Shown here: piece after piece, positions 1 through 64,000 of the stretch
Position numbering within the stretch: position 1 is the first letter of the stretch
How the letters are laid out: each line of letters opens with the position of its first letter
Source of the DNA: Microthyrium microscopicum
Lineage: Eukaryota
NCBI GenBank assembly: GCA_010405405.1
Contig: MU004230.1
Span: 1,026,627 to 1,090,626, forward strand
Direction of reading: 5' to 3'
Length of the DNA: 64,000 bases
The notes under the pieces: model-generated
Told to the model about the DNA's origin: nothing
The model's input: only the letters and a program-made list of their open reading frames with translations
The model's database searches: none
Translations under genes and position numbers: made by a program

Positions 1-3000
1 GACTTCCGCACACCACTTCTTGCCACCAGGACCATTTGAATTATCGCTGCCGACAACGGTAGCGAGCGCACGCATCCAGCCCGCCTTGTCATCAGCCGAA
101 TCGGCATAAAAGTCAATTGCCTCGCCATTTGCAAAGCGAATTCTGAAACCCTCCTCAACAAACATATACGCTTGATCCTCCTCCGCAAACGCGCTCTTGC
201 GACGACCCTTGCCCGGCTTCGTCGAGCCATCCGGTTGCACAAGTGTATTTTTATCATCAATGAGCTTGTTGGCGCGGGCAAGACTAATCTTGGCACGTGG
301 CTGACGCGTAGTCTCATGGAAAGCTGTAAGATTGAGACCAGACAGACGGAAGAAGCGGCGACGCCAAAAGGGACAGTCGCCGCCTTGTTGGCTGAGAAAA
401 CCTTCCCATTCGGAGAACTGTGTCCTTTCGGCGGCGGCCATTTCGCGCACGCAGCCGTTCATTGACTTGGGCATTTCTTCTTCCTTGCAGCCCTTGGGGC
501 GTGGAACGTAGAGGAGCTGGAGGGTGAGGTTGCCAACTTGGTAGGGTGGTCGTCGGGCCATGGTGTTGCCGCCGCGCTTGCTCTTGACACTGCTAGAGAA
601 GTTGGGATCTTCGAGAGCCCACTCGTTGAAGACGGGCATGTCGATGGTGATGGGTCGACCATAGCACTGCTCTTCGTGGTTTTTGAGGGAGACGTAGGCG
701 CGGCCGAAGGAGCCATCGTCGGCGACCAGCTCGTGGAGCAGGTCGTAGGCGGATGGAGGTGCGTTGGCGCGTCTAGCAGCGGTTTGCGCTTTACGTTGGC
801 GCAGTTTACGCTCCTCGTCTTCGCGCTCTTGTTGGACTAGTCGCTCTTGTTCGCGTCGCTTCTTGGGCGAGGTTAGGAAACGTGAGAATGTTCCTTTTTT
901 GCTGGCTGGCTTGACCTTTTGGGGAGTGGAATCGGGAGTCTCTATCTGTGCTGGTGGAGCAATTTGTGCTTGGAGAGTGAGTTGAAATTCGAGCTCATTA
1001 AGCACGACGAGTTCAAACTCTTGACCAATTGGTGCACTGCGACCAAGCTCAAGCTTAGATGTAGTCACACAATGTAAGCCATTGTCGAGAGTAAGCTGAA
1101 AAGAGGTCCGCTCGTCTGCTTGATGTTAGAAAAGTCGTAAACGCGCTAGTGATAAACTTACTTTGAGGGAGAGGCAGATCAAGATCCTTGACACCGACGA
1201 CTTTGACAAAAAGTCGACCTCGTTCGGCACCCTCTGCCATCTCTGCATTTTGCATAGGCTGGTCTTCCACAACAGTATCAAGAGCACCAACAGCACTCTC
1301 TTGACCAGGAAGTGGAGGAACAGGACCTGAAGGTGGCTTCTGACCCACGCTTCGCAAACTCTTTCTTCTAGTCGTTCCGTTCCATGGCTCAGTTGTCCAC
1401 GATTTAGATCGCTCATGAATGGGTCGGTGACCAGCTGGTGCGCCAGCTTGAGTAGCATCATCTGCCGAAAGAGGACGGTCAAGCTCAGATGAAGATCGTT
1501 CTCCACTGAAATTTCGCTTTGCAACAACTACCTTTGTGTTTTGTCTCATCAAATATCCCTTCTTTGGGCACGGAGTTTCGTTAGCATGATGGTTCCCAAT
1601 GAGTGGGTCAGACATGATTTGTGCTTGATAGCCAGTCCCACCAATGCGCTGGGCATTGTGGACTTGATATCTTCCAAAAGTAGAAAATTCGTAAAGAGAA
1701 TGAAAAGTGGCTGTCTCTACCTTTGATGATTCAATGACTCGGTCGAATTCGCGATCAAGACCAAAGCTTAGATCCTCACCAAGAGAATCTTGAGGGATTT
1801 CGAGTTGTGGCCGGAATGACTCGCGACGCTTCTTGTGCTCGGCGACAGCACGCTCAATAGTGCCATTTTCAGACAGCTCAGAGGGTTCATGAAGGCCGAA
1901 TGAGAAACGTTTTGGTGACTTTTCTGGAACAGGTGGTGGTAATGTGCCACTGACTTGACGACGAGTAGCTGCCATTACTTGGGTGTCCGCAGGAGCAAGA
2001 GAAGGACGAGTCTTCAATTTTCCGCCTGGAGCTTTGACAGTTGCCAATGGCTCTGGAACCACTGGGGATTGACGACCCTGTGGTCCAGATGAAGCCACAA
2101 TAGGTTGATGCAAAACTGAAGCTGGAGAATCGGGTTCCTGGATTTCTTCTTCTTCCTGAACTTGTTCTGGAGTAGCTTCTCGAGCCATATAAGTGTGAAC
2201 ACTGTTCAGCATGTCCGGTAGATCATCTTGCACAGGAGCTTCTCGTTTCTCGAGATCATCATGACCACTGCTTAGATACGAATGAAGACCAGCTTGGAGC
2301 TCAGAGTCGTCGAGGATCGAAAATTCAGGAAGACCACCATTCATGTCTTGATCATTCTTAATAGAATCGAGACGAGGAGTGCTGGTAGTAATGTCGTCTT
2401 CTGGACGCGGAGTTGGTGGACCGTCATCGTCGGCAGTGCCGTCTGATGATTGCTGAGCACCATCTTGAATGGAGTAGACGCTCTCAGATCCTTCGCGACT
2501 AGTTGCATGATGGATTACTGAGCCTGGACGCGAATTATCGCTTTCAGCACCTGGGGAATTGGCATACATAGCAGGAACAGAATAAAGATCGAAAATATCG
2601 TTTTCATCGTCTTCTTGCTTGATTTCCACATCGGTATCATAGTCCGAAGAATGTTCGCGAGAGGGAATTGGAACGTCAGGATCCAGTGTAGCCATATCAT
2701 AGTCTCGTGGAGGAGATCGCTGGGCTTCTAGATTTTGGCCAACATCCATACTACGGCTCTTGACTTTTCGAAGAATTGACTCGCGAGAAATTGAAGGGAA
2801 GCTAAAGCTGGGCAGTTTTTCCTCTTGCTTGACGTCCTCATCTTCGTAAACGTGGATGCCGAGGCCGTGACGCTGAAGACGAGCCTTCTCACGAGCCGCT
2901 TGATCTGGACTAGACTTCTCAACAGAGTTGTCACGGATGCCCATCAAACGCAGACGATCTTCAAGGGACATGGCGTGATCTTTCATTGAGAGGATGTCGG

Positions 3001-4374
3001 ATTTGGAGACTGAAGCGGCAGGTGGAGGGGCAGGCAATGATCTATGAGCATTATGCACACGTTCAAGGATGTTTCCAGAGTTTCTACGAGAGGAGCTTTC
3101 ATCCCCAATCATGGGCACAGGTGGAAGTGGGCGATCAGACTCCACCGAGGCGGTCCGGTATTTGTTCCATTCTTGCGAGGGGGTGGAACGACCCTCATTG
3201 GTGATGAAAGGATCGTCAAGGTTGGCTGCCATGGTCTCATCAGTGTTGTCCGGTGACATGTCGCGCCAGTGCTCTGGCAGCACAACAGGTGTCTTTTCCG
3301 TATCCTCGAGTGAGGCATCAAAGCTATCATCCTCGCCATGCTCCATGGCGCGATCGATATCGTACAAGTCCTCATCGTCGTCATCGAAGCGATCGTAGCT
3401 GCTTTCACGGGACCCCGAGGCGACGGAAGAAGGATCTGGAGTAACCATTTCGTACTCGTTGATTTGAGGTGGAGCCACATCAAATGTAACAGACTTTGCC
3501 TGCCGACGAAGAGGGCGAGCGAGCTCAAATTTATAATCGTCTTCTTCATCCGACAAATGTGCAGAGCTAGGATCGAAATTGCGTGGGAAGGTATTTTGCT
3601 TATTCGAGAGGGCGGATTTTGTTGGAGAAGCCTGCTGGCGCGAATGAGATGGAGAGGGAGTATTTGCGGCTCTATCATCAAGATAGGAATCGTGGTCTGA
3701 TGGCTGCATATAAGGAATTTGAGTTTGGCTTTCTCCACGACGATGTCCCCGTGGTGCTGGTTCGGCTTGTGGCTCGACAATTTCAGCGCTCATGGGATGT
3801 GAAGTTGGTGGTGCCTGAACGCTCAATGGGCGACTAGACGCAAGAGGACGTTCAATTACAACCGGGGTGCTTGGATCGTATTCTCCGGCCTGTTCGCGGG
3901 CAAACATGCTACTGCCTTTGACGCGTGAGGCCTTCTTAAGATTCTCAATGGATTTGCGGTGGCGCACAATCGAGGGAGAATCTGGCCGATCGTAGGAATT
4001 TTCGTTAAGTGGCGACGACAGCTTATTCTGCCACGCATTTCGAGGAGAGCTATAGTTGACAGAGCTATCAAAGGGTGAAGAGTCTCGGCTGACAATCATC
4101 TTCTGTAGCGTAACGCAAGGTCAGAATGCTTTGTTCACAAGTGCAATGCAAGGGATTTTGCTTTAACTCTTACCTTTGTCGCTTGGTTATAGCTGGGGGA
4201 GTTTCTGCGACGCTCTTGAGGTCTGACCTCCGCCAGAGCGCGCAGACTTGGACTACTGCCATTGTTCTTCGCTGGCGATGCCTTGGAGATTCTCAGAGGT
4301 GAAACCTAGACGATATTTTGAGCAAGGCGTGGAAAGATATGATCAAAGGCATTATGACTTACGGTGTTAGACAT
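1..4374 (-). CDS. BUD4: Bud4/anillin-like septin-organising, bud-site selection protein; 3' end runs off the window
   Basis: Exons 4374-4363, 4305-4174, 4102-1721, 1561-1162 and 1115-<1, with GT..AG introns. N-terminal VSPLRI; KSVTFD..PPQINEYE; KGYLMRQNTKVVVA; ERGRLFVKVVGVKDLDLPLP; LTLDNGLHCVTT; PH domain near the window edge (WEGFLSQQGGDCPFWRRRFF, FRIRFANGEAIDFYADS). Confidence 0.9.
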
Positions 4375-4821
4375 GATGGAATTGAAATAATGGCGCTACG
4401 TAGGACTCAGGAATGCTGAGTCGCTAGGCGCGAGTAGAGGTATGTCGCGATGTGCCAATAGCAACAATGCGGAGGAGAATGTAGAAGAATGGGAAGTGTT
4501 GGTGCAGAAGCAATGCAATTGAAGCTAAGATCGAGCGAAAGTCATGAAAGTAAAGTTGTTCTGAATCAAATTGCGGAGAGCCAGCACATCAGGAAAGCAC
4601 AGAGGACTCGTGATGTTGGTCTTGAGCTGTTGGAGGAGCTTTGTTGTGGTTTACTTCCGTTGCCATAGCACCCACCCACGTGATGCTCCTACCAGTGAAA
4701 AACCTGCAAACCCTCGTTCCTTCCTCCAACTTTTCCTTGAGATGGCAAGGGTGACCCAGCCAATATCTGCACCTGTTCAACGTCTGCCATGGATCTTCTG
4801 CAACGCCGGCATGAAATATCG

Positions 4822-5047
4822 CCAAAATTGGCTGAAGCATCCCCAGTCCTAACCCAGGAATCAATTTCAAAATATCTTATTGCTTATCCAGAACTGGGAT
4901 CGCCTATCTCGGAGACTTTGAACCCCTGGTCCAAGCCGCTCTTGAGCTCTCAGCTCTCAGCGCTCGGCGCTCAGCACTCAGGCGCTAAACGAGAGTAAAC
5001 ATCGATATTCGAGATTGCTGCATGCTGCCGAGAAGGTCGCGTAAACA
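4822..5047. promoter_or_regulatory. Putative Mcm1 CArG box plus two forkhead sites upstream of BUD4
   Basis: CCAAAATTGG (CC-W6-GG) at 4822-4831; GTAAACA at 4995-5001 and 5041-5047. Motif matches only. Confidence 0.45.
4945..4986. repeat. Imperfect 7-bp tandem repeat, about 6 copies
   Basis: gagctct cagctct cagcgct cggcgct cagcact caggcgct. Confidence 0.55.
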
Positions 5048-6229
5048 ACCCTCCTTACACGATGCTCAAGATTCAAATATTAGCTTTCTTGTCAAGTCAT
5101 CGCGGATGCGAAGTGTTAGCTGCTCACGCGATTCAGGATTGTAGAGGCGATTACGCCAATCTCACCTTGCACCGAACTGTTCACAATAGGTAGATGGTTC
5201 GTATCATACTCTATCAGATGTTTTATCTTGTTTGACTGCAGGCTCGAGCTGTACAGCGAACATCGGCTTGGGTCACCATTACCATCCAGACCTTCAAGAC
5301 GAGCATGCTGGATGCATCCTTATAGGCGTTGTGGACGAGATGGCAGTTTCGGACTGCAAAATTCAAAGTCCAAGGTCATTTAGCTTTGAAATCTTGCGCA
5401 TCATTTTCCTCACACCTCAGCGCAAGGCAGAGACCGCGTTAAAAAATCTAGGCAATGGAGTTGCAGTACGAAACCACATTAGCAAAGTACGTCCCATGAA
5501 AGGCGCTGACCGTCATTAGAAAGGTCAGATTCAATCCCCTGACCTACCTACCGTACTCCCTTCCTTTTACCAAGTCGGCCCCTTGTACTTGTATCATGTA
5601 GCTTCATAACTCTGTCATTACGTTCTTTGCATTACAAATCAACAACTCCTACGCACCTTGTTATTTACAGTAGAATCCCTCCAATTTCCCAAACCCAACA
5701 ACCGGTGCAAAGCAAGAGCATGGAGATGAGACATGAACAGACGGCATTCCGAACCGAAAGCTTGAAAAGCACAGCACCAGCAAACCCAATAATCGGAGCG
5801 AAGAAAACCCATAGCGGGTCGGCAAAATAGATGGCGCGGTCCCATCAGCCTCTTTGGCTCCCAGACGCTCCGCTCTTTTATCGAGTGCTTTATTTGCCAT
5901 GAAGGATGTTTAGATTCGAGGATTTGTCGGCTACAATGGGAAATAAACCCCCCTTTGCGTAAGAGTTAGTGGCCGCCGTTAGAGTTGATGGGAGAAGGCC
6001 ATTTATTTTGCCATGCCGTTGCCAGCCACGTACCCCCTCTTACTAACGATTATACAGCTAGCTGTTTACTCAAATTCTATCATATCAAGCACATATAATC
6101 ATAATCATAGGCTTCATTTTCATAACAGAATCTCTCGCTACGCACGCCTAATCCAACATAATCAATTTCCCTCCATCTTCCTAGTACCAGTTTTCTTCGC
6201 AGGCCACCACAGCAGCTCCTCATTAGCGA

Positions 6230-7090
6230 CTAGCCTACACTCCCACTCCATCCCATAGTACCATACTCTCCCAGGCCACTCGCCAGCTCTTCCAGGCCGA
6301 GAACTCGTCTCTTCTTTGCGTTCAACCACGTCTCAAATCTTCCAATCAACACTTCCCATGCCTCCCAATCCACGCCCTCCACACCATCCATCCCAAACAG
6401 CAACGTGCGCCACTCGCCGTCCACCGCACGCACCGCATGTCTCAACCGCACCAGCGTTGTGCCTCGTAGCGTCGCAACTTCCGCGCGCCAAGCAGTGATT
6501 CTACTATTGCGAAACGGCGGCAGTGGTGGACTACCCGAGCAGACCGACGGCGATGGAAATGACACAGGCAAAAACGGACTGCCCGCCCAGCTACCTGTCG
6601 AAAATTTGCGCTCGCTCCTTGCCAGACCAACGTCTAGATCCAGCGGCGTAATCGGTGAGCTGAGCGCCGGTGTCGTCCGCCCACTATCATCATCGTCGTC
6701 CCCAACCCATTGCAAACTACCGATACTATCCCAGCTTGGCGTCCTTGATTTTAGTCCACTTTCGCCATCACCATCTTCAGTGACTACACCATCTAGTTCT
6801 GCCCGTAACAATCCCACCCTCTCGAAACTTGTATCTGCCGCCGCACCAGCATGTTGCATAACAGCCAGCGGTCTGTGCATGCGAACTGGCAATGCAGCCC
6901 ATAGAGCATCAGGGAGGTACCAGGGAATCAGGTGGGTGGGTAAGTAGGTGATTGCGTCGTTGTCGGAGCAGTGCCGGGCGGAGATGTGCGCGCGAGAGGG
7001 GTCGAAGTTTTTGATCAGGGGCGGGATGTGTTTGTTTGGGCGGTAGTGTGGTTGAGGACGCTGAGGGGAAGGAGGTGTTTGAGAGGCCAT
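6230..7090 (-). CDS. Hypothetical protein, 286 aa, apparently intronless
   Basis: ATG in good context (tttaccATG); long ORF with helical-looking N- and C-terminal blocks around a Ser/Pro-rich linker; no recognised domain. Confidence 0.7.
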   Translation of the reverse strand: MASQTPPSPQRPQPHYRPNKHIPPLIKNFDPSRAHISARHCSDNDAITYLPTHLIPWYLPDALWAALPVRMHRPLAVMQHAGAAADTSFERVGLLRAELDGVVTEDGDGESGLKSRTPSWDSIGSLQWVGDDDDDSGRTTPALSSPITPLDLDVGLARSERKFSTGSWAGSPFLPVSFPSPSVCSGSPPLPPFRNSRITAWRAEVATLRGTTLVRLRHAVRAVDGEWRTLLFGMDGVEGVDWEAWEVLIGRFETWLNAKKRRVLGLEELASGLGEYGTMGWSGSVG

Positions 7091-8757
7091 GGTAAATGAC
7101 GACGATGACGGTGATGATGGTGATGATGTTATATGCGGTATAGAGCTTGAGAAATCTGTTGGATTGGTAGTAGTAAAGCTGTTGGATAGGAGTTGATTGT
7201 TGAGGGGTTGATATCGTGGATTATTGGTAACAGCGGTATAGAATGCTTCAGGAGGTGATTGTGCTGTTTTTGGTAGTAGCCTTGCGAGGCTTTCGGGAGT
7301 TGTTTTTCGTACAGTAGAGGTTAAGAAAGGCTAGAATGCAACTCAATCCCAGTTTTGAGGTATTCAATGCAGCGGTCGATATAAACGTACTTGGAAGATA
7401 TCGCAGTATACGTAATTAACTGCTCGACTCCTTTTTTGTGGAGAATCGTCCAGTTGAGCCAAACTCCTGAGAAATTCTAAGCCTCAATCACTGTCGCTTT
7501 AAGTAAGGAACCTCAAGCAGATCGACATCCAAACTCAGCTCTGTGGTTATGCTAGAGCGGCTAGCACGTGCTAGATTACTCCATGTACCAAAGTTTGCTC
7601 GCACTATGCTTCGTTGCACTAGACTAAGCGTGACGTGGGAGCCAGAGTTGGAAAATGTTTGGTGATTGGAAGTATTTGATCGGGTAGCGTGAGGCCGAGA
7701 CGCCGGTTTGTGTATTGTAATACAGAGTTCGGTTCGTTGATCCAGGTTTGATCAAGATAGGGGCTGAGTGTGTGGTTGTCTTGATAAGGTTGTGATATGC
7801 CGGTTATGGTGTGATTGTGGTATGAGTAGGAGGTGACGTTGCTGGTGATTAGGTTCAGAAGAGATCGAGTATTGCTGTTTTCGTTGAACAAGCTCTTTGT
7901 TTGTGTGAAGACATCGAGATTTGAGCCTGCTGTCAATATGTGAGACTACAAAGAAATGTAGTGTAGGTGAAAACCCAGTGGCTTCAAACCGCTTTGTTCC
8001 CCTATGCCCAAGAACTTATATAGTTAGGGTAAATCTCACCCCGGATATATCAATAGCACTACATTTCGTGACAGGTTTACATAAACCATAGCCAATTGCT
8101 AACTTGATTTTTGGCCCAGCTCCACTAGATGTAGATAGATGAACTCGCTCTCAATCATCAGGCTAATCAAAGGCCAGCGTAACACGTGTGGTTTTAAAGT
8201 CTCGTCGGGTGATCAAAGTAACCGGGGGAGAAAAGTTTTCTCATTTCCGCCCTGTTTGCTAGGTCGAATAATGCCTTCCAAAGTACGAAAAAGTTTGTCG
8301 TATCTGTAAAGTCGTCATGGACCAAGACCGAACAGCAACATTATCAAAGTCTACTTTGAGCAGAATGCATACCGGCACGTATCGTATCGCTTTCAGTTGG
8401 TAGACGCTTCGACGAACCACAGCGAACGACAACTCAACGAGGCTGGCACCGTCAAGGCAAATCAATCACGCAGTTTGGCGATTGGAAACAAGCTCTAGAT
8501 CTCGGATAGCGAAGGATAAGATGGTCGTACCTTTTGAATTTACAACCTACACCTTGGCATTATAACTTTTCCTGTACGATTAATAAATATTGTCCAGGCT
8601 GGCCACGACTTCTTCGAAAACCTGATCAATAGTCGACGCCAGTTCGCCGTCTTACACACGCCCTCTTTAGTCATGATATTGGACGATCGTAATGTAACTG
8701 GCTGTTAGACATCTGGATACCTGTTTGCTATGAAGCAGATTGGCCTAGACCAGAAAC

Positions 8758-9584
8758 CTATTCGATTCTGGGAATTGAAGCATTAGCTTTCGTTTGTTCT
8801 GACACGTATGATGGAAAGAAAGGATTGATACGAATGCCGAAGGCCCAAAATGGTTCCATGGTCAAAACAAGGTTGACTATGAGAGCCTCATATCAGAAAG
8901 ACAAGGGTGACTTACCGCTGAATAAGGTGTAGACCGGACGCGGTCTCGATGATTCCGCTCACTTCGCCCGGCTGCAGGGCGAAAGAAGCTTCCTCAAACT
9001 CCTTTTGCATGTCGCCCTGTCCAAAGAAACCGCTGGAAAATGGTCAGTCGAGCTAGGCTTCAACAGTAATAGTCCTGGGACAGGTAAGGGGCACCAGTCA
9101 GTGACTTACAGATCACCACGCTTTCTAGCGCTGCTGCAATCCGACTCTGATGTTGCAATGTCTCCGAGTGTCTTTTCGCCTGACTTGATTTGAGCCTCAT
9201 GGGCCTGAAGGATCTCGCGAGCTTCCTCCTTGGATCGAGTGATTTTGCTTTCACGCCAGCTGGAAGGGCGTCGGCTGCCATTGTGCTTGATCAAGAGATG
9301 TGCAGCTCGTATTTTGCCTTCGCTGCCATTAGCTGCGGTGGAGCGGTTGATACCGGCACTGCTATGATGGGTAGACATGTGCTCCTTCAGCTTGTTGGTA
9401 TCAGAACCCTCTGGAGGCTCCCAGCGAGATTCTTTGGTGTCTGCATTGAAATAGTATGGCAGATTTTTGGAATTGGAGATTCGAATTTCCCATCCCGAAG
9501 GAAGTCCAGTAGTATCAGGCTAGGTATGAATTAGTACCACTGAAAGACTAGCTAAGTTACAATGGGATGACAAACAGATACCAT
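8758..9584 (-). CDS. ESS1: Parvulin-type peptidyl-prolyl isomerase with WW domain (Ess1/Pin1/Ssp1)
   Basis: Exons 9584-9582 (ATG only), 9519-9110, 9032-8916, 8767-8758. WW domain GLPSGWEIRISNSKNLPYYFN..SRWEPP; PPIase [66 protein letters not shown]. Confidence 0.95.
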
Positions 9585-10772
9585 GATTTTTAGCTTGTAT
9601 TTGGACGTCTGGGAGATGCTACAATGGATAGAACTTTATGAAGCCAAGGTGGACGCTGCGATGTGGAGCGGGAATTGTTGAAAATGGTCTTGGTGGTGAG
9701 CTGGGAGGACGTCTGGTGGTTGTCCAGGCAATTCCATCCCCCACATGGCTCAAGGAAGGCGCGAAGAGGAGCTTTTGCGCTAGCATCACGTGTGAGGGAG
9801 GGGTGACTTCCTCATCAAAGTTGACCACGTGTGTGGCGGCGGGATTAGCCGCTTCATTCAATTTTAGTCAGCAAACATTTGAAGAAGGCTTGATTTTTAT
9901 AGCGCTAGGTACCGTATTCATGAGGTCAAGAAATTGCATATACAACGACCACTATTGAAGTTCTTTCAAATATACTTAACGGGCCATTTGTATATCCCGT
10001 CATAGGTTTAAAGAATCTCTTTGTTAGTCATTTGCTAGCATTTCAGGTTTGACGCAACCGTTTTCCTGCCGCCTGCAAATCAAAGCTCGGTTTATGCTTT
10101 TCGATGGGGACGACTGATGACTGGTGTCTTGGAGGCAAAATGCTAAGCCTTGTTTGAGTTTGTGATCGTGCTCTTTATTATTCAGAATCTGAGTCTGGTC
10201 ACTCTTAGCATCTGCTCAGATTCTGAAATTACCTAGTAGCTGCAAATGGTACTACCAGCTGCTAGTAAAAGAACATAGGGTAGTAACTTCAATTTCCAAA
10301 GGAAAAAATCAAGATCCGGGATAGTTTGAAATAGAAGATAATTTCTAAGCAAAATGGGATCAAGATTCAAGTGCATTCCAAAGCAATAACGGTTGACTAG
10401 GAAAGAGCAACTTATGAGCTCCTGTAGCCCCCGTGCTCCCCTGCGCCCCCACAACTTGACCTTTCAACCTTTCCAACCTCTCCCAAAGTTCCTAGAGAGT
10501 TCCTAATCCAAACACCGCAACCCTACCAAAGCCTACTACGCCTACTACCAACTACTACAAAGAAACATTACTCACCTTCTCCTCATCACTCATTCTGTCT
10601 TTGACTTTCTGAGCCTTAAATCATCTTAACCTCTAGACCCTTCCCTTTCCTTCCTCCTACACCTTTCTCACTTCACCATAAACTGGACCGCTTGCCTGAC
10701 CAATTCTTTTCCCTTTCAACATCCATTTCCTCTGACTAGTAGATATTCCTTTGCAACATCTGACACGTCAAC

Positions 10773-11751
10773 ATGTCAAATAACGACGTCGAGGCGAGTG
10801 GTAGCACTCAACAACCCAAAATCACATTCAAATTCTGCCGCGAATGGTATGTTACAGCTAGTAGTCATTCTGCGCCACATCAGCTAATGAACACTTTCTA
10901 AATTTAGCTCAAACCTGTTATATCCACAAGAAGACCGCGAAAATAGTAAACTCGTCTTCGCATGCCGTAGCTGTCCCTACAGTGAACCTCCAATCTCCGA
11001 ATTAGTCCACCAAAACGATCTCAGCAACAAGGTCGGCGAGACTGCCGGAATTACTCAGGACATTGGTCAAGACCCAACGGTTCGTGCTGCGTCCTTCTTT
11101 CCCGAGTTGTGCACCATGTGTGGTCAAGAGATCCTATGCGATACCTGCGGGAAACCTAACGCACACGGCGTCTGGTTGGAAGTGGACGCGAATGGCGACG
11201 AGACCTCCGCAACCGACCCCTACGCTGCAACCACCGATGCCGAATCCTTCCTCTACAGCGACGATATGCTCAACGATCCTGCGAATAACATTTTCAGCGA
11301 TGGCGTTGAAATCGACTTTTACGATGAAGACATGCTGAGCGATCCCCCCTCGGACGACGATCACGGCGAATACTACATTGCAGACACGAACGGCTACAGT
11401 CACGGAGGTCCCGTCTACATGAATGGATTCGCGCAGTCAAAACCCGAAGAGAAAGAGGCGGATAATCAGCCAGCGCCCGTAGCATAGTGGATCTCTTCAT
11501 CACCAGGGTCTGCATGATTCTGAAGCGAATTCACTTGGCTAACTTGCGATTTTCATATTATTAGCTGCCCCGTATCCAAAAGACTTGTCCCGCTTGTGGC
11601 GAGAACGAAGCCGTCCATTTCCAGTCCCAGCAACGTACCGCCGAAACAGGAATGGTAAGTCACGTTCTTCTTCACCTTACTTCTCTTGCTTACTTTGCCT
11701 TTCTAGAAATTATACTTCGTCTGCGTACAGTGTGGTAACGTCTGGCAGTGA
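10773..11751 (+). CDS. RPB9: RNA polymerase II subunit Rpb9 (canonical spliced form, 126 aa)
   Basis: Exons 10773-10846, 10908-11079, 11565-11654, 11707-11751. N-terminal Zn ribbon FKFCRECSNLLYPQED..FACRSC; linker GETAGITQDIGQDPTLPR; C-terminal ribbon CPACGENEAVHFQSQQRTAETGMKLYFVCVQCG. Confidence 0.95.
11080..11487 (+). CDS. Putative alternative terminal coding region of RPB9 inside intron 2 (135 aa: CxxC-x5-CxxC plus acidic tail)
   Basis: In frame with exon 2 and open for 135 codons: VRAASFFPELCTMCGQEILCDTCGKP...DPPSDDDHGEYY...PAPVA*. Many C-ending codons. Confidence 0.6.
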   Translation, partial: VRAASFFPELCTMCGQEILCDTCGKPNAHGVWLEVDANGDETSATDPYAATTDAESFLYSDDMLNDPANNIFSDGVEIDFYDEDMLSDPPSDDDHGEYYIADTNGYSHGGPVYMNGFAQSKPEEKEADNQPAPVA

Positions 11752-12387
11752 GCGTCAGAAGAATATGATGTTCATGCATGAGTGAAAGCAGTCCGAAGTA
11801 TACATGACTTATGAATTGCATGTAATCATTGGTTACGTCTGGCGCTGGAAGGTTGCTCAACATGAGCCAATTGTTTGCGATATAGATAATCCCATACCGA
11901 TTCTTCCTTCCAACCTTGCTATGTCTCGTTTGATGACTAATAAAATAGAACACTAATGGCCAATGTACGCATTTATCATTTCAATGTCTGGAGACACTCC
12001 CATCGCCCTGGAGAGAATGAAAACTCGATCCAGAGGGTGAGGCTGAAAACGCTTATTAGAGAGTAGTCAACATACGAGATATTGAATTTCAAAACAGACA
12101 GCCTTAGGACATAACCTTTTTCTGTGAAACTTTTCTTATGGGCCCCGAATTGACTGACCTAGTGGCCATGGTTCAAGTGGACAATAGTTCTGCTCATTCA
12201 TATCAATCCCCGATTTCGATTGGCCCATTGACATGCAATCCCAAAATCGAGTTGTCAAATTCACCAGTGGCCCAACTTGCCTTAACGTCCACCATAGAAT
12301 TCCGTAATCTGCGGGTAGCAGTCAACACCATGCACATAGAGTATCTGTAAGCTCTCGTGGTGGGGCCGATTCAGAAAATACAACAAA

Positions 12388-13055
12388 ATGTATTGTGATA
12401 TACGCATCTCCGCTTTCAAGACGTGGCCTAGAAGCAATTACACCAAGACTCCGCATCATGATAGTTTCCGAAGTCTTCGCGATTCTGTGCAGCTTGGCTG
12501 CCCTGCTTGCAAGAAGCTCCTTCAAATGCTGCCGGACGGAAACTGCATCGAGATTTGGGGTGGAGTGGCTCCTTGCACGGAATGCCATCAAGAAAATATG
12601 GCTTCAATGATGATCTCAAGGTGCATGTGTTTTTCTCTCCTAAATGGCTTTCAAATATCCTCTCAGGAAACAAGCCGCGGTCCAGCCTTGGGAAAGCAAA
12701 CAAGCATCCGCACTTGTGCATACCAAGTGTTGCGTCTTGGAACCCGTCAGATCCTTTTGCAACATCAAGCCACTGTTGGGGTTCAGACTCTAATCAAGTT
12801 GCAAGACTCGAGGCGGTCAATCTTCAGACGTTAATAGAGAAGATCGACACTTCAGGCTTACCGCAAACCTTCAAGAATGCTATTGATATCACGAGACTAT
12901 TTGGGCTAAGGTCTCTTTGGACCGATAGCCTCTGTATCATTGCCTCAACTCCTTCTACTGGGCAATTCGTTCGCATATGTAAATTGGACTTCACAGATCA
13001 CAGAGTGGAGGAAATACTTGCCTTCTTTGAAGATAGGATCATCGTTATTAGTTAG
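12388..13055 (+). pseudogene. Degenerate HET (heterokaryon incompatibility) domain gene
   Basis: N-terminal HHDSFRSLRDSVQLGCPAC is in one frame. The HET core (ATSSHCWG...LPQTFKNAIDITRLFGLRSLWTDSLCII; consensus-like LSHCWG and YLWIDSLCIIQD) is in another frame and breaks off after SLCII. Confidence 0.7.
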
Positions 13056-13950
13056 GACTTTGAGCATCAAGTCAAGGCTGTTTTAAACCTGATGTGAATA
13101 ACTTATCCAAGTTCTTCGGACCGCTAAGGCTGCAGTATAATGAGTCAAAATGAGGCAGAGGATAGCAAGACATTGGCTTCTTGTTGGTCAGAAGCTTCGA
13201 GTTACCATTGCTAGATGGTATAACTCATAAAGGAGCAGACACCTGAATGTTATGAGGCGATGATGGGAGACAGCTGTGGCGTCTATTGAAACCGCCATAT
13301 GACAGGAGATGTACATTAGCAGCCTGCAGCTGTGTGTCTTTGGAATTATTCTTAATTTAGCCTAGTCTCAAAAGACTGGTATATCTTTGTGCAGAATCAA
13401 GTGTTTATGAGCAGTTTGGCAGTAACCAATAAAAAGCCATCAGGCTGAACGCAAGGCTGACATTCCAACATAAACAACAGAGCCAACACTCAACGAGCCA
13501 TAACATCAATTGTTTCGCGGCGAGCACCTTCTACCATTTATATTTGCCCATAAAAAGTACAGATGGAAATTGCAAAAAGTTCACCACACATCTGAGATGT
13601 GTGGCTATGAAAATCAGTCGACTGATTTTACTATGCAAACGGGGCTCGAACCTGAAGGTTGTCATTGCCACAAATTTATTCGTTAGACTTGAGCGGGAGT
13701 TGTCTCTTAATTACGCATCGGGTTAGGACTATCTGACTCGTTCGAGATTAGACATCAGATAAATAACCGTCAATTGCCACCCTTATGTTGGACCTAAATG
13801 TTAGTAGATATTCCAAAATTGCCATGTTTTTAGATATATACTGCAATTGACTGGAACAAAGTGCCTGCACCCACGTATATCTCATCTCACTATCGCCAAT
13901 CACCTCAGGAATAATAGGAGAATTGGTCTGACTTGGGGCTTATTCCTCGC

Positions 13951-14000
13951 GTAAACATTTCGGATACATGTTTACCCCTCGGAGACATATTCGGAGACAT
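13951..14000. promoter_or_regulatory. Inverted GTAAACAT pair plus three TCGGA(T/G)ACAT direct repeats upstream of the methyltransferase
   Basis: GTAAACAT at 13951-13958 and ATGTTTAC at 13968-13975; TCGGATACAT at 13960, TCGGAGACAT at 13979 and 13991. Confidence 0.45.
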
Positions 14001-14205
14001 TCCTTGGGAGATTCCAAATCAATTGCTTATTCTACATTCAAGCCTTCTAGGCTTTGTAATGCCTCGTATTTTAGTGATATAGAGCTTAAAGCGCGTACAA
14101 TTACAAGAGTAAGATTTTTTCTACTTTCTATCAACCACTTGCTTCGGGCAACCTGTTCTTCTTCTCCACAAAGCCTAGAATATCTTACTTTATACGCTCT
14201 TAATC

Positions 14206-15072
14206 ATGAATAGCCCCGAAAGCCAGAACACCTTCAAGCCCAAGCAGGCGCTAGCACCATCACCAACGCTCTACGATGAGCTTGTTGGCAATGGTATGGA
14301 GGAGCTGGCAAAGGCGACGATTGCAGAGATTGCTGCCATTCCTCGAGACGCGATAGTGCACGACAATGGCTGCGGCACCGGCGCAGCCAGCGCAGCCGTC
14401 GTGGCAGCAGTCGCAGATCCAACGGCGCCTCTCAAGATCACAGGCACCGACATCAATGACGATGCGCTCGACATCTATCGTAAACGGGCTTCCGAAGAGC
14501 GATGGCCTGCATCAGCCCAGCATGTTGATGCGGCCAGACTGACCTTTGACAACGAGACTTTTACCCATTCCATCAACAATGCTTTGCTATTCGTACTACC
14601 GAATGACGGTATCGATGCCGTAAAGGAGGTACATCGTACACTCAAGCCTGGCGGCGTCGCGCTCTTCAACACTTGGGTTTTCACCCCCAGCCTAGGCCCT
14701 GTCCAAATTGCCTCGAAAGCTACTCGCCCACCTGGCACGCCAGAATTGCGTCAAGGATTGGACAAGTGGTCAAGAGCCGAGTTTCTAAGGACTGTGTTAG
14801 AGCAAGGCGGCTTCTTGAAAGACAATGTGGACATAGTGGAGCGAGATGTGTACATTACAACACCGTCGGCGCTCAAGCGACTGGCAACCATCGTCTGGAG
14901 TTTTATTGGCGGGACTTCGAGCGTTGGGTGGCTCAAAGAGGACGAGGAAAGCTGGGAGAGAGCGGTAGGTATCGTGATGGAGGAACTCAAGAAGACGCCA
15001 GGTTTCCAAGAGACGCACGATGGTAGGTGTGTTCTAAAGTTTGTGGTGAATATTGTCACTGCAAAGAAGTAG
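14206..15072 (+). CDS. Class I SAM-dependent methyltransferase, intronless
   Basis: Motif I VHDNGCGTG, motif II ITGTDI, and VHRTLKPGGVA. Confidence 0.9.
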   Translation: MNSPESQNTFKPKQALAPSPTLYDELVGNGMEELAKATIAEIAAIPRDAIVHDNGCGTGAASAAVVAAVADPTAPLKITGTDINDDALDIYRKRASEERWPASAQHVDAARLTFDNETFTHSINNALLFVLPNDGIDAVKEVHRTLKPGGVALFNTWVFTPSLGPVQIASKATRPPGTPELRQGLDKWSRAEFLRTVLEQGGFLKDNVDIVERDVYITTPSALKRLATIVWSFIGGTSSVGWLKEDEESWERAVGIVMEELKKTPGFQETHDGRCVLKFVVNIVTAKK

Positions 15073-15552
15073 ACACTGGGAAATTCGCTGAGATTGTGAC
15101 CTTTGATTCAATCTGCTAAAACATTCCCCTAAACACAGTTTAGTTGAGAATAGAAAGAGTTACCACAGGCCACTATCTTCACAAAGGACTCAAGAAGTTG
15201 AACTGCAGCCACAAACTCATGCCGCCTTTTTCCGCGCGGGAGCATAACCGCTGGGACTTCTCCCTTTATGTGCCTGTTCATACCTGTGCCAGCATTTACG
15301 GTTGTGCGCTGTCTCGGTCGGTGGCAGTTTGTCTGTATTTCAGTCTGGAAGACGACCATGTCTTTACACTCACTGTCAGTGGCTTCCATCGATCCATCAT
15401 ATTCAATCGAACGTTCCAGTATGCGTGTATCTGTCGCAATTAATGATCAAACATGTACTCCTCACGTATGATTGAGAGCCTCCAGAAAAGTCACCAGATA
15501 AACGTTGTTAGATTTTGTCTCTCTTATCATTATTTAGTCGGGGATCTTTGCT

Positions 15553-17076
15553 CTACAAATTTCTTGTATAATTCAGCTTTCCAAATCCTGATTGCGGCAG
15601 TATATCAACAGCCTCCCATATTCTCAAAAAGCTATCGACTTGACGCTTTGCCGCAGGTATGTCCATCAGTTGTGTTTGATTGAAGTCCTCCGGCCATATC
15701 TTAAGCAGCCAGCTTGGAGCCGTGACCAGCGATATTTCCGGTATTTGGCTCCATAGAAATGGCAGTCCCTCTCCACCTTGCTCGGCCGTCGTCTTGAGCG
15801 GGTTCGTCGCTCGTATTGTATCTGGGGTTGCTCCACGCCAATTGGATTGGAATAGTGATGCGAGCTCTTCGGTAGCGGCGTAGATTACCTCTGGATCAAG
15901 TCGACCGGTTGGGTAGTAGAGATCATTAGCGACATCTTCTTTCCACTGGACAGCACCCAAGTGTTCAACACAGGATCCGAACAGTGCTTTATATCCATTG
16001 CCGTTCGTCCCGTTCCAGAGATCTTGATGGTCGCTGAGCCAGCGCGCCATGACTCGGCCTTTGTCGGTGAATCCCGATGTGTGTAAATGCCCAGTTAGGA
16101 ATACAAGTATGGTAGTGCGCTTTGGTGGAGATGCTTTCAGTTCTCTTGCCTTCGCCAAAAGCGCCAGATGACCATTCTCTTCCACAACGTTGCTACCATC
16201 CGTATGAGTGCTGATGATGACTGACTCATTCTTCCGCTCCGTGCCTTCTACGATAGTCCATAATGTTCGCGTTGTCCCATTAGGGAAAAGCTGTCCAGTA
16301 GACGTCAGCGTTACCGTTGAGCCCTGGTTTGCTGCTGCGACTATCTGCTGTGAGACCGATCCTGCTACCTGGACCGCTGGTATGCCTTGGTAGTTGATCT
16401 TGAAAGGGCCATATTGACCATAAGCATTGGCCAAAGTCAAGTTCTGCCAAGCGTAGATAACTCCCTTGACTCCCAGCCTCGCCGCATCAGTCAGATTGTG
16501 GACATAAATGTTGGCAGCCGATGCCGGTACTCCAGGAAGAGTTCCCCAGGCGGGTGAACCGGGCCAGACGGCGAGGTTCTTTGCTCCATCGGTGCCTGGG
16601 TTTGTAATGTTGAGTACGGCGATGCTGCCATTTGCGCGCGACCAATCTGGCGAGCTTAAGGCTGGGTTTATGACATTCACCAGTGTGCCTGTAACTCCTA
16701 CGGCATCAGTGTTGCCGGAGTATGGAATATAGAAAGATGCCGGGATAGTCTGTCCATTCAATTGGATCTGAGGTGGGCTTTGAGGTGCCTGGTTGTATGC
16801 AAATTGAAAGACATCAGAATTGACTTGCAAGCCCAAAGACTGCAGTTGTGACTCGAGATGATTGACGAAGGTGGTATGATTTGGAGAGCCAGTGAGGCGA
16901 CTTTGTAGTTGAGCAAGAAGATCAACTTGAGGATGGTACCAGTCGAGGCTTGGGTAATCAGGTTCACAAACGGTCGTTGTGGCAAGGAATCCAAACAATA
17001 TAAAGCTGCAGAACTGTGAGAGGGCTCTATGCGAACCGCATGTCGTGCTTGATTGAGTTCGCATCATGGTTGGCAT
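15553..17076 (-). CDS. Secreted PA-domain / M28 zinc-peptidase-like protein, intronless
   Basis: Hydrophobic N-terminal segment (FCSFILFGFLATTTVC); RLTGSPNH; PA-like AARLGVKGVI..GIPAVQV; candidate metal ligands in IISTHTDGSNVVEENG, TGHL and VEHLGA. The start Met is uncertain. Confidence 0.7.
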   Translation of the reverse strand: MPTMMRTQSSTTCGSHRALSQFCSFILFGFLATTTVCEPDYPSLDWYHPQVDLLAQLQSRLTGSPNHTTFVNHLESQLQSLGLQVNSDVFQFAYNQAPQSPPQIQLNGQTIPASFYIPYSGNTDAVGVTGTLVNVINPALSSPDWSRANGSIAVLNITNPGTDGAKNLAVWPGSPAWGTLPGVPASAANIYVHNLTDAARLGVKGVIYAWQNLTLANAYGQYGPFKINYQGIPAVQVAGSVSQQIVAAANQGSTVTLTSTGQLFPNGTTRTLWTIVEGTERKNESVIISTHTDGSNVVEENGHLALLAKARELKASPPKRTTILVFLTGHLHTSGFTDKGRVMARWLSDHQDLWNGTNGNGYKALFGSCVEHLGAVQWKEDVANDLYYPTGRLDPEVIYAATEELASLFQSNWRGATPDTIRATNPLKTTAEQGGEGLPFLWSQIPEISLVTAPSWLLKIWPEDFNQTQLMDIPAAKRQVDSFLRIWEAVDILPQSGFGKLNYTRNL

Positions 17077-18192
17077 TAACGGAATAGCAACCCAGATTCC
17101 TGGAATCTGGTAGGTTTCATTTCATTCTTAAAGAACAGCTTATAGAGAAATCTAATTGATTTCTGACTCCAACTCCGCTCGTGATTGCGAGCATGTATGA
17201 TCTCATTTTAGCAATAAGGCTATTACCTAAAGACCTCGGATAATTCGATTTCTGGGGTACTCACAACCACCAGAGAAAATCGCTACTAGGGAATCAGGTA
17301 TCCGATTTTCTCGCTTGACTCGACGCAATTCAAAGAAGCAGGTGAAATGAAAGTTGTAAGTGGCGAGGGAAAGACTTTCGCAGACAAGGACCCGATCATG
17401 CATGATCCATTGCCTTGAGGTGAAAGCTTATTTAAATGACAAGAATTTTAGCCAACTTTTTCCTGTCTAAGCTGAAGTATATAATTTAGAAGTCTTGGAA
17501 TGGTAGAAAGGGCCCGTTGTTATTTGATATTGTCTTGGAACTAGACGAGAAAAAAGGTATCGCCATATGCCTGCCACGCTTTTTGGGTTCATGAATCTCA
17601 CCACAAAAAATGACTTTCCAGGATGTTGTTCGAACCAATGGCCTTTCTTGCCGTTGCGTTGTTGATGGCAAGGACTAAAATCTGACATGCATCAAATATG
17701 CATCCTATCAAGGAAGCTTTGATTGATGATCACCCAACGCACGCACATCTCCAAAGCTCTGGATCTCTTCCTTTGCTCTCCAAATTTAGCCACCTGCTCT
17801 ACTAAGCTCCAAATACGCCTATACGTATACGAGCGCTTTAGATTTCGGTATTTGTTGTGGTACAATGTTCCACCAGATGATCTTGTGGCAGAGCCGCAGA
17901 GACACTGACGAGCAGCCCTTTCTTACTGGAGATCAGTCATGATGAGAGGACCTTTACTAACCATTCAGTTGCTGCAAGGCTGATTTAATGCTTACGTCCA
18001 GAGCTTGAAGCATACTTTGAGTGATCAGGATTTGGGTTGACCAGCCAAGAACCGTTAATTAGCCAAGAATGATGTACCCGGATGTGAGATGTTTGCTATG
18101 AGTTTAAAGTTCATAGAGGACAAGGGACGTACAAAATGGAAGCGGCCTGCAGGTAGGTAAGTTGAGGCTGAAGTCAACTTTCTTGAGCAAAA

Positions 18193-20086
18193 ATGAGGCT
18201 CTTGTCTTTTCTGGCTGTTCTACCACTGGTATTGGCGGCTCCTCAGATACACAATGCTTCGTTTACTCCTGACCATGTCCTTCGAGTGACTGCCCAAAAC
18301 ATCTCTGTCAATTGCGAATCGAGATATTCTGTGATAATTAATGGAACGGCTCCAGCACCACAGTTGACCTTGAAGCAAGGAGAGCCAGTTTGGATAAGAG
18401 TCTACAACGATATCGTCGACCAAAATGTCACCGTCCATTGGCATGGCTTGTCCCAAAGAGCCGCACCCTTTAGCGACGGCACACCGCAAGTCTCCCAGTG
18501 GCCTATCCCTCCAGCGCACTACTTCGACTATGAGTTGTTCCCAGATGCCGCTGGAACATACTTCTACCACTCACATGTTGGCTTCCAGGCCATCTCAGCC
18601 TACGGTCCCCTGATTGTTCAGCCATGCGGCAAGCCAGCCCACAAGTACGACGAGGACATTGTCTTCGCACTCGGAGACTATTACAACAAAACAGATGCTC
18701 AAGTCGAGAAAGGTCTCCTAGCCAACCCATTCGTATGGTCTGGCGAAACCGTCGCACTGCTTGTCAACGGCCAAAGCGGCACTTCCCTCACCAAAGGCTA
18801 CAACTCTACCTGCGCACCGCACGTACTCAAGGTCAAACCAGACACCAAATACCGCATTCGCTTCATCGGCAACACTGCCATCTCGCTCATCACCCTGGGC
18901 GTTGAAGACCACGCCAACCTCACCATAATCGAAGCCGACGGCGCAGACACAAAGCCATACGACGTCTCCCACCTGCAAGTCGCATCAGGCCAGCGATTCA
19001 GCATAATCCTACACACCAAGACCGCCGCAGAGCTTGCTAGTACCAACAAAACCAACTTCTGGATCCGTCTCGAGAACCGCGAACGTCCCGCAAACGTCTC
19101 CGCTTACGCGCTGCTCCAATACGACATCCCCTCAGCCTCAGCGTTGCCAAGCACTTTGCCCACCACACCACCAGTCACACTCCCACAGATCGTGTACAAC
19201 TGGCTCGAATATGCGCTCTCACCACTAGATCCAGCAGCAGATCCAATGCCCACAAAGGCAGACCGTACAGTGACGATAACAACACATCAGTATGGCACGC
19301 AGAACGCGACTACCGGCGCGTTTACATCCACGCTCGAATGGGGCCAGAACGACAATATCTGGCAAGAAGAACGCGTGCCAGTGCCATATCTAGTCGACGT
19401 ATATAAACGTGGCGAAGCAGCTGTGCCAGACTATGATGTAGCGATCAAGCACGGCGGATGGGATCCAAAGAATCTTGCGTATGCGGCGCGAGTAGGTGAA
19501 GTGTTGGATATCATCTGGGAGAGCAATAATGCGCCGACTGGTGGATGGGATGTAAGTAGTAATTTAGACAATCAGGAGAGGGTGTGAGCTAACATTGAGC
19601 AACAGATCCACCCGTTCCACGCGCATGGAGTACATTACTGGGACCTAGGATCCGGTAACGGGACGTACAATGCGACGGCAAACGAGGAGAAGCTCAAAGG
19701 CTATGATCCCATGAAGCGCGATACCACGATGCTATACCGATATGCTGCCAGTGGAGTGAAGAATACAACGGCGGGCTGGCGAGCGTGGCGGATTAAAGTT
19801 GACGAGGCGGGTGCGTTCATGCTGCATTGCCATATTCTACAGCATCTTATCATGGGTATGTTGAAAACTGCTTGAGTTCTTTGACGTGGAACGTGAAACT
19901 GATTGTTCATAAGGGATGTCGACCGCCTGGGTAGCAGGGAATTACACCGATTTGCAAAAAATATGGCCAGAACCACCATATATCACTGGATATTTGGATT
20001 ATGGAGGCTCGGCGTACGGAAATGAGACATACGATCCGATTGTAAATCACTACTATCCCGCGTCGTCAGAAACCTGCCGGCCATAA
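18193..20086 (+). CDS. Secreted multicopper oxidase, fungal L-ascorbate-oxidase-like
   Basis: Exons 18193-19551, 19606-19855, 19914-20086. Signal peptide; Cu motifs HWHG, YHSH, HPFHAHG and HCHILQHLIMGM (axial Met). Confidence 0.92.
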
Positions 20087-20369
20087 TGTTGGAAGTTACA
20101 TACCTTAATGAACAGCTTCGCAGGAAGCAAAGCACTAATATCACATAGACCGGAGCGAAATAACATGAACGAAATACATACGCTATGGTACATAGTGGAC
20201 TATATCTAAGCACTACGACATCACCTCATGCTGAACACTGCGTCCTTCTAAGTCGTTAGAGTCCTGACACGGACTGAGCAACGTAATGACGGAATCGCAC
20301 GGTATGCAGGACTCAACGAGTGAATTGGTCATCTCATGCAGCTGTGGGGAGTATACAAGGGAGAATGAC

Positions 20370-23300
20370 CTAAGCAAAATAGCTCTTCCATAAGACACCT
20401 TCCAGGTCTTCAAGTTGTTCTGGTTCGAACGCCTGTGAGTGGTTAGTAAAAGCCAATAAGTAGAATATCGGAGGAAACGTACCTTGACATCGACATGCCA
20501 TGTATCCTGTCTCAATTTCTTGAAGTCCGCAAGAATTGTCTTTGCGCCCTTGCCGACAACTCCAGGATCACCAGCAGCCTTCACTGCGAGAGTGGCCAGA
20601 GTTTCTGGAAGCCAATCTGGTGGAGGGCTGGTATATGGGAAGGCTTGGATCAAGGCACCCAATCCTAGAACAGCTGAATGACGAACCAGAGATATGCGAG
20701 TTTGCTCTGTGTTTGGGGTGCTTGAACGCTCCGAGAAGTCCTTTCGCTTGAGCACAGGATTTTTGCGAAGGAGGTCAGTCAGTTCACTCTTGAGCTCTAG
20801 GATCTTCTTGTCACGTAGATCAATAGGAGAGCATTTGATCATACCCGAGAGCGTGGTGCCGGCTCCAAGTCGGACTTCAAGTTGTGGGTCACTGAGCATG
20901 CGTGATACGCAGTCAAACAGCTCGAGTTGTTGTTCTCGGGAGAGTAAGAACATGCGACGATGGTAGACAACTTGAATGTTGATAAGGACGCGCATACGTT
21001 GATGCCATGAAGTCGAGGTTCGTCCAATGCGAATCAGCGTCTTGATAAATTCCTTGTCCTCGCCAGCGCGTTGGGGCACATTAGGCACCTGCTTGAAGAC
21101 ATGGTATGCTAACCCTTGTAGCTCTGGATCTTCCTTGATGTCCATCATGTGTAGAAGCTGTTCAGTGAGCATACCTGGGAAGAATTTGATGAGCTGCACA
21201 CACTCGTATGAGCAAAGCTGAGCCTCTAACCATATTAGAATGGTCTTGGAACCTTGTGTGTACGACGAAGGTGTTTGTTGACCTGGAGTTCGTTCTTTGC
21301 GCCATACTTCGAGCTGATTCAGCAGGCGTTCCATCATATTGGTGTAATCTTCTGTTGGCTGATATGGTCGGGTACCAATGGACGAAGCCTCACGCTGGGC
21401 CTTCATCAAAGTTTCAATATCCGGATAAGACTCATGATGTCTAGTCCGGAATATGTATGCAAGACATACACCCATTGCTTCTCTGACACCTTTGTATGGG
21501 TGATCAATATGCGCAAGGAAGTCATCAACAATTTCCTTGTCAAGTTGGAAATGCCATCCACCTTCAACAATTGCTTGATTGAGCAAATGAATCTTGGAAC
21601 TTTCTTTGAAGGCTGCATTTGAGCCGACATCGAGTCTAAAGCTTGAAAGCCAGTCTATCAGAGGCCAGACACGACGAGGATCTCGGTTTTGCAGCAAATA
21701 GTGAACAAAAGAATTCCAATAACCCGAGTTTTCCGGCGTGAGTCCATCTTTGAAAATGCCAAGGACAATTGGCATGGCAAACTTCCAAATCGAATCTCTT
21801 ATGTCTGGGCTTCGTTCATATGCTGTATTAAGGAGACCAGCCAGGATTTCAGAAGTAGCGCGATGCTGATGTTTGTCGCTTCCATCATCAAAAACTTCTT
21901 TGGTGAGTTCTTTGATATCATCGAAGGTGATTTCGGTGACGTTGTCGAAGGCGAGATCGAAGATACACGAGAGCATCATACTATTGCCCATCCGAAATCT
22001 GTCGGCCGTTGAGTCTCTAGGCTCTTGCTTCAAGTAATCAAAGAGGCTCTTCATCCACTTGCGGTCGATGTGGGAGCCAATTTGGGAGCGAATGGCAGAC
22101 TCTGCGTTATCATATTGTATGCGAGGAGCATTAGGAGTGAATGCTGTCAAAGTCTTCTTCCACACTAGCCAGCCTTGGAAATCAGTGTCGACATAGTATT
22201 TAGCCTCTGGTTTAGAGAATGATTCAAGGAATTTGTCGGTCCATTGTGGGTCCTCATTGGCATTGACTGGTATGATAACCTTGTCGGGCCATTGTTCGTC
22301 CAGTAGGAGGAATCGCTTATAGTCGTGATCGCATGTAGCTCTTGCATCCATCATAGAGAACAAGCCTACAAGACTGCCTTGATAAAGAACTCGCAATTGT
22401 GGATGTGGATCCACAGAACCTCGAGTTACGAGATCTGTAAGTTCAGTAGAGGCGATTCGATCAAACCGGTAGCCAATATTCACGAGTAAGGTTGCAGCAC
22501 GAGTAGCTTTCTTCCAATGAGAGTTTCTAGCGATGAGCACAAGCTCTTCTGATAGCTTGAACTTGGCGCTTTCAACCTTATTGCGGCGAATTTGAATACT
22601 TTTTGACTTTGATACAATGGATTCCTTCACAGCTGGCAAAGTTGCTTGATCCAGGTATGTGACCAGACTTTTCGACAGTTCCTCGTCAAGAATAACCATT
22701 CTCTCCAGGGGTCGACCCATGTCCATTACAGACCAGGTAGCATTGCTTGCAAGCTTTTGGATGGATGGTTTGTCCACAGTGGTAATCTCGATAAAGGCCT
22801 TGATGAGTCGTGGAGCAAATCTCCAGTCACGATGAATGGTTTTTGCAAGGCTACCGAAAAGTAACGAGAACATACCACCTTTGATGCGTGGGTAGTCATG
22901 TGCTGGGATAGCTTCCTCAAGGGTTTTCAATAGTGGAGGAATGATAAGCGGTCGAGCTCCAGTGACAGTTTTGACGGCATATTCGGAAGCACCTTGGGCT
23001 GTGCGTCTAATCTCAGTGTATGCAGATACACTTGAATGTGCCAGATCTAGCAAGAGTCGCTTTTCCAATTCTGACAATGGCCGAGGTGTAGAACAGTATC
23101 GAAGACGTTGCAAGTGATAGAGATTTGCCCGACGAACCAGAATTGGGCGAGGATAGTCCTTTCGTAGCCCACTGAACTTGTAAGGGTGCGCGTCGGCCCT
23201 CAAAAGTCTTGAAACTCTATCAAGAATGTGAGCGGATCTCTCGATACCAAGGTCAACAAACCAGGAGCGGTATGCCGTGTATAAAGAGTTGAAACATTGC

Positions 23301-26300
23301 ACATCGTCCTCTTGATGAGCGATCAGATACTCATGCACAGAATGAAGTACTTCACCTGTCGCCTCACGGAGTCGATGAATTTCGCGATATTCGTCTGATC
23401 CACGTTCAAGAGGATAACCAGTATTGTAGCGAAACTGCGGTTTGACATCGTCTTCTTTGTCTCCCAGATTTGGTTCTTCACTGTCACTGCCATCTTCACT
23501 AGTATCCATAGACTCGACAGAATCAACTGAGATCACGCTAGGATCTGAAGAGTTCTCCGAGGCATACGAGTCTCGCATAACTTCCCAGTGACGCGGATCC
23601 CATAGAACTGAGATTCCCGAGAGAATCAATCGAATGAGAACGAGGTTACGCGACAGCTCATCAGACCAAGCCTTCCCAGTACCGTCTCGTGTGATATTTG
23701 GAGCTTCGCTAATCAAGCCCTTCAACGAATTTGTAGCGCCTCCAATTTGGTCTTTGAATAGTCGAATAGCGAATCGAATCTCGGCTTCACCTGGCTTGTA
23801 CCAGGCGATTGTCATGTCTTTTGCATCTGTGTACTTGCCCCACTCTTGAGCAGTGACTCCAGATTTGAACACTTGCGGCTCATAGTTCTTCAGATCAAGA
23901 GAGTATGTGGCGGTCAAATTCAACAACAAGTGGTGGATGAAGTTGGAGATGTGAATGGTGGGGATTCCTTGACACTTTTCTTGCATGAAGTGAGCAATGT
24001 CAAACAGTTCATCTTCCCAAGCCATCACAGCACCGCCCACATGAACAACGCACATGGAAAGCATACTAATGTGCCATACAAGGGCGTGATCACGTGGGAG
24101 AATATCTGAGCCGATAGTTCGGGTAGATCCAGCACCATTTTCGATGATCTCCTCGCGAATGCAAGCAATCAATTCAGGAAGAAGCCGCTGTAGAGCCTTT
24201 TCGGGGTTGACCTTGACCAAAGCATTGCAAAGAAAAGCCACTGCATCTCTAGCCTGGTTGATAGTGTTGGTTGTCACAAAATGGGCAATTTTGTTGAGAG
24301 CCACATCATACAGCTCTGGTGAGAGAGAAGCTAGTAGAGGTGTGAAAGTCGCAGGAAGTGTATTGACGACATTCTCTTCTGGCGATCCACTGCGAACACG
24401 CGAGGCGTCGGGAAGATTTTTGAGAAGTGTGAACACTCGACCCAGGAGTGAGATGATGAACTCGTTCAGATCTGCAGTCGAAGCTACTAGAATTCGATTC
24501 TCATCCTCGACTGAAAGTTCTTTCTCGTAATCAACTTGTATCATGGGCCCTTCGCGATCAAATCTTTCGACCTCATTTGATATCCACCCCATAGCCAAGG
24601 TGACATCAGCAGCTTCGTTTGAACTTCCAGGCTCTTTACTCAGATCGTGAAATGGAATGTTGTATGCGACAGTTTGAATGAAGGATAGAGTATGAATAGT
24701 CTTTTCCAAATCATTTGGATCGATACCTGGCAGAGCTAGGCCAAGCAAAGAAGTGATATGGCAACGGAACCCAAAATTTCTAGCCAGCAGTCGAGTTAAG
24801 ACTTGTAGTGCTCGAATAGCCGAGTTTGTCCGATGGACTTCGACGAGACCTTGCATAGCTGGATAGATTCGTTGAAGAGCACCCGGAAGTATCAGATTCG
24901 GCTCCAGGTAGGCAAGGCATTGTAACGTTGAGAGGGAAAAGTTAATAGCTGTTCCACTCTTGGCGAATATGCCCATGAAGACTACCTCGCGCAAACAGAG
25001 TACGAACCGGCGCCTAACGTCTTCGGTCAGCCTTCGCTCTGGTGGGACGTCCATTTCTCCGCTTCGTTCTCGATTCCATCGCATGACGAAAAAGTCAGCC
25101 AGATAGTAAACGAATTGCGAAAGTGTTTTAGTCCAATGACCCTGATTGGAGGGATGGAAGAATGTCTCTATTCCATTTATCAAGTCCTCTAGACATGATA
25201 AAATAGAGCGAATTGGCTGAGCGCAAGATGGAGATAACGACATGACAATCCATCTTGCTATTTGATGGGCAATGGGATGCTTTCGTCCATCACGCTCTAA
25301 CAACATAGCAAGACCAGCATGAAGATCGACAATGTTAGTATAGGACGAAACCGATTGACCTACTGGCAATTCAAGTATTCTAAGAATTGCCGTGAAGACA
25401 AGTTCCGACTGCTCTTCCGTGAAAATACCGAAAGGAGAAAACTCCACGTGTGGACTCTGCAACATGTCTCTAGCAGTGCGAGAGAAGATATCAATGAAGT
25501 GAACATCCATATGTCTTGAGCGACTAACCAACGACCACAAGTGGAAGAATGTTGGAAAGTACTGTTGTGGGTATATGTCTTTCCGATCCTCTGGAGGAGA
25601 CGAAGTTGGTAAGAACAAGTTCAGAAGGCCGGTGACTACGAATGCAGATTCGGAGATTGAGGTACTGAAGTAAGGTAGAAACTCTTCGAGAATTGCTGGG
25701 ATTTCCAAGGGATCAAAGTAGATTTGAGCAAAGGTACACATTTTTGTATATGTTCGCACATTTCGCTTGCTGCTCGTCTGTGATGCGGGTCCGAATTCAG
25801 AAGGAAGTACGAAGACCTTCAAAACTCTGTAAAGCGGCCGCCAATCAAGTATCAGGTCTTTTCCAGGGCGTAAATAATGCTTTCGTCTACATAATGTTAG
25901 CCAATTCGCCACAAAAAACGAGAGTCACACTACATACTTGGTCAAATACATGAACATGGATGCAAATCGCTCACAAAGCGAGTTGTCGAGTCCTGGGGCC
26001 AGAGAGAGTCCGTAGTACAAGTGTACCAACTTGATTCTTATGTCTCGAGGCATATCGAATTTCAGAGTAAGCCAGCCCCGAATTTCTCTGGTCCAGTGTA
26101 CGACACCGGGCGAAAAGTCTCCGGCAGAAACGGCAACGAAGAGATTGCTAAGACATGTTTCCAGATTCGCAAGTGCTTCTTTCTCATCCTCAGTCTTGTA
26201 AGGTAGGTATTTGAAGTATGGATAGGTGCGTGGTCTTGAACGGCCTTGATTTTGTTCATCACTGCCGTTTGCACGCCAATTTGTAGCGGCCGTCGTAGAT

Positions 26301-26350
26301 TGCGTTTTGTCGAGGTCGCGCACCCCGAGCTTAGGAGCATTGTCACCCAT
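20370..26350 (-). CDS. BLM10: Proteasome activator Blm10/PA200 (PSME4)
   Basis: Exons 26350-25938, 25886-20483, 20432-20370. RPRTYPYF..LPY, TFFHPSNQGHW, ALPGIDPNDLEKT, AFPYTSPPPDWLP, FKKLRQDTWH; spliced C-terminus LEGVLWKSYFA*, an HbYX-like docking motif. Confidence 0.95.
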
Positions 26351-26978
26351 CTTATAGGCAAGGACTCATGCGGACCGGCGTTATAGGCCTGGGTTAAATG
26401 GTGATAGCAGGATGGAAGACGAAAAGACGGTGGAATTTCGACAAGGCTGGTAGTTCGCGGCGAGAATAAAGGACATGCGACCAGATTGGAGGGCAACCGG
26501 TCAAGAAAGCGTTTGAAAAGGTCGGGTACGTGGGGTATGAGCTATGTGGCAATGCAAACAATATAAGGAAATAGCCAAAGAAAAATGACCAGGCAATTGA
26601 AGAGTAGACGGAGGCAGAACTGAGTACGTCAACTCGAAGTTAGGATTGCGGAGCGTTGGTGATGGAGCTTTGACCTTTGTATGCAAGAGGAATGAAGCCT
26701 GTGCCAAGCTTTGACTTTCTTTTTGACCCTGACTTAGTAAGCGTTCTCGAGGTTCTTTGCCTCTGTTTGGTTGCTGCGAGCCTGCGTCTAATCAGCTCGG
26801 CGCGTGCAATGAACTTTCTTTGTCTTGACTCTTTTTGACAATAAAAGAGCTGTAAAAGCTGACAACACTGGATGGAATCTGGAGGTAGCATTCGTTAGCC
26901 TTCCGCGGGTCCGAAAACACGCGAGCGAGCCTGAACCAAAATCACCTGGTCCCAGGCAGAATCAAGACGCGTATCAAC

Positions 26979-27763
26979 ATGTCATATTACGATGTCGACG
27001 CCATCCTCACCGATGCCCAGGTAAAACCGATTGGGATTTTGTCTTACCGTCTTGGTCCTAAATTGTCCTTTTAGAAAGTTCCTTGCACCTTCGAAATCAC
27101 TGTACCTGGTCTAGGCTATCTGGAAGGCAATCCTGGCAATGATGTATGAACAAAGGTTCTAGGTCGGCAATGAAATGATATTTACAAGTTCTAGATCAAG
27201 CAGGGCGCAAAACTAGAGTTACCGTTATGGCTCGGTGAAATGCTGGCAGTGAGGTCGGTGCTCCTATGACTTCAAATTGCACCTGTCACTAACACATCAA
27301 AGTCGCAATGCGTCCGAGGAAAGCAATCTCACATTAGATCTCCCAAAGTGCCTTTCTGCGCACGTAGTCAATGCCTTGAAAGCGGATGCGCGAACTGTGG
27401 AACTTCGAGCACTTGCGCCACACTTTTATGCTCTAGGCGCGAGAATATTGGACTTGTTTGAAGATGAAGAGCTATCTAGCGTTCTTAGTGAGGTATGTTG
27501 GCGCAGCAAACTATCCAACACGTATTGATGAGATCAGAGCTTCAAAAAGCGAGCTAGAGAAATAGCAGATCAAGCACACAACTCAGGGCGGTCACTTGGC
27601 GATGCAGCAGATTTTCTGCGGGGATTGGACGAAGAAGAACGTCAATGTCAGTGCCTGTACAGTTCCTAATGATAAGAAATTGCTAACATGGACAGTATTC
27701 CGAACTGCACACGAGTCTACTAAAGCAGTGCGAGTATGGATGTCAGAGTTGAAAAAAGCATAA
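26979..27763 (+). CDS. PSF3: GINS complex subunit Psf3
   Basis: Six exons with GT-AG introns: MSYYDVDAILTDAQ / KVPCTFEITVPGLGYLEGN / LELPLWLGEMLAV / NALKADARTVELRALAPHFY / FKKRAREIADQAHN..FLRGLDEEERQ / FRTAHESTK. Confidence 0.92.
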
Positions 27764-28502
27764 ATGGTCCATACAGTTAAAAGGTCAAATCAGCTTGTAC
27801 ATGAAATAATGAAAGAACGAATGCTAAATGTATGATATGATTTGCAATTGTTGTTAAGAAAGAAAAAGACTTGATTGCTTCCAAAGGGTAGAGTGTATTC
27901 TGATTAGAATAAGGTACATGCTCTCAATTCAGACAATCAAGAGTAACAACTAGTAGTTATGTATCAATGGTTGACTAAATGTTGCAGTGTCGCTGAAACA
28001 GAGCACCAGTTGAGCATGGTACTTTCCACGTGCAAGGCTGAATAAGGCTGAAGTGGAATATGAACAGCACGATTGGTGGGACCAAAACCGGCGCTTGCCT
28101 TGTTTGTCTTGGGGCGCATGAAAGAGACTGCTGCTCCGGCTGCTTTGCAAAGTGCGCTTTCCGTGCTTGGCATTCCACCCTTCTGAGCGGCAAGTGCAAT
28201 CAAAAAAATGGCCCGATGTAGAAGCCACTCAGCGTTGGTAGGTTGGTACGCCAAAAGCTCTCGCCAAAAAAAATTGTTGGCGGAAGTTGCGATTGCCCAG
28301 TTCGGCTGTAAGTGCTCAAACTGTTGCTGCCACCCTGACCACTTTGAACTCTGAACTCTGTCTTCCTTTGCTTTCTCTCCTCCTCTTCTTCCTCCTTCAC
28401 CATCCAACACCACATAACTTCATTCATCGTCAGATAGCCTGCTCTTGTCCACAGGCGGCTTGTTGTTTGCCGCTTCTTCCTCCCCTTTCCATCGCAACAA
28501 TC

Positions 28503-28533
28503 ACAAAAAAAATTAAAAAAATCATTCCAAAAA
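28503..28533 (+). promoter_or_regulatory. A-rich tract in the probable PAB1 5' leader (candidate autoregulatory element)
   Basis: acaaaaaaaattaaaaaaatcattccaaaat within a pyrimidine-rich region about 450 nt upstream of the ATG. Confidence 0.5.
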
Positions 28534-28970
28534 TCCCACATTCCATCTAGCCATCTAGCCATCCAGCTAGTAGCTTGTCGAACCTCTCCCACCAACTTCA
28601 CCTCCAACCGCTTTTATCGCCAGAACACTTGTCCTCTCTCGCTGAGCGACTTGCTAGTTCTTTCATCCGCTTTATCTTCTCTCCTTGTCAACCACTATCC
28701 GCTACTTTGTCAGTCGGCTCCTCACTTCCGCATATCATCCATTGTCCATCCAACTCAGTTGCTGACTTTGCACAAAGCCTTCACCCGTCGCGTCAGTCTC
28801 TCAAGACTTCTGCGACCTTCCATCATTCAATCTCGCTCTAATTCGTGATCCATTTCGTAAGCATCTCCATAACTGCTCCCACAAGCTGGCTTTGTTGGAA
28901 GAATCAGCCGTGCGCTTTTTGACTTGATTATCTGACGTTGAACAAGCAAACCACCACCCTCCGCTTCACC

Positions 28971-31310
28971 ATGGCTGACCAAACCAACAACGGTGCTTCT
29001 GACGCATCTGCTCCTTCCTCCGGACCTGCGCCCACCAATGGCAACGCCATTGATACCTCAGTTGGAGGCCCTCAGGGTGCTGGAGGAGTGCAAACTCCCA
29101 ACTCTGCTGCCCCCGCCGGCCATACGAATTCGGCCTCTCTCTACGTTGGAGAGCTCGATACCTCCGTGACCGAAGCTATGCTGTTCGAGCTGTTCTCTAC
29201 CATCGGACAGGTCGCATCCATCCGTGTCTGCCGTGACGCCGTCACTCGTCGTTCTCTTGGATATGCCTATGTCAACTACAATGCCGCCGATGATGGCGAA
29301 AAGGCTCTTGAGGAGCTCAACTACACTTTGATCAAGGGGAAGCCTTGCCGTATCATGTGGTCTCAACGTGATCCCGCTCTGCGCAAAACTGGCCAAGGAA
29401 ATATCTTCATCAAAAATTTGGATACTGCTATCGATAACAAGGCTCTCCACGACACCTTTGCGGCCTTTGGCAACATCTTGAGTTGCAAGGTCGCTCAGGA
29501 TGAACTCGGAAGTTCCAAGGGCTACGGATTCGTCCATTATGAGACTGCCGAGGCCGCCAATCAGGCCATCAAGCACGTCAATGGCATGTTGCTGAACGAA
29601 AAGAAGGTTTACGTTGGTCATCATATTCCAAAGAAAGACCGCATGAGCAAGTTCGAAGAGATGAAGGCCAACTTTACTAATGTCTATGTCAAGAACATCT
29701 CGACAGACGTTACTGATGATGAGTTCCGTACAATGTTCGAGAACTATGGCGACATTACTTCGGCCACTCTTCAGCATGACCCTGAGACTGGCAAGCACCG
29801 TGGATTTGGATTCGTCAACTTTGTCAAGCATGAGGCTGCCTCGCAAGCCGTCGATGAGTTACACGACCAGGATCTCAAAGGACAAAAGCTGTATGTCGGC
29901 CGTGCCCAGAAGAAACACGAACGTGAAGAGGAACTTCGCAAGCAGTACGAGGCGCAGCGAATCGAGAAGCAGTCCAAGTATCAGGGTGTCAATCTTTACA
30001 TCAAGAACTTGGATGACGATGTCGATGATGAGAAGTTGCGCGACATGTTCACCCCGTTCGGTACCATCACCTCTGCTAAAGTTATGCGTGACACTCTGCC
30101 TGCTTCTGGTGAGGAGCAGGAAGGCGAAGAGGCTGAAAAGGAAGAGGAGACCGAGACCGAGAAGAAGGAAGCCAAGGATGAATCCGAGGACAAGTCTGAC
30201 GATGCCAAAGACGAAGACAAGGACAAGGTCATCATCAAGGGTGAAAAGAAGATCTTGGGCAAGAGCAAAGGCTTTGGTTTCGTCTGCTTTAGCAGCCCTG
30301 ATGAAGCCACCAAGGCTGTTGCAGAGATGAACCAAAAGATGATCAACGGCAAGCCTCTTTACGTTGCTCTTGCTCAACGCAAAGATGTCCGCAAGAGCCA
30401 ACTTGAGGCCACAATTCATGCTCGTAACCAGATTCGCATTCAACAGCAAGCCGCCATTGGATCCATGCCACAGCAAGCCTTCATTCAGCCAGGCATGTAC
30501 TTCCCTGGACAAGGTCAATATCTGCCACCCGCTGCGCGTGGTCAGATGCCATTTCCACAAGGTATGCCACCACAACAAGGTGGTCGCGGCGCTGGATTCC
30601 CTGGTGGTCTTCCTCAGCAAGGAGGACGCGGTGGTCCCGCTGGTGCTCAACAACTCCCACCTCAGCTATATGGAATGCCACCTAATATGCCCGGTGGCTT
30701 CCCACCTGGTGTCAATCCAGCTTACTTCCAACTTGCCCAAGCAGCCAACCAGGCAATGGGCGGTCGTGGAGCTGGTCGAGGTGGTATCATGGGTGTTCCA
30801 GGCATGCCAGCCCAGATGCCAGGTCTTGTGCCTGCCGGTGGGCCTATGCGTGGCGGTATGCCTCCTCAAGGTGGTCGCGGTGCTAATGGTCCTCGTCCTG
30901 GTCAAGGTGCTTATGGTGCCGGTGCTCAACGCGGCGCTCCAAATGCCCCTGGCAATCATGCCCCAGCTGGTCTCGACATTGCTCAGCTCAATTCAGTTAG
31001 CCAACAGCAGCAAAAGCAGATGCTTGGAGAAGCGCTATATCCCAAGATTCATGATACTCAGCCAGAGCTTGCTGGAAAGATCACTGGCATGTTGCTGGAG
31101 ATGGATAACACTGAGCTCATCAACTTGTAAGTTCACCTTCACAACACAAGCCCACAATGCACATGCTAACAGTCCTATAGGCTCTCTAGCCCCGATGCGT
31201 TGAACCAGAAGGTCCAAGAGGCCGTCAGTGTCTACGACGACTACATGAAGAACAAGGGAGACGGCGAGGAGAACAAGGCCACTGCTGATGGTGAGAAGTC
31301 TGAGGCTTAG
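28971..31310 (+). CDS. PAB1: Cytoplasmic poly(A)-binding protein
   Basis: Exons 28971-31126 and 31181-31310. Four RRMs ([42 protein letters not shown]), a Pro/Gly/Gln linker and an MLLE domain ([13 protein letters not shown]). Probable 5'-UTR intron at 28857-28946. Confidence 0.97.
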
Positions 31311-31891
31311 GCCCAAGTTCACTTGATTGGTTTCGCAGTATTCTCCGTGGTTGCTTTTTTGCTTTTGGGATTGATGTTTTCTACAACCCGGCGTACATGG
31401 CGTTCCCTTGGGACAACAAGGCAGGGGATTCCAAAAGTTAACCACGAGGAGCCGGATCTCCACTTTCGAGACTACAGAGTGTTCGACTCTCGTTGTCTAC
31501 ATTGCTTTGCTCAACTTTCGCTAGGAACAATTTTACAATCTGTTCCTTGCCCTTTTTGCATTTCTTATGTACATATTACCCCAGGGCAGGATTCTTGTAG
31601 AATTGCTGCAAGTTTGCCGTCTTTCCCATTGCCCACTTATCATTATCGGAACGAGTGTGGGGTTGCAGGCTGTAATGGTTGGAATGCTGTGGTTATGCAG
31701 CCAAATGTTGTTGGTCGCGAGGCGAAAGGTGAAGGAAGAATATCATTAAGGTGTGCTGATGGCATTAGTTGTTAAAAAGGATCCAGAGTTAGTCTGAGAA
31801 GTTGTAGCTGAATAGATGCTTGAAATCACTATTGTGCTATGTAACTCAAAAATCGGGGTATCATAGGTTGAAATGCGTCCTCCACAGCCGT

Positions 31892-33016
31892 CTATCGACT
31901 GGTATCAATGGGAATCGAGTCATCAAAGATCTCTATGCCTTCCAGCATGTCCTTCTTGGGTTCATCCAACCCAACTGCCTGCAATATGGCCCACCGCAGT
32001 TCTTGAATTCCCAACCGCCCCAGCCCAGATATCTCTGCATCTGCTCCTGTGCATATTATATCTTCCACCGGCAACCTCATGCCTTCCAATCCCTTGTTTC
32101 TTCCTCTCCTCCTCTCCCCATCCCTTAGCCTCTCCACTAACGTCTCCCTCACCCGCTTACACGTCTCTTCCAACGCACGTATCCTATGTTCCGCAGCCTC
32201 TCCACGTCCTTTGTGCGGCCACAGCACCCGATCTGCCTTGGTCAACACCACTTGCCAAGCTGTCCCGGCTTCCGCCAACATATCAATGACTTGTAGATCG
32301 CGTTCGTTCGGCCCTCGCTCCGCATCCAACAGCACCAGCGCGCGTCGGACTTGTGATCGCTTCGTGAGCACTTTCGTCAATTCCTTGCCCCACTCGCCCC
32401 GCGAGCCATATCCATAGCCAGGTGTATCTATCAGCACCAAGCCCCTTCCATGCAACGCGTGCCGTATCTTCATATCTTTCCCACCAGCTTTCCCTCCACC
32501 TTTCCCCTTGTGAAGGAGATCAGCAGACAGACCTGGCCGGACGATGGTGCGTGTGCGCGCATCAATATTTGGCCCTATACCATACGCATGCATACAGCGC
32601 GTATGTCCCGGTTTGGAGGACACGCGTGCCAGTGGATTTGTGTTTACGCCTGCGAGCGCATTGAGGAGCGTGGATTTGCCGACGTTGGAGCGGCCGAGGA
32701 GGATGAGTTCGGGGAGGGTGGAGGTTAGGGGGAAAAGGTGGTAGGCGTGTGTGCTAAAGAGGTGTTGGGCGCGGTGGGCGAAGAAGGCGGCGGCGGCGGA
32801 GAGGGATTGCGCTGTGGGCGGGGTGCTGATGTAGGATGATATTAGGGAGAGAGAGTGGATATGTGATTGGGATGCTGGTTGTGGCGGTTGAAGGGATGGT
32901 GGTTGTTGGGGGATTGCTGAAGAGGGTGGGTGGTGAGCGAGGTTTGTGAGCGGTGCGGAGAATGATGCAGGGGTGGTTGGTATTGAGGGCCTCCGAAGGC
33001 GTTGTAGTGGCCGCAT
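31892..33016 (-). CDS. EngB/YihA-type GTPase (GTPBP8/Mrx8-like, probably mitochondrial)
   Basis: G1 GRSNVGKS, G2 KPGHT, G3 DTPGYG, G4 TKAD; Arg-rich N-terminus. Confidence 0.88.
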   Translation of the reverse strand: MRPLQRLRRPSIPTTPASFSAPLTNLAHHPPSSAIPQQPPSLQPPQPASQSHIHSLSLISSYISTPPTAQSLSAAAAFFAHRAQHLFSTHAYHLFPLTSTLPELILLGRSNVGKSTLLNALAGVNTNPLARVSSKPGHTRCMHAYGIGPNIDARTRTIVRPGLSADLLHKGKGGGKAGGKDMKIRHALHGRGLVLIDTPGYGYGSRGEWGKELTKVLTKRSQVRRALVLLDAERGPNERDLQVIDMLAEAGTAWQVVLTKADRVLWPHKGRGEAAEHRIRALEETCKRVRETLVERLRDGERRRGRNKGLEGMRLPVEDIICTGADAEISGLGRLGIQELRWAILQAVGLDEPKKDMLEGIEIFDDSIPIDTSR

Positions 33017-33941
33017 TTTGGGTGTGGTTGTTGAGGGAAAGTCGTGATAGAAATCTTGGTGTTGAGAGAGACGTTATGACTCTCTGACCAATCAGAGGCT
33101 GTGGCCATTTTCAGCCTGATGATTGCAGCCTTGCGACACAGCGACGTCCTATCAGTCAGCAGAAGATAACGTTATGGCCTGCTGGATCCGGTCTTCCTTG
33201 CTACAAGCGCTTTTTATGTCTTCCGATCAACTAACAATAGATGTTCCACGAAGTACGAATGCGCCATGGTGGCATATCTTGGTGATTTGACGCGTTTCGC
33301 GGATCCGAAAGGTCAAACTGAGTCAACTACGCCTTATGACTGTGGCAAAAATTCTCTTTCAAACGGTTTGAACAGGTATATATCATTTCCTCAGAGTCTA
33401 GATGGGAAACACGAACTATATGAGAGGTTTTAAAAGATATATAACCGACCTGGCCCCGCCTCCAACTTCGGTGGCTAATGCACAGTAAACAGCATATCCT
33501 TACTAGATAACGCAACATGCCAAATCTCTAGCAAAATGAGACGGATGAGGTAACTATCACAACTTCTCGCAACGTTCGCGTCGCATTATTGACTGTTTTC
33601 AAGCCGATATGAGATGTTATAATCCTGTTGCTACCTCGTAATAATAATGCTGGTGCTGCGACAATCTTCACGAGGCTTCCAGGATTCAGATGCACTTCCA
33701 AATTTTTACAAAATGGTGGCATACTTTGATTGGACAAGTAATGAGAGGCACACGTCTTTCTAGAATTGGTTGCCTGATAATTTCTTATGGCAGTGATGAT
33801 CTTCCCCGCCTTGTGATAATGTGCTCAACTGCAGCTTGTGATCAAGAGAGCTTGATTAAACTCCACAGCTTTATTTCTTGTAAATATTGAAAAATAATAG
33901 TTTTCATACTTCTCTAAGTTATCCTCAACCCTAGAGCCATC

Positions 33942-35464
33942 ATGCCCAGTGTTGTCAGCACCTCGAGTGTTCCTCAATTGGATGGCAAAGTGCCAGTGAC
34001 CAAGAGTAAGGCTTTAGGAGAAGACAGCTCTATTACAGCTTCACAACAGCTATCGGTTTCGGGGCTTTCTCATGGAGGTGCTATTCTACCATCCAATGAC
34101 CAATGTGCTGTACATTTAGAGCTTCTGGAGGTCATCGTAGCTCTCAAACGAAAGGTAGAGGACTGGGGAACCGACAATGGCTTCACTCCTGAAACAGCAT
34201 GGAGAAATTATCTCACGCTAGCTACAGCTCGCTTCACCATTTTCGTGGACTCAATCCGGAGCAAGCTTGTGGAAAGAAATTTGATCCCTCCAATCGATGT
34301 GCTGATGGTTTGGCATGCTTTCATGCTCAATCCTGGAGTTTACTCCAGATTTGAAAGACAAGTACATGAGAACAAATGGGGAAGCAATGGACTGGACTGG
34401 AGCTGCATTGTAAGTATTATTTATAAGTACTTCTATCGCGTACTAATGACGATCATTAGCAAAAAGCCATTGACGCCGACAGTGCTTCGTTCACATTGGA
34501 CGAAAGCTCAGCAGTAACGCTACAAGAAGTAGGAATACATGTTGATCTTCTGCACTATCTCAACAGCGACGAAAGTTTTCCCATATTGCAGATGCTTCGA
34601 GAGAAAGATATCGATAACTCGGAAACCTCCACTCCAAGTACCTTGCAGCTGGCATCTGCTGTTGATGACCTACTGCAAAACAATAACATCTTCCACCTCA
34701 ACAGCCCCGAGGTCAAATTCGACCTAATCTCTGCAGTTCAACGCCAGTTCAGATTCGCTTCGAAAATGGCTAGTTTCAATTGGAAACGAAGCCCCTTTTT
34801 TCAAGGCACTCTCTCCTCTGCCGTGGAAAGATATGAAGCCTTCTTTCAGATGATGGCCAACAACCCACAACAAATGCTTGCTCCAACTCTTGAAGTTGAC
34901 TTGGTCTGGCATACACATCAGCTATCTCCATCGGTCTACCGAGCATACTCGAGAGAGGTTGCTGGTCGTTTCATCAACCACAACGACGACATCAACGAGC
35001 AAACAGCATCTTCGTCATTCGGCGAGGCAACAAATGTGTATGAGGAAACATTTGGTTCGGCATATGCGCTCTGTCTCTGCTGGTTTTGTGAGGGCAGTCG
35101 CCATAGTGGTCAGCCAACGGAATCAACGATCGGACTTGTTAAAGAGGCATTGGAAACGGAGTTTGCTCGCAGACGAGATATGGGCTTACCAAACGATATG
35201 GCATTCGCCAAAGCGCACTGCTCCGAGTGTGGCAATCATCCAGCTACCAGATGTGTTCGTAAGGGGTCGGCAGGCGATGCCGCCTGCGGAGGTTGTAATG
35301 GCGAATGCGGTGAAGGAGGATGTGGTGGGTGTAATGGAGAATGCAGCGGTAGGAGGAAAGGTTTCAATATAAAGTCTTCCAGAGGAGCTGGCTGTGGAAG
35401 TGGATGCAATGGCGAATGTGGAGGTTGTAATGGCGAATGTGGCGGCTGTGATAATGGCTTTTGA
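33942..35464 (+). CDS. DUF1399 / glycine-rich-domain (GRDP-like) protein with Cys-Gly repeat tail
   Basis: Exons 33942-34409 and 34460-35464. Duplicated motif PPIDVLMVWHAFMLNP / PTLEVDLVWHTHQLSP..Y..INHND; DLISAVQRQFRF; CLCWFC; C-terminal (GCNGEC)x4. Confidence 0.85.
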
Positions 35465-35737
35465 CAAGAGAGCGTAAGCTATATGGGAATGTTGCTTATT
35501 CTAAGCAGACTGCGCTTTAGGTACAGGAATGTAGACTTCGCAGACGCAATACTTGGACTTTCTGGGAGCAGCTACTATCTTCTCCAATAATATCGTTTTG
35601 ATATAACACCCTGCGAGTTCTTGAACTATCCTACATTCTCTTGTTCAATTATCATGAGATTGACTGGAGTAATATCTATGTAAATGTCTACCAAAAAGTA
35701 AGTCCTTGTCCGCTTCCTGGTTATCCACTGAGATGCT

Positions 35738-36541
35738 CTATAAGATACCTTCTTTCCGAGCAACCTCTATTATAGCGTTTGTAACCTTTTGCACATCGGA
35801 TGACTTGAGTGGTACTCGATGAGCACCATCCCATTCCACCAACGTTGTCGCAGCTGGATCGCAGTACTGCTGAAGAAGCCTTTGATGTAGATGCAATCCA
35901 GCATCCTGTAATCCATGAACATGAATAGTAGGAAGGCGTAGAATATGTTCCGTCGATATTGTTTCGATTGCCTCAAATCCTTCTGAAACCTCTGAAGCTG
36001 TAACCAGTGCCTCAATACCATCTGTCTCCTCCCTCAAACTGACTAATGGTGCTCTACCAGCTAAGAGGACTGCAAATTTGAAGGTAGGCTTTGTATCATC
36101 CTCTGCCGTGCTCTTACCAGCTTCTTTTTGTAGATTCCGATATTGTTGCTCATAAAGTAAACTTGCTGCCAGTTTCGCTCCTTGACTGAAACCAATCATT
36201 CCGACCCAAGCTCCAGTGCCTCCAGCCAAATCATCTGCTTCCATCGCATCTCTTAGTTGGTACCAAATCTCATCTGCCGCTGCTTCTGCTTCTACTTCAG
36301 GATGTTCCGGAAGCCAACGAAGCCAGCGTCGAAAGGGGCCGTACTCTTCATATACGGGGACAATTCCTGGGCCTGGATCGCAGTAAAAGGGCCCGTCTGC
36401 AAAAACAAAGCGAAATTGGCCGTTGAGTGTTTTGATGATCGTTCGAGCTTGCATGCGGAATACTTCTGCATTGACTCCTCCACCGTGTAGACATAGAATG
36501 CGCGGTAAGGCTTTGTTGGCAGTTTCACCGACATTTGCCAT
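35738..36541 (-). CDS. FSH1/DUF341 serine hydrolase (CtnB/CitA-like)
   Basis: LPRILCLHGGGVNAEVF, nucleophile motif GFSQG, HVHGLQD, WDGAHRVP. ATG taken at 36541. Confidence 0.88.
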   Translation of the reverse strand: MANVGETANKALPRILCLHGGGVNAEVFRMQARTIIKTLNGQFRFVFADGPFYCDPGPGIVPVYEEYGPFRRWLRWLPEHPEVEAEAAADEIWYQLRDAMEADDLAGGTGAWVGMIGFSQGAKLAASLLYEQQYRNLQKEAGKSTAEDDTKPTFKFAVLLAGRAPLVSLREETDGIEALVTASEVSEGFEAIETISTEHILRLPTIHVHGLQDAGLHLHQRLLQQYCDPAATTLVEWDGAHRVPLKSSDVQKVTNAIIEVARKEGIL

Positions 36542-37145
36542 GATTGGCGAGATTGGTAGATGTGTGGTGTTGAAGGATTGAAAGAGAAGAAGTAGCGGCC
36601 CAGGAATTAGTAGTGGATATCTCAAAAGTAACGACACCCTCTAGCATGATGGGAGGTGCTGAGTGATTATTTGATTAAGATCCGAGGACGTTAGGGAGAT
36701 TGGGAGATGTACTTTGAAGCTCTCGGTTCTCCACCGCCGTCAGCACAATTGGGTCGCTGAGACCGGTAGATCTCGTATTTTTAATCCATGTTTCATACTT
36801 GGTTGTTTTTATTTTTATACCCGACACCCCTACTTCTCTGTACAGGGGACATATCTTCAAGATTGTCTTCAAGATTGCACGTGCTATGGTAGCACATATG
36901 ACAAGTTTAAAACTTCATTGTTCAGAGCATGTCTTTCAGCACTCGAACAAAGAAAAATGGAATTTCTGCTTTCAGATATTGATCATGTATAACAATAAAG
37001 CAGCGTCTTGTTAGTTTCAGGATACTAGTAACTGTAGCCAAACACAATTCTGGTACTTCTTCAGCTTCGAATTTCCAGCGTGCTCCACTCTGTATTCTTC
37101 TAGCACCACAGCCTACAGGTATACTCGACATTAACAACACATCAG

Positions 37146-37310
37146 ATGAACGAAGTCATAACAGCCCCAGCGGCACCTATGGATGTCGGTGGCACGATTC
37201 GTTCTCACCTCACTGAAGTTGTGTTAGGATGCTTGGTCGGATTCTTTGCATTGATCATCCTGATCATCATCATCGTCAAGATCAGGAAGCACAGGAAGGG
37301 AAGGAAGTAG
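37146..37310 (+). CDS. Putative 54-aa single-pass membrane microprotein
   Basis: MNEVITAPAAPMDVGGTIRSHLTEVVLGCLVGFFALIILIIIIVKIRKHRKGRK*: a 20-residue hydrophobic helix followed by a basic tail. Absent from the supplied ORF track, whose shortest entries are 60 aa. Confidence 0.6.
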   Translation: MNEVITAPAAPMDVGGTIRSHLTEVVLGCLVGFFALIILIIIIVKIRKHRKGRK

Positions 37311-37444
37311 AGAGCGGGCGAGGGAAGCAGAATATGGGTTAATGTCATTCTGCTTTCATACTGTCCATATAATACAGACCATCATACACCACGTTAATCT
37401 TCGTCGCGTCATCCTGACCATGATATGTACAGGAGATACCGTGA

Positions 37445-38790
37445 TTATATGTCAGCATAGGAGATTTTCTGCACTATAATTCCAGTTGCTGCTCCCCCAC
37501 CATTGCAGATTGCGGCGCAGCCATACTGACCGTCTTGTAATTGATGAAGTAGTGTCGTCAGGATTCTGCTTCCCGAGCTTCCCAGCGCGTGTCCAAGAGC
37601 AATAGCGCCTCCTCGGAGGTTGACTTTAGCATTCTCCAGCCCCAAAACCTTCTCGTTTGCTTTGATAACTGCCGCAAACGCTTCGTTGAATTCCCAGATA
37701 GCGATGTCTTCCTTTTTTAAGCCTGCTCTTTTCAGTACCAAGGGAACAACTTTAGCTGGTGCCACTGGGAAATCGATCGGATCTACAGCAGCATCACCAT
37801 AGGCAATGATTCTGGCGAGAACTCTCGACTCCTTGCCGTATTGTTGCGCTGTCTCTTTGGAGCCAAGAACCAAGGCACTTGCGCCGTCGCTGAGGGGTGA
37901 ACTGTTTGCAGCTGTGACAGTGCCATTTCCTGATCGATCAAAGACAGGCTTCAAGGTCGGGACCTTTTCCAGTTTGAGTTTGTTGTACTGTTCGTCCTCC
38001 GATACAATAGTGTCACCCTTCTTGCCCGGAACCGTCACTGGAACAATTTCCTCCTTGAATAGACCTTGCTTATAGGCGTCCTGCGCGCGCTTATAAGACT
38101 GAATAGCATAATCGTCTTGATCCTTTCTGGAGATTTCGTACTTCTTGGCTGTATTTTCAGCGCAGTTGCCCATGTGAATTTGATTGTACACATCCCAAAG
38201 ACCGTCTCCTACAAGGCCATCGACCAGTTTCATCTCGCCAAAGGCGGGCTGTTGACTTGATCGTGGAAGAAAATACGGCACTCTTGTCATATTTTCCATA
38301 CCCCCGGCAACTATAGCATTCGACTGGTCCAATTGGATTGTCTGAGCGGCCATTGTCACTGCCTTCAAGCCCGAAGAGCAGACTTTGTTTATAGTGGTGG
38401 CTTCTACCGACGTAGACAAACCAGCGAATATAGCAGCTTGTCTGGCAGGAGCTTGACCAGAATGACCTTGTAGAACCTGTCCCATATAGACTTCGGTTAT
38501 TTGGTCGTATGGAACTGTAGACTTATCCAACGCGGATTTAATGGCAGCGGCGCCTAAACGGGGAGCGGATACGGATGTAAAAGAGCCATTGAACTGCGTA
38601 AGATGTCAGAACAGCTTCGTGGATTTGAGGAACACCATCAACATACGACTCCAACAGGCGTCCGGGATGCACTGAGAATGTATGCGTCCTTTAGTTTAGG
38701 TGAATATGACGCGAAACTTCGCCTTGTGATGGGTGTGCTGTAGCTTGAAGGAACGAGGCGCAACCGCGACAATGGCCTGCATACAGCCAT
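37445..38790 (-). CDS. ERG10: Acetyl-CoA C-acetyltransferase (thiolase II, ERG10-like) with probable mitochondrial presequence
   Basis: Exons 38790-38647 and 38593-37445. [37 protein letters not shown]; Arg/Ser-rich N-terminus. Confidence 0.9.
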
Positions 38791-39375
38791 GACAACGACT
38801 TTTATGGATACCGAAACTTGGAGGGAAGGATGAAGAGGATCGAGAAGCAATAACGAGGCGTATTATTGAGAAGAATAAAACTGCTTAAGGGTGTGATTAG
38901 TGGTCAAAGTCGCCGCCACGCTCAGTTGATGTCAGTAGGCGGCTGTAGTCGGCTAGTGGAGGCACTAAACAAGGAGGTTTTCCACATTTGAGCAAATCCA
39001 TTTTGGCATGTGCTAATCACGAGTATGGTACCACTACCGGTATGGTAATTAAGCACTCAATGTTGGATCATCGTTAATTCACCAAAGAAAATAGTACTAC
39101 TGTCATTTCAAGACACGAGAAAGAGTGGGATAGACCGGATCTGTTCAAGGAATAATTGAACCATATGAGCTTCAATTTGCCCCGCGTTTATATCGGGTTA
39201 CCGCAGAGAGCTGCCCAGTTGACATTTGAGTCACCTTAATGCCATCTTCTGGTTGATTTTGCCTTGCCAGTTTCTTCTCTCTCGTCTTTCTATCTCTTCA
39301 AGCCCTCGCCGTGCTCCCCCAGTAATCCAACTCCAACTTCAAACCGTATTACGAATTCATTCACATAAGCTCAGT

Positions 39376-40126
39376 ATGGCAGGAAAGCGAGGGGCAGGCG
39401 AAAACAGCAAGAAGGTTGCTGGTCAGGCTCGCAAAGCTGACGCTGCCGCTGCCAAAAAGGGCGCTGCCCAAGAACGAGAAGCTGCTGCTGAATCTGCAAC
39501 ATGGAAAGATGGCGCCAAAGACTCTAGCAAAAAGTGAGTGGCGCATTATCGTTAACTGGATCATTGCCACCGTTACAGCTCCCAGTAGAACCTATGCTAA
39601 TCATCTCGTCGTTTATAGAGAAGCCGCCGCAGCCAAAGCTCAAGAAGCCGCACGCAAGAAAGCCGAACGCGCTGCGTTGGAAGCCGAAGAAATGTCCAGC
39701 CTCAAGACAGCCAAAACTGGCAATGCGAAGACAGCGGCACCAAAGAAAAGTCGTGGATTGGACCTTGCCCAACTCGACTCTGCCGATGATACCAAGACCT
39801 CCTCTCTTAACGCTACCGGAATCGACAATGCTCTGGACGCCCTTGCTCTGACCAGCAATACAAACGAAGAGGTAGATCGTCATCCTGAGAGACGATTCAA
39901 GGCTGCATACAACGCATTCGAAGAGCGGAGACTGGAAGAGATGAAGGATGACAAATCCCTAAGGCGGCAGCAGAAGATTGTGCTGATTCGAAAAGAGTTC
40001 GAAAAGCATCCGGATAATCCTTTCAACCAAACGAGTGCGAATTACAACGCAACGCGGGCCGAACGCCAGCAAATAACTGCTGAAGCAAAGAAAAAGATCG
40101 AGTCGCATTTGGGCGTGAGCACATGA
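39376..40126 (+). CDS. Coiled-coil domain protein 124 (CCDC124/Lso2/Oxs1 family)
   Basis: Exons 39376-39533 and 39619-40126. GENSKKVAGQARKA, ATGIDNALDAL, DRHPERRFKAAYNAFEERRL, EFEKHPDNPFNQ. Confidence 0.9.
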
Positions 40127-40833
40127 TGAGTCGCTCCAACGCATGGTTCAGTGTGATTAGTTGGTTTCAAGAGCCATTCAACATCACGGAATTGCAACAC
40201 CTAGAGAACAGTATGCTCTGTATGATATAATAACTGTTATTTGATAACCGAGCAACGGGCCAAATACTGGCACAGTCTCATCAAATTATCTATGTCCGCT
40301 GATATCATCAGTTTCACGAATTTTTTCGTTCCCAGTGAGTACATCAAAATGGATATTGGAGTCTTTGAGTACATCATGGATCATGGACAGTAGTTTTTGA
40401 TGTAACAAGGCCCTGTTCATCAGCCCAATGAGCGATAGACATCAATTCAGCAGTACTGATCGATGTGCTATTGTACGTCTTCTCGTGGAAGTCGGTACAT
40501 AACTACTGGTGGTAGCAAGAATTGACACTTGTCGACTCACCAATGCAAATATCACATCAGGCTACGATGTGATGATACCAGATACTAGTTGTATTTTCGC
40601 AAATTATACTCGCTCTGAAGGAAACAAGGCTAAATCACTCTCGCAATTGTACAGGTGATGTTCTCAATTTCGCCAAAAGTACTCAATCCACCTAACGCTA
40701 TGCGAGCCTTTGTAGGAAAGAAAAGAACCAATCCAGTCATTATATACAAACAATTTGTTCGTTGATCATAAATAGTTGTCGAATCATTTGGAAAGAAGAA
40801 CACCAAAACTCAAACATACCGCCTTTCAATCTG

Positions 40834-41804
40834 TCATGACGGATAACGTCCACTGAGATAGCTTTGAGGCATTCCCATGCCAGGTGGAGCATACGGGGCA
40901 TGTGGTATTGGCGCTGTCGCTCGTCCAGAAGCTGGCATATTCATACCGGCAAAACTCATGTAATCTTTGCTATGTCGTTTCTTGCCAGAGGGTCGACTTG
41001 GATGTCCTTCTTGCACTGGTGTCGACCGTCCAGCCTTTGATGATGATCTGGTTAAGCCTGTCATACCTGCCATCGCTGACATACCAGGCATACCGGCCAT
41101 GCTCGACATGCTAGCCATGCCAGACATGCCAGCGAGTCCTCCGGGGTGACCATTCGACATGTTGTGATTCGTCGGAGCACCATGACCGGCAAGATTCTGA
41201 TCATGAAGTAGTTTTGCGATTGCGTCGACACTGAATTCGCTGCCCTTGATGGATGAGGTTGTTTTACTGTTTCTGCGAGTCTTTTTTGTTGCAGATGAAG
41301 TACCAGTTGTTGACCGTGATCTTTCGATAGGCGGCCTCGTCACTGACTGGAACGAGGGGACGGGAGCTATGATGTTTGTCGGTCCATTAACATCCTTTGG
41401 CGTTTGTATATTGACCATGGAGTAATAGTAAGTCAGAACTTCTGGGTACCTGACAACACAATTACGCCAGTCGCCGTCAATCTGATTACGAAGATCCACA
41501 TCAGCTTCATGTATCTGTCGCCGGAGTTCTTGGAGAACATTTGGGTGAAGTGGTGGCCGGCCATGGTATTGCTCATATATGGATATATATGGAAGTGCTT
41601 TGATGTAAGCATTGTAGTTAGACAGACGAGTCTCCTTCATTGCCTTGAATGTGTTCGTCACATGGCTAATTGCATGATTGGCAACCCACTCACTATCCAA
41701 GTTTAGCAAGGCTATCTACGAGACTGCCAAACATCCAAGTTGACTTACCGAGTCTTTTCTCGCCACTTGTCCAGCCACTGTGTCTCTGCTTGGGCTATAG
41801 CCAT
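40834..41804 (-). CDS. Hypothetical protein
   Basis: Exons 41804-41749 and 41692-40834 (56-nt GT-AG intron that restores the frame). Globular-looking N-terminus (DGDWRNCVVRYPEVLTYYY) and a low-complexity Met/Gly-rich C-terminus. Confidence 0.7.
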
Positions 41805-43499
41805 ATTTAATCGTGTACTTTCACATCCTGAGGCACAATCTGGATCCGCGGGTCCACCACAGACGGCACAGCTCGCCTGGTAATCCCTGCGATTCATCGA
41901 GGTTGGTTCAAGTGATAGGCGGTACCAATAGGTTCAGGTTGAGGAAACAGAATATGGAATGTAATCGGAGTTTGAGCTTTGACATGGAATATATATTGAT
42001 AGGGGGTTGTTATGGTCCTGTGTTGATTCGATGTGGTGGTCGGTGATGAACTGATGATGGCAACAACGATATCAAAGTCGAAAAATAACAAGGCAATCCT
42101 ACAGCCGCAATACTATGCTCGGCCAGAAAGAGATGGTGGGAGAGTGGATGAATAGAAAGCGGTCTACATCGTGATAGGTAGCACCAGGTTCGACGTGGCG
42201 ATGACAGCGGGACAATACCGCCTGACAGGTTCCTTGGGGAGAAGCAGTGTGGAGTGGTGAGGGCAGAGGATGAGGTGAAACCAGCTGGACTGCAAAGAGG
42301 AGATGCAGGAGGCGATGAGAGTGGATGGGACAGTGGTGGTGGATTGCTGGGCCCACAACGCTACGACCTTTGGAGCGTTGCCAACAAAACGCTTCCCCGG
42401 AGTCAACGGAGACTACAGACTGCACGATGCGGATAATTCTAGAATACAGAGCTGCAATTGGGACGATTGGATCAAAGTAGGCGGGCGGGTCACAAAACAA
42501 ATAGAGGAGGGTGGTTTGATTCGCTGGGGGAGGATAAGCAAAAGGAAACATGCATCAGTAGCCTGTTGAGCCCACAAGCCTGTTCAACTGTTGCGTTGGG
42601 CTGGGGAAATTCTTACATTCTGTGACATAATCTGCCTCTAGCTGTTTTCTATTCTTGAAATCCTTGCTCTCCATCACATCACAAACAACAGCCACCGCTT
42701 GGTCTCTGATGCGTGATATAGCTGTGAAGGAGAGCCTGAAGAATCCACTCTCTTCAGGATCACCACGTCAAATCGTCCAAAATCCAATGATGCAAGGGCT
42801 TCGTCGAGTCCCCTCTCTACAAGACTGATCTAGGTTGGACCAAAGCAGACGTGGCACCCTCACCGCCCAACTGGCATGCCCGCCGACTGCATGTATCGCC
42901 AAAAATCCTAGACAGTATCATGTGTTGCTCTCTTTGCTTTGGCTCGAGCTACCACCGCCAATGATTGGACTAAGACAGATACTGAAGCTGCAATGTATCT
43001 ATCGGTTAAGGTGATTTGGTGCGAGGTCTCAATTGAAGACTTGTATGCAACTTTGGGGACGGATATTATGTCCGCTCTAAACGTTCGCTTAGATCAAAGA
43101 GCCTGCCATTGCATGTAGCACTTGTCCTCACGCAGTTAGCCAACTGCACAGATAAACCACACGCTGGCAAGCATGGAAAGCCCAAGGAAGCTCTTTTGAG
43201 ATACAGTCGGTGTGGTGCAATGTGTGATGGAGCAGCATTTTTGATGCTCATCCAAGGGAGTTTGATATGCAGGGCTAGGGCTTCTCGCCTTTAACTTCCT
43301 TTTCTGGACCATCGTCGAAGAAGCTTTGATTGCTTGAAGTTAGACATGCTGGTCGGCGAAGAATAACTCTGGACCAGCTCCAAAACTCGAGTCTCTCAAT
43401 CGGTGAGCTACCGTATGCCATTTCCATACAAAGCCGTTGTGACATCTATCGGCACAAGTAGTCGAACTGTTTGACACTGCAGTGTCCAGCGACCTAGCC

Positions 43500-45254
43500 A
43501 TGATCCAGCGCTCCATGCGAATAAGAACGAATCTACGACCATTAAGACCCCCAAATATTCGATCGAATCCCCCGCTACGATCCTTTACCCGTCCAACGGC
43601 TCTTCTCCGACTTTCTGCATTATCAACAAGACCTCAGCTCCCATACCTTGCCCCACCCGCGCAATGCGCTACGCCAGGCCAATGGCAGCTGGCTCGACTC
43701 ATGACGACTGAGAAGGAACGTCTTTTCAGAAAAACAGCATGGGACTTTACCACAGCTCTTGGTGCTGTCCTCGTCCTTTTACCAACAGGTATAATGTTAC
43801 TGTGGTGGATATCGCACGAACTTCTGGAGCGAGATATTCCTACACCACATGAATGGACGTTTAGGTCGAGGTGTTACTGGCATCACATCAAGGCCTTACA
43901 AGACAGGAGTGTTACCCAGGGAAGACTTCCAGACTGGACTATAATCGTTCAGACTTTGCAACTATTGCTAAAGCGGCTCGAAGACTTGAATTTTGACGGT
44001 CAAGGTCTCACCCTAAATAGCCATACGCAGCAGCAGGCCCTGGGAGAGCACTATCTTGACTTGGACATATCGAGAGTATTTGACATTTCGGGAAAGCCAG
44101 AGCCTTGGCGGCGCGGATACTTCCAAGTCATGCTTGAGTTTGCCAAGGCTGCTGAGGCATCTGAGCATATGGTTTATGACAAGAAGAGCAAGTCATTTTT
44201 CATGGCTGAATCTGTCATAGGCCCCTCGAATCCAGACCCTACGCCACTACACTCTGCCGTAAATAAAGCACCACCTCTGGAAGAAAACTGCGTACCTCTT
44301 TCTCCAAGCGCAGAGTCCTTTTACGAGAAAATATTGGCTACCAGAGGTCTGAACGATGATCAACAAGTCGAGACTCTTCTCTCATACAGCGAATGGTTGG
44401 ATAGTCAAGAAAGACATGATCACGCCGAAAGTCTCTTGCGAAAGGCTTTGCAGATTTCAGCATCAGCATTACCAAATTCGTCCGCAATAATTAATTCACA
44501 AACTGGCGTTATTCAAGGCAAGGCTCCATTTGTTACCCAAAATCTGCTTGATTCTGCAACAGCTCTTGGCATTCACCTTGCACAAAATGCAAAAACATCG
44601 GCGGCTTTGTCCATATTTCTGTCTGTGTTACAGGCTTATCGGTCTTGTCCCCGGGACTTGTCGCACGATGGTCGTCCACATTTGTCGTATTCTGGAACGA
44701 TACCAGCTGATGTGCTGATGGCTGGACTACGAGAGAAGTTTTCGCGTCTACTCAGCGATGTAGAATATCCACCACCACCACCTTCTAGGAATTTACCCTT
44801 GGTTCGTAGGGGTGACGAAGGATGCAAAGAAGCTGCAGCGATAATCTACGCCAGTGAGCTTCTATTCGCGACATCTTCATCTAGGCAAGACACGGCACTG
44901 AAGTGGATCAAAGAAGCACTGGAAACAGCCGAGGATCAAGTTTCTGATACCTCTAACTCCATGGACGATAGGTGGCGATGCAATCAGTGTATACCTGTTG
45001 CGCTTGATGCTTGGTGGGACATGATACAGCAATTAAAAGCTGAAGCAGAGAGTCCTCCCCAGCAACCAGGATATCTTACAAGCCTCATACGTAAGCCAAA
45101 GAAGGATTTGGCATCTACATGGCGACGGGAGGAGAGTGAGCATTGGGATTGGGTGCGCAAAGCTGGGAGGGATAATTGGGAGGAGAAGATGTCATTTGAA
45201 CAGTGGAAGATGTGGTCGTGGATGCCGATGTCGACGTTGACTCGAGTGCTTTGA
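43500..45254 (+). CDS. Hypothetical protein, probably mitochondrial, with one TM segment and a TPR-like helical region
   Basis: Arg-rich presequence-like start, TM segment LGAVLVLLPTGIMLLWWI, PTPHEWTFRSR, DISGKPEPWRRGYFQ, SVIGPSNPDPTP; intronless long ORF. Confidence 0.75.
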   Translation: MIQRSMRIRTNLRPLRPPNIRSNPPLRSFTRPTALLRLSALSTRPQLPYLAPPAQCATPGQWQLARLMTTEKERLFRKTAWDFTTALGAVLVLLPTGIMLLWWISHELLERDIPTPHEWTFRSRCYWHHIKALQDRSVTQGRLPDWTIIVQTLQLLLKRLEDLNFDGQGLTLNSHTQQQALGEHYLDLDISRVFDISGKPEPWRRGYFQVMLEFAKAAEASEHMVYDKKSKSFFMAESVIGPSNPDPTPLHSAVNKAPPLEENCVPLSPSAESFYEKILATRGLNDDQQVETLLSYSEWLDSQERHDHAESLLRKALQISASALPNSSAIINSQTGVIQGKAPFVTQNLLDSATALGIHLAQNAKTSAALSIFLSVLQAYRSCPRDLSHDGRPHLSYSGTIPADVLMAGLREKFSRLLSDVEYPPPPPSRNLPLVRRGDEGCKEAAAIIYASELLFATSSSRQDTALKWIKEALETAEDQVSDTSNSMDDRWRCNQCIPVALDAWWDMIQQLKAEAESPPQQPGYLTSLIRKPKKDLASTWRREESEHWDWVRKAGRDNWEEKMSFEQWKMWSWMPMSTLTRVL

Positions 45255-45714
45255 ATATAGCTGAACAAGCTGTAAAATAGTCACAGAATATCCCAATTGT
45301 ACGAGAGCATCTTCTATGTAAATTATACAAAGCAGGCCGGAAATAATCGGGAATAGATTACATATGACTTGGCGATCCAGCGGAATTCCATCCTAGCGGC
45401 CCGGGAGTGCTCGTGCTTGCCTCCCCTGGAACTGGGCTGAGCCTACCCACCATCCTGTCAACCTAGCCATTCGTTGTGGATTCCAGGTCTCTCTGCCTAC
45501 CGCTTCCAACCTTCAATTGCTTTCCTCTTTATTTATCCAACCTCTTGTTTCGACAACACAGAGTTCAGTGTTCGCCACCGCTCTCGAGTCTCCAATCTCT
45601 TCTATTTAGCATTCATCCATCCGCTCACAACTGTATGCCGTCATAGCTCGACTCTGTAGGCTAAGCTGTATTGACCATCAACAGGTACTCTCTGTAAAGG
45701 CCCACAGACTCACC

Positions 45715-48059
45715 ATGGCTTCCCTAAATCTTTCTACCAATGGCCCTTCTATAACAAAAAGCTATCAATCCGTTCTCAATTCTCCCCCACCTTCCGGGCC
45801 TGCGGGCGCATCGCCAACATACGGGCAATGGGCCATCTTTACCGTACAAGCTCCCCTAGTCAGCGCTTTTCAAAATGATGGAAGCAAGGAGAGCGTTATG
45901 AAAGTTCAAAGTACTGGAGAGGGCGAGCTTGTAGATTTTGTGGAAGACTTTTCAGACGGTCGGATACAGTTCGGCTTCGTCAAAGTCAAGGATCCAAATA
46001 CAACACTTCCGAAGTGCGTCCTAGTGGGATGGGTATGTTGCTGAATCTTGGCCTACTTATACAACGGTTCTAATCATGCTTAGTGTGGTGAAGGGGTCCC
46101 AGAACGAACCAAAGGATACTTCACCAGCCATTTAAATACTGTTTCCAAGGTCTTCCAGGTATGACAATTATTTCCCTCAAGTAAGCATCGCTTACTGACT
46201 CGATAAGGGATACCATATTCAAATTACAGCTCGGTCTGATAGTGATATCGCTCCGGAGCGAATCATTCAAAAAGTTTCGGATGCCTCCGGCTCTAAATAC
46301 TCGGGTGGAGGAGATGTTCCGGCGGCTGCCATACCAAAGCCGCCAGCTGGTTCAAAGCCAGTGTTCTTACCAACTAGAGTAGGAAGTTCAGCTTCTGGAT
46401 TCAACCCACTGGGATCTCGAGCCCGAGCATCTCCGTCGGGTGGTGCAGTAGATGAGGATGGATGGGGTGCTGATGCTCCACCTGTAACAAGAACTCAGCT
46501 TGAAAAAGTTGCATCAGCATACAACCCAACCAAAGTCAACCTCGCCGATCTTACGTTCGGTTCAAACAATGGTTCGGGCCCTGATGTCGTAAGAGGAGCT
46601 TACCAGCCCATTGGTAAGGTTGATATTGCGGAGATCCGACGACAGGCAAGAGGAGCCGATCAGGATAATAGGCCAACTCCAGTTAAAGGCGCTTATGAAC
46701 CAATCGGAAAAGTTGATATCGCAGCGATCCGAGCCAAAGCCCAAGGTCCAGGAATGTCATCTCCTCCACCAGCTGCAGATGTTGAGGAGGACGAAGCACC
46801 TAGATCTCTCGCGGACAGAAGTTCGTCCTTCCAACAATCAGAACGTTTGACTACGCTACCAAAGCCGAAAGTGGCTAACAAGTTTGGTGGAGGTTCCACC
46901 TTCACGGGAACAAGAGCACCTGCACCATCGGAGTTCTCAAGATCAGGTGCAGCAGCCGCACCGGTAGGAGCTATCAGTAAGACATTTGCTGATGAGGGAG
47001 GCAAGACTCCAGCTCAAATATGGGCAGAAAAGAAAGCTCGACAAGGTGGAGGCGTCATCAGTCCCTCTTCCACTGGAGCAGGCCTGCAAAGCCAGAAGAG
47101 CGGAGACGGCTGGAAGAGCTCATACACTGGCAAATCCTGGGGAGCAGTTCCTATTAATCGCACTGGACAGTCTACTACTAGCAACAAGAGTGATAGTCGA
47201 CCTGGAAATAATGAACAAGAGGAACCTGAAGAACAGTCAGAAAGTCTCAGTTCCATACGGAACAAGTTCGCCAACGCTCCCCCACCACCTGCCATGGATA
47301 TGTCCAGCAAGCCCACTGGCAGCAGTCGACCTATCCCACCGCCTGTTGAAGAGGACGAAGAAGAATATCGTTCAAGCTCACCGATCCGCGTCGCCATGCC
47401 TGTAGCCCGTGGAGCAGAACCAGAGCAGGAGGAAGAACCACCATTGCCTATTGCTTCCGTAAACAGAGCAGTAGCAGAGTCCAGAGAAATGCCTCCCGAG
47501 CCGCAAGTTGAAGCACATGACCCTGCTCGTGGAGCAGGCATGGCCGCAGCAGAGTCTACATTCGGGCCAGGTGCTGCTTCAGCTCAGCCAGGAGCCAACA
47601 AAGGTGGAAAGCGTGCATTGGTCCAATACGATTATGAAAAGGCGGAGCCCAACGAGATTGAATTGAAAGAGAACGAGTATGTAATCAACATCGATATGGT
47701 TGATGAGGACTGGTGGATGGGCGAAAATGCCGCTGGAGAAGTTGGGCTTTTCCCTGCCAATTATGTCGAGATTGTGGAAGATGAGGAGCCAGCGGCAGCA
47801 GAGCCTACGACTTCGGCTTCGGCTTCGGCTTCGAAGAAGCCAACCGCGACTGCGCAATACGACTATGAAGCAGCTGAAGAAAATGAGCTTAGCTTCCCGG
47901 ATGGAGCCAAGGTCATCAACGTGGTATGTTTTGATTATGTCTCATTGCCAATTTTGACTAACACTATCGTAGGAATTTCCTGATGATGATTGGTGGTTTG
48001 GTGAGTTTAATGGAAAGTCTGGCCTGTTTCCAGCAAACTATGTTCAACTTGATGAGTAA
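45715..48059 (+). CDS. ABP1: Actin-binding protein Abp1/drebrin-like (ADF-H domain plus two SH3 domains)
   Basis: Exons 45715-46032, 46084-46158, 46208-47923, 47973-48059. ADF-H WCGEGVPERTKGYF; SH3 motifs ALVQYDYEKAEPNE..WWMG..GLFPANYV and AQYDYEAAEENEL..WWFG..GLFPANYV. Confidence 0.93.
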
Positions 48060-48207
48060 GAGAGCTTCATTGTGTAGGCAGCGAGCGCTTTCATAGGCAC
48101 TCATAACGCCCTTGTGATTGTTGCTTCTGAAAAGTCCTGTAGCTTCCTTGTCCCAACAGATCCCGAATGTTCTTGGTAGAACGGATCGACCTCAATACAT
48201 ATCAAAA

Positions 48208-49088
48208 TTACGCCCAAGACGTCTTCGGGTGACCTGGCTTTTTGTTTGCCACGTAGATGAAGTTGGCAGCTAGCCGATAAGTACAAAATCTAGAAGTTCT
48301 ATCTGGGGTTCTTACCAACAGGAACAAGGCCATTGTCCTTTGCCCAATCCTGTACTCCATGTCCAGGCTTTCCCGTGCCCCATTTCTTTCTCTCTTTTGG
48401 CTTGGAAGGAGCATGAGTCGAATTTGAAGAGAACGCGATGAACACATATCGGTGATACCAAGTCTTGGGAGGTGGACTTGGTGGTTTGTATTTCATAATG
48501 TCTTTGAGCTCAGCTGGGCCTTGCTTGTCGAGAGATCGGCCATGGACAGCGCTAACATTGCTTACAATCCAATGGCAGAACTGACTCCACTTGTTGTCCC
48601 AATGGGAGGGGGCATCAGGATCAGTCATGGCAACTGTGAACGAAGTATGATGATTGATGTTGTCAGTGACTGCATACTCGGCGCGGAGACCGATTTTAGC
48701 TGGCTTGGATTTGACATCAGAGGGCGAAAGATGGTTTCCGAGCTTGGCTGATTGATGTGAATTGGTCCATTCGACGTCCAGATAGTAGAGTGGCTCGAAA
48801 TCATCAATTACTGGAGGGTTTCAGCGTTCGCTTGACTATGACGACGGAAAGCTTTTTACCAGACGGAATGATTTCAGCTTTAATCAGTCTAGGTATTCTG
48901 TCAACTTGTTGCTCTGAGTCGGAAAAGATGCTGTAACTGTTATGAGATATGATGAGAACCTACTCTTGTTTCACTTCTGATAGTGAAAGCGGGCGAGGCA
49001 GGCCAAGCACAGTCTGGCCAGCGAGAGGACCTGCATAGTTCGACGCGGCCAAAAGAAGGAGAAGGAAGGAAATGAGATGTAAATGCAT
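48208..49088 (-). CDS. PEBP/RKIP-family protein (Tfs1/CPY-inhibitor-like) with predicted signal peptide
   Basis: Four-exon model: MHLHLISFLLLLLAASNYAG..EVKQE / LIKAEIIPS / VIDDF..MTDPDAPS..FCHWIV..YKPPSPPPKTWYHRYVF..GLVPV / AANFIYV. Confidence 0.82.
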
Positions 49089-49562
49089 CTTTGTACTGGG
49101 CTCCAACAAAAGTCCCGTCTCTTGTTAGCCGCAAATATAGCAGTTTCTGAACTCTTGGAGACTTGGAGGAAGAAAGCGGGCAAGGCTGAGATAGACCGTG
49201 AGTGGAGAACGACGTCATGGACTGATGTGATTGGATGCTGGAATTTGGCAGTGAAATTGATGCCAAGACTTCAAATCTGGGCGACTGGGATGCTCCTACT
49301 TCATCTGAAAAAGGCTGCCCCGTGCTTGGTTGCTCGTGTTGTTGCACAGTTGGTTACGCTACTCGCCAGACTCTTTTGCATCAACATCTCTCCAGGCTCC
49401 CACTTTCTACGATCCTCCTCGACTCAACCGCTCGCCATTATATTGCCTTGTCTGCTTCAGTTCTTGATTTTCCTGCCATTGTCTTTTGGTCCTAAACCCC
49501 CCAAGCCAACAAAGTGACGTTGGTGACGAAGCTTCTTGGAACCGCATATATCTCCACCCATC

Positions 49563-52080
49563 ATGACGAGTTTGGGAGAAGATCTATTGCATATTGTCAA
49601 CAAGCTACAGGATCTTGTTTTCAATACCATAGGCAATGATTCCCTCGATCTCCCTCAAATCGTCGTTGTCGGCTCTCAATCCTCCGGAAAATCTTCCGTG
49701 CTAGAAAACATCGTCGGTCGCGACTTTCTACCTCGAGGCAGCGGAATCGTTACGAGACGGCCTCTTATACTTCAGCTCATCAATGTCCCATCCGAAGATG
49801 ATGTTTCTGGTGAAGCCGCGATCCCTCACACTCCTGCCAGTGTAGCAACTCAACAAGAATGGGCCGAGTTCCATCACGTTCCTGGCCGGCGGTGGTATGA
49901 TTTCAGCGAAATAAAGCGAGAAATTGAAGCGGAAACTGCGCGCATTGCCGGGAACAACAAGGGAATCAACAGACAACCTATAAATCTCAAAATATACTCT
50001 CCTCATGTCCTTAGTCTGACATTGGTGGATCTTCCGGGCTTGACAAAGGTTTGTTGATTCGCACCTGTTCAATTCATGAGCTAAATATTTTAGGTTCCAA
50101 TTGGCGACCAGCCTGGCGACATTGAAAAACAAACCCGAAATCTCATCACCGAGTACATTGCGAAACCCAACAGTATCATTCTCGCCGTGTCTCCTGCAAA
50201 CGTTGATCTCGTCAACTCTGAGGCTTTAAAACTTGCTCGACATGTTGATCCTATGGGCAAGCGGACAATTGGCGTACTCACCAAGATCGATCTCATGGAC
50301 CATGGCACAAATGCCATGGACATTCTTTCTGGTCGCGTTTATCCCTTGAAGCTGGGATTTATTGGGGTGGTCAATCGGTCGCAGCAAGATATCTCGGGCA
50401 ACAAATCTCTTTCTGATGCTCTACAATCGGAACGAGATTTTTTCAAGCACCACCCAGCATATCGGAATATGGCGAATCGATGTGGCACTCAATTTCTGGC
50501 CCGAACTTTGAATACTACGTTAATGACCCACATTCGGGAGCGTCTGCCGGACATTAAGGCTCGGCTTAACACACTCATGGGCCAAACTCAACAAGAACTG
50601 GCTAGCTATGGAGATGCCGCATTCACCGGTAAAGAGCATAGGGGTTCTCTCGTTCTACAATTGATGACCAGATTTGCGTCATCTTTCATCGCCTCCATTG
50701 ACGGTACATCTTTTGAGTTTACTACAAAAGAACTGTGTGGTGGAGCAAGAATATACTATATCTTCAATTCTGTGTTCGGAAACTCATTGGAAACCATCGA
50801 TCCCACTCAAAACCTTTCTGTTTCTGACATCCGGACCGCAATCCGCAATTCGACTGGTCCTCGCCCAAGTCTCTTCGTCCCAGAAATGGCTTTTGATCTC
50901 CTCGTCAAGCCTCAGATCAAGCTACTTGAGATACCAAGTCAGCGATGTGTGGAGTTAGTCTACGAAGAGTTGATAAAGATTGGGCATACCTGCGGCTCGA
51001 CAGAGCTCAGTAGATATCCACGACTACAGGGCAAACTAATTGAGGTGGTGTCCGACTTATTACGAGAACGCCTGGGCCCATGCTCTCACTACGTCGAGTC
51101 GTTGATTTCAATCCAGCGCGCGTACATCAATACCAATCATCCTAATTTCCTGGGCGCGGCCGCTGCCATGTCCTCCGTGATCAGCGATAAACAAGATCGT
51201 GAGAAGAAGGCCATTCTCGCTGACGAAAGAAAAAAGCGCGACAGACGGCGTCAAAAAGAGCTCAATGGTCTGAACGGAGTGGAAACTCCAGAAGAGGAAG
51301 AAGATGCTGATTTAGGCGCCGATAAGAGCCGAGCGCTTCCGATAAGAAATAGCAAAGCCAGTAGAAGCATGTCGCCAGCAGTCGGCAATAGAGCCCTTAA
51401 TGGATCTCACGCTCTCATGAGTCCCGGTCGAGAAAGCGGCATGGCGGGAGGACAAGCACACTCTGCTCGTGATAGTTTTTTGAACTACTTCTTTGGAAAG
51501 GAAGGCGGACCTCACGGATCACTTCCAAATGTCTTATCCCCTAGCATGAACGAGCGACCAGGCAGTAGGCATGTTAGCAACAACATCGAGCCAAGTTTCG
51601 CCAATAGCATTCGTAGAGGCGACACTAGGGTGCAGGAGCGAACGATCTCCGAGTCCGTTACAGATTATGGCGAATATAACCAACCAGATTCCATCATGGT
51701 AAGTACCACTCATATCCAGAAACCGCATTGCAAGGATTACAAACTGACTCGATTTTGTTTAGCCTTGGGACCACGAAACAACTCCAGCGTTAACGGAGCG
51801 CGAGGCGCTAGAGACAGAACTGATTCGTCGATTAATATCATCGTATTTCAACATCGTCCGGGAATCGATCGCCGACCAAGTCCCCAAGGCCATCATGCAT
51901 TTATTGGTCAACTTCTCGAAGGACGTTGTTCAAAACCGATTGGTCTCATCGCTCTACAAGGAGAACTTGTTTGAAGAGCTGCTGTACGAAGATGATACAA
52001 TCAAGGCCGAGCGTGAAAAGTGCGAGAAGCTTCTCAGCACGTACAAGGAAGCGGCAAAGATTGTTGGCGAAGTGTTGTAA
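49563..52080 (+). CDS. DNM1: Dynamin-related mitochondrial fission GTPase Dnm1
   Basis: Exons 49563-50048, 50094-51698, 51763-52080. [20 protein letters not shown], middle domain, SFLNYFFG in insert B, GED ([13 protein letters not shown]). Confidence 0.95.
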
Positions 52081-52482
52081 CGAAATCAACTAGAGACGAA
52101 TGATGGGTCAAACAGTGTACAAAATCGGCGGGCTGGAATGCCTTTATTTCTTTTGGGTCTCAACTCAATCTGGCTTGCAAAGGGCTCTGTTACATTACGC
52201 TTTCTTGTGGCTACTAGTCATGGATATTCATCAGCAACTCAGCTGCTCATGTAGAATATTGAATCTCATTTCCTCTTATCCCAGACAAACCATTTGCACA
52301 TGGACTCTTGACCAAGTCGCGATCTGAATTGGTCTTTGCTTTAAGTCTTTCGTGACAATCTGCGGTCTAACCGATGATAACAGTAACGTCGTCCATCGAA
52401 GATGAGCTTTGCGGAGGTAGCGTAGAAAGCTAGGCCGAGCTTCGTAATATCTTTTGAGCAGCATGAACATTTCAGAGCATTT

Positions 52483-52900
52483 TCATCTGTGGCCACGCTC
52501 ATCATCGCCGCCTCGGCCTCCTCCACCACCACCGCCACCTCCGATTCTCTCAAGTGCTTCCAGCATTACGACAGAGTTGCCGCGAATGACCTATTAAAAG
52601 ATCAGTGATGTATAACAAGTTCTGTCATCAGCAACTTACCACCATCCCGATTTGAACCTTGTCGCCATTGGCCTTTTCCTCGACAGCTTCGTCTAGAACA
52701 ATATTCAGAAAGACCTGCGGTTTGATTAGTTGCTGGAAGACATGCTAATAATATGATTTGCAAAAGAGGAAACAGTTGGGCGGTGTGCTTGTACTTACGT
52801 CGTATCCGCGCAGTATTCCAATGACTTTGCGGCTTCCATTTAGTTGAACGAAGAGGCGCTTCTCGAGGTATTTTTTGAGTTCAGGCTGAGGGGGTGCCAT
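52483..52900 (-). CDS. SMX2: Small nuclear ribonucleoprotein G (SmG)
   Basis: Exons 52900-52799, 52714-52640, 52590-52483: [34 protein letters not shown] / [17 protein letters not shown] / [16 protein letters not shown] plus a Gly-rich tail. Confidence 0.93.
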
Positions 52901-53285
52901 GGTGGGTGTATTTGTTGATGGAGTTTATTCTGAAATGCGCTGCGAAATAGAATTATTCTTTGGCTTGGAAGTTAGGCGACAAAGATGGCAGGAGTGCACG
53001 GGACTAATACAAAGCGCTAGTATGTTCTGGGTGTGTATATTTCAATGCTAGCCTTGGCGCGAGGCGCGTCAACTGTTCTTAGAGCCTCAACCTCTCGTGT
53101 TTTGGCGTTCAATCTTCACCTCTAAATATGCACGACTTCCTTAATTATTGATGTATTTACCTTTTGGTGGGCACGTTGCCCCGCTTCCTCAGGTCTCTAT
53201 CTCGTTTTCCTAATTATAGTTTGTCCTACCAATTTCAATTACCACCGCGTCGAGTATTGGCGCGAACAGAGCAGAATGCCTAACG

Positions 53286-56200
53286 ATGGAGACGACTGAC
53301 TCTCCCAAATCGTTTCGATTCCGCTTAAATTGCATAGATCAATACCAGGCGACACCAAGCTGGTTGGATCCCGATTTAGCGACTGTTGGTCAATTCGATG
53401 CGCCAACAGTCCCAGTTATACGCATCTTTGGAGCCACAGAGACAGGCCAGAAAGTGTGTGCCCATATCCATGGCGCATTGCCATATTTATATGTGGCGTA
53501 TAATGGTAGTATTGAGGTAGATCAAGGTAAGATGGCTTTTCTAGAACCGACAGGTAAATTTCTCACGATTCATATAGTGAAAACTTATATACAAACTTTT
53601 GCAACCTCCACCGATCATGCTCTGGCCCTTTCTTATCGTCACGACGCCTACCAAAAGCGGCCGAAGAGTTATGTTGCGCACATATCGCTTGTAAAAGGTG
53701 TACCTTTTTATGGCTATCATGTTGGATATCGTCATTTTCTCAAGGTTTATCTCCGCAACCCAGCCAATATGACCCGGCTTGCAGACCTTCTTGGTCAAGG
53801 AGCGATTCTATCTCGACCAATGCAACCATTCGAAAGTCACTTGCAGTATCTACTCCAATGGATGTGCGACTACAATCTCTATGGTTGCGGGCTGATTGTG
53901 TGTAAGAAAGCTTTGTTTCGCCAGCCATTTCCAGAATCAGTGGACCCTCGGTCCTATATTGGAGCGCGGGAGCTGGATCCTGTTCTTGACTCTCTTGACT
54001 TCCCACGCCAATCGCATTGTGCGATTGAGGTTGACATTCAAGTCCAAGACATTCTGAATCGATTTGATGTACAGCAACGCAACATACACCAAGACTTTAA
54101 AGAGCGTCTGCTCAAAACAGGTCCAACTGACAAGTTCGTTCCTTCTATGGCCGATCTTTGGCGCGACGAAACCATCCGGCGCAAGAAAAGACTGGGCCTG
54201 AATTCCATGGATCCTAGTCCTTTCCCTCCGGAAGCATTAGCTACCATGAGTGCAGACTCTCGATTGACTAGAGGCAACTGGGTACACGAAGAAGAACATC
54301 TTGCGACTATAGACAACATCATCGAGGCTGAAAGAAAGTCAGAGAAACCAACCTTTGAAAGTTTCCTTCAATCGCAATTGAGAGACAGCAGCGCCAAATC
54401 GGTCTACGACAGTGTAGAGGACCTCTACACGGGCAATATTGCTTCCTCTTTGTTCTACCAGTCTATCCACCAGCAAAACAAAGCGGCAACTCAGCCTAAT
54501 GTAGACGAGAACGCTATAGGAGAACTGAACGACGTTCTAAACAACGAGGCACCCCAAGAAGAACCGGTCAATATATTAGCTGATGATGTCAAACCTATTG
54601 CATTGGTGTCGCGGAGTAAGTCAGGTATCAGCGAGGTTGGTGGGGAGTCTAATCACACCCATACGCGCCCACAAGACAACGCAAAAGCGGCTACACAGTT
54701 ATCGCAGGCCAGTATCAAGGCTAGCGGAACATCAAAACAGCGTGTCGTCTCCTTTGCTGTGACAAAGCCCAATTCAGGACAGTCGCCAGTCGAGAGAACC
54801 CCCTTGAAGCGCCATAATTCTCTGCCTGAGCTAGATCAACGGCCAAGCAAGATTGTGCGAATATTTCCTTCAACAATGGACGTGGGAGGCAAGCTTCAGA
54901 TTCAGCCCGAGCCGGTTCAATCTCAAGATGCTACTTTCCCCAAATGTGCTCACTTGAAGCTCGCTCCCGGTGCGAGGCTCATGCTCTTCCATCGGCCATC
55001 ACCTTCACCAAGCAGTATCACGTCCAAACAGTTTGAAATGGACCCCACAGCAACGAAGTACAAGGCCGCGTTCTACAGCGTAGCCTCTGATGCGAAGGAT
55101 CAGCCGAACGTCCGACCTGTAGAGCCACTATATGACGGGTTTTCTGATCTGGATGTCGGTCGTAAGGTGCATGAACTAAATGTGCTCATCGGTTCCGCAA
55201 CGGAAGACCAAGCCAAATCAGACAAATCAGAGAGTCGGAAACGGAAGAGCGACGATAGCTCATTTAGGTGCTGGCAAATTGGTAAACCACCGCCGTCAGT
55301 TGCTTTTGTGAACAAATGGGTTCTCAAAAAGGAAGCAAACCACCAGCTACTTACCAAGGCGCCTCAAACCCTAAACCCGCCGGTCAAAATCAAAGAGCCA
55401 AAAGCCAAGAACAAGTCCAAAGGAAAGAAAAAAGCCAAATCTAAAGCGAAAGCTTCCAAAAAGAAACAGCCAGCGAATGGGCACTCAAGTCACAAACAGG
55501 GTACCCAATACATGAGCGTGATGAGCCTGGAAGTTCACGTACGAACACGAAAAGACTTGGTTCCCGACCCGGCGGAAGATGAAATATGCTGCATATTCTG
55601 GAGTGTCCAGATGGAAGCCGCCAGCACTCAACTTCGGAGCGGTATAATCATGGTTGTTTCTGAAGATGAGTCATCAGCTCAATTTGAGCGGCTTGTAGGC
55701 GCTGAGATTCACTATGAAACATCTGAACTTGATGCTATCAATAATTTGGTCGACATCGTCCGCGATATAGATCCTGACATTCTATGTGGCTTCGAAGTCC
55801 AAAAGTCAAGTTGGGGATATCTCATTGAACGTGCGCGCCTCAAGTTTGAATTTGAGGTCTGCGATGAGCTATCTCGAGTCAATTTTGGTTCCAAGGGACG
55901 TTTCGGCAAAGATGTTGACAGATGGGGATATACCAAAACTTCAGCTATACGCATAACTGGTCGGCATATGATCAACATTTGGAGAGCCATGAGAAGCGAA
56001 TTGAACTTACTCCAGTACACGATGGAAAATGTTGTGTTCCGCGTGCTGCACAAACGCATTCCGCACTACAGTTTTGAAACTTTGTCGAGGTGGTTCGAAG
56101 AGTGTCCTCTCCGAGATGTTGCCAAAGTCCTCAATTATTTCCTCCAAAGGACTCAATTGAATCTGCATCTTCTTGGAGGAGTTGATCTAGTGGCCAAAAC

Positions 56201-58178
56201 GAGTGAGCAGGCACGCCTTCTGGGTGTCGACTTCTTCTCGGTCATTTCCAGAGGCTCCCAATTCAAAGTCGAGTCGTTGATGTTCCGAATTGCAAAGCCT
56301 GAGAGTTATGTTCTCGTCTCTCCCAGCAGGAAACAAGTCGGTCAGCAAAACGCGTTGGAATGCCTACCATTGGTCATGGAACCTCAAAGCAACTTCTACA
56401 ACTATCCTGTCCTAGTCCTTGATTTTCAGAGCTTATATCCCAGTATCATGATCGCGTATAACTACTGTTACTCGACATGCCTGGGACGTGTCTCAAGCTG
56501 GCGAGGTCAGAACAAGATGGGCTTCACAGAATATGACAGAGAGTCTGGTATATTAGAGTTGCTTGGCGATCAGGTCAACGTCGCTCCCAATGGAATGATA
56601 TACGTTCGTCCAGAAGTCCGGAGGAGCCTGCTGGCCAAGATGTTGACCGAGATTCTCGAGACAAGAGTGATGGTCAAAAGTGGCATGAAAGAAGACAAGA
56701 AGGACCGCGCTCTGCAGCGACTGTTGAACAACAGACAGCTTGCATTGAAACTCATTGCAAATGTTACATATGGCTATACATCGGCGTCTTTCAGCGGAAG
56801 ATTGCCATGTGCAGAGATTGCCGACAGCATTGTGCAGTCTGGCCGCGAAACTCTCGAAAGAGCCATAGCAATCATTCATGCAGAGGAGAGATGGGGCGCC
56901 GAGGTTGTCTACGGCGACACCGACTCACTGTTCGTTCACTTGAAGGGCAAGTCGCGAGAAGAAGCATTTAAGATCGGGAAAGATATCGCTGACACTATCA
57001 CGAAAGCCAACCCACGGCCAATGAAGCTCAAGTTTGAAAAGGTATACCACCCATGCGTTCTATTGGCAAAGAAACGATATGTCGGTTACAAATATGAGCA
57101 TCCTGGTCAGCAAAAGCCGGAATTCGACGCCAAAGGCATTGAAACTGTTCGCCGAGATGGAACGCCATGTGAACAACGCATTGAAGAAAAATCTTTGAGG
57201 CTGTTGTTCAGAACCCGAGATCTCAGTCGAGTCAAAGCATACTTCCAAAAAGAATGCTCCAAGATCATGATCGGCCAAATCAGCATTCAGGACCACATTT
57301 TCTCTCGCGAGGTAAAACTGGGTTCATACTCCGAAAAAGGCCCTCCTCCCCCTGGCGCCCTCATTTCCACCCGCAAAATGCAGGACGACCCGCGAAAGGA
57401 GCCGCAATATGGGGAACGTGTGCCATTTGTCGTCATTGCGGGTCCTCCTGGCTCCCGACTCATGGATCGATGTGTTGACCCCGACGTCTTGCTTCACGAC
57501 GACCAGGTTGAGCTTGATGCAGACTACTATATCTCCAAGAACCTGATACCACCCTTGCACCGGATCTTTTCCCTCGTTGGCGCAAATGTGAAGGGCTGGT
57601 ACGACGAGATGCCCAAAATACAAAAGTTGCGAGCTCTTCAGCTTGACCCAATTAGTGATGGAGATTCTGCACCTGAAGAAAATGTGACCGGCAAAAAAGC
57701 TCTCGAAGCCTATATGAATGAAAAGTGCTGTTTTATTTGCTCAGCGCAATTCTCAATGTTCGACGACATGGATGATGTATCAGACTCTTCAGACAACGAG
57801 GCAACTGACGACGAGGATACAAGAGGATGTGAATCAAAGCAAACAAATAACGATGCTATCACCGATGACGAGCGCTACAGCTTCAAAAACCTTGAAGGAG
57901 TTATTTGCAAAGACTGTATGCGTAATATACCTGCATCTACGCATCTGCTGTATACTCAACAAGCAGCTCAGGAAACAAAGGTCAAACAGATCGACAGCCT
58001 TTGCCAGCACTGCGCTAGGCTGGATCACGGCGAATCCGTTGAATGTGATAGTAGAGATTGCCCTGTCTACTATGTCCGGACCAAGGAGACAAGTAATCTC
58101 AGGTCACTCCGCACTAAGGTACAGGTTCTGATGCGCAAGGTACGATCGGATGGGAATGGTAATGATGAGCTCTTTTGA
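53286..58178 (+). CDS. REV3: DNA polymerase zeta catalytic subunit
   Basis: B-family motifs LDFQSLYPSIMIAYNYCYST, KLIANVTYGY, YGDTDSLF; Rev3-type RGSQFKVES and KGIETVRRDG; C-terminal Cys clusters. Probable 51-nt in-frame intron at 53527-53577. Confidence 0.96.
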   Translation: METTDSPKSFRFRLNCIDQYQATPSWLDPDLATVGQFDAPTVPVIRIFGATETGQKVCAHIHGALPYLYVAYNGSIEVDQGKMAFLEPTGKFLTIHIVKTYIQTFATSTDHALALSYRHDAYQKRPKSYVAHISLVKGVPFYGYHVGYRHFLKVYLRNPANMTRLADLLGQGAILSRPMQPFESHLQYLLQWMCDYNLYGCGLIVCKKALFRQPFPESVDPRSYIGARELDPVLDSLDFPRQSHCAIEVDIQVQDILNRFDVQQRNIHQDFKERLLKTGPTDKFVPSMADLWRDETIRRKKRLGLNSMDPSPFPPEALATMSADSRLTRGNWVHEEEHLATIDNIIEAERKSEKPTFESFLQSQLRDSSAKSVYDSVEDLYTGNIASSLFYQSIHQQNKAATQPNVDENAIGELNDVLNNEAPQEEPVNILADDVKPIALVSRSKSGISEVGGESNHTHTRPQDNAKAATQLSQASIKASGTSKQRVVSFAVTKPNSGQSPVERTPLKRHNSLPELDQRPSKIVRIFPSTMDVGGKLQIQPEPVQSQDATFPKCAHLKLAPGARLMLFHRPSPSPSSITSKQFEMDPTATKYKAAFYSVASDAKDQPNVRPVEPLYDGFSDLDVGRKVHELNVLIGSATEDQAKSDKSESRKRKSDDSSFRCWQIGKPPPSVAFVNKWVLKKEANHQLLTKAPQTLNPPVKIKEPKAKNKSKGKKKAKSKAKASKKKQPANGHSSHKQGTQYMSVMSLEVHVRTRKDLVPDPAEDEICCIFWSVQMEAASTQLRSGIIMVVSEDESSAQFERLVGAEIHYETSELDAINNLVDIVRDIDPDILCGFEVQKSSWGYLIERARLKFEFEVCDELSRVNFGSKGRFGKDVDRWGYTKTSAIRITGRHMINIWRAMRSELNLLQYTMENVVFRVLHKRIPHYSFETLSRWFEECPLRDVAKVLNYFLQRTQLNLHLLGGVDLVAKTSEQARLLGVDFFSVISRGSQFKVESLMFRIAKPESYVLVSPSRKQVGQQNALECLPLVMEPQSNFYNYPVLVLDFQSLYPSIMIAYNYCYSTCLGRVSSWRGQNKMGFTEYDRESGILELLGDQVNVAPNGMIYVRPEVRRSLLAKMLTEILETRVMVKSGMKEDKKDRALQRLLNNRQLALKLIANVTYGYTSASFSGRLPCAEIADSIVQSGRETLERAIAIIHAEERWGAEVVYGDTDSLFVHLKGKSREEAFKIGKDIADTITKANPRPMKLKFEKVYHPCVLLAKKRYVGYKYEHPGQQKPEFDAKGIETVRRDGTPCEQRIEEKSLRLLFRTRDLSRVKAYFQKECSKIMIGQISIQDHIFSREVKLGSYSEKGPPPPGALISTRKMQDDPRKEPQYGERVPFVVIAGPPGSRLMDRCVDPDVLLHDDQVELDADYYISKNLIPPLHRIFSLVGANVKGWYDEMPKIQKLRALQLDPISDGDSAPEENVTGKKALEAYMNEKCCFICSAQFSMFDDMDDVSDSSDNEATDDEDTRGCESKQTNNDAITDDERYSFKNLEGVICKDCMRNIPASTHLLYTQQAAQETKVKQIDSLCQHCARLDHGESVECDSRDCPVYYVRTKETSNLRSLRTKVQVLMRKVRSDGNGNDELF

Positions 58179-58299
58179 ATAATGCTAAGGCTATGTTGGG
58201 ATTTAATGATGCATAATGATACCCAGGTTCTTTTAGGGATGCATTGGCTGGTATGCCAGGTTTTTCTTCTCAGTATCAGTAAGAATATTTTCGAGGCGC

Positions 58300-60486
58300 T
58301 CAGGCTGTTGCCTTCGCACTCTCAACAATCTTTATCCGTCCCTCTAAGCGAGGTGCTATAGCTTTTGTCCAATCTATTGACATTTCACTCTCGTCCAACG
58401 AGTCGCAGGTTTCCGAGTGCTCAACCAGGCCAGCCAAACGGCGCCATTTTCGTACGACTTTGCGTGCCAGCATCAGTTTCTGTTCACGCCTTTCACCCGA
58501 GGATCCCAACTTCTCATTTTTCAAGTCCTTCTCCGAAGCGTAGCCTTCACTGTCGTAGCCTGATAGGTCTTCCGCTGAAGAAGTCTCCGAACTTTGGTAT
58601 ATGCCGGTCTTCTGAATTGCTCGCCGCGCTGCCTCAACAGCGCCGGACCGGCCACTCGACTGCTTGGGTGGCTCAACCACCGCACAACTGGACTGAATCA
58701 ATCCCTGGTTGACGTTATCCCAGTGCTTCAGATGTTCAGTACTAAACATCTTCCAACGACCAAGGACCTTGAGGCTCATAAAGTACTGCCTCAGAATTGT
58801 CGAAATGAGCACACCATTCTCTTCATTGACGATTTGATCCTCTGGAGGAACCATGAGTGATTCGAAACCATCTTTTCCTCGCGCCATATAATCTCGGGTA
58901 GTCAGTTTGTACCTTCGCTTTGGGTCGAGGGGTTCTCCAGCTACGGAGACATCCATAATGCGGGACTCGACAGGCTTGGATGGATCAAAGGTAAATGTGA
59001 TGTTTGAAACTTGGGGAAAGCGTCCTTCCAAAGCTGGATGCTGGCTGACACTATTTTGCAGCGCGAGCAAAAGTTGCTCTCCAGTGACCATGATAACTAC
59101 TACTGGGTCCTCAAATGGGAAGCTATAGATGTTAGCAAACGTTCTGAATTATTCACTTAGGTACCATGCTATTGATTAGCCAAGGGGCACGTTTCTCGCA
59201 ATATGCAAATACCAAACCAACTCCATGCCTCTGTGAATCATGCCTCATCGCAGAGTTGTGGCTTGCTTGGTGCCGAAATGGTATGGGATGTTCTGTGACT
59301 TACCAGTTCATAATGTCCTTCATTTTTATGATTCCTGGTGGGTAAATTTGATCTCCACGTATAGTACCAGAAGCCATTATACAAGCATCGCTGTCATAAT
59401 AATACCTCATCAAATCACAGACGAAGTTCCCCATGTTGCTTTCCTTGGTGCGGACTGTGACGAACCGCGCGTCGAGAGGTGCGAGAGTATACCCAATAGG
59501 TTGCTCAAGTCGTGCCTTAAGTGTTTTGGTGAGCTTGCCCACATTCGACAGCGCTGTTGCGTCCTCCTGAATACTCGACACCACATCTCGTCGGGTAACT
59601 CGAAGCTTCCATGCTTTTCCTTCCGAGTTGCGCCAACATTCAATATAACTTAGTTGCTTGAAGTCTGTACCTGACCGGAGGACTTGAACGCCATTGATGC
59701 AGTTATGACTATAGAAGTGATCATGGCCTCCGAGAACAATATCCAGGACATCGCTACCCGTTTTCTGCGCTAGTTTGTTGTCATTCGGCTCTCGTTGGTG
59801 AGTGAGAGCTATTATGATGTCTGCCCCCTGGCTTTTGAGTTCCGGAACGAGCTTCTTTGCAGTCTCGCTAACGGATCGATACTCTAGATTAGGTGGTAGA
59901 GAGTTGACTGTGGCTAGCCACTCCCTCTCTCCAAGGCCAATCACACCTAATCTGATGCCATTCGAAGAAGTCAGCATCTTGGTAGGCAGAGCATTCCCTA
60001 ATGGAACATTGTCGCCCAAGGATTTGTCCAGGATGTTGGCAAGCAACCAAGGAAATTTGCACTTAGAGGCCAAATTCTGAAATTGAGGAACTCCAAAATC
60101 GAGATCATGGTTCTACAACGAAGTTAGTTGATCGCTCTTGGGGCAATTGACAGGCGAACATAACATACTCCAATACAAGCAACATCGGTCCCAATATCGT
60201 TTAGAATTTGGACCATATGTGCGCCTTTTGTGATGGTGGACTCCAAACTTGGATTGAATGCATCGCCAGAAAAGAAAGTTAGCAAGTCTGGCTGGCCTTT
60301 GAATTTTGGATCATGTCGATAGTAATTGATGAGAGTTTGAAAGCGGCTGATACCTCCAACCGGCTCGGAAGATGAGCTATCGACATGGTAAACATCATTA
60401 TAATGCAGAAGACGGAGGTCAGGAAGTGAGTCTGGAAGGGAAGGTGATTCGAAGGTTATTGATTCGCCTTCGGCAAGTGGTGGCAT
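58300..60486 (-). CDS. 5'-nucleotidase (metallophosphoesterase plus 5'-nucleotidase C-terminal domain), no signal peptide
   Basis: Exons 60486-60169, 60112-59304, 59122-58300. HYNDVYH, GDAFNPS, GNHDLDFG, GGHDH, ESNMGNF, NCFPFEDP, GRFPQVS, GKDGF. Confidence 0.92.
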
Positions 60487-61250
60487 GATTAACAGGCTGA
60501 CGTTGGAAATATTGCGCGAATTGATACTTGTTATTTTTGATTATAGGCTTTATAGGGCGTATTAAGTTTCGCGTCGAAGGTATTGTAGAGTTTGTACTCA
60601 AGGTTGGTTAAGAGATGAGTTGGCGCCTGTGGTGAGACCCGAGGGGCGTGGCAATTGCATGGCACTCCGAACTCATTTCAAGAAGTTACGGCTCTTGAAA
60701 CAGTTTCGACACTCTGCCAATTTGAAGCTTTCGACTTTAAGACTCGTGCGAAATAAATCAGGTCCAAATACAGACCCCCAAGGATTTTAGCATTCTAAAG
60801 TTTGGATCAGAGATTAGCTATGCGTGGGTTTAGGCTCTACTTCTGACATGCATTCTATCGACTTCTCTTTCTAGTACGGAGTATAACCTTAAGAGTGGTT
60901 TGTTATATTTTACAGTTATATAAACACGAATTCATCCAACTGATAGACAAAATAACTGGCGTGCCCCCACCAACTTCAATGGCTCCCAACAGCACACGCT
61001 GGTAATAAGTGCTTTATTTACCATACAGGGCGGCCAGACTCGGATGTTTATCGATTGGAATACAAAACATAACACCTCTGAATTAAATGCGTTTGTGGGA
61101 GCCAGTCGAGTTGATGGGAGAGCACCAGTTATTTTGTTATGCGGTTGATCGTCCTATCTTTCAGGTTTCCGAAGTTTGAGATGCTCGAGCATATCATGTC
61201 TACTACTTGACTCAGCAAAATGCCCAGTCACCACCCCTGTTGAGCTCTCT

Positions 61251-62389
61251 CTACGCTGATGCAGCGACAGGCTTCGCCGTGGTGTTGGGTACAGCCAAAG
61301 GTTCTTTGCGCCTGGGACTTTCGTCCAAGAAGCCGTCCCAGTCTCGTATATGGTCAATGATGACTTTTGATGCTTCTGGCGCGTTTACATTCCGCCCAAT
61401 GACCTCAACAAAGTCGCCTTCCGGATCTGTTTCAGTGGTGTTAGTAAGTATTTCAAAATCGGGATGATTTGTAGTATACCCATAAGATAGAAGTATATGC
61501 TGTGATCAACCAAGTAGTCTTGGCCGGGCTTGACATGCGGAGGTGTTGAAAAGTAGACTCGATAAACCTTGCAGGTTTGTTTAATATCTTCATATTCCCC
61601 AGTCAACCCGATGATATCCGGGTGGAATTCTTTCAGATACTGCTTTAACACAGCAGGTTGATCTCGAGCGGGATCGCAGGTGATCATGGCCGGTATCAGC
61701 ACATCTCCGCATGCAGCCTTGATTCGATCAATCATCTCGCTCATCTTGTCAAGTTCGTCGGGGCATATATCGGGACAATGGGTGAATCCGAAATAGAGCT
61801 TTGAGAGTTAGCCATAGCGTCGCAACCACAAGAACAACATCTCACCAGAGCGTATTTATCTTTGAGATCCTCGTGCGTAAAGGGCCTGCCATTTTGATCC
61901 ATCAAGCTGAAAGGTCCGCCGACCTTTGGTTTTCCAATGCCTTTAGTTTGACTCGCAATTCTCTTTCGTTCCATTCGAGCTCTTTCCTCGCGGAAGTATA
62001 GTACAAGTCCGGCACCAACAAGGATGAAGACGACGCCTGCCTTCAACGTCAAGGGCTGTTCAAAAACAAAGACAAATCAGCCAACTGGCCTAGCAAAAAG
62101 CTTACGCACCTCTGAGCAGGGCCTGGCGCGGGGATATTTCGAGAATCTTTACCCCTAGCTTGTTCCGGGACCGTATTTGATCCATTGATCTGGGAGAGTA
62201 TGCATGAGAGCTATTCGAGAATGGGCGCGAGCCATTCTTAGAGGGAGACCGAACGTGAAGGTGGTTGCGCGAAGACGATGAAAGCTGTTGAGCTCGAATG
62301 AAGGGTTGAAGGATGGGGCGGCTGCGGTAGGGACAGGAGTTCTCAAATGACTGGAAAAGTCGAGATGTGCCACGTCTAGATACCGCCAT
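61251..62389 (-). CDS. SCO1: Cytochrome c oxidase copper chaperone Sco1
   Basis: Exons 62389-62153, 62055-61846, 61798-61480, 61426-61251. Presequence, TM segment, GKPKVGGPF, YFGFTHCPDICPDELDKM (CxxxC), YLVDHSIYFYLMDPEG. Confidence 0.95.
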
Positions 62390-62703
62390 GTTGACAATGA
62401 TCGGGAAGTATCAAGGAAGACGTGGGTCGTAAAAGCAGCACCGTGGTGGTTGAAGAGACGTGCTTGACGTTCAATGTTGCGCATCGTCAACTTTTTTGAG
62501 CCGGCAACGCTGATTGGTCAACAGCCCGTCATCCATTTTGGCCATTGTTCATTACGATACCAACATTATTGGACGAAGCTATTGATCATTTATTTCTGAG
62601 ATTGAATCACGACATGTAGAAGCACAGGATAATCGATAAATCTGGGCAAAATGACTAGTTCATGCCGTGAAATTGAATGAGCACGACCATATAATTATGT
62701 TTA

Positions 62704-63600
62704 CTATTGCTTCATGTCTTTCAGAGCTCGACAGATACTCTCAATCCGATCTGAACATTCTAGTATAGCTTTCTCTATCCGTCGCTTTTCATCAATATCC
62801 GCATTCTGGGGCATCCGCACTGTCACTTTGTCCAAGTCACCCGACGACCTAAGGAGCAATTTGACCAGCGTACCGTCTCGTAGTTCCAATTCAATATTGC
62901 TAGCTCCAGGGTCGTAAGCCTTCACGTCCTTGACGCAATATCGACCATGGGCTCCAAAAGCATAACTTTGTTTCAGTGCTTCGATCTTGTCCGATCGGGT
63001 AGTGAGCCCAACCAACTCTTTGCGCACACCTTTCGCGAATGCATGAAGGTCTTGAGAGTGACCAGGAAGCGATGCTGCACTCTCGTCTTCGTCTTTGGTA
63101 GGCATATGCTTACGCAGTATCGGTCGGAGTGATATGCATGCGGGGATAGTGTGCTGATGAAGCTTTAAGACTCCGTCTTCGAACTGACGAAAAAGAAGGT
63201 AGTAAGGTGGTACAAAGCTATTTTGACCAGTGGAATATAAATCCAATCGAACCCCCAGTATTTTACCATTATTGACTGCATTGGGGTCGGGATCTTTAAC
63301 GCGAAATGCTGTGATGCCTGCTGTGATGCGAGCGTTGTTTGCGGCAATAGCAGAGGAGGTTTCCGAGAGTGTTGCTAACGCTCGATCGATGCCTGGAGGC
63401 TTTTGTGCACTATCATATGATTGGAGTGCAAGTTTTGTTCGTCTTGAACCGATCAGACTTGTAGACAATAAGGATTTTCTGTGTCGCAAAGCTTCGACTA
63501 GGAGGGGTTAGCGAGACGATACGCGTAGGAGGATGAATAAGACGAGCAACTCACTCTGCGCTCGTACTTGCGCAATTTCAGTATCGATCGCTGAATTCAT
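62704..63600 (-). CDS. MCM21: Kinetochore subunit CENP-O/Mcm21-like
   Basis: Exons 63600-63555 and 63497-62704. N-terminal coiled coil, AGITAFRVKDPDPNAVNNGKILGVRLD, PYYLLF, LHQHTIPACI. Confidence 0.8.
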
Positions 63601-64000
63601 TTTGGAATCCAAGCAGTTGATCTAGGAGGTTTGATCACGGCACTTCCTATGATTATGGAAATTGTCCCTTGACGCGTGTTTGGCGTTGCGTTGAGACTCG
63701 ATTGCAAGTCAACAAGATGCGCGCGATTTTGCACGTGCGCAGGCGGGACGGCAAGTCGGCCCGACCCTAGCGCAGCCTAAAAGAGTTAGCCGCTCGAGAA
63801 CTTCCATCTTTGATCTTCCTGAAATCGATACACGGAGAACAATTTAGACGCACATGACGAGCCTGTGAACAGTTATCATTCTATCCTTTCATTATCAGAA
63901 GCAAGAAAGCCATGCTATCTACGTGTACTACTCTATCACTTTCTGTCGCAATTCTCTATGGGTTATGCTCCAATGGAATCCTTGATTCTGGCCCCTGACT

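Follow-up and report, generated by a model that had tools for sequence, protein, structure and literature searches.

Does the RPB9 gene of Microthyrium microscopicum specify one protein or two? Rpb9 is a core subunit of RNA polymerase II (Pol II) whose zinc ribbons contribute to the choice of start site, to fidelity, to transcription-coupled repair, and to the turnover of Rpb1, and the question is raised by the second intron of its gene in the window (the whole 64,000-nt stretch of contig MU004230.1 analysed here). The initial annotation described this intron as 485 nt long, with a non-consensus donor (GTTCGT) and lying exactly at the DPT/LPR boundary between the two ribbon domains, all of which is confirmed in the sequence; its further statement that most introns are about 45–100 nt holds for the other two RPB9 introns (61 and 52 nt), to which the check was confined. 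Translation likewise bears out its proposal that the locus can code either for a 126-aa Rpb9 or for a 217-aa protein sharing the first 82 aa, with exon 2 common to both products (Table 1).

The first of these products is straightforward. The gene runs from an ATG at 10773 to a TGA at 11749–11751, and all three of its introns are spliced in RNA: contig 1 of the X1 transcriptome (depth 1643) has the joints 10846/10908 and 11079/11565, contig 3 has the joint 11654/11707, and the X2 run also contains 11079/11565. The spliced product, with both ribbons joined at DPT/LPR, is ordinary Rpb9. The N-terminal RPB9-type zinc ribbon (Zn1) matches PF02150 in the read-through product, P0003 (E 3.9e-13, 49.5 bits, cut-off 25.2), and exon 3 alone matches the C-terminal TFIIS-type ribbon (Zn2) family PF01096 (E 5.1e-8, 33.1 bits, cut-off 21). 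The 217-aa read-through product, which is identical to an NCBI protein model, has PF02150 as its sole match and lacks PF01096.

Table 1. Features of the RPB9 locus of M. microscopicum (positions in the window)
Feature	Position	Strand	Basis
RPB9 RNA extent	10609..11961	+	X1 transcriptome contigs: ends at 10609 and 11961, depth nil beyond either
Exon 1, ATG and first half of N-terminal zinc ribbon	10773..10846	+	RNA joint 10846/10908; PF02150
Intron 1, 61 nt, donor GTATGT, GT..AG	10847..10907	+	RNA joint skipping 61
Exon 2, remainder of Zn1 and linker, last codons GAC CCA ACG (DPT)	10908..11079	+	Sequence and RNA joints
Intron 2, 485 nt, GTTCGT...TTAG	11080..11564	+	RNA joint skipping 485 in X1 and X2; unspliced X1 contig 11128–11593
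Non-consensus donor GTTCGT, also codons Val-Arg of the extension	11080..11085	+	Sequence
Putative alternative coding extension, 135 codons and TAG (11485–87)	11080..11487	+	Open frame; protein-level conservation
Predicted Cys4 knuckle C-T-M-C-G-Q-E-I-L-C-D-T-C-G, conserved core	11110..11151	+	Alignment, codon variation, AF2
Acidic, aromatic tail motif DFYDEDMLSDPPSDDDHGEYYI	11314..11379	+	Invariant columns D79–I100 in 5 sequences, the window's closest relatives included
Non-coding 3′ part of intron 2	11488..11564	+	GC 0.40; acceptor TTAG; branch-point-like CTAAC at 11539–11543
Exon 3, start LPR, first part of canonical TFIIS-type C-terminal ribbon (LPR...CPACG...FQSQQR)	11565..11654	+	PF01096; RNA joint
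Intron 3, 52 nt, donor GTAAGT	11655..11706	+	RNA joint skipping 52
Exon 4, second knuckle of canonical ribbon (KLYFVCVQCGNVWQ) and TGA	11707..11751	+	Sequence and RNA joint

Left unspliced, the exon 2 frame does stay open for 135 codons to the TAG, encoding CTMC-GQEIL-CDTC and then the Asp/Glu-rich tail that the initial annotation had noticed, which is 112 aa long with 23% Asp+Glu and 3% Lys+Arg. The coding-like preference for C-ending codons is also there (61 of the 135), and base composition shifts at the extension stop codon: the open part of the intron has a GC content of 0.55 and a GC3 of 0.64, and the 77 nt past the TAG have a GC content of 0.40, like introns 1 and 3 (0.38 and 0.40). As only 15 of 5000 dinucleotide-preserving shuffles of intron 2 were open for at least 135 codons, the frame appears to be longer than chance would give; openness alone is weak evidence, because frame +1 of intron 2 is also long and open in several loci. 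Other uses of the segment were considered and rejected. Insertion of the domain before exon 3, the arrangement in the Cryomyces and Podospora models, would use a second in-frame donor, and 11080–11487 contains no GTNNG[TC] besides the known one. A 100-aa minus-strand open reading frame (11134–11436) matches no Pfam family, and because it shares codon boundaries with the sense frame, the variable sense third positions would be its first positions, which argues against antisense coding. An Rfam scan of 10000–12500 on both strands at E≤1, which would reveal a known snoRNA or other known intron-hosted RNA gene, gave 0 matches.

Comparison of orthologous introns, which the initial annotation had proposed, found the frame, the Cys motif, and purifying selection alike. 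In all 11 metagenomic RPB9 loci the read-through frame is continuous with exon 2 and encodes the motif CTMCGQE(I/V)xCxxC, with the canonical exon 3 downstream in nine of them and the other two contigs stopping 180 and 286 nt past the donor. The distance from DPT to the first Cys varies from 6 to 69 aa, and the frame is still kept. In the 14-codon core, compared among eight distinct loci, first positions vary in 3 codons, second positions in 4, and third positions in 13, and every invariant core residue for which synonymous codons exist is written with two or more of them. Over a 30-codon core, pS is 0.61–1.10 and pN 0.20–0.42, with dN/dS of 0.15–0.41 in the nine of 36 pairs for which it is computable (26 are saturated and one is near-identical). 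These codon comparisons indicate that the extension core is under protein-level purifying selection, and its C, C, G, C, C residues are invariant across 149 aligned sequences. Apart from the core and a few lineage-specific motifs in the tail, conservation of the extension is poor, with a mean column identity of 29%, compared with 81% for exon 3, and a pattern related to the tail motif of Table 1, [ST]DPxS[DEI][DE], occurs in 26 of 266 tails.

The extension is also widespread. A profile search returned 201 proteins at E≤0.01, 120 of which are those listed, and an exhaustive HMM search gave 66 representatives at E≤1e-3, 64 of them RPB9 read-through forms or fragments. Two matches in other protein contexts, P0134 and P0172, are bacterial surface or carbohydrate-binding proteins and were judged spurious, and P0141 represents a fused RPB9 gene model. 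The Cys4 motif is present in 266 of 278 fetched proteins, and in 255 of the 278 the retained part comprises Zn1 and the linker in full, as far as DPT. The named records represent Dothideomycetes (six orders checked), Arthoniomycetes, Lecanoromycetes, Candelariomycetes, and Coniocybomycetes. Their segments after DPT score 16–52 bits, whereas none of 320 shuffles exceeded 7.7 bits; by these scores the extension is present in no fewer than five leotiomyceta classes. Sordariomycetes are probably a sixth: the profile scores of two Podospora models, 6.4 and 0.6 bits, fall in the range of shuffles, but both models have the invariant C..CG....C..C pattern, which 2 and 3 of 200000 shuffles produced. 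We regard such cross-class conservation at the protein level as unusual for a fungal retained intron.

These comparisons bear on the simplest alternative, that a long but otherwise ordinary intron is open by chance and that the 217-aa entries in databases are artefacts of gene prediction. Read-through of introns is common in automatic pipelines, the extension has no Pfam match at E≤0.1, and the openness of frame +1 points the same way; the rarity of equally open shuffles, the frame and motif in 11 of 11 loci, the concentration of variation at third positions, and the scores in four other classes all run against it, and we consider its probability close to negligible. A hidden second C-terminal coding region inside RPB9 intron 2 is thus strongly supported by comparative sequence evidence.

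Is the intron retained in RNA? Contig 2 of X1 (depth 544) runs unbroken from 11128 to 11593, past the 3′ splice site and on into exon 3, so that intron-2 sequence is present in RNA from 11128 to 11564; the contigs leave 11079–11127, and with it the junction of exon 2 and intron 2, uncovered, a hole that proves nothing. DNA carry-over is not the source of contig 2, because RNA depth is nil outside 10609–11961, and no unspliced contigs for introns 1 or 3 were present among the transcriptome contigs. Part of contig 2 may be nascent pre-mRNA. The initial annotation had envisaged a switch by either splicing or polyadenylation. The RNA data fit the former, with the spliced joint and intron-2 RNA both present, and do not support the latter, since the intron-bearing contig continues past the 3′ splice site; by eye, there is no AATAAA in the 77 nt after the TAG.

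The start of contig 2 at 11128 sits directly after 14 adapter letters, which could mean that many intron-2 RNA fragments start inside the Cys4 codons. This suggests an alternative in which the intron RNA is a separate transcript or stable fragment from about 11128, arising by an internal start or as a decay intermediate, rather than a fusion mRNA. We judge it highly improbable: contigs cannot reveal RNA ends, a start at 11128 would split the Cys4 motif, and the register of the motif with exon 2 in every metagenomic locus and in 255 of 278 proteins would go unexplained.

The splicing signals themselves are conserved. In all seven complete loci the donor is GT[T/G][G/C]GT, off consensus at +3/+4, in part because it also encodes Val-Gly or Val-Arg, and intron 2 is four to nine times as long as its neighbours, at 259–485 nt. 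Since the non-consensus donor and the long intron are both conserved, retention is likely a regulated outcome. One of the seven introns (273 nt) has a length that is a multiple of 3, all contain a stop, and the open reading frame fills 63–84% of the intron. As in other intron-retention isoforms and exitrons, retention here would extend the frame and alter the protein. Exitrons, in which retention inserts residues, have lengths divisible by 3 and contain no stop in frame; the M. microscopicum intron, at 485 nt and with an in-frame TAG, is not one, and because its frame ends in a stop, retention would replace the C-terminus rather than insert a segment.

The TAG precedes the 3′ splice site by 80 nt and the junction of exons 3 and 4 by 167 nt, and a retained mRNA could therefore be a substrate for nonsense-mediated decay (NMD), which would lower protein output. 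Retention might then be no more than dose control of canonical Rpb9 by unproductive splicing and NMD, with a peptide of little function. The weak donor and long intron in seven of seven loci, the spliced intron 167 nt downstream of the stop, and intron-bearing RNA alongside the spliced form would all be expected, yet a stop codon would suffice for such control, and it would leave unexplained the five invariant residues in 149 sequences, the third-position variation and low dN/dS, the conserved C-terminal tail motifs, and the large share of the intron that the frame fills. We regard this explanation as quite improbable.

What would the extension be? AF2 models residues 11–30 of the extension, the Cys4 stretch, with pLDDT of 81–86 and the tail as disordered, and the four Cys residues probably form one zinc site. 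Comparisons with known folds gave little: profile searches of solved structures returned best matches at only E 4.6 and 8.5, a fold search with the extension model found no chain at Z≥2, and the best ESM Atlas score, 0.82, is inside the range for shuffled proteins. The C-terminal ribbons of TFIIS, Rpa12.2, and Rpc11 likewise have four Cys residues as two CxxC(G) knuckles after the same linker, and differ in that the knuckles of the canonical ribbon are about 24 residues apart and those of the extension 5; with this spacing the extension has no room for the ribbon β-hairpin. Identity as a TFIIS-type ribbon is therefore rejected, on the spacing (5 versus ~20–25 residues) and the lack of a profile match. 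Origin by duplication of the canonical ribbon is not supported by sequence comparison, hhalign of the extension against exon 3 giving a probability of 31% over nine columns, a generic CxxCG match only. A retroviral-type CCHC zinc knuckle, which has the spacing C-x2-C-x4-H-x4-C, does not fit, as the extension is C-x2-C-x5-C-x2-C with no His ligand and no Pfam zf-CCHC match.

We consider it probable that RPB9, in M. microscopicum as in many Pezizomycotina, encodes a conserved alternative isoform, made through retention of intron 2, that takes the Rpb9 site on Pol II. Splicing of intron 2 would give the 126-aa protein with its Zn1 ribbon, linker, and TFIIS-like Zn2 ribbon, and retention the 217-aa protein. 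The two come from the same gene, and the read-through form differs from canonical Rpb9 (POLR2I; PF02150 and PF01096) in having, after Zn1 and the whole linker, a 13-residue CxxC-x5-CxxC knuckle and a long, acidic, aromatic-studded, predicted disordered tail instead of the TFIIS-like ribbon. In polymerase structures, Rpb9 is anchored to Pol II by Zn1 and the linker. We infer that the read-through mRNA is translated and that its product, which would bind zinc, occupies the Rpb9 site, where it would yield a polymerase without Zn2. Functions that depend on Zn2 include TFIIS-linked proofreading, contact with TFIIE, and UV-induced Rpb1 turnover; these would change, and those of Zn1 and the linker would stay. 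The acidic tail, placed near the jaw, would serve as a docking or DNA-mimic element, and could act in a nucleic-acid-mimic or activation-like manner. Acidic DNA-mimic or docking segments include sigma-70 region 1.1, the Pol I 'expander', and the acidic-aromatic motifs that bind the PH domain of TFIIH p62/Tfb1; they too are disordered, strongly acidic, interspersed with aromatics, and beside the polymerase jaw or DNA entry, a resemblance in composition only.

The evidence for selection and breadth fits equally well with a read-through protein that is selected but acts off Pol II, whether as an unattached acidic factor that binds zinc, as a competitor titrating Rpb9-binding partners, or as a subunit of some other complex, and a long disordered tail with lineage-specific short motifs is typical of docking or phosphorylation sites. 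We nonetheless think this rather unlikely, as what is kept in 255 of the 278 proteins is exactly Zn1 and the full linker up to DPT, the polymerase-anchoring part, and as fragments of this kind act in transcription in yeast. The roles of the two ribbons are separable, in part on the evidence of PMC9638876; in that study of Saccharomyces constructs, Zn1 and the linker without Zn2 support ATG1 transcription and autophagy, the constructs being a Zn1-linker truncation (residues 1–52) and a Zn2 mutant (C75/78/103/106A). Like the read-through form, these consist of Zn1 and linker without a working Zn2, although they are laboratory-made, whereas the Zn2-less form of RPB9 is naturally encoded, conserved, and has an added domain. 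Since Zn1 and the linker work in yeast without Zn2 for ATG1 transcription and autophagy, a natural Zn2-less Rpb9 could keep partial function.

A broader version of the isoform reading can be put forward only tentatively, and we lean somewhat against it: that filamentous ascomycetes may have kept two kinds of Pol II since before the classes of leotiomyceta split, one with ordinary Rpb9 and one in which the Cys4 knuckle and a tail that is acidic and probably phosphorylated replace the TFIIS-like ribbon, with a donor kept deliberately weak determining their ratio through splicing, and that RPB9 and the CTD isomerase gene ESS1 form a conserved head-to-head pair. The identity of this neighbour, given as ESS1 in the initial annotation, agrees with the minus-strand protein at 9106–9519, which has WW and PPIase domains as in an ESS1/Pin1-type protein.

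A literature search found no paper on the extension or on dual RPB9 output, which has so far gone unremarked. Many database 'RPB9' entries from fungi with the extension give the read-through form only, and canonical Rpb9 is therefore missing from those proteomes. If the isoform reading is true, a large fungal branch, many plant pathogens and lichen fungi included, can use splicing to alter the make-up of core Pol II. On the broader version, its variant polymerase would differ in proofreading or backtracking, in TFIIE or TFIIH contacts, or in damage-induced turnover, and RPB9 intron 2 would constitute a splicing-controlled switch in core transcription properties.

The plus strand of the window bears RPB9 with four exons and three introns, a structure read from the sequence and from splice joints in RNA contigs (see table). 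Intron 2 falls at the boundary (DPT/LPR) between the linker and the second zinc ribbon; the N-terminal part of the product matches Pfam Zn_ribbon_RPB9 (Zn1; E 3.9e-13), and exon 3 by itself matches Zn_ribbon_TFIIS (Zn2; E 5.1e-8). If intron 2 is left unspliced, the exon 2 frame stays open for 135 codons to a TAG at 11485-87, encoding ...FPELCTMCGQEILCDTCGKPN..., which includes a Cys4 motif (the knuckle), then an acidic tail; we refer to this segment, which replaces Zn2, as the extension. The initial annotation gave 126 aa for the spliced and 217 aa for the read-through product, and conceptual translation bears out both sizes. NCBI holds a 217-aa model from Microthyrium microscopicum (Dothideomycetes, order Microthyriales, by taxonomy look-up) that is identical to the read-through product.

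Features of the RPB9 locus (window positions)
Feature	Positions	Strand	Details
ESS1/Pin1-type gene	9106-9519	-	WW + PPIase domains; head-to-head with RPB9
RPB9 exon 1	10773-10846	+	ATG at 10773
RPB9 intron 1	10847-10907	+	61 nt, GTATGT
RPB9 exon 2	10908-11079	+	C-terminal end DPT
RPB9 intron 2	11080-11564	+	485 nt, GTTCGT...TTAG
CTAAC box	11539-43	+	26 nt to acceptor of intron 2
RPB9 exon 3	11565-11654	+	first residues LPR
RPB9 intron 3	11655-11706	+	52 nt, GTAAGT
RPB9 exon 4	11707-11751	+	TGA at 11749-51

RNA contigs, rather than reads, were compared with 10300-12300, from data sets X1 (78% of sampled words; library type unrecorded) and X2 (a soil metatranscriptome). Joints 10846/10908 and 11079/11565 both occur in X1 contig 1 (depth 1643), the latter also in X2, and X1 contig 3 (depth 884) has joint 11654/11707 and stops at 11961; from these joints we conclude that the canonical RPB9 mRNA is real, and it is the deeper of two forms. 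A gapless X1 contig (depth 544) covers 11128-11593, with intron 2 and exon 3 continuous over the 3' splice site, and no unspliced contig for intron 1 or 3 is present among the X1 and X2 contigs over this region. DNA carry-over does not explain the intron contig, because X1 depth is zero beyond 10609-11961. A polyadenylation switch had been suggested, but the molecules observed, at least, did not arise by intronic polyadenylation, since the intron contig continues past the acceptor. RNA cover of intron 2 starts at 11128, with the exon 2/intron 2 junction (11079-11127) outside the contigs. This sole intron-2 contig starts within the Cys4 codons, straight after 14 adapter letters; that start could come from the assembly, from the end of a fragment or from a genuine 5' end.

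At least 135 open codons arise in 15 of 5000 dinucleotide-preserving shuffles of intron 2 (median 17 codons). The ORF part of the intron has GC 0.55, GC3 0.64 and 61 C-ending codons among 135, and GC is 0.40 in the 77 nt 3' of the TAG and 0.38 and 0.40 in introns 1 and 3, so the composition is coding-like up to the stop codon and intron-like beyond it. An open frame by itself says little, because frame +1 is likewise long and open in intron 2 of several related loci (79-106 codons, or throughout, among L001-L010); no conserved motif belongs to that frame in these loci, and its openness is probably a by-product of acidic-codon composition.

A search with the extension alone found three proteins at 49-57% identity, all sharing with it FPE(F/L)CTMCGQEILC..CG.PN..GVWLEV and DFYDE.MLSDP.SDDD.GEY.I, and two peptide patterns run against metagenome contigs picked out 11 RPB9 loci (L001-L011). 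All 11 carry the motif ORF in frame and stop-free back to an RPB9 exon 2 ending in DPT, and nine have the canonical exon 3 downstream, the remaining two contigs stopping 180 and 286 nt past the donor. Across the seven complete loci, intron 2 spans 259-485 nt with donor GT[T/G][G/C]GT, the ORF takes up 63-84% of it, and 72-118 nt separate the ORF stop from the acceptor, whereas intron 3 (identified in six of the seven) is only 45-67 nt. The expectation that orthologous introns keep the open frame and Cys motif is thus upheld. A separate RNA starting near 11128 would leave this frame conservation with exon 2 unexplained, and we consider it very improbable. An opposite-strand ESS1/Pin1-type neighbor (61-68% identity) lies 5' of RPB9 in nine of the loci (L001-L004, L006, L008-L011), upstream sequence in the other two being too short for this comparison; the two genes, one for a Pol II CTD isomerase and one for a Pol II subunit, appear to form a conserved pair.

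Eight mutually distinct loci differ, within the 14-codon stretch C-T-M-C-G-Q-E-I-x-C-x-x-C-G, at 3, 4 and 13 of 14 sites at codon positions 1, 2 and 3, respectively, and each invariant residue that can be coded synonymously has two or more codons in use, ATG alone being fixed. Nei-Gojobori counts over a 30-codon core (nine sequences, 36 pairs) gave pS of 0.61-1.10 and pN of 0.20-0.42; dN/dS is 0.15-0.41 in the nine pairs with computable dS, with synonymous saturation in 26 pairs and one pair near-identical. Both the codon-position pattern and dN/dS agree with the purifying selection proposed for the Cys motif region, and the pattern, as judged from sequence, is that of a translated segment and not of an RNA or DNA element. 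Unproductive splicing acting purely as dose control leaves this amino-acid-level constraint unexplained, and we give it little credence. The selection pattern also excludes an antisense ORF at 11134-11436, in register with the sense codons and without a Pfam match.

With a profile built from nine intron ORFs, 201 proteins scored at E<=0.01; the best 120 of the 201 include 23 species-named records, all of which we take to be Dothideomycetes, and seven of the 23 were verified in six orders (Microthyriales, Pleosporales, Mycosphaerellales, Venturiales, Botryosphaeriales and Mytilinidiales). When 1.84 billion representatives were searched exhaustively by HMM, 66 matched at E<=1e-3, comprising 51 with DPT-V before the motif (by pattern), 13 fragments or slight variants and two unrelated bacterial proteins; the bacterial pair aside, the module is found solely in RPB9 among these matches. 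Read-through forms occur in Arthoniomycetes (Coniocarpon), Lecanoromycetes (Lobaria, class verified; presumably eight genera in all), Candelariomycetes (Candelaria, class verified, and presumably Candelina) and Coniocybomycetes (Sclerophora), with post-DPT segments scoring 16-52 bits against a maximum of 7.7 in 320 shuffles. Two Podospora models (Sordariomycetes) score 6.4 and 0.6 bits against the extension profile; both have C..CG....C..C at the same place, an arrangement arising in 2 and 3 of 200000 shuffles, and it is probable from their sequences that they carry the module, which would include the Sordariomycetes. The best 120 matches of each search contain no named record from Eurotiomycetes, Leotiomycetes or earlier-diverging classes.

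CxxC-x5-CxxC is present in 266 of 278 fetched proteins, and in 255 of the 278 a spacer of 6-69 residues separates it from a preceding DP[TS]-[VIMA]. The consensus reads P-[DE]-F-C-T-[ML]-C-G-Q-E-I-x-C-x-x-C-G, and five of its residues (C, C, G, C and C) do not vary across an alignment of 149 sequences. These comparisons indicate that at least five classes have preserved the read-through path as protein-coding sequence. A chance ORF or annotation artefact is scarcely credible, being contradicted by the frame conservation in all 11 loci, the codon-position pattern, dN/dS and the profile scores against shuffles. Five database models have the canonical TFIIS-type ribbon in the same frame as the Cys4 module (P0169, P0194, P0197 (Cryomyces), P0221, P0234 (Podospora)), which may reflect an internal insert in some lineages or a prediction artefact. 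P0101 (Acrodontium crateriforme, 226 aa), in which the module is followed by further sequence and the last canonical-ribbon knuckle (LFFVCCECQHVW), is probably a mis-joined gene model, and P0215, an RPB9 read-through of fungal type that scores 46.9 bits with the extension profile and comes from an assembly labelled Carpinus fangiana, a tree, is probably fungal DNA inside a plant assembly.

The extension has no match in Pfam, or in solved structures by sequence or fold, and ESM Atlas leads do not rise above chance. AlphaFold2 (149 sequences) gives pLDDT 81-86 at extension residues 11-30, the knuckle, with isolated beta-bridges, and 47-68 over the disordered remainder; the full 217-aa model is confident in Zn1 alone. 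The five-residue spacing excludes a TFIIS-type ribbon for the knuckle, and comparison of extension and exon 3 profiles gave 31% probability over nine columns, a generic CxxCG match alone. Post-knuckle tails in the 266 Cys4-bearing proteins have a median of 46 aa (Asp+Glu 25.5%, Lys+Arg 6%); the window tail has 112 aa (Asp+Glu 23%, Lys+Arg 3%, aromatic 11%) and CK2-like Ser-x-x-acidic sites. Recurring tail motifs are G-x(2,3)-[LFI]-E-[AVT] (194/266 tails), [ST]DPxS[DEI][DE] (26/266, including the window's group), RERx(1,2)S (30/266) and a KHSSK-like ending (26/266), the last three of which we take to resemble kinase-site consensus; by eye, RERxLS occurs in Mycosphaerellales-type and KHSSK in Pleosporales-type sequences. 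The conserved tail endings argue for translation through to the stop.

RPB9 is thus a single gene that can be read in two ways: the spliced reading is in use, and RNA with intron-2 sequence is present. We propose that intron 2 is retained, which is likely given a donor off consensus at +3/+4 and the unusual intron length, and that this mRNA would be translated as a Zn1-linker-knuckle-tail protein. Because the polymerase-anchoring half is kept, the protein would sit on Pol II where Rpb9 normally does; that it instead acts free of the polymerase seems unlikely. Pol II carrying the read-through protein would be an enzyme without Zn2, the ribbon that acts in fidelity linked to TFIIS, in contact with TFIIE and in Rpb1 degradation after UV. 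In yeast, Zn1 and the linker are reported to be enough both for autophagy and for transcription of ATG1, neither of which is affected by mutating Zn2 (PMC9638876). The acidic aromatic tail could, speculatively and from its composition, serve at the jaw for docking or as a mimic of DNA. The TAG lies 167 nt 5' of the exon 3/4 junction, so the retained mRNA is perhaps NMD-sensitive, which could make the isoform rare or condition-dependent.

Public databases already hold read-through sequences, as automatic 'hypothetical protein' or 'RPB9' models. In full-text literature outside subscription journals and supplements, searches on Rpb9 with intron retention in fungi, alternative splicing or isoforms, and retained introns returned no description of such an isoform among the papers listed, as judged by title or abstract (a retained-intron match deals with fidelity in yeast), and the motif itself and SNOG_13762 gave no match there. 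On this reading RPB9, the gene for a core Pol II subunit, would give these fungi a conserved second isoform that bears an undescribed module and is proposed to be translated and to associate with Pol II.
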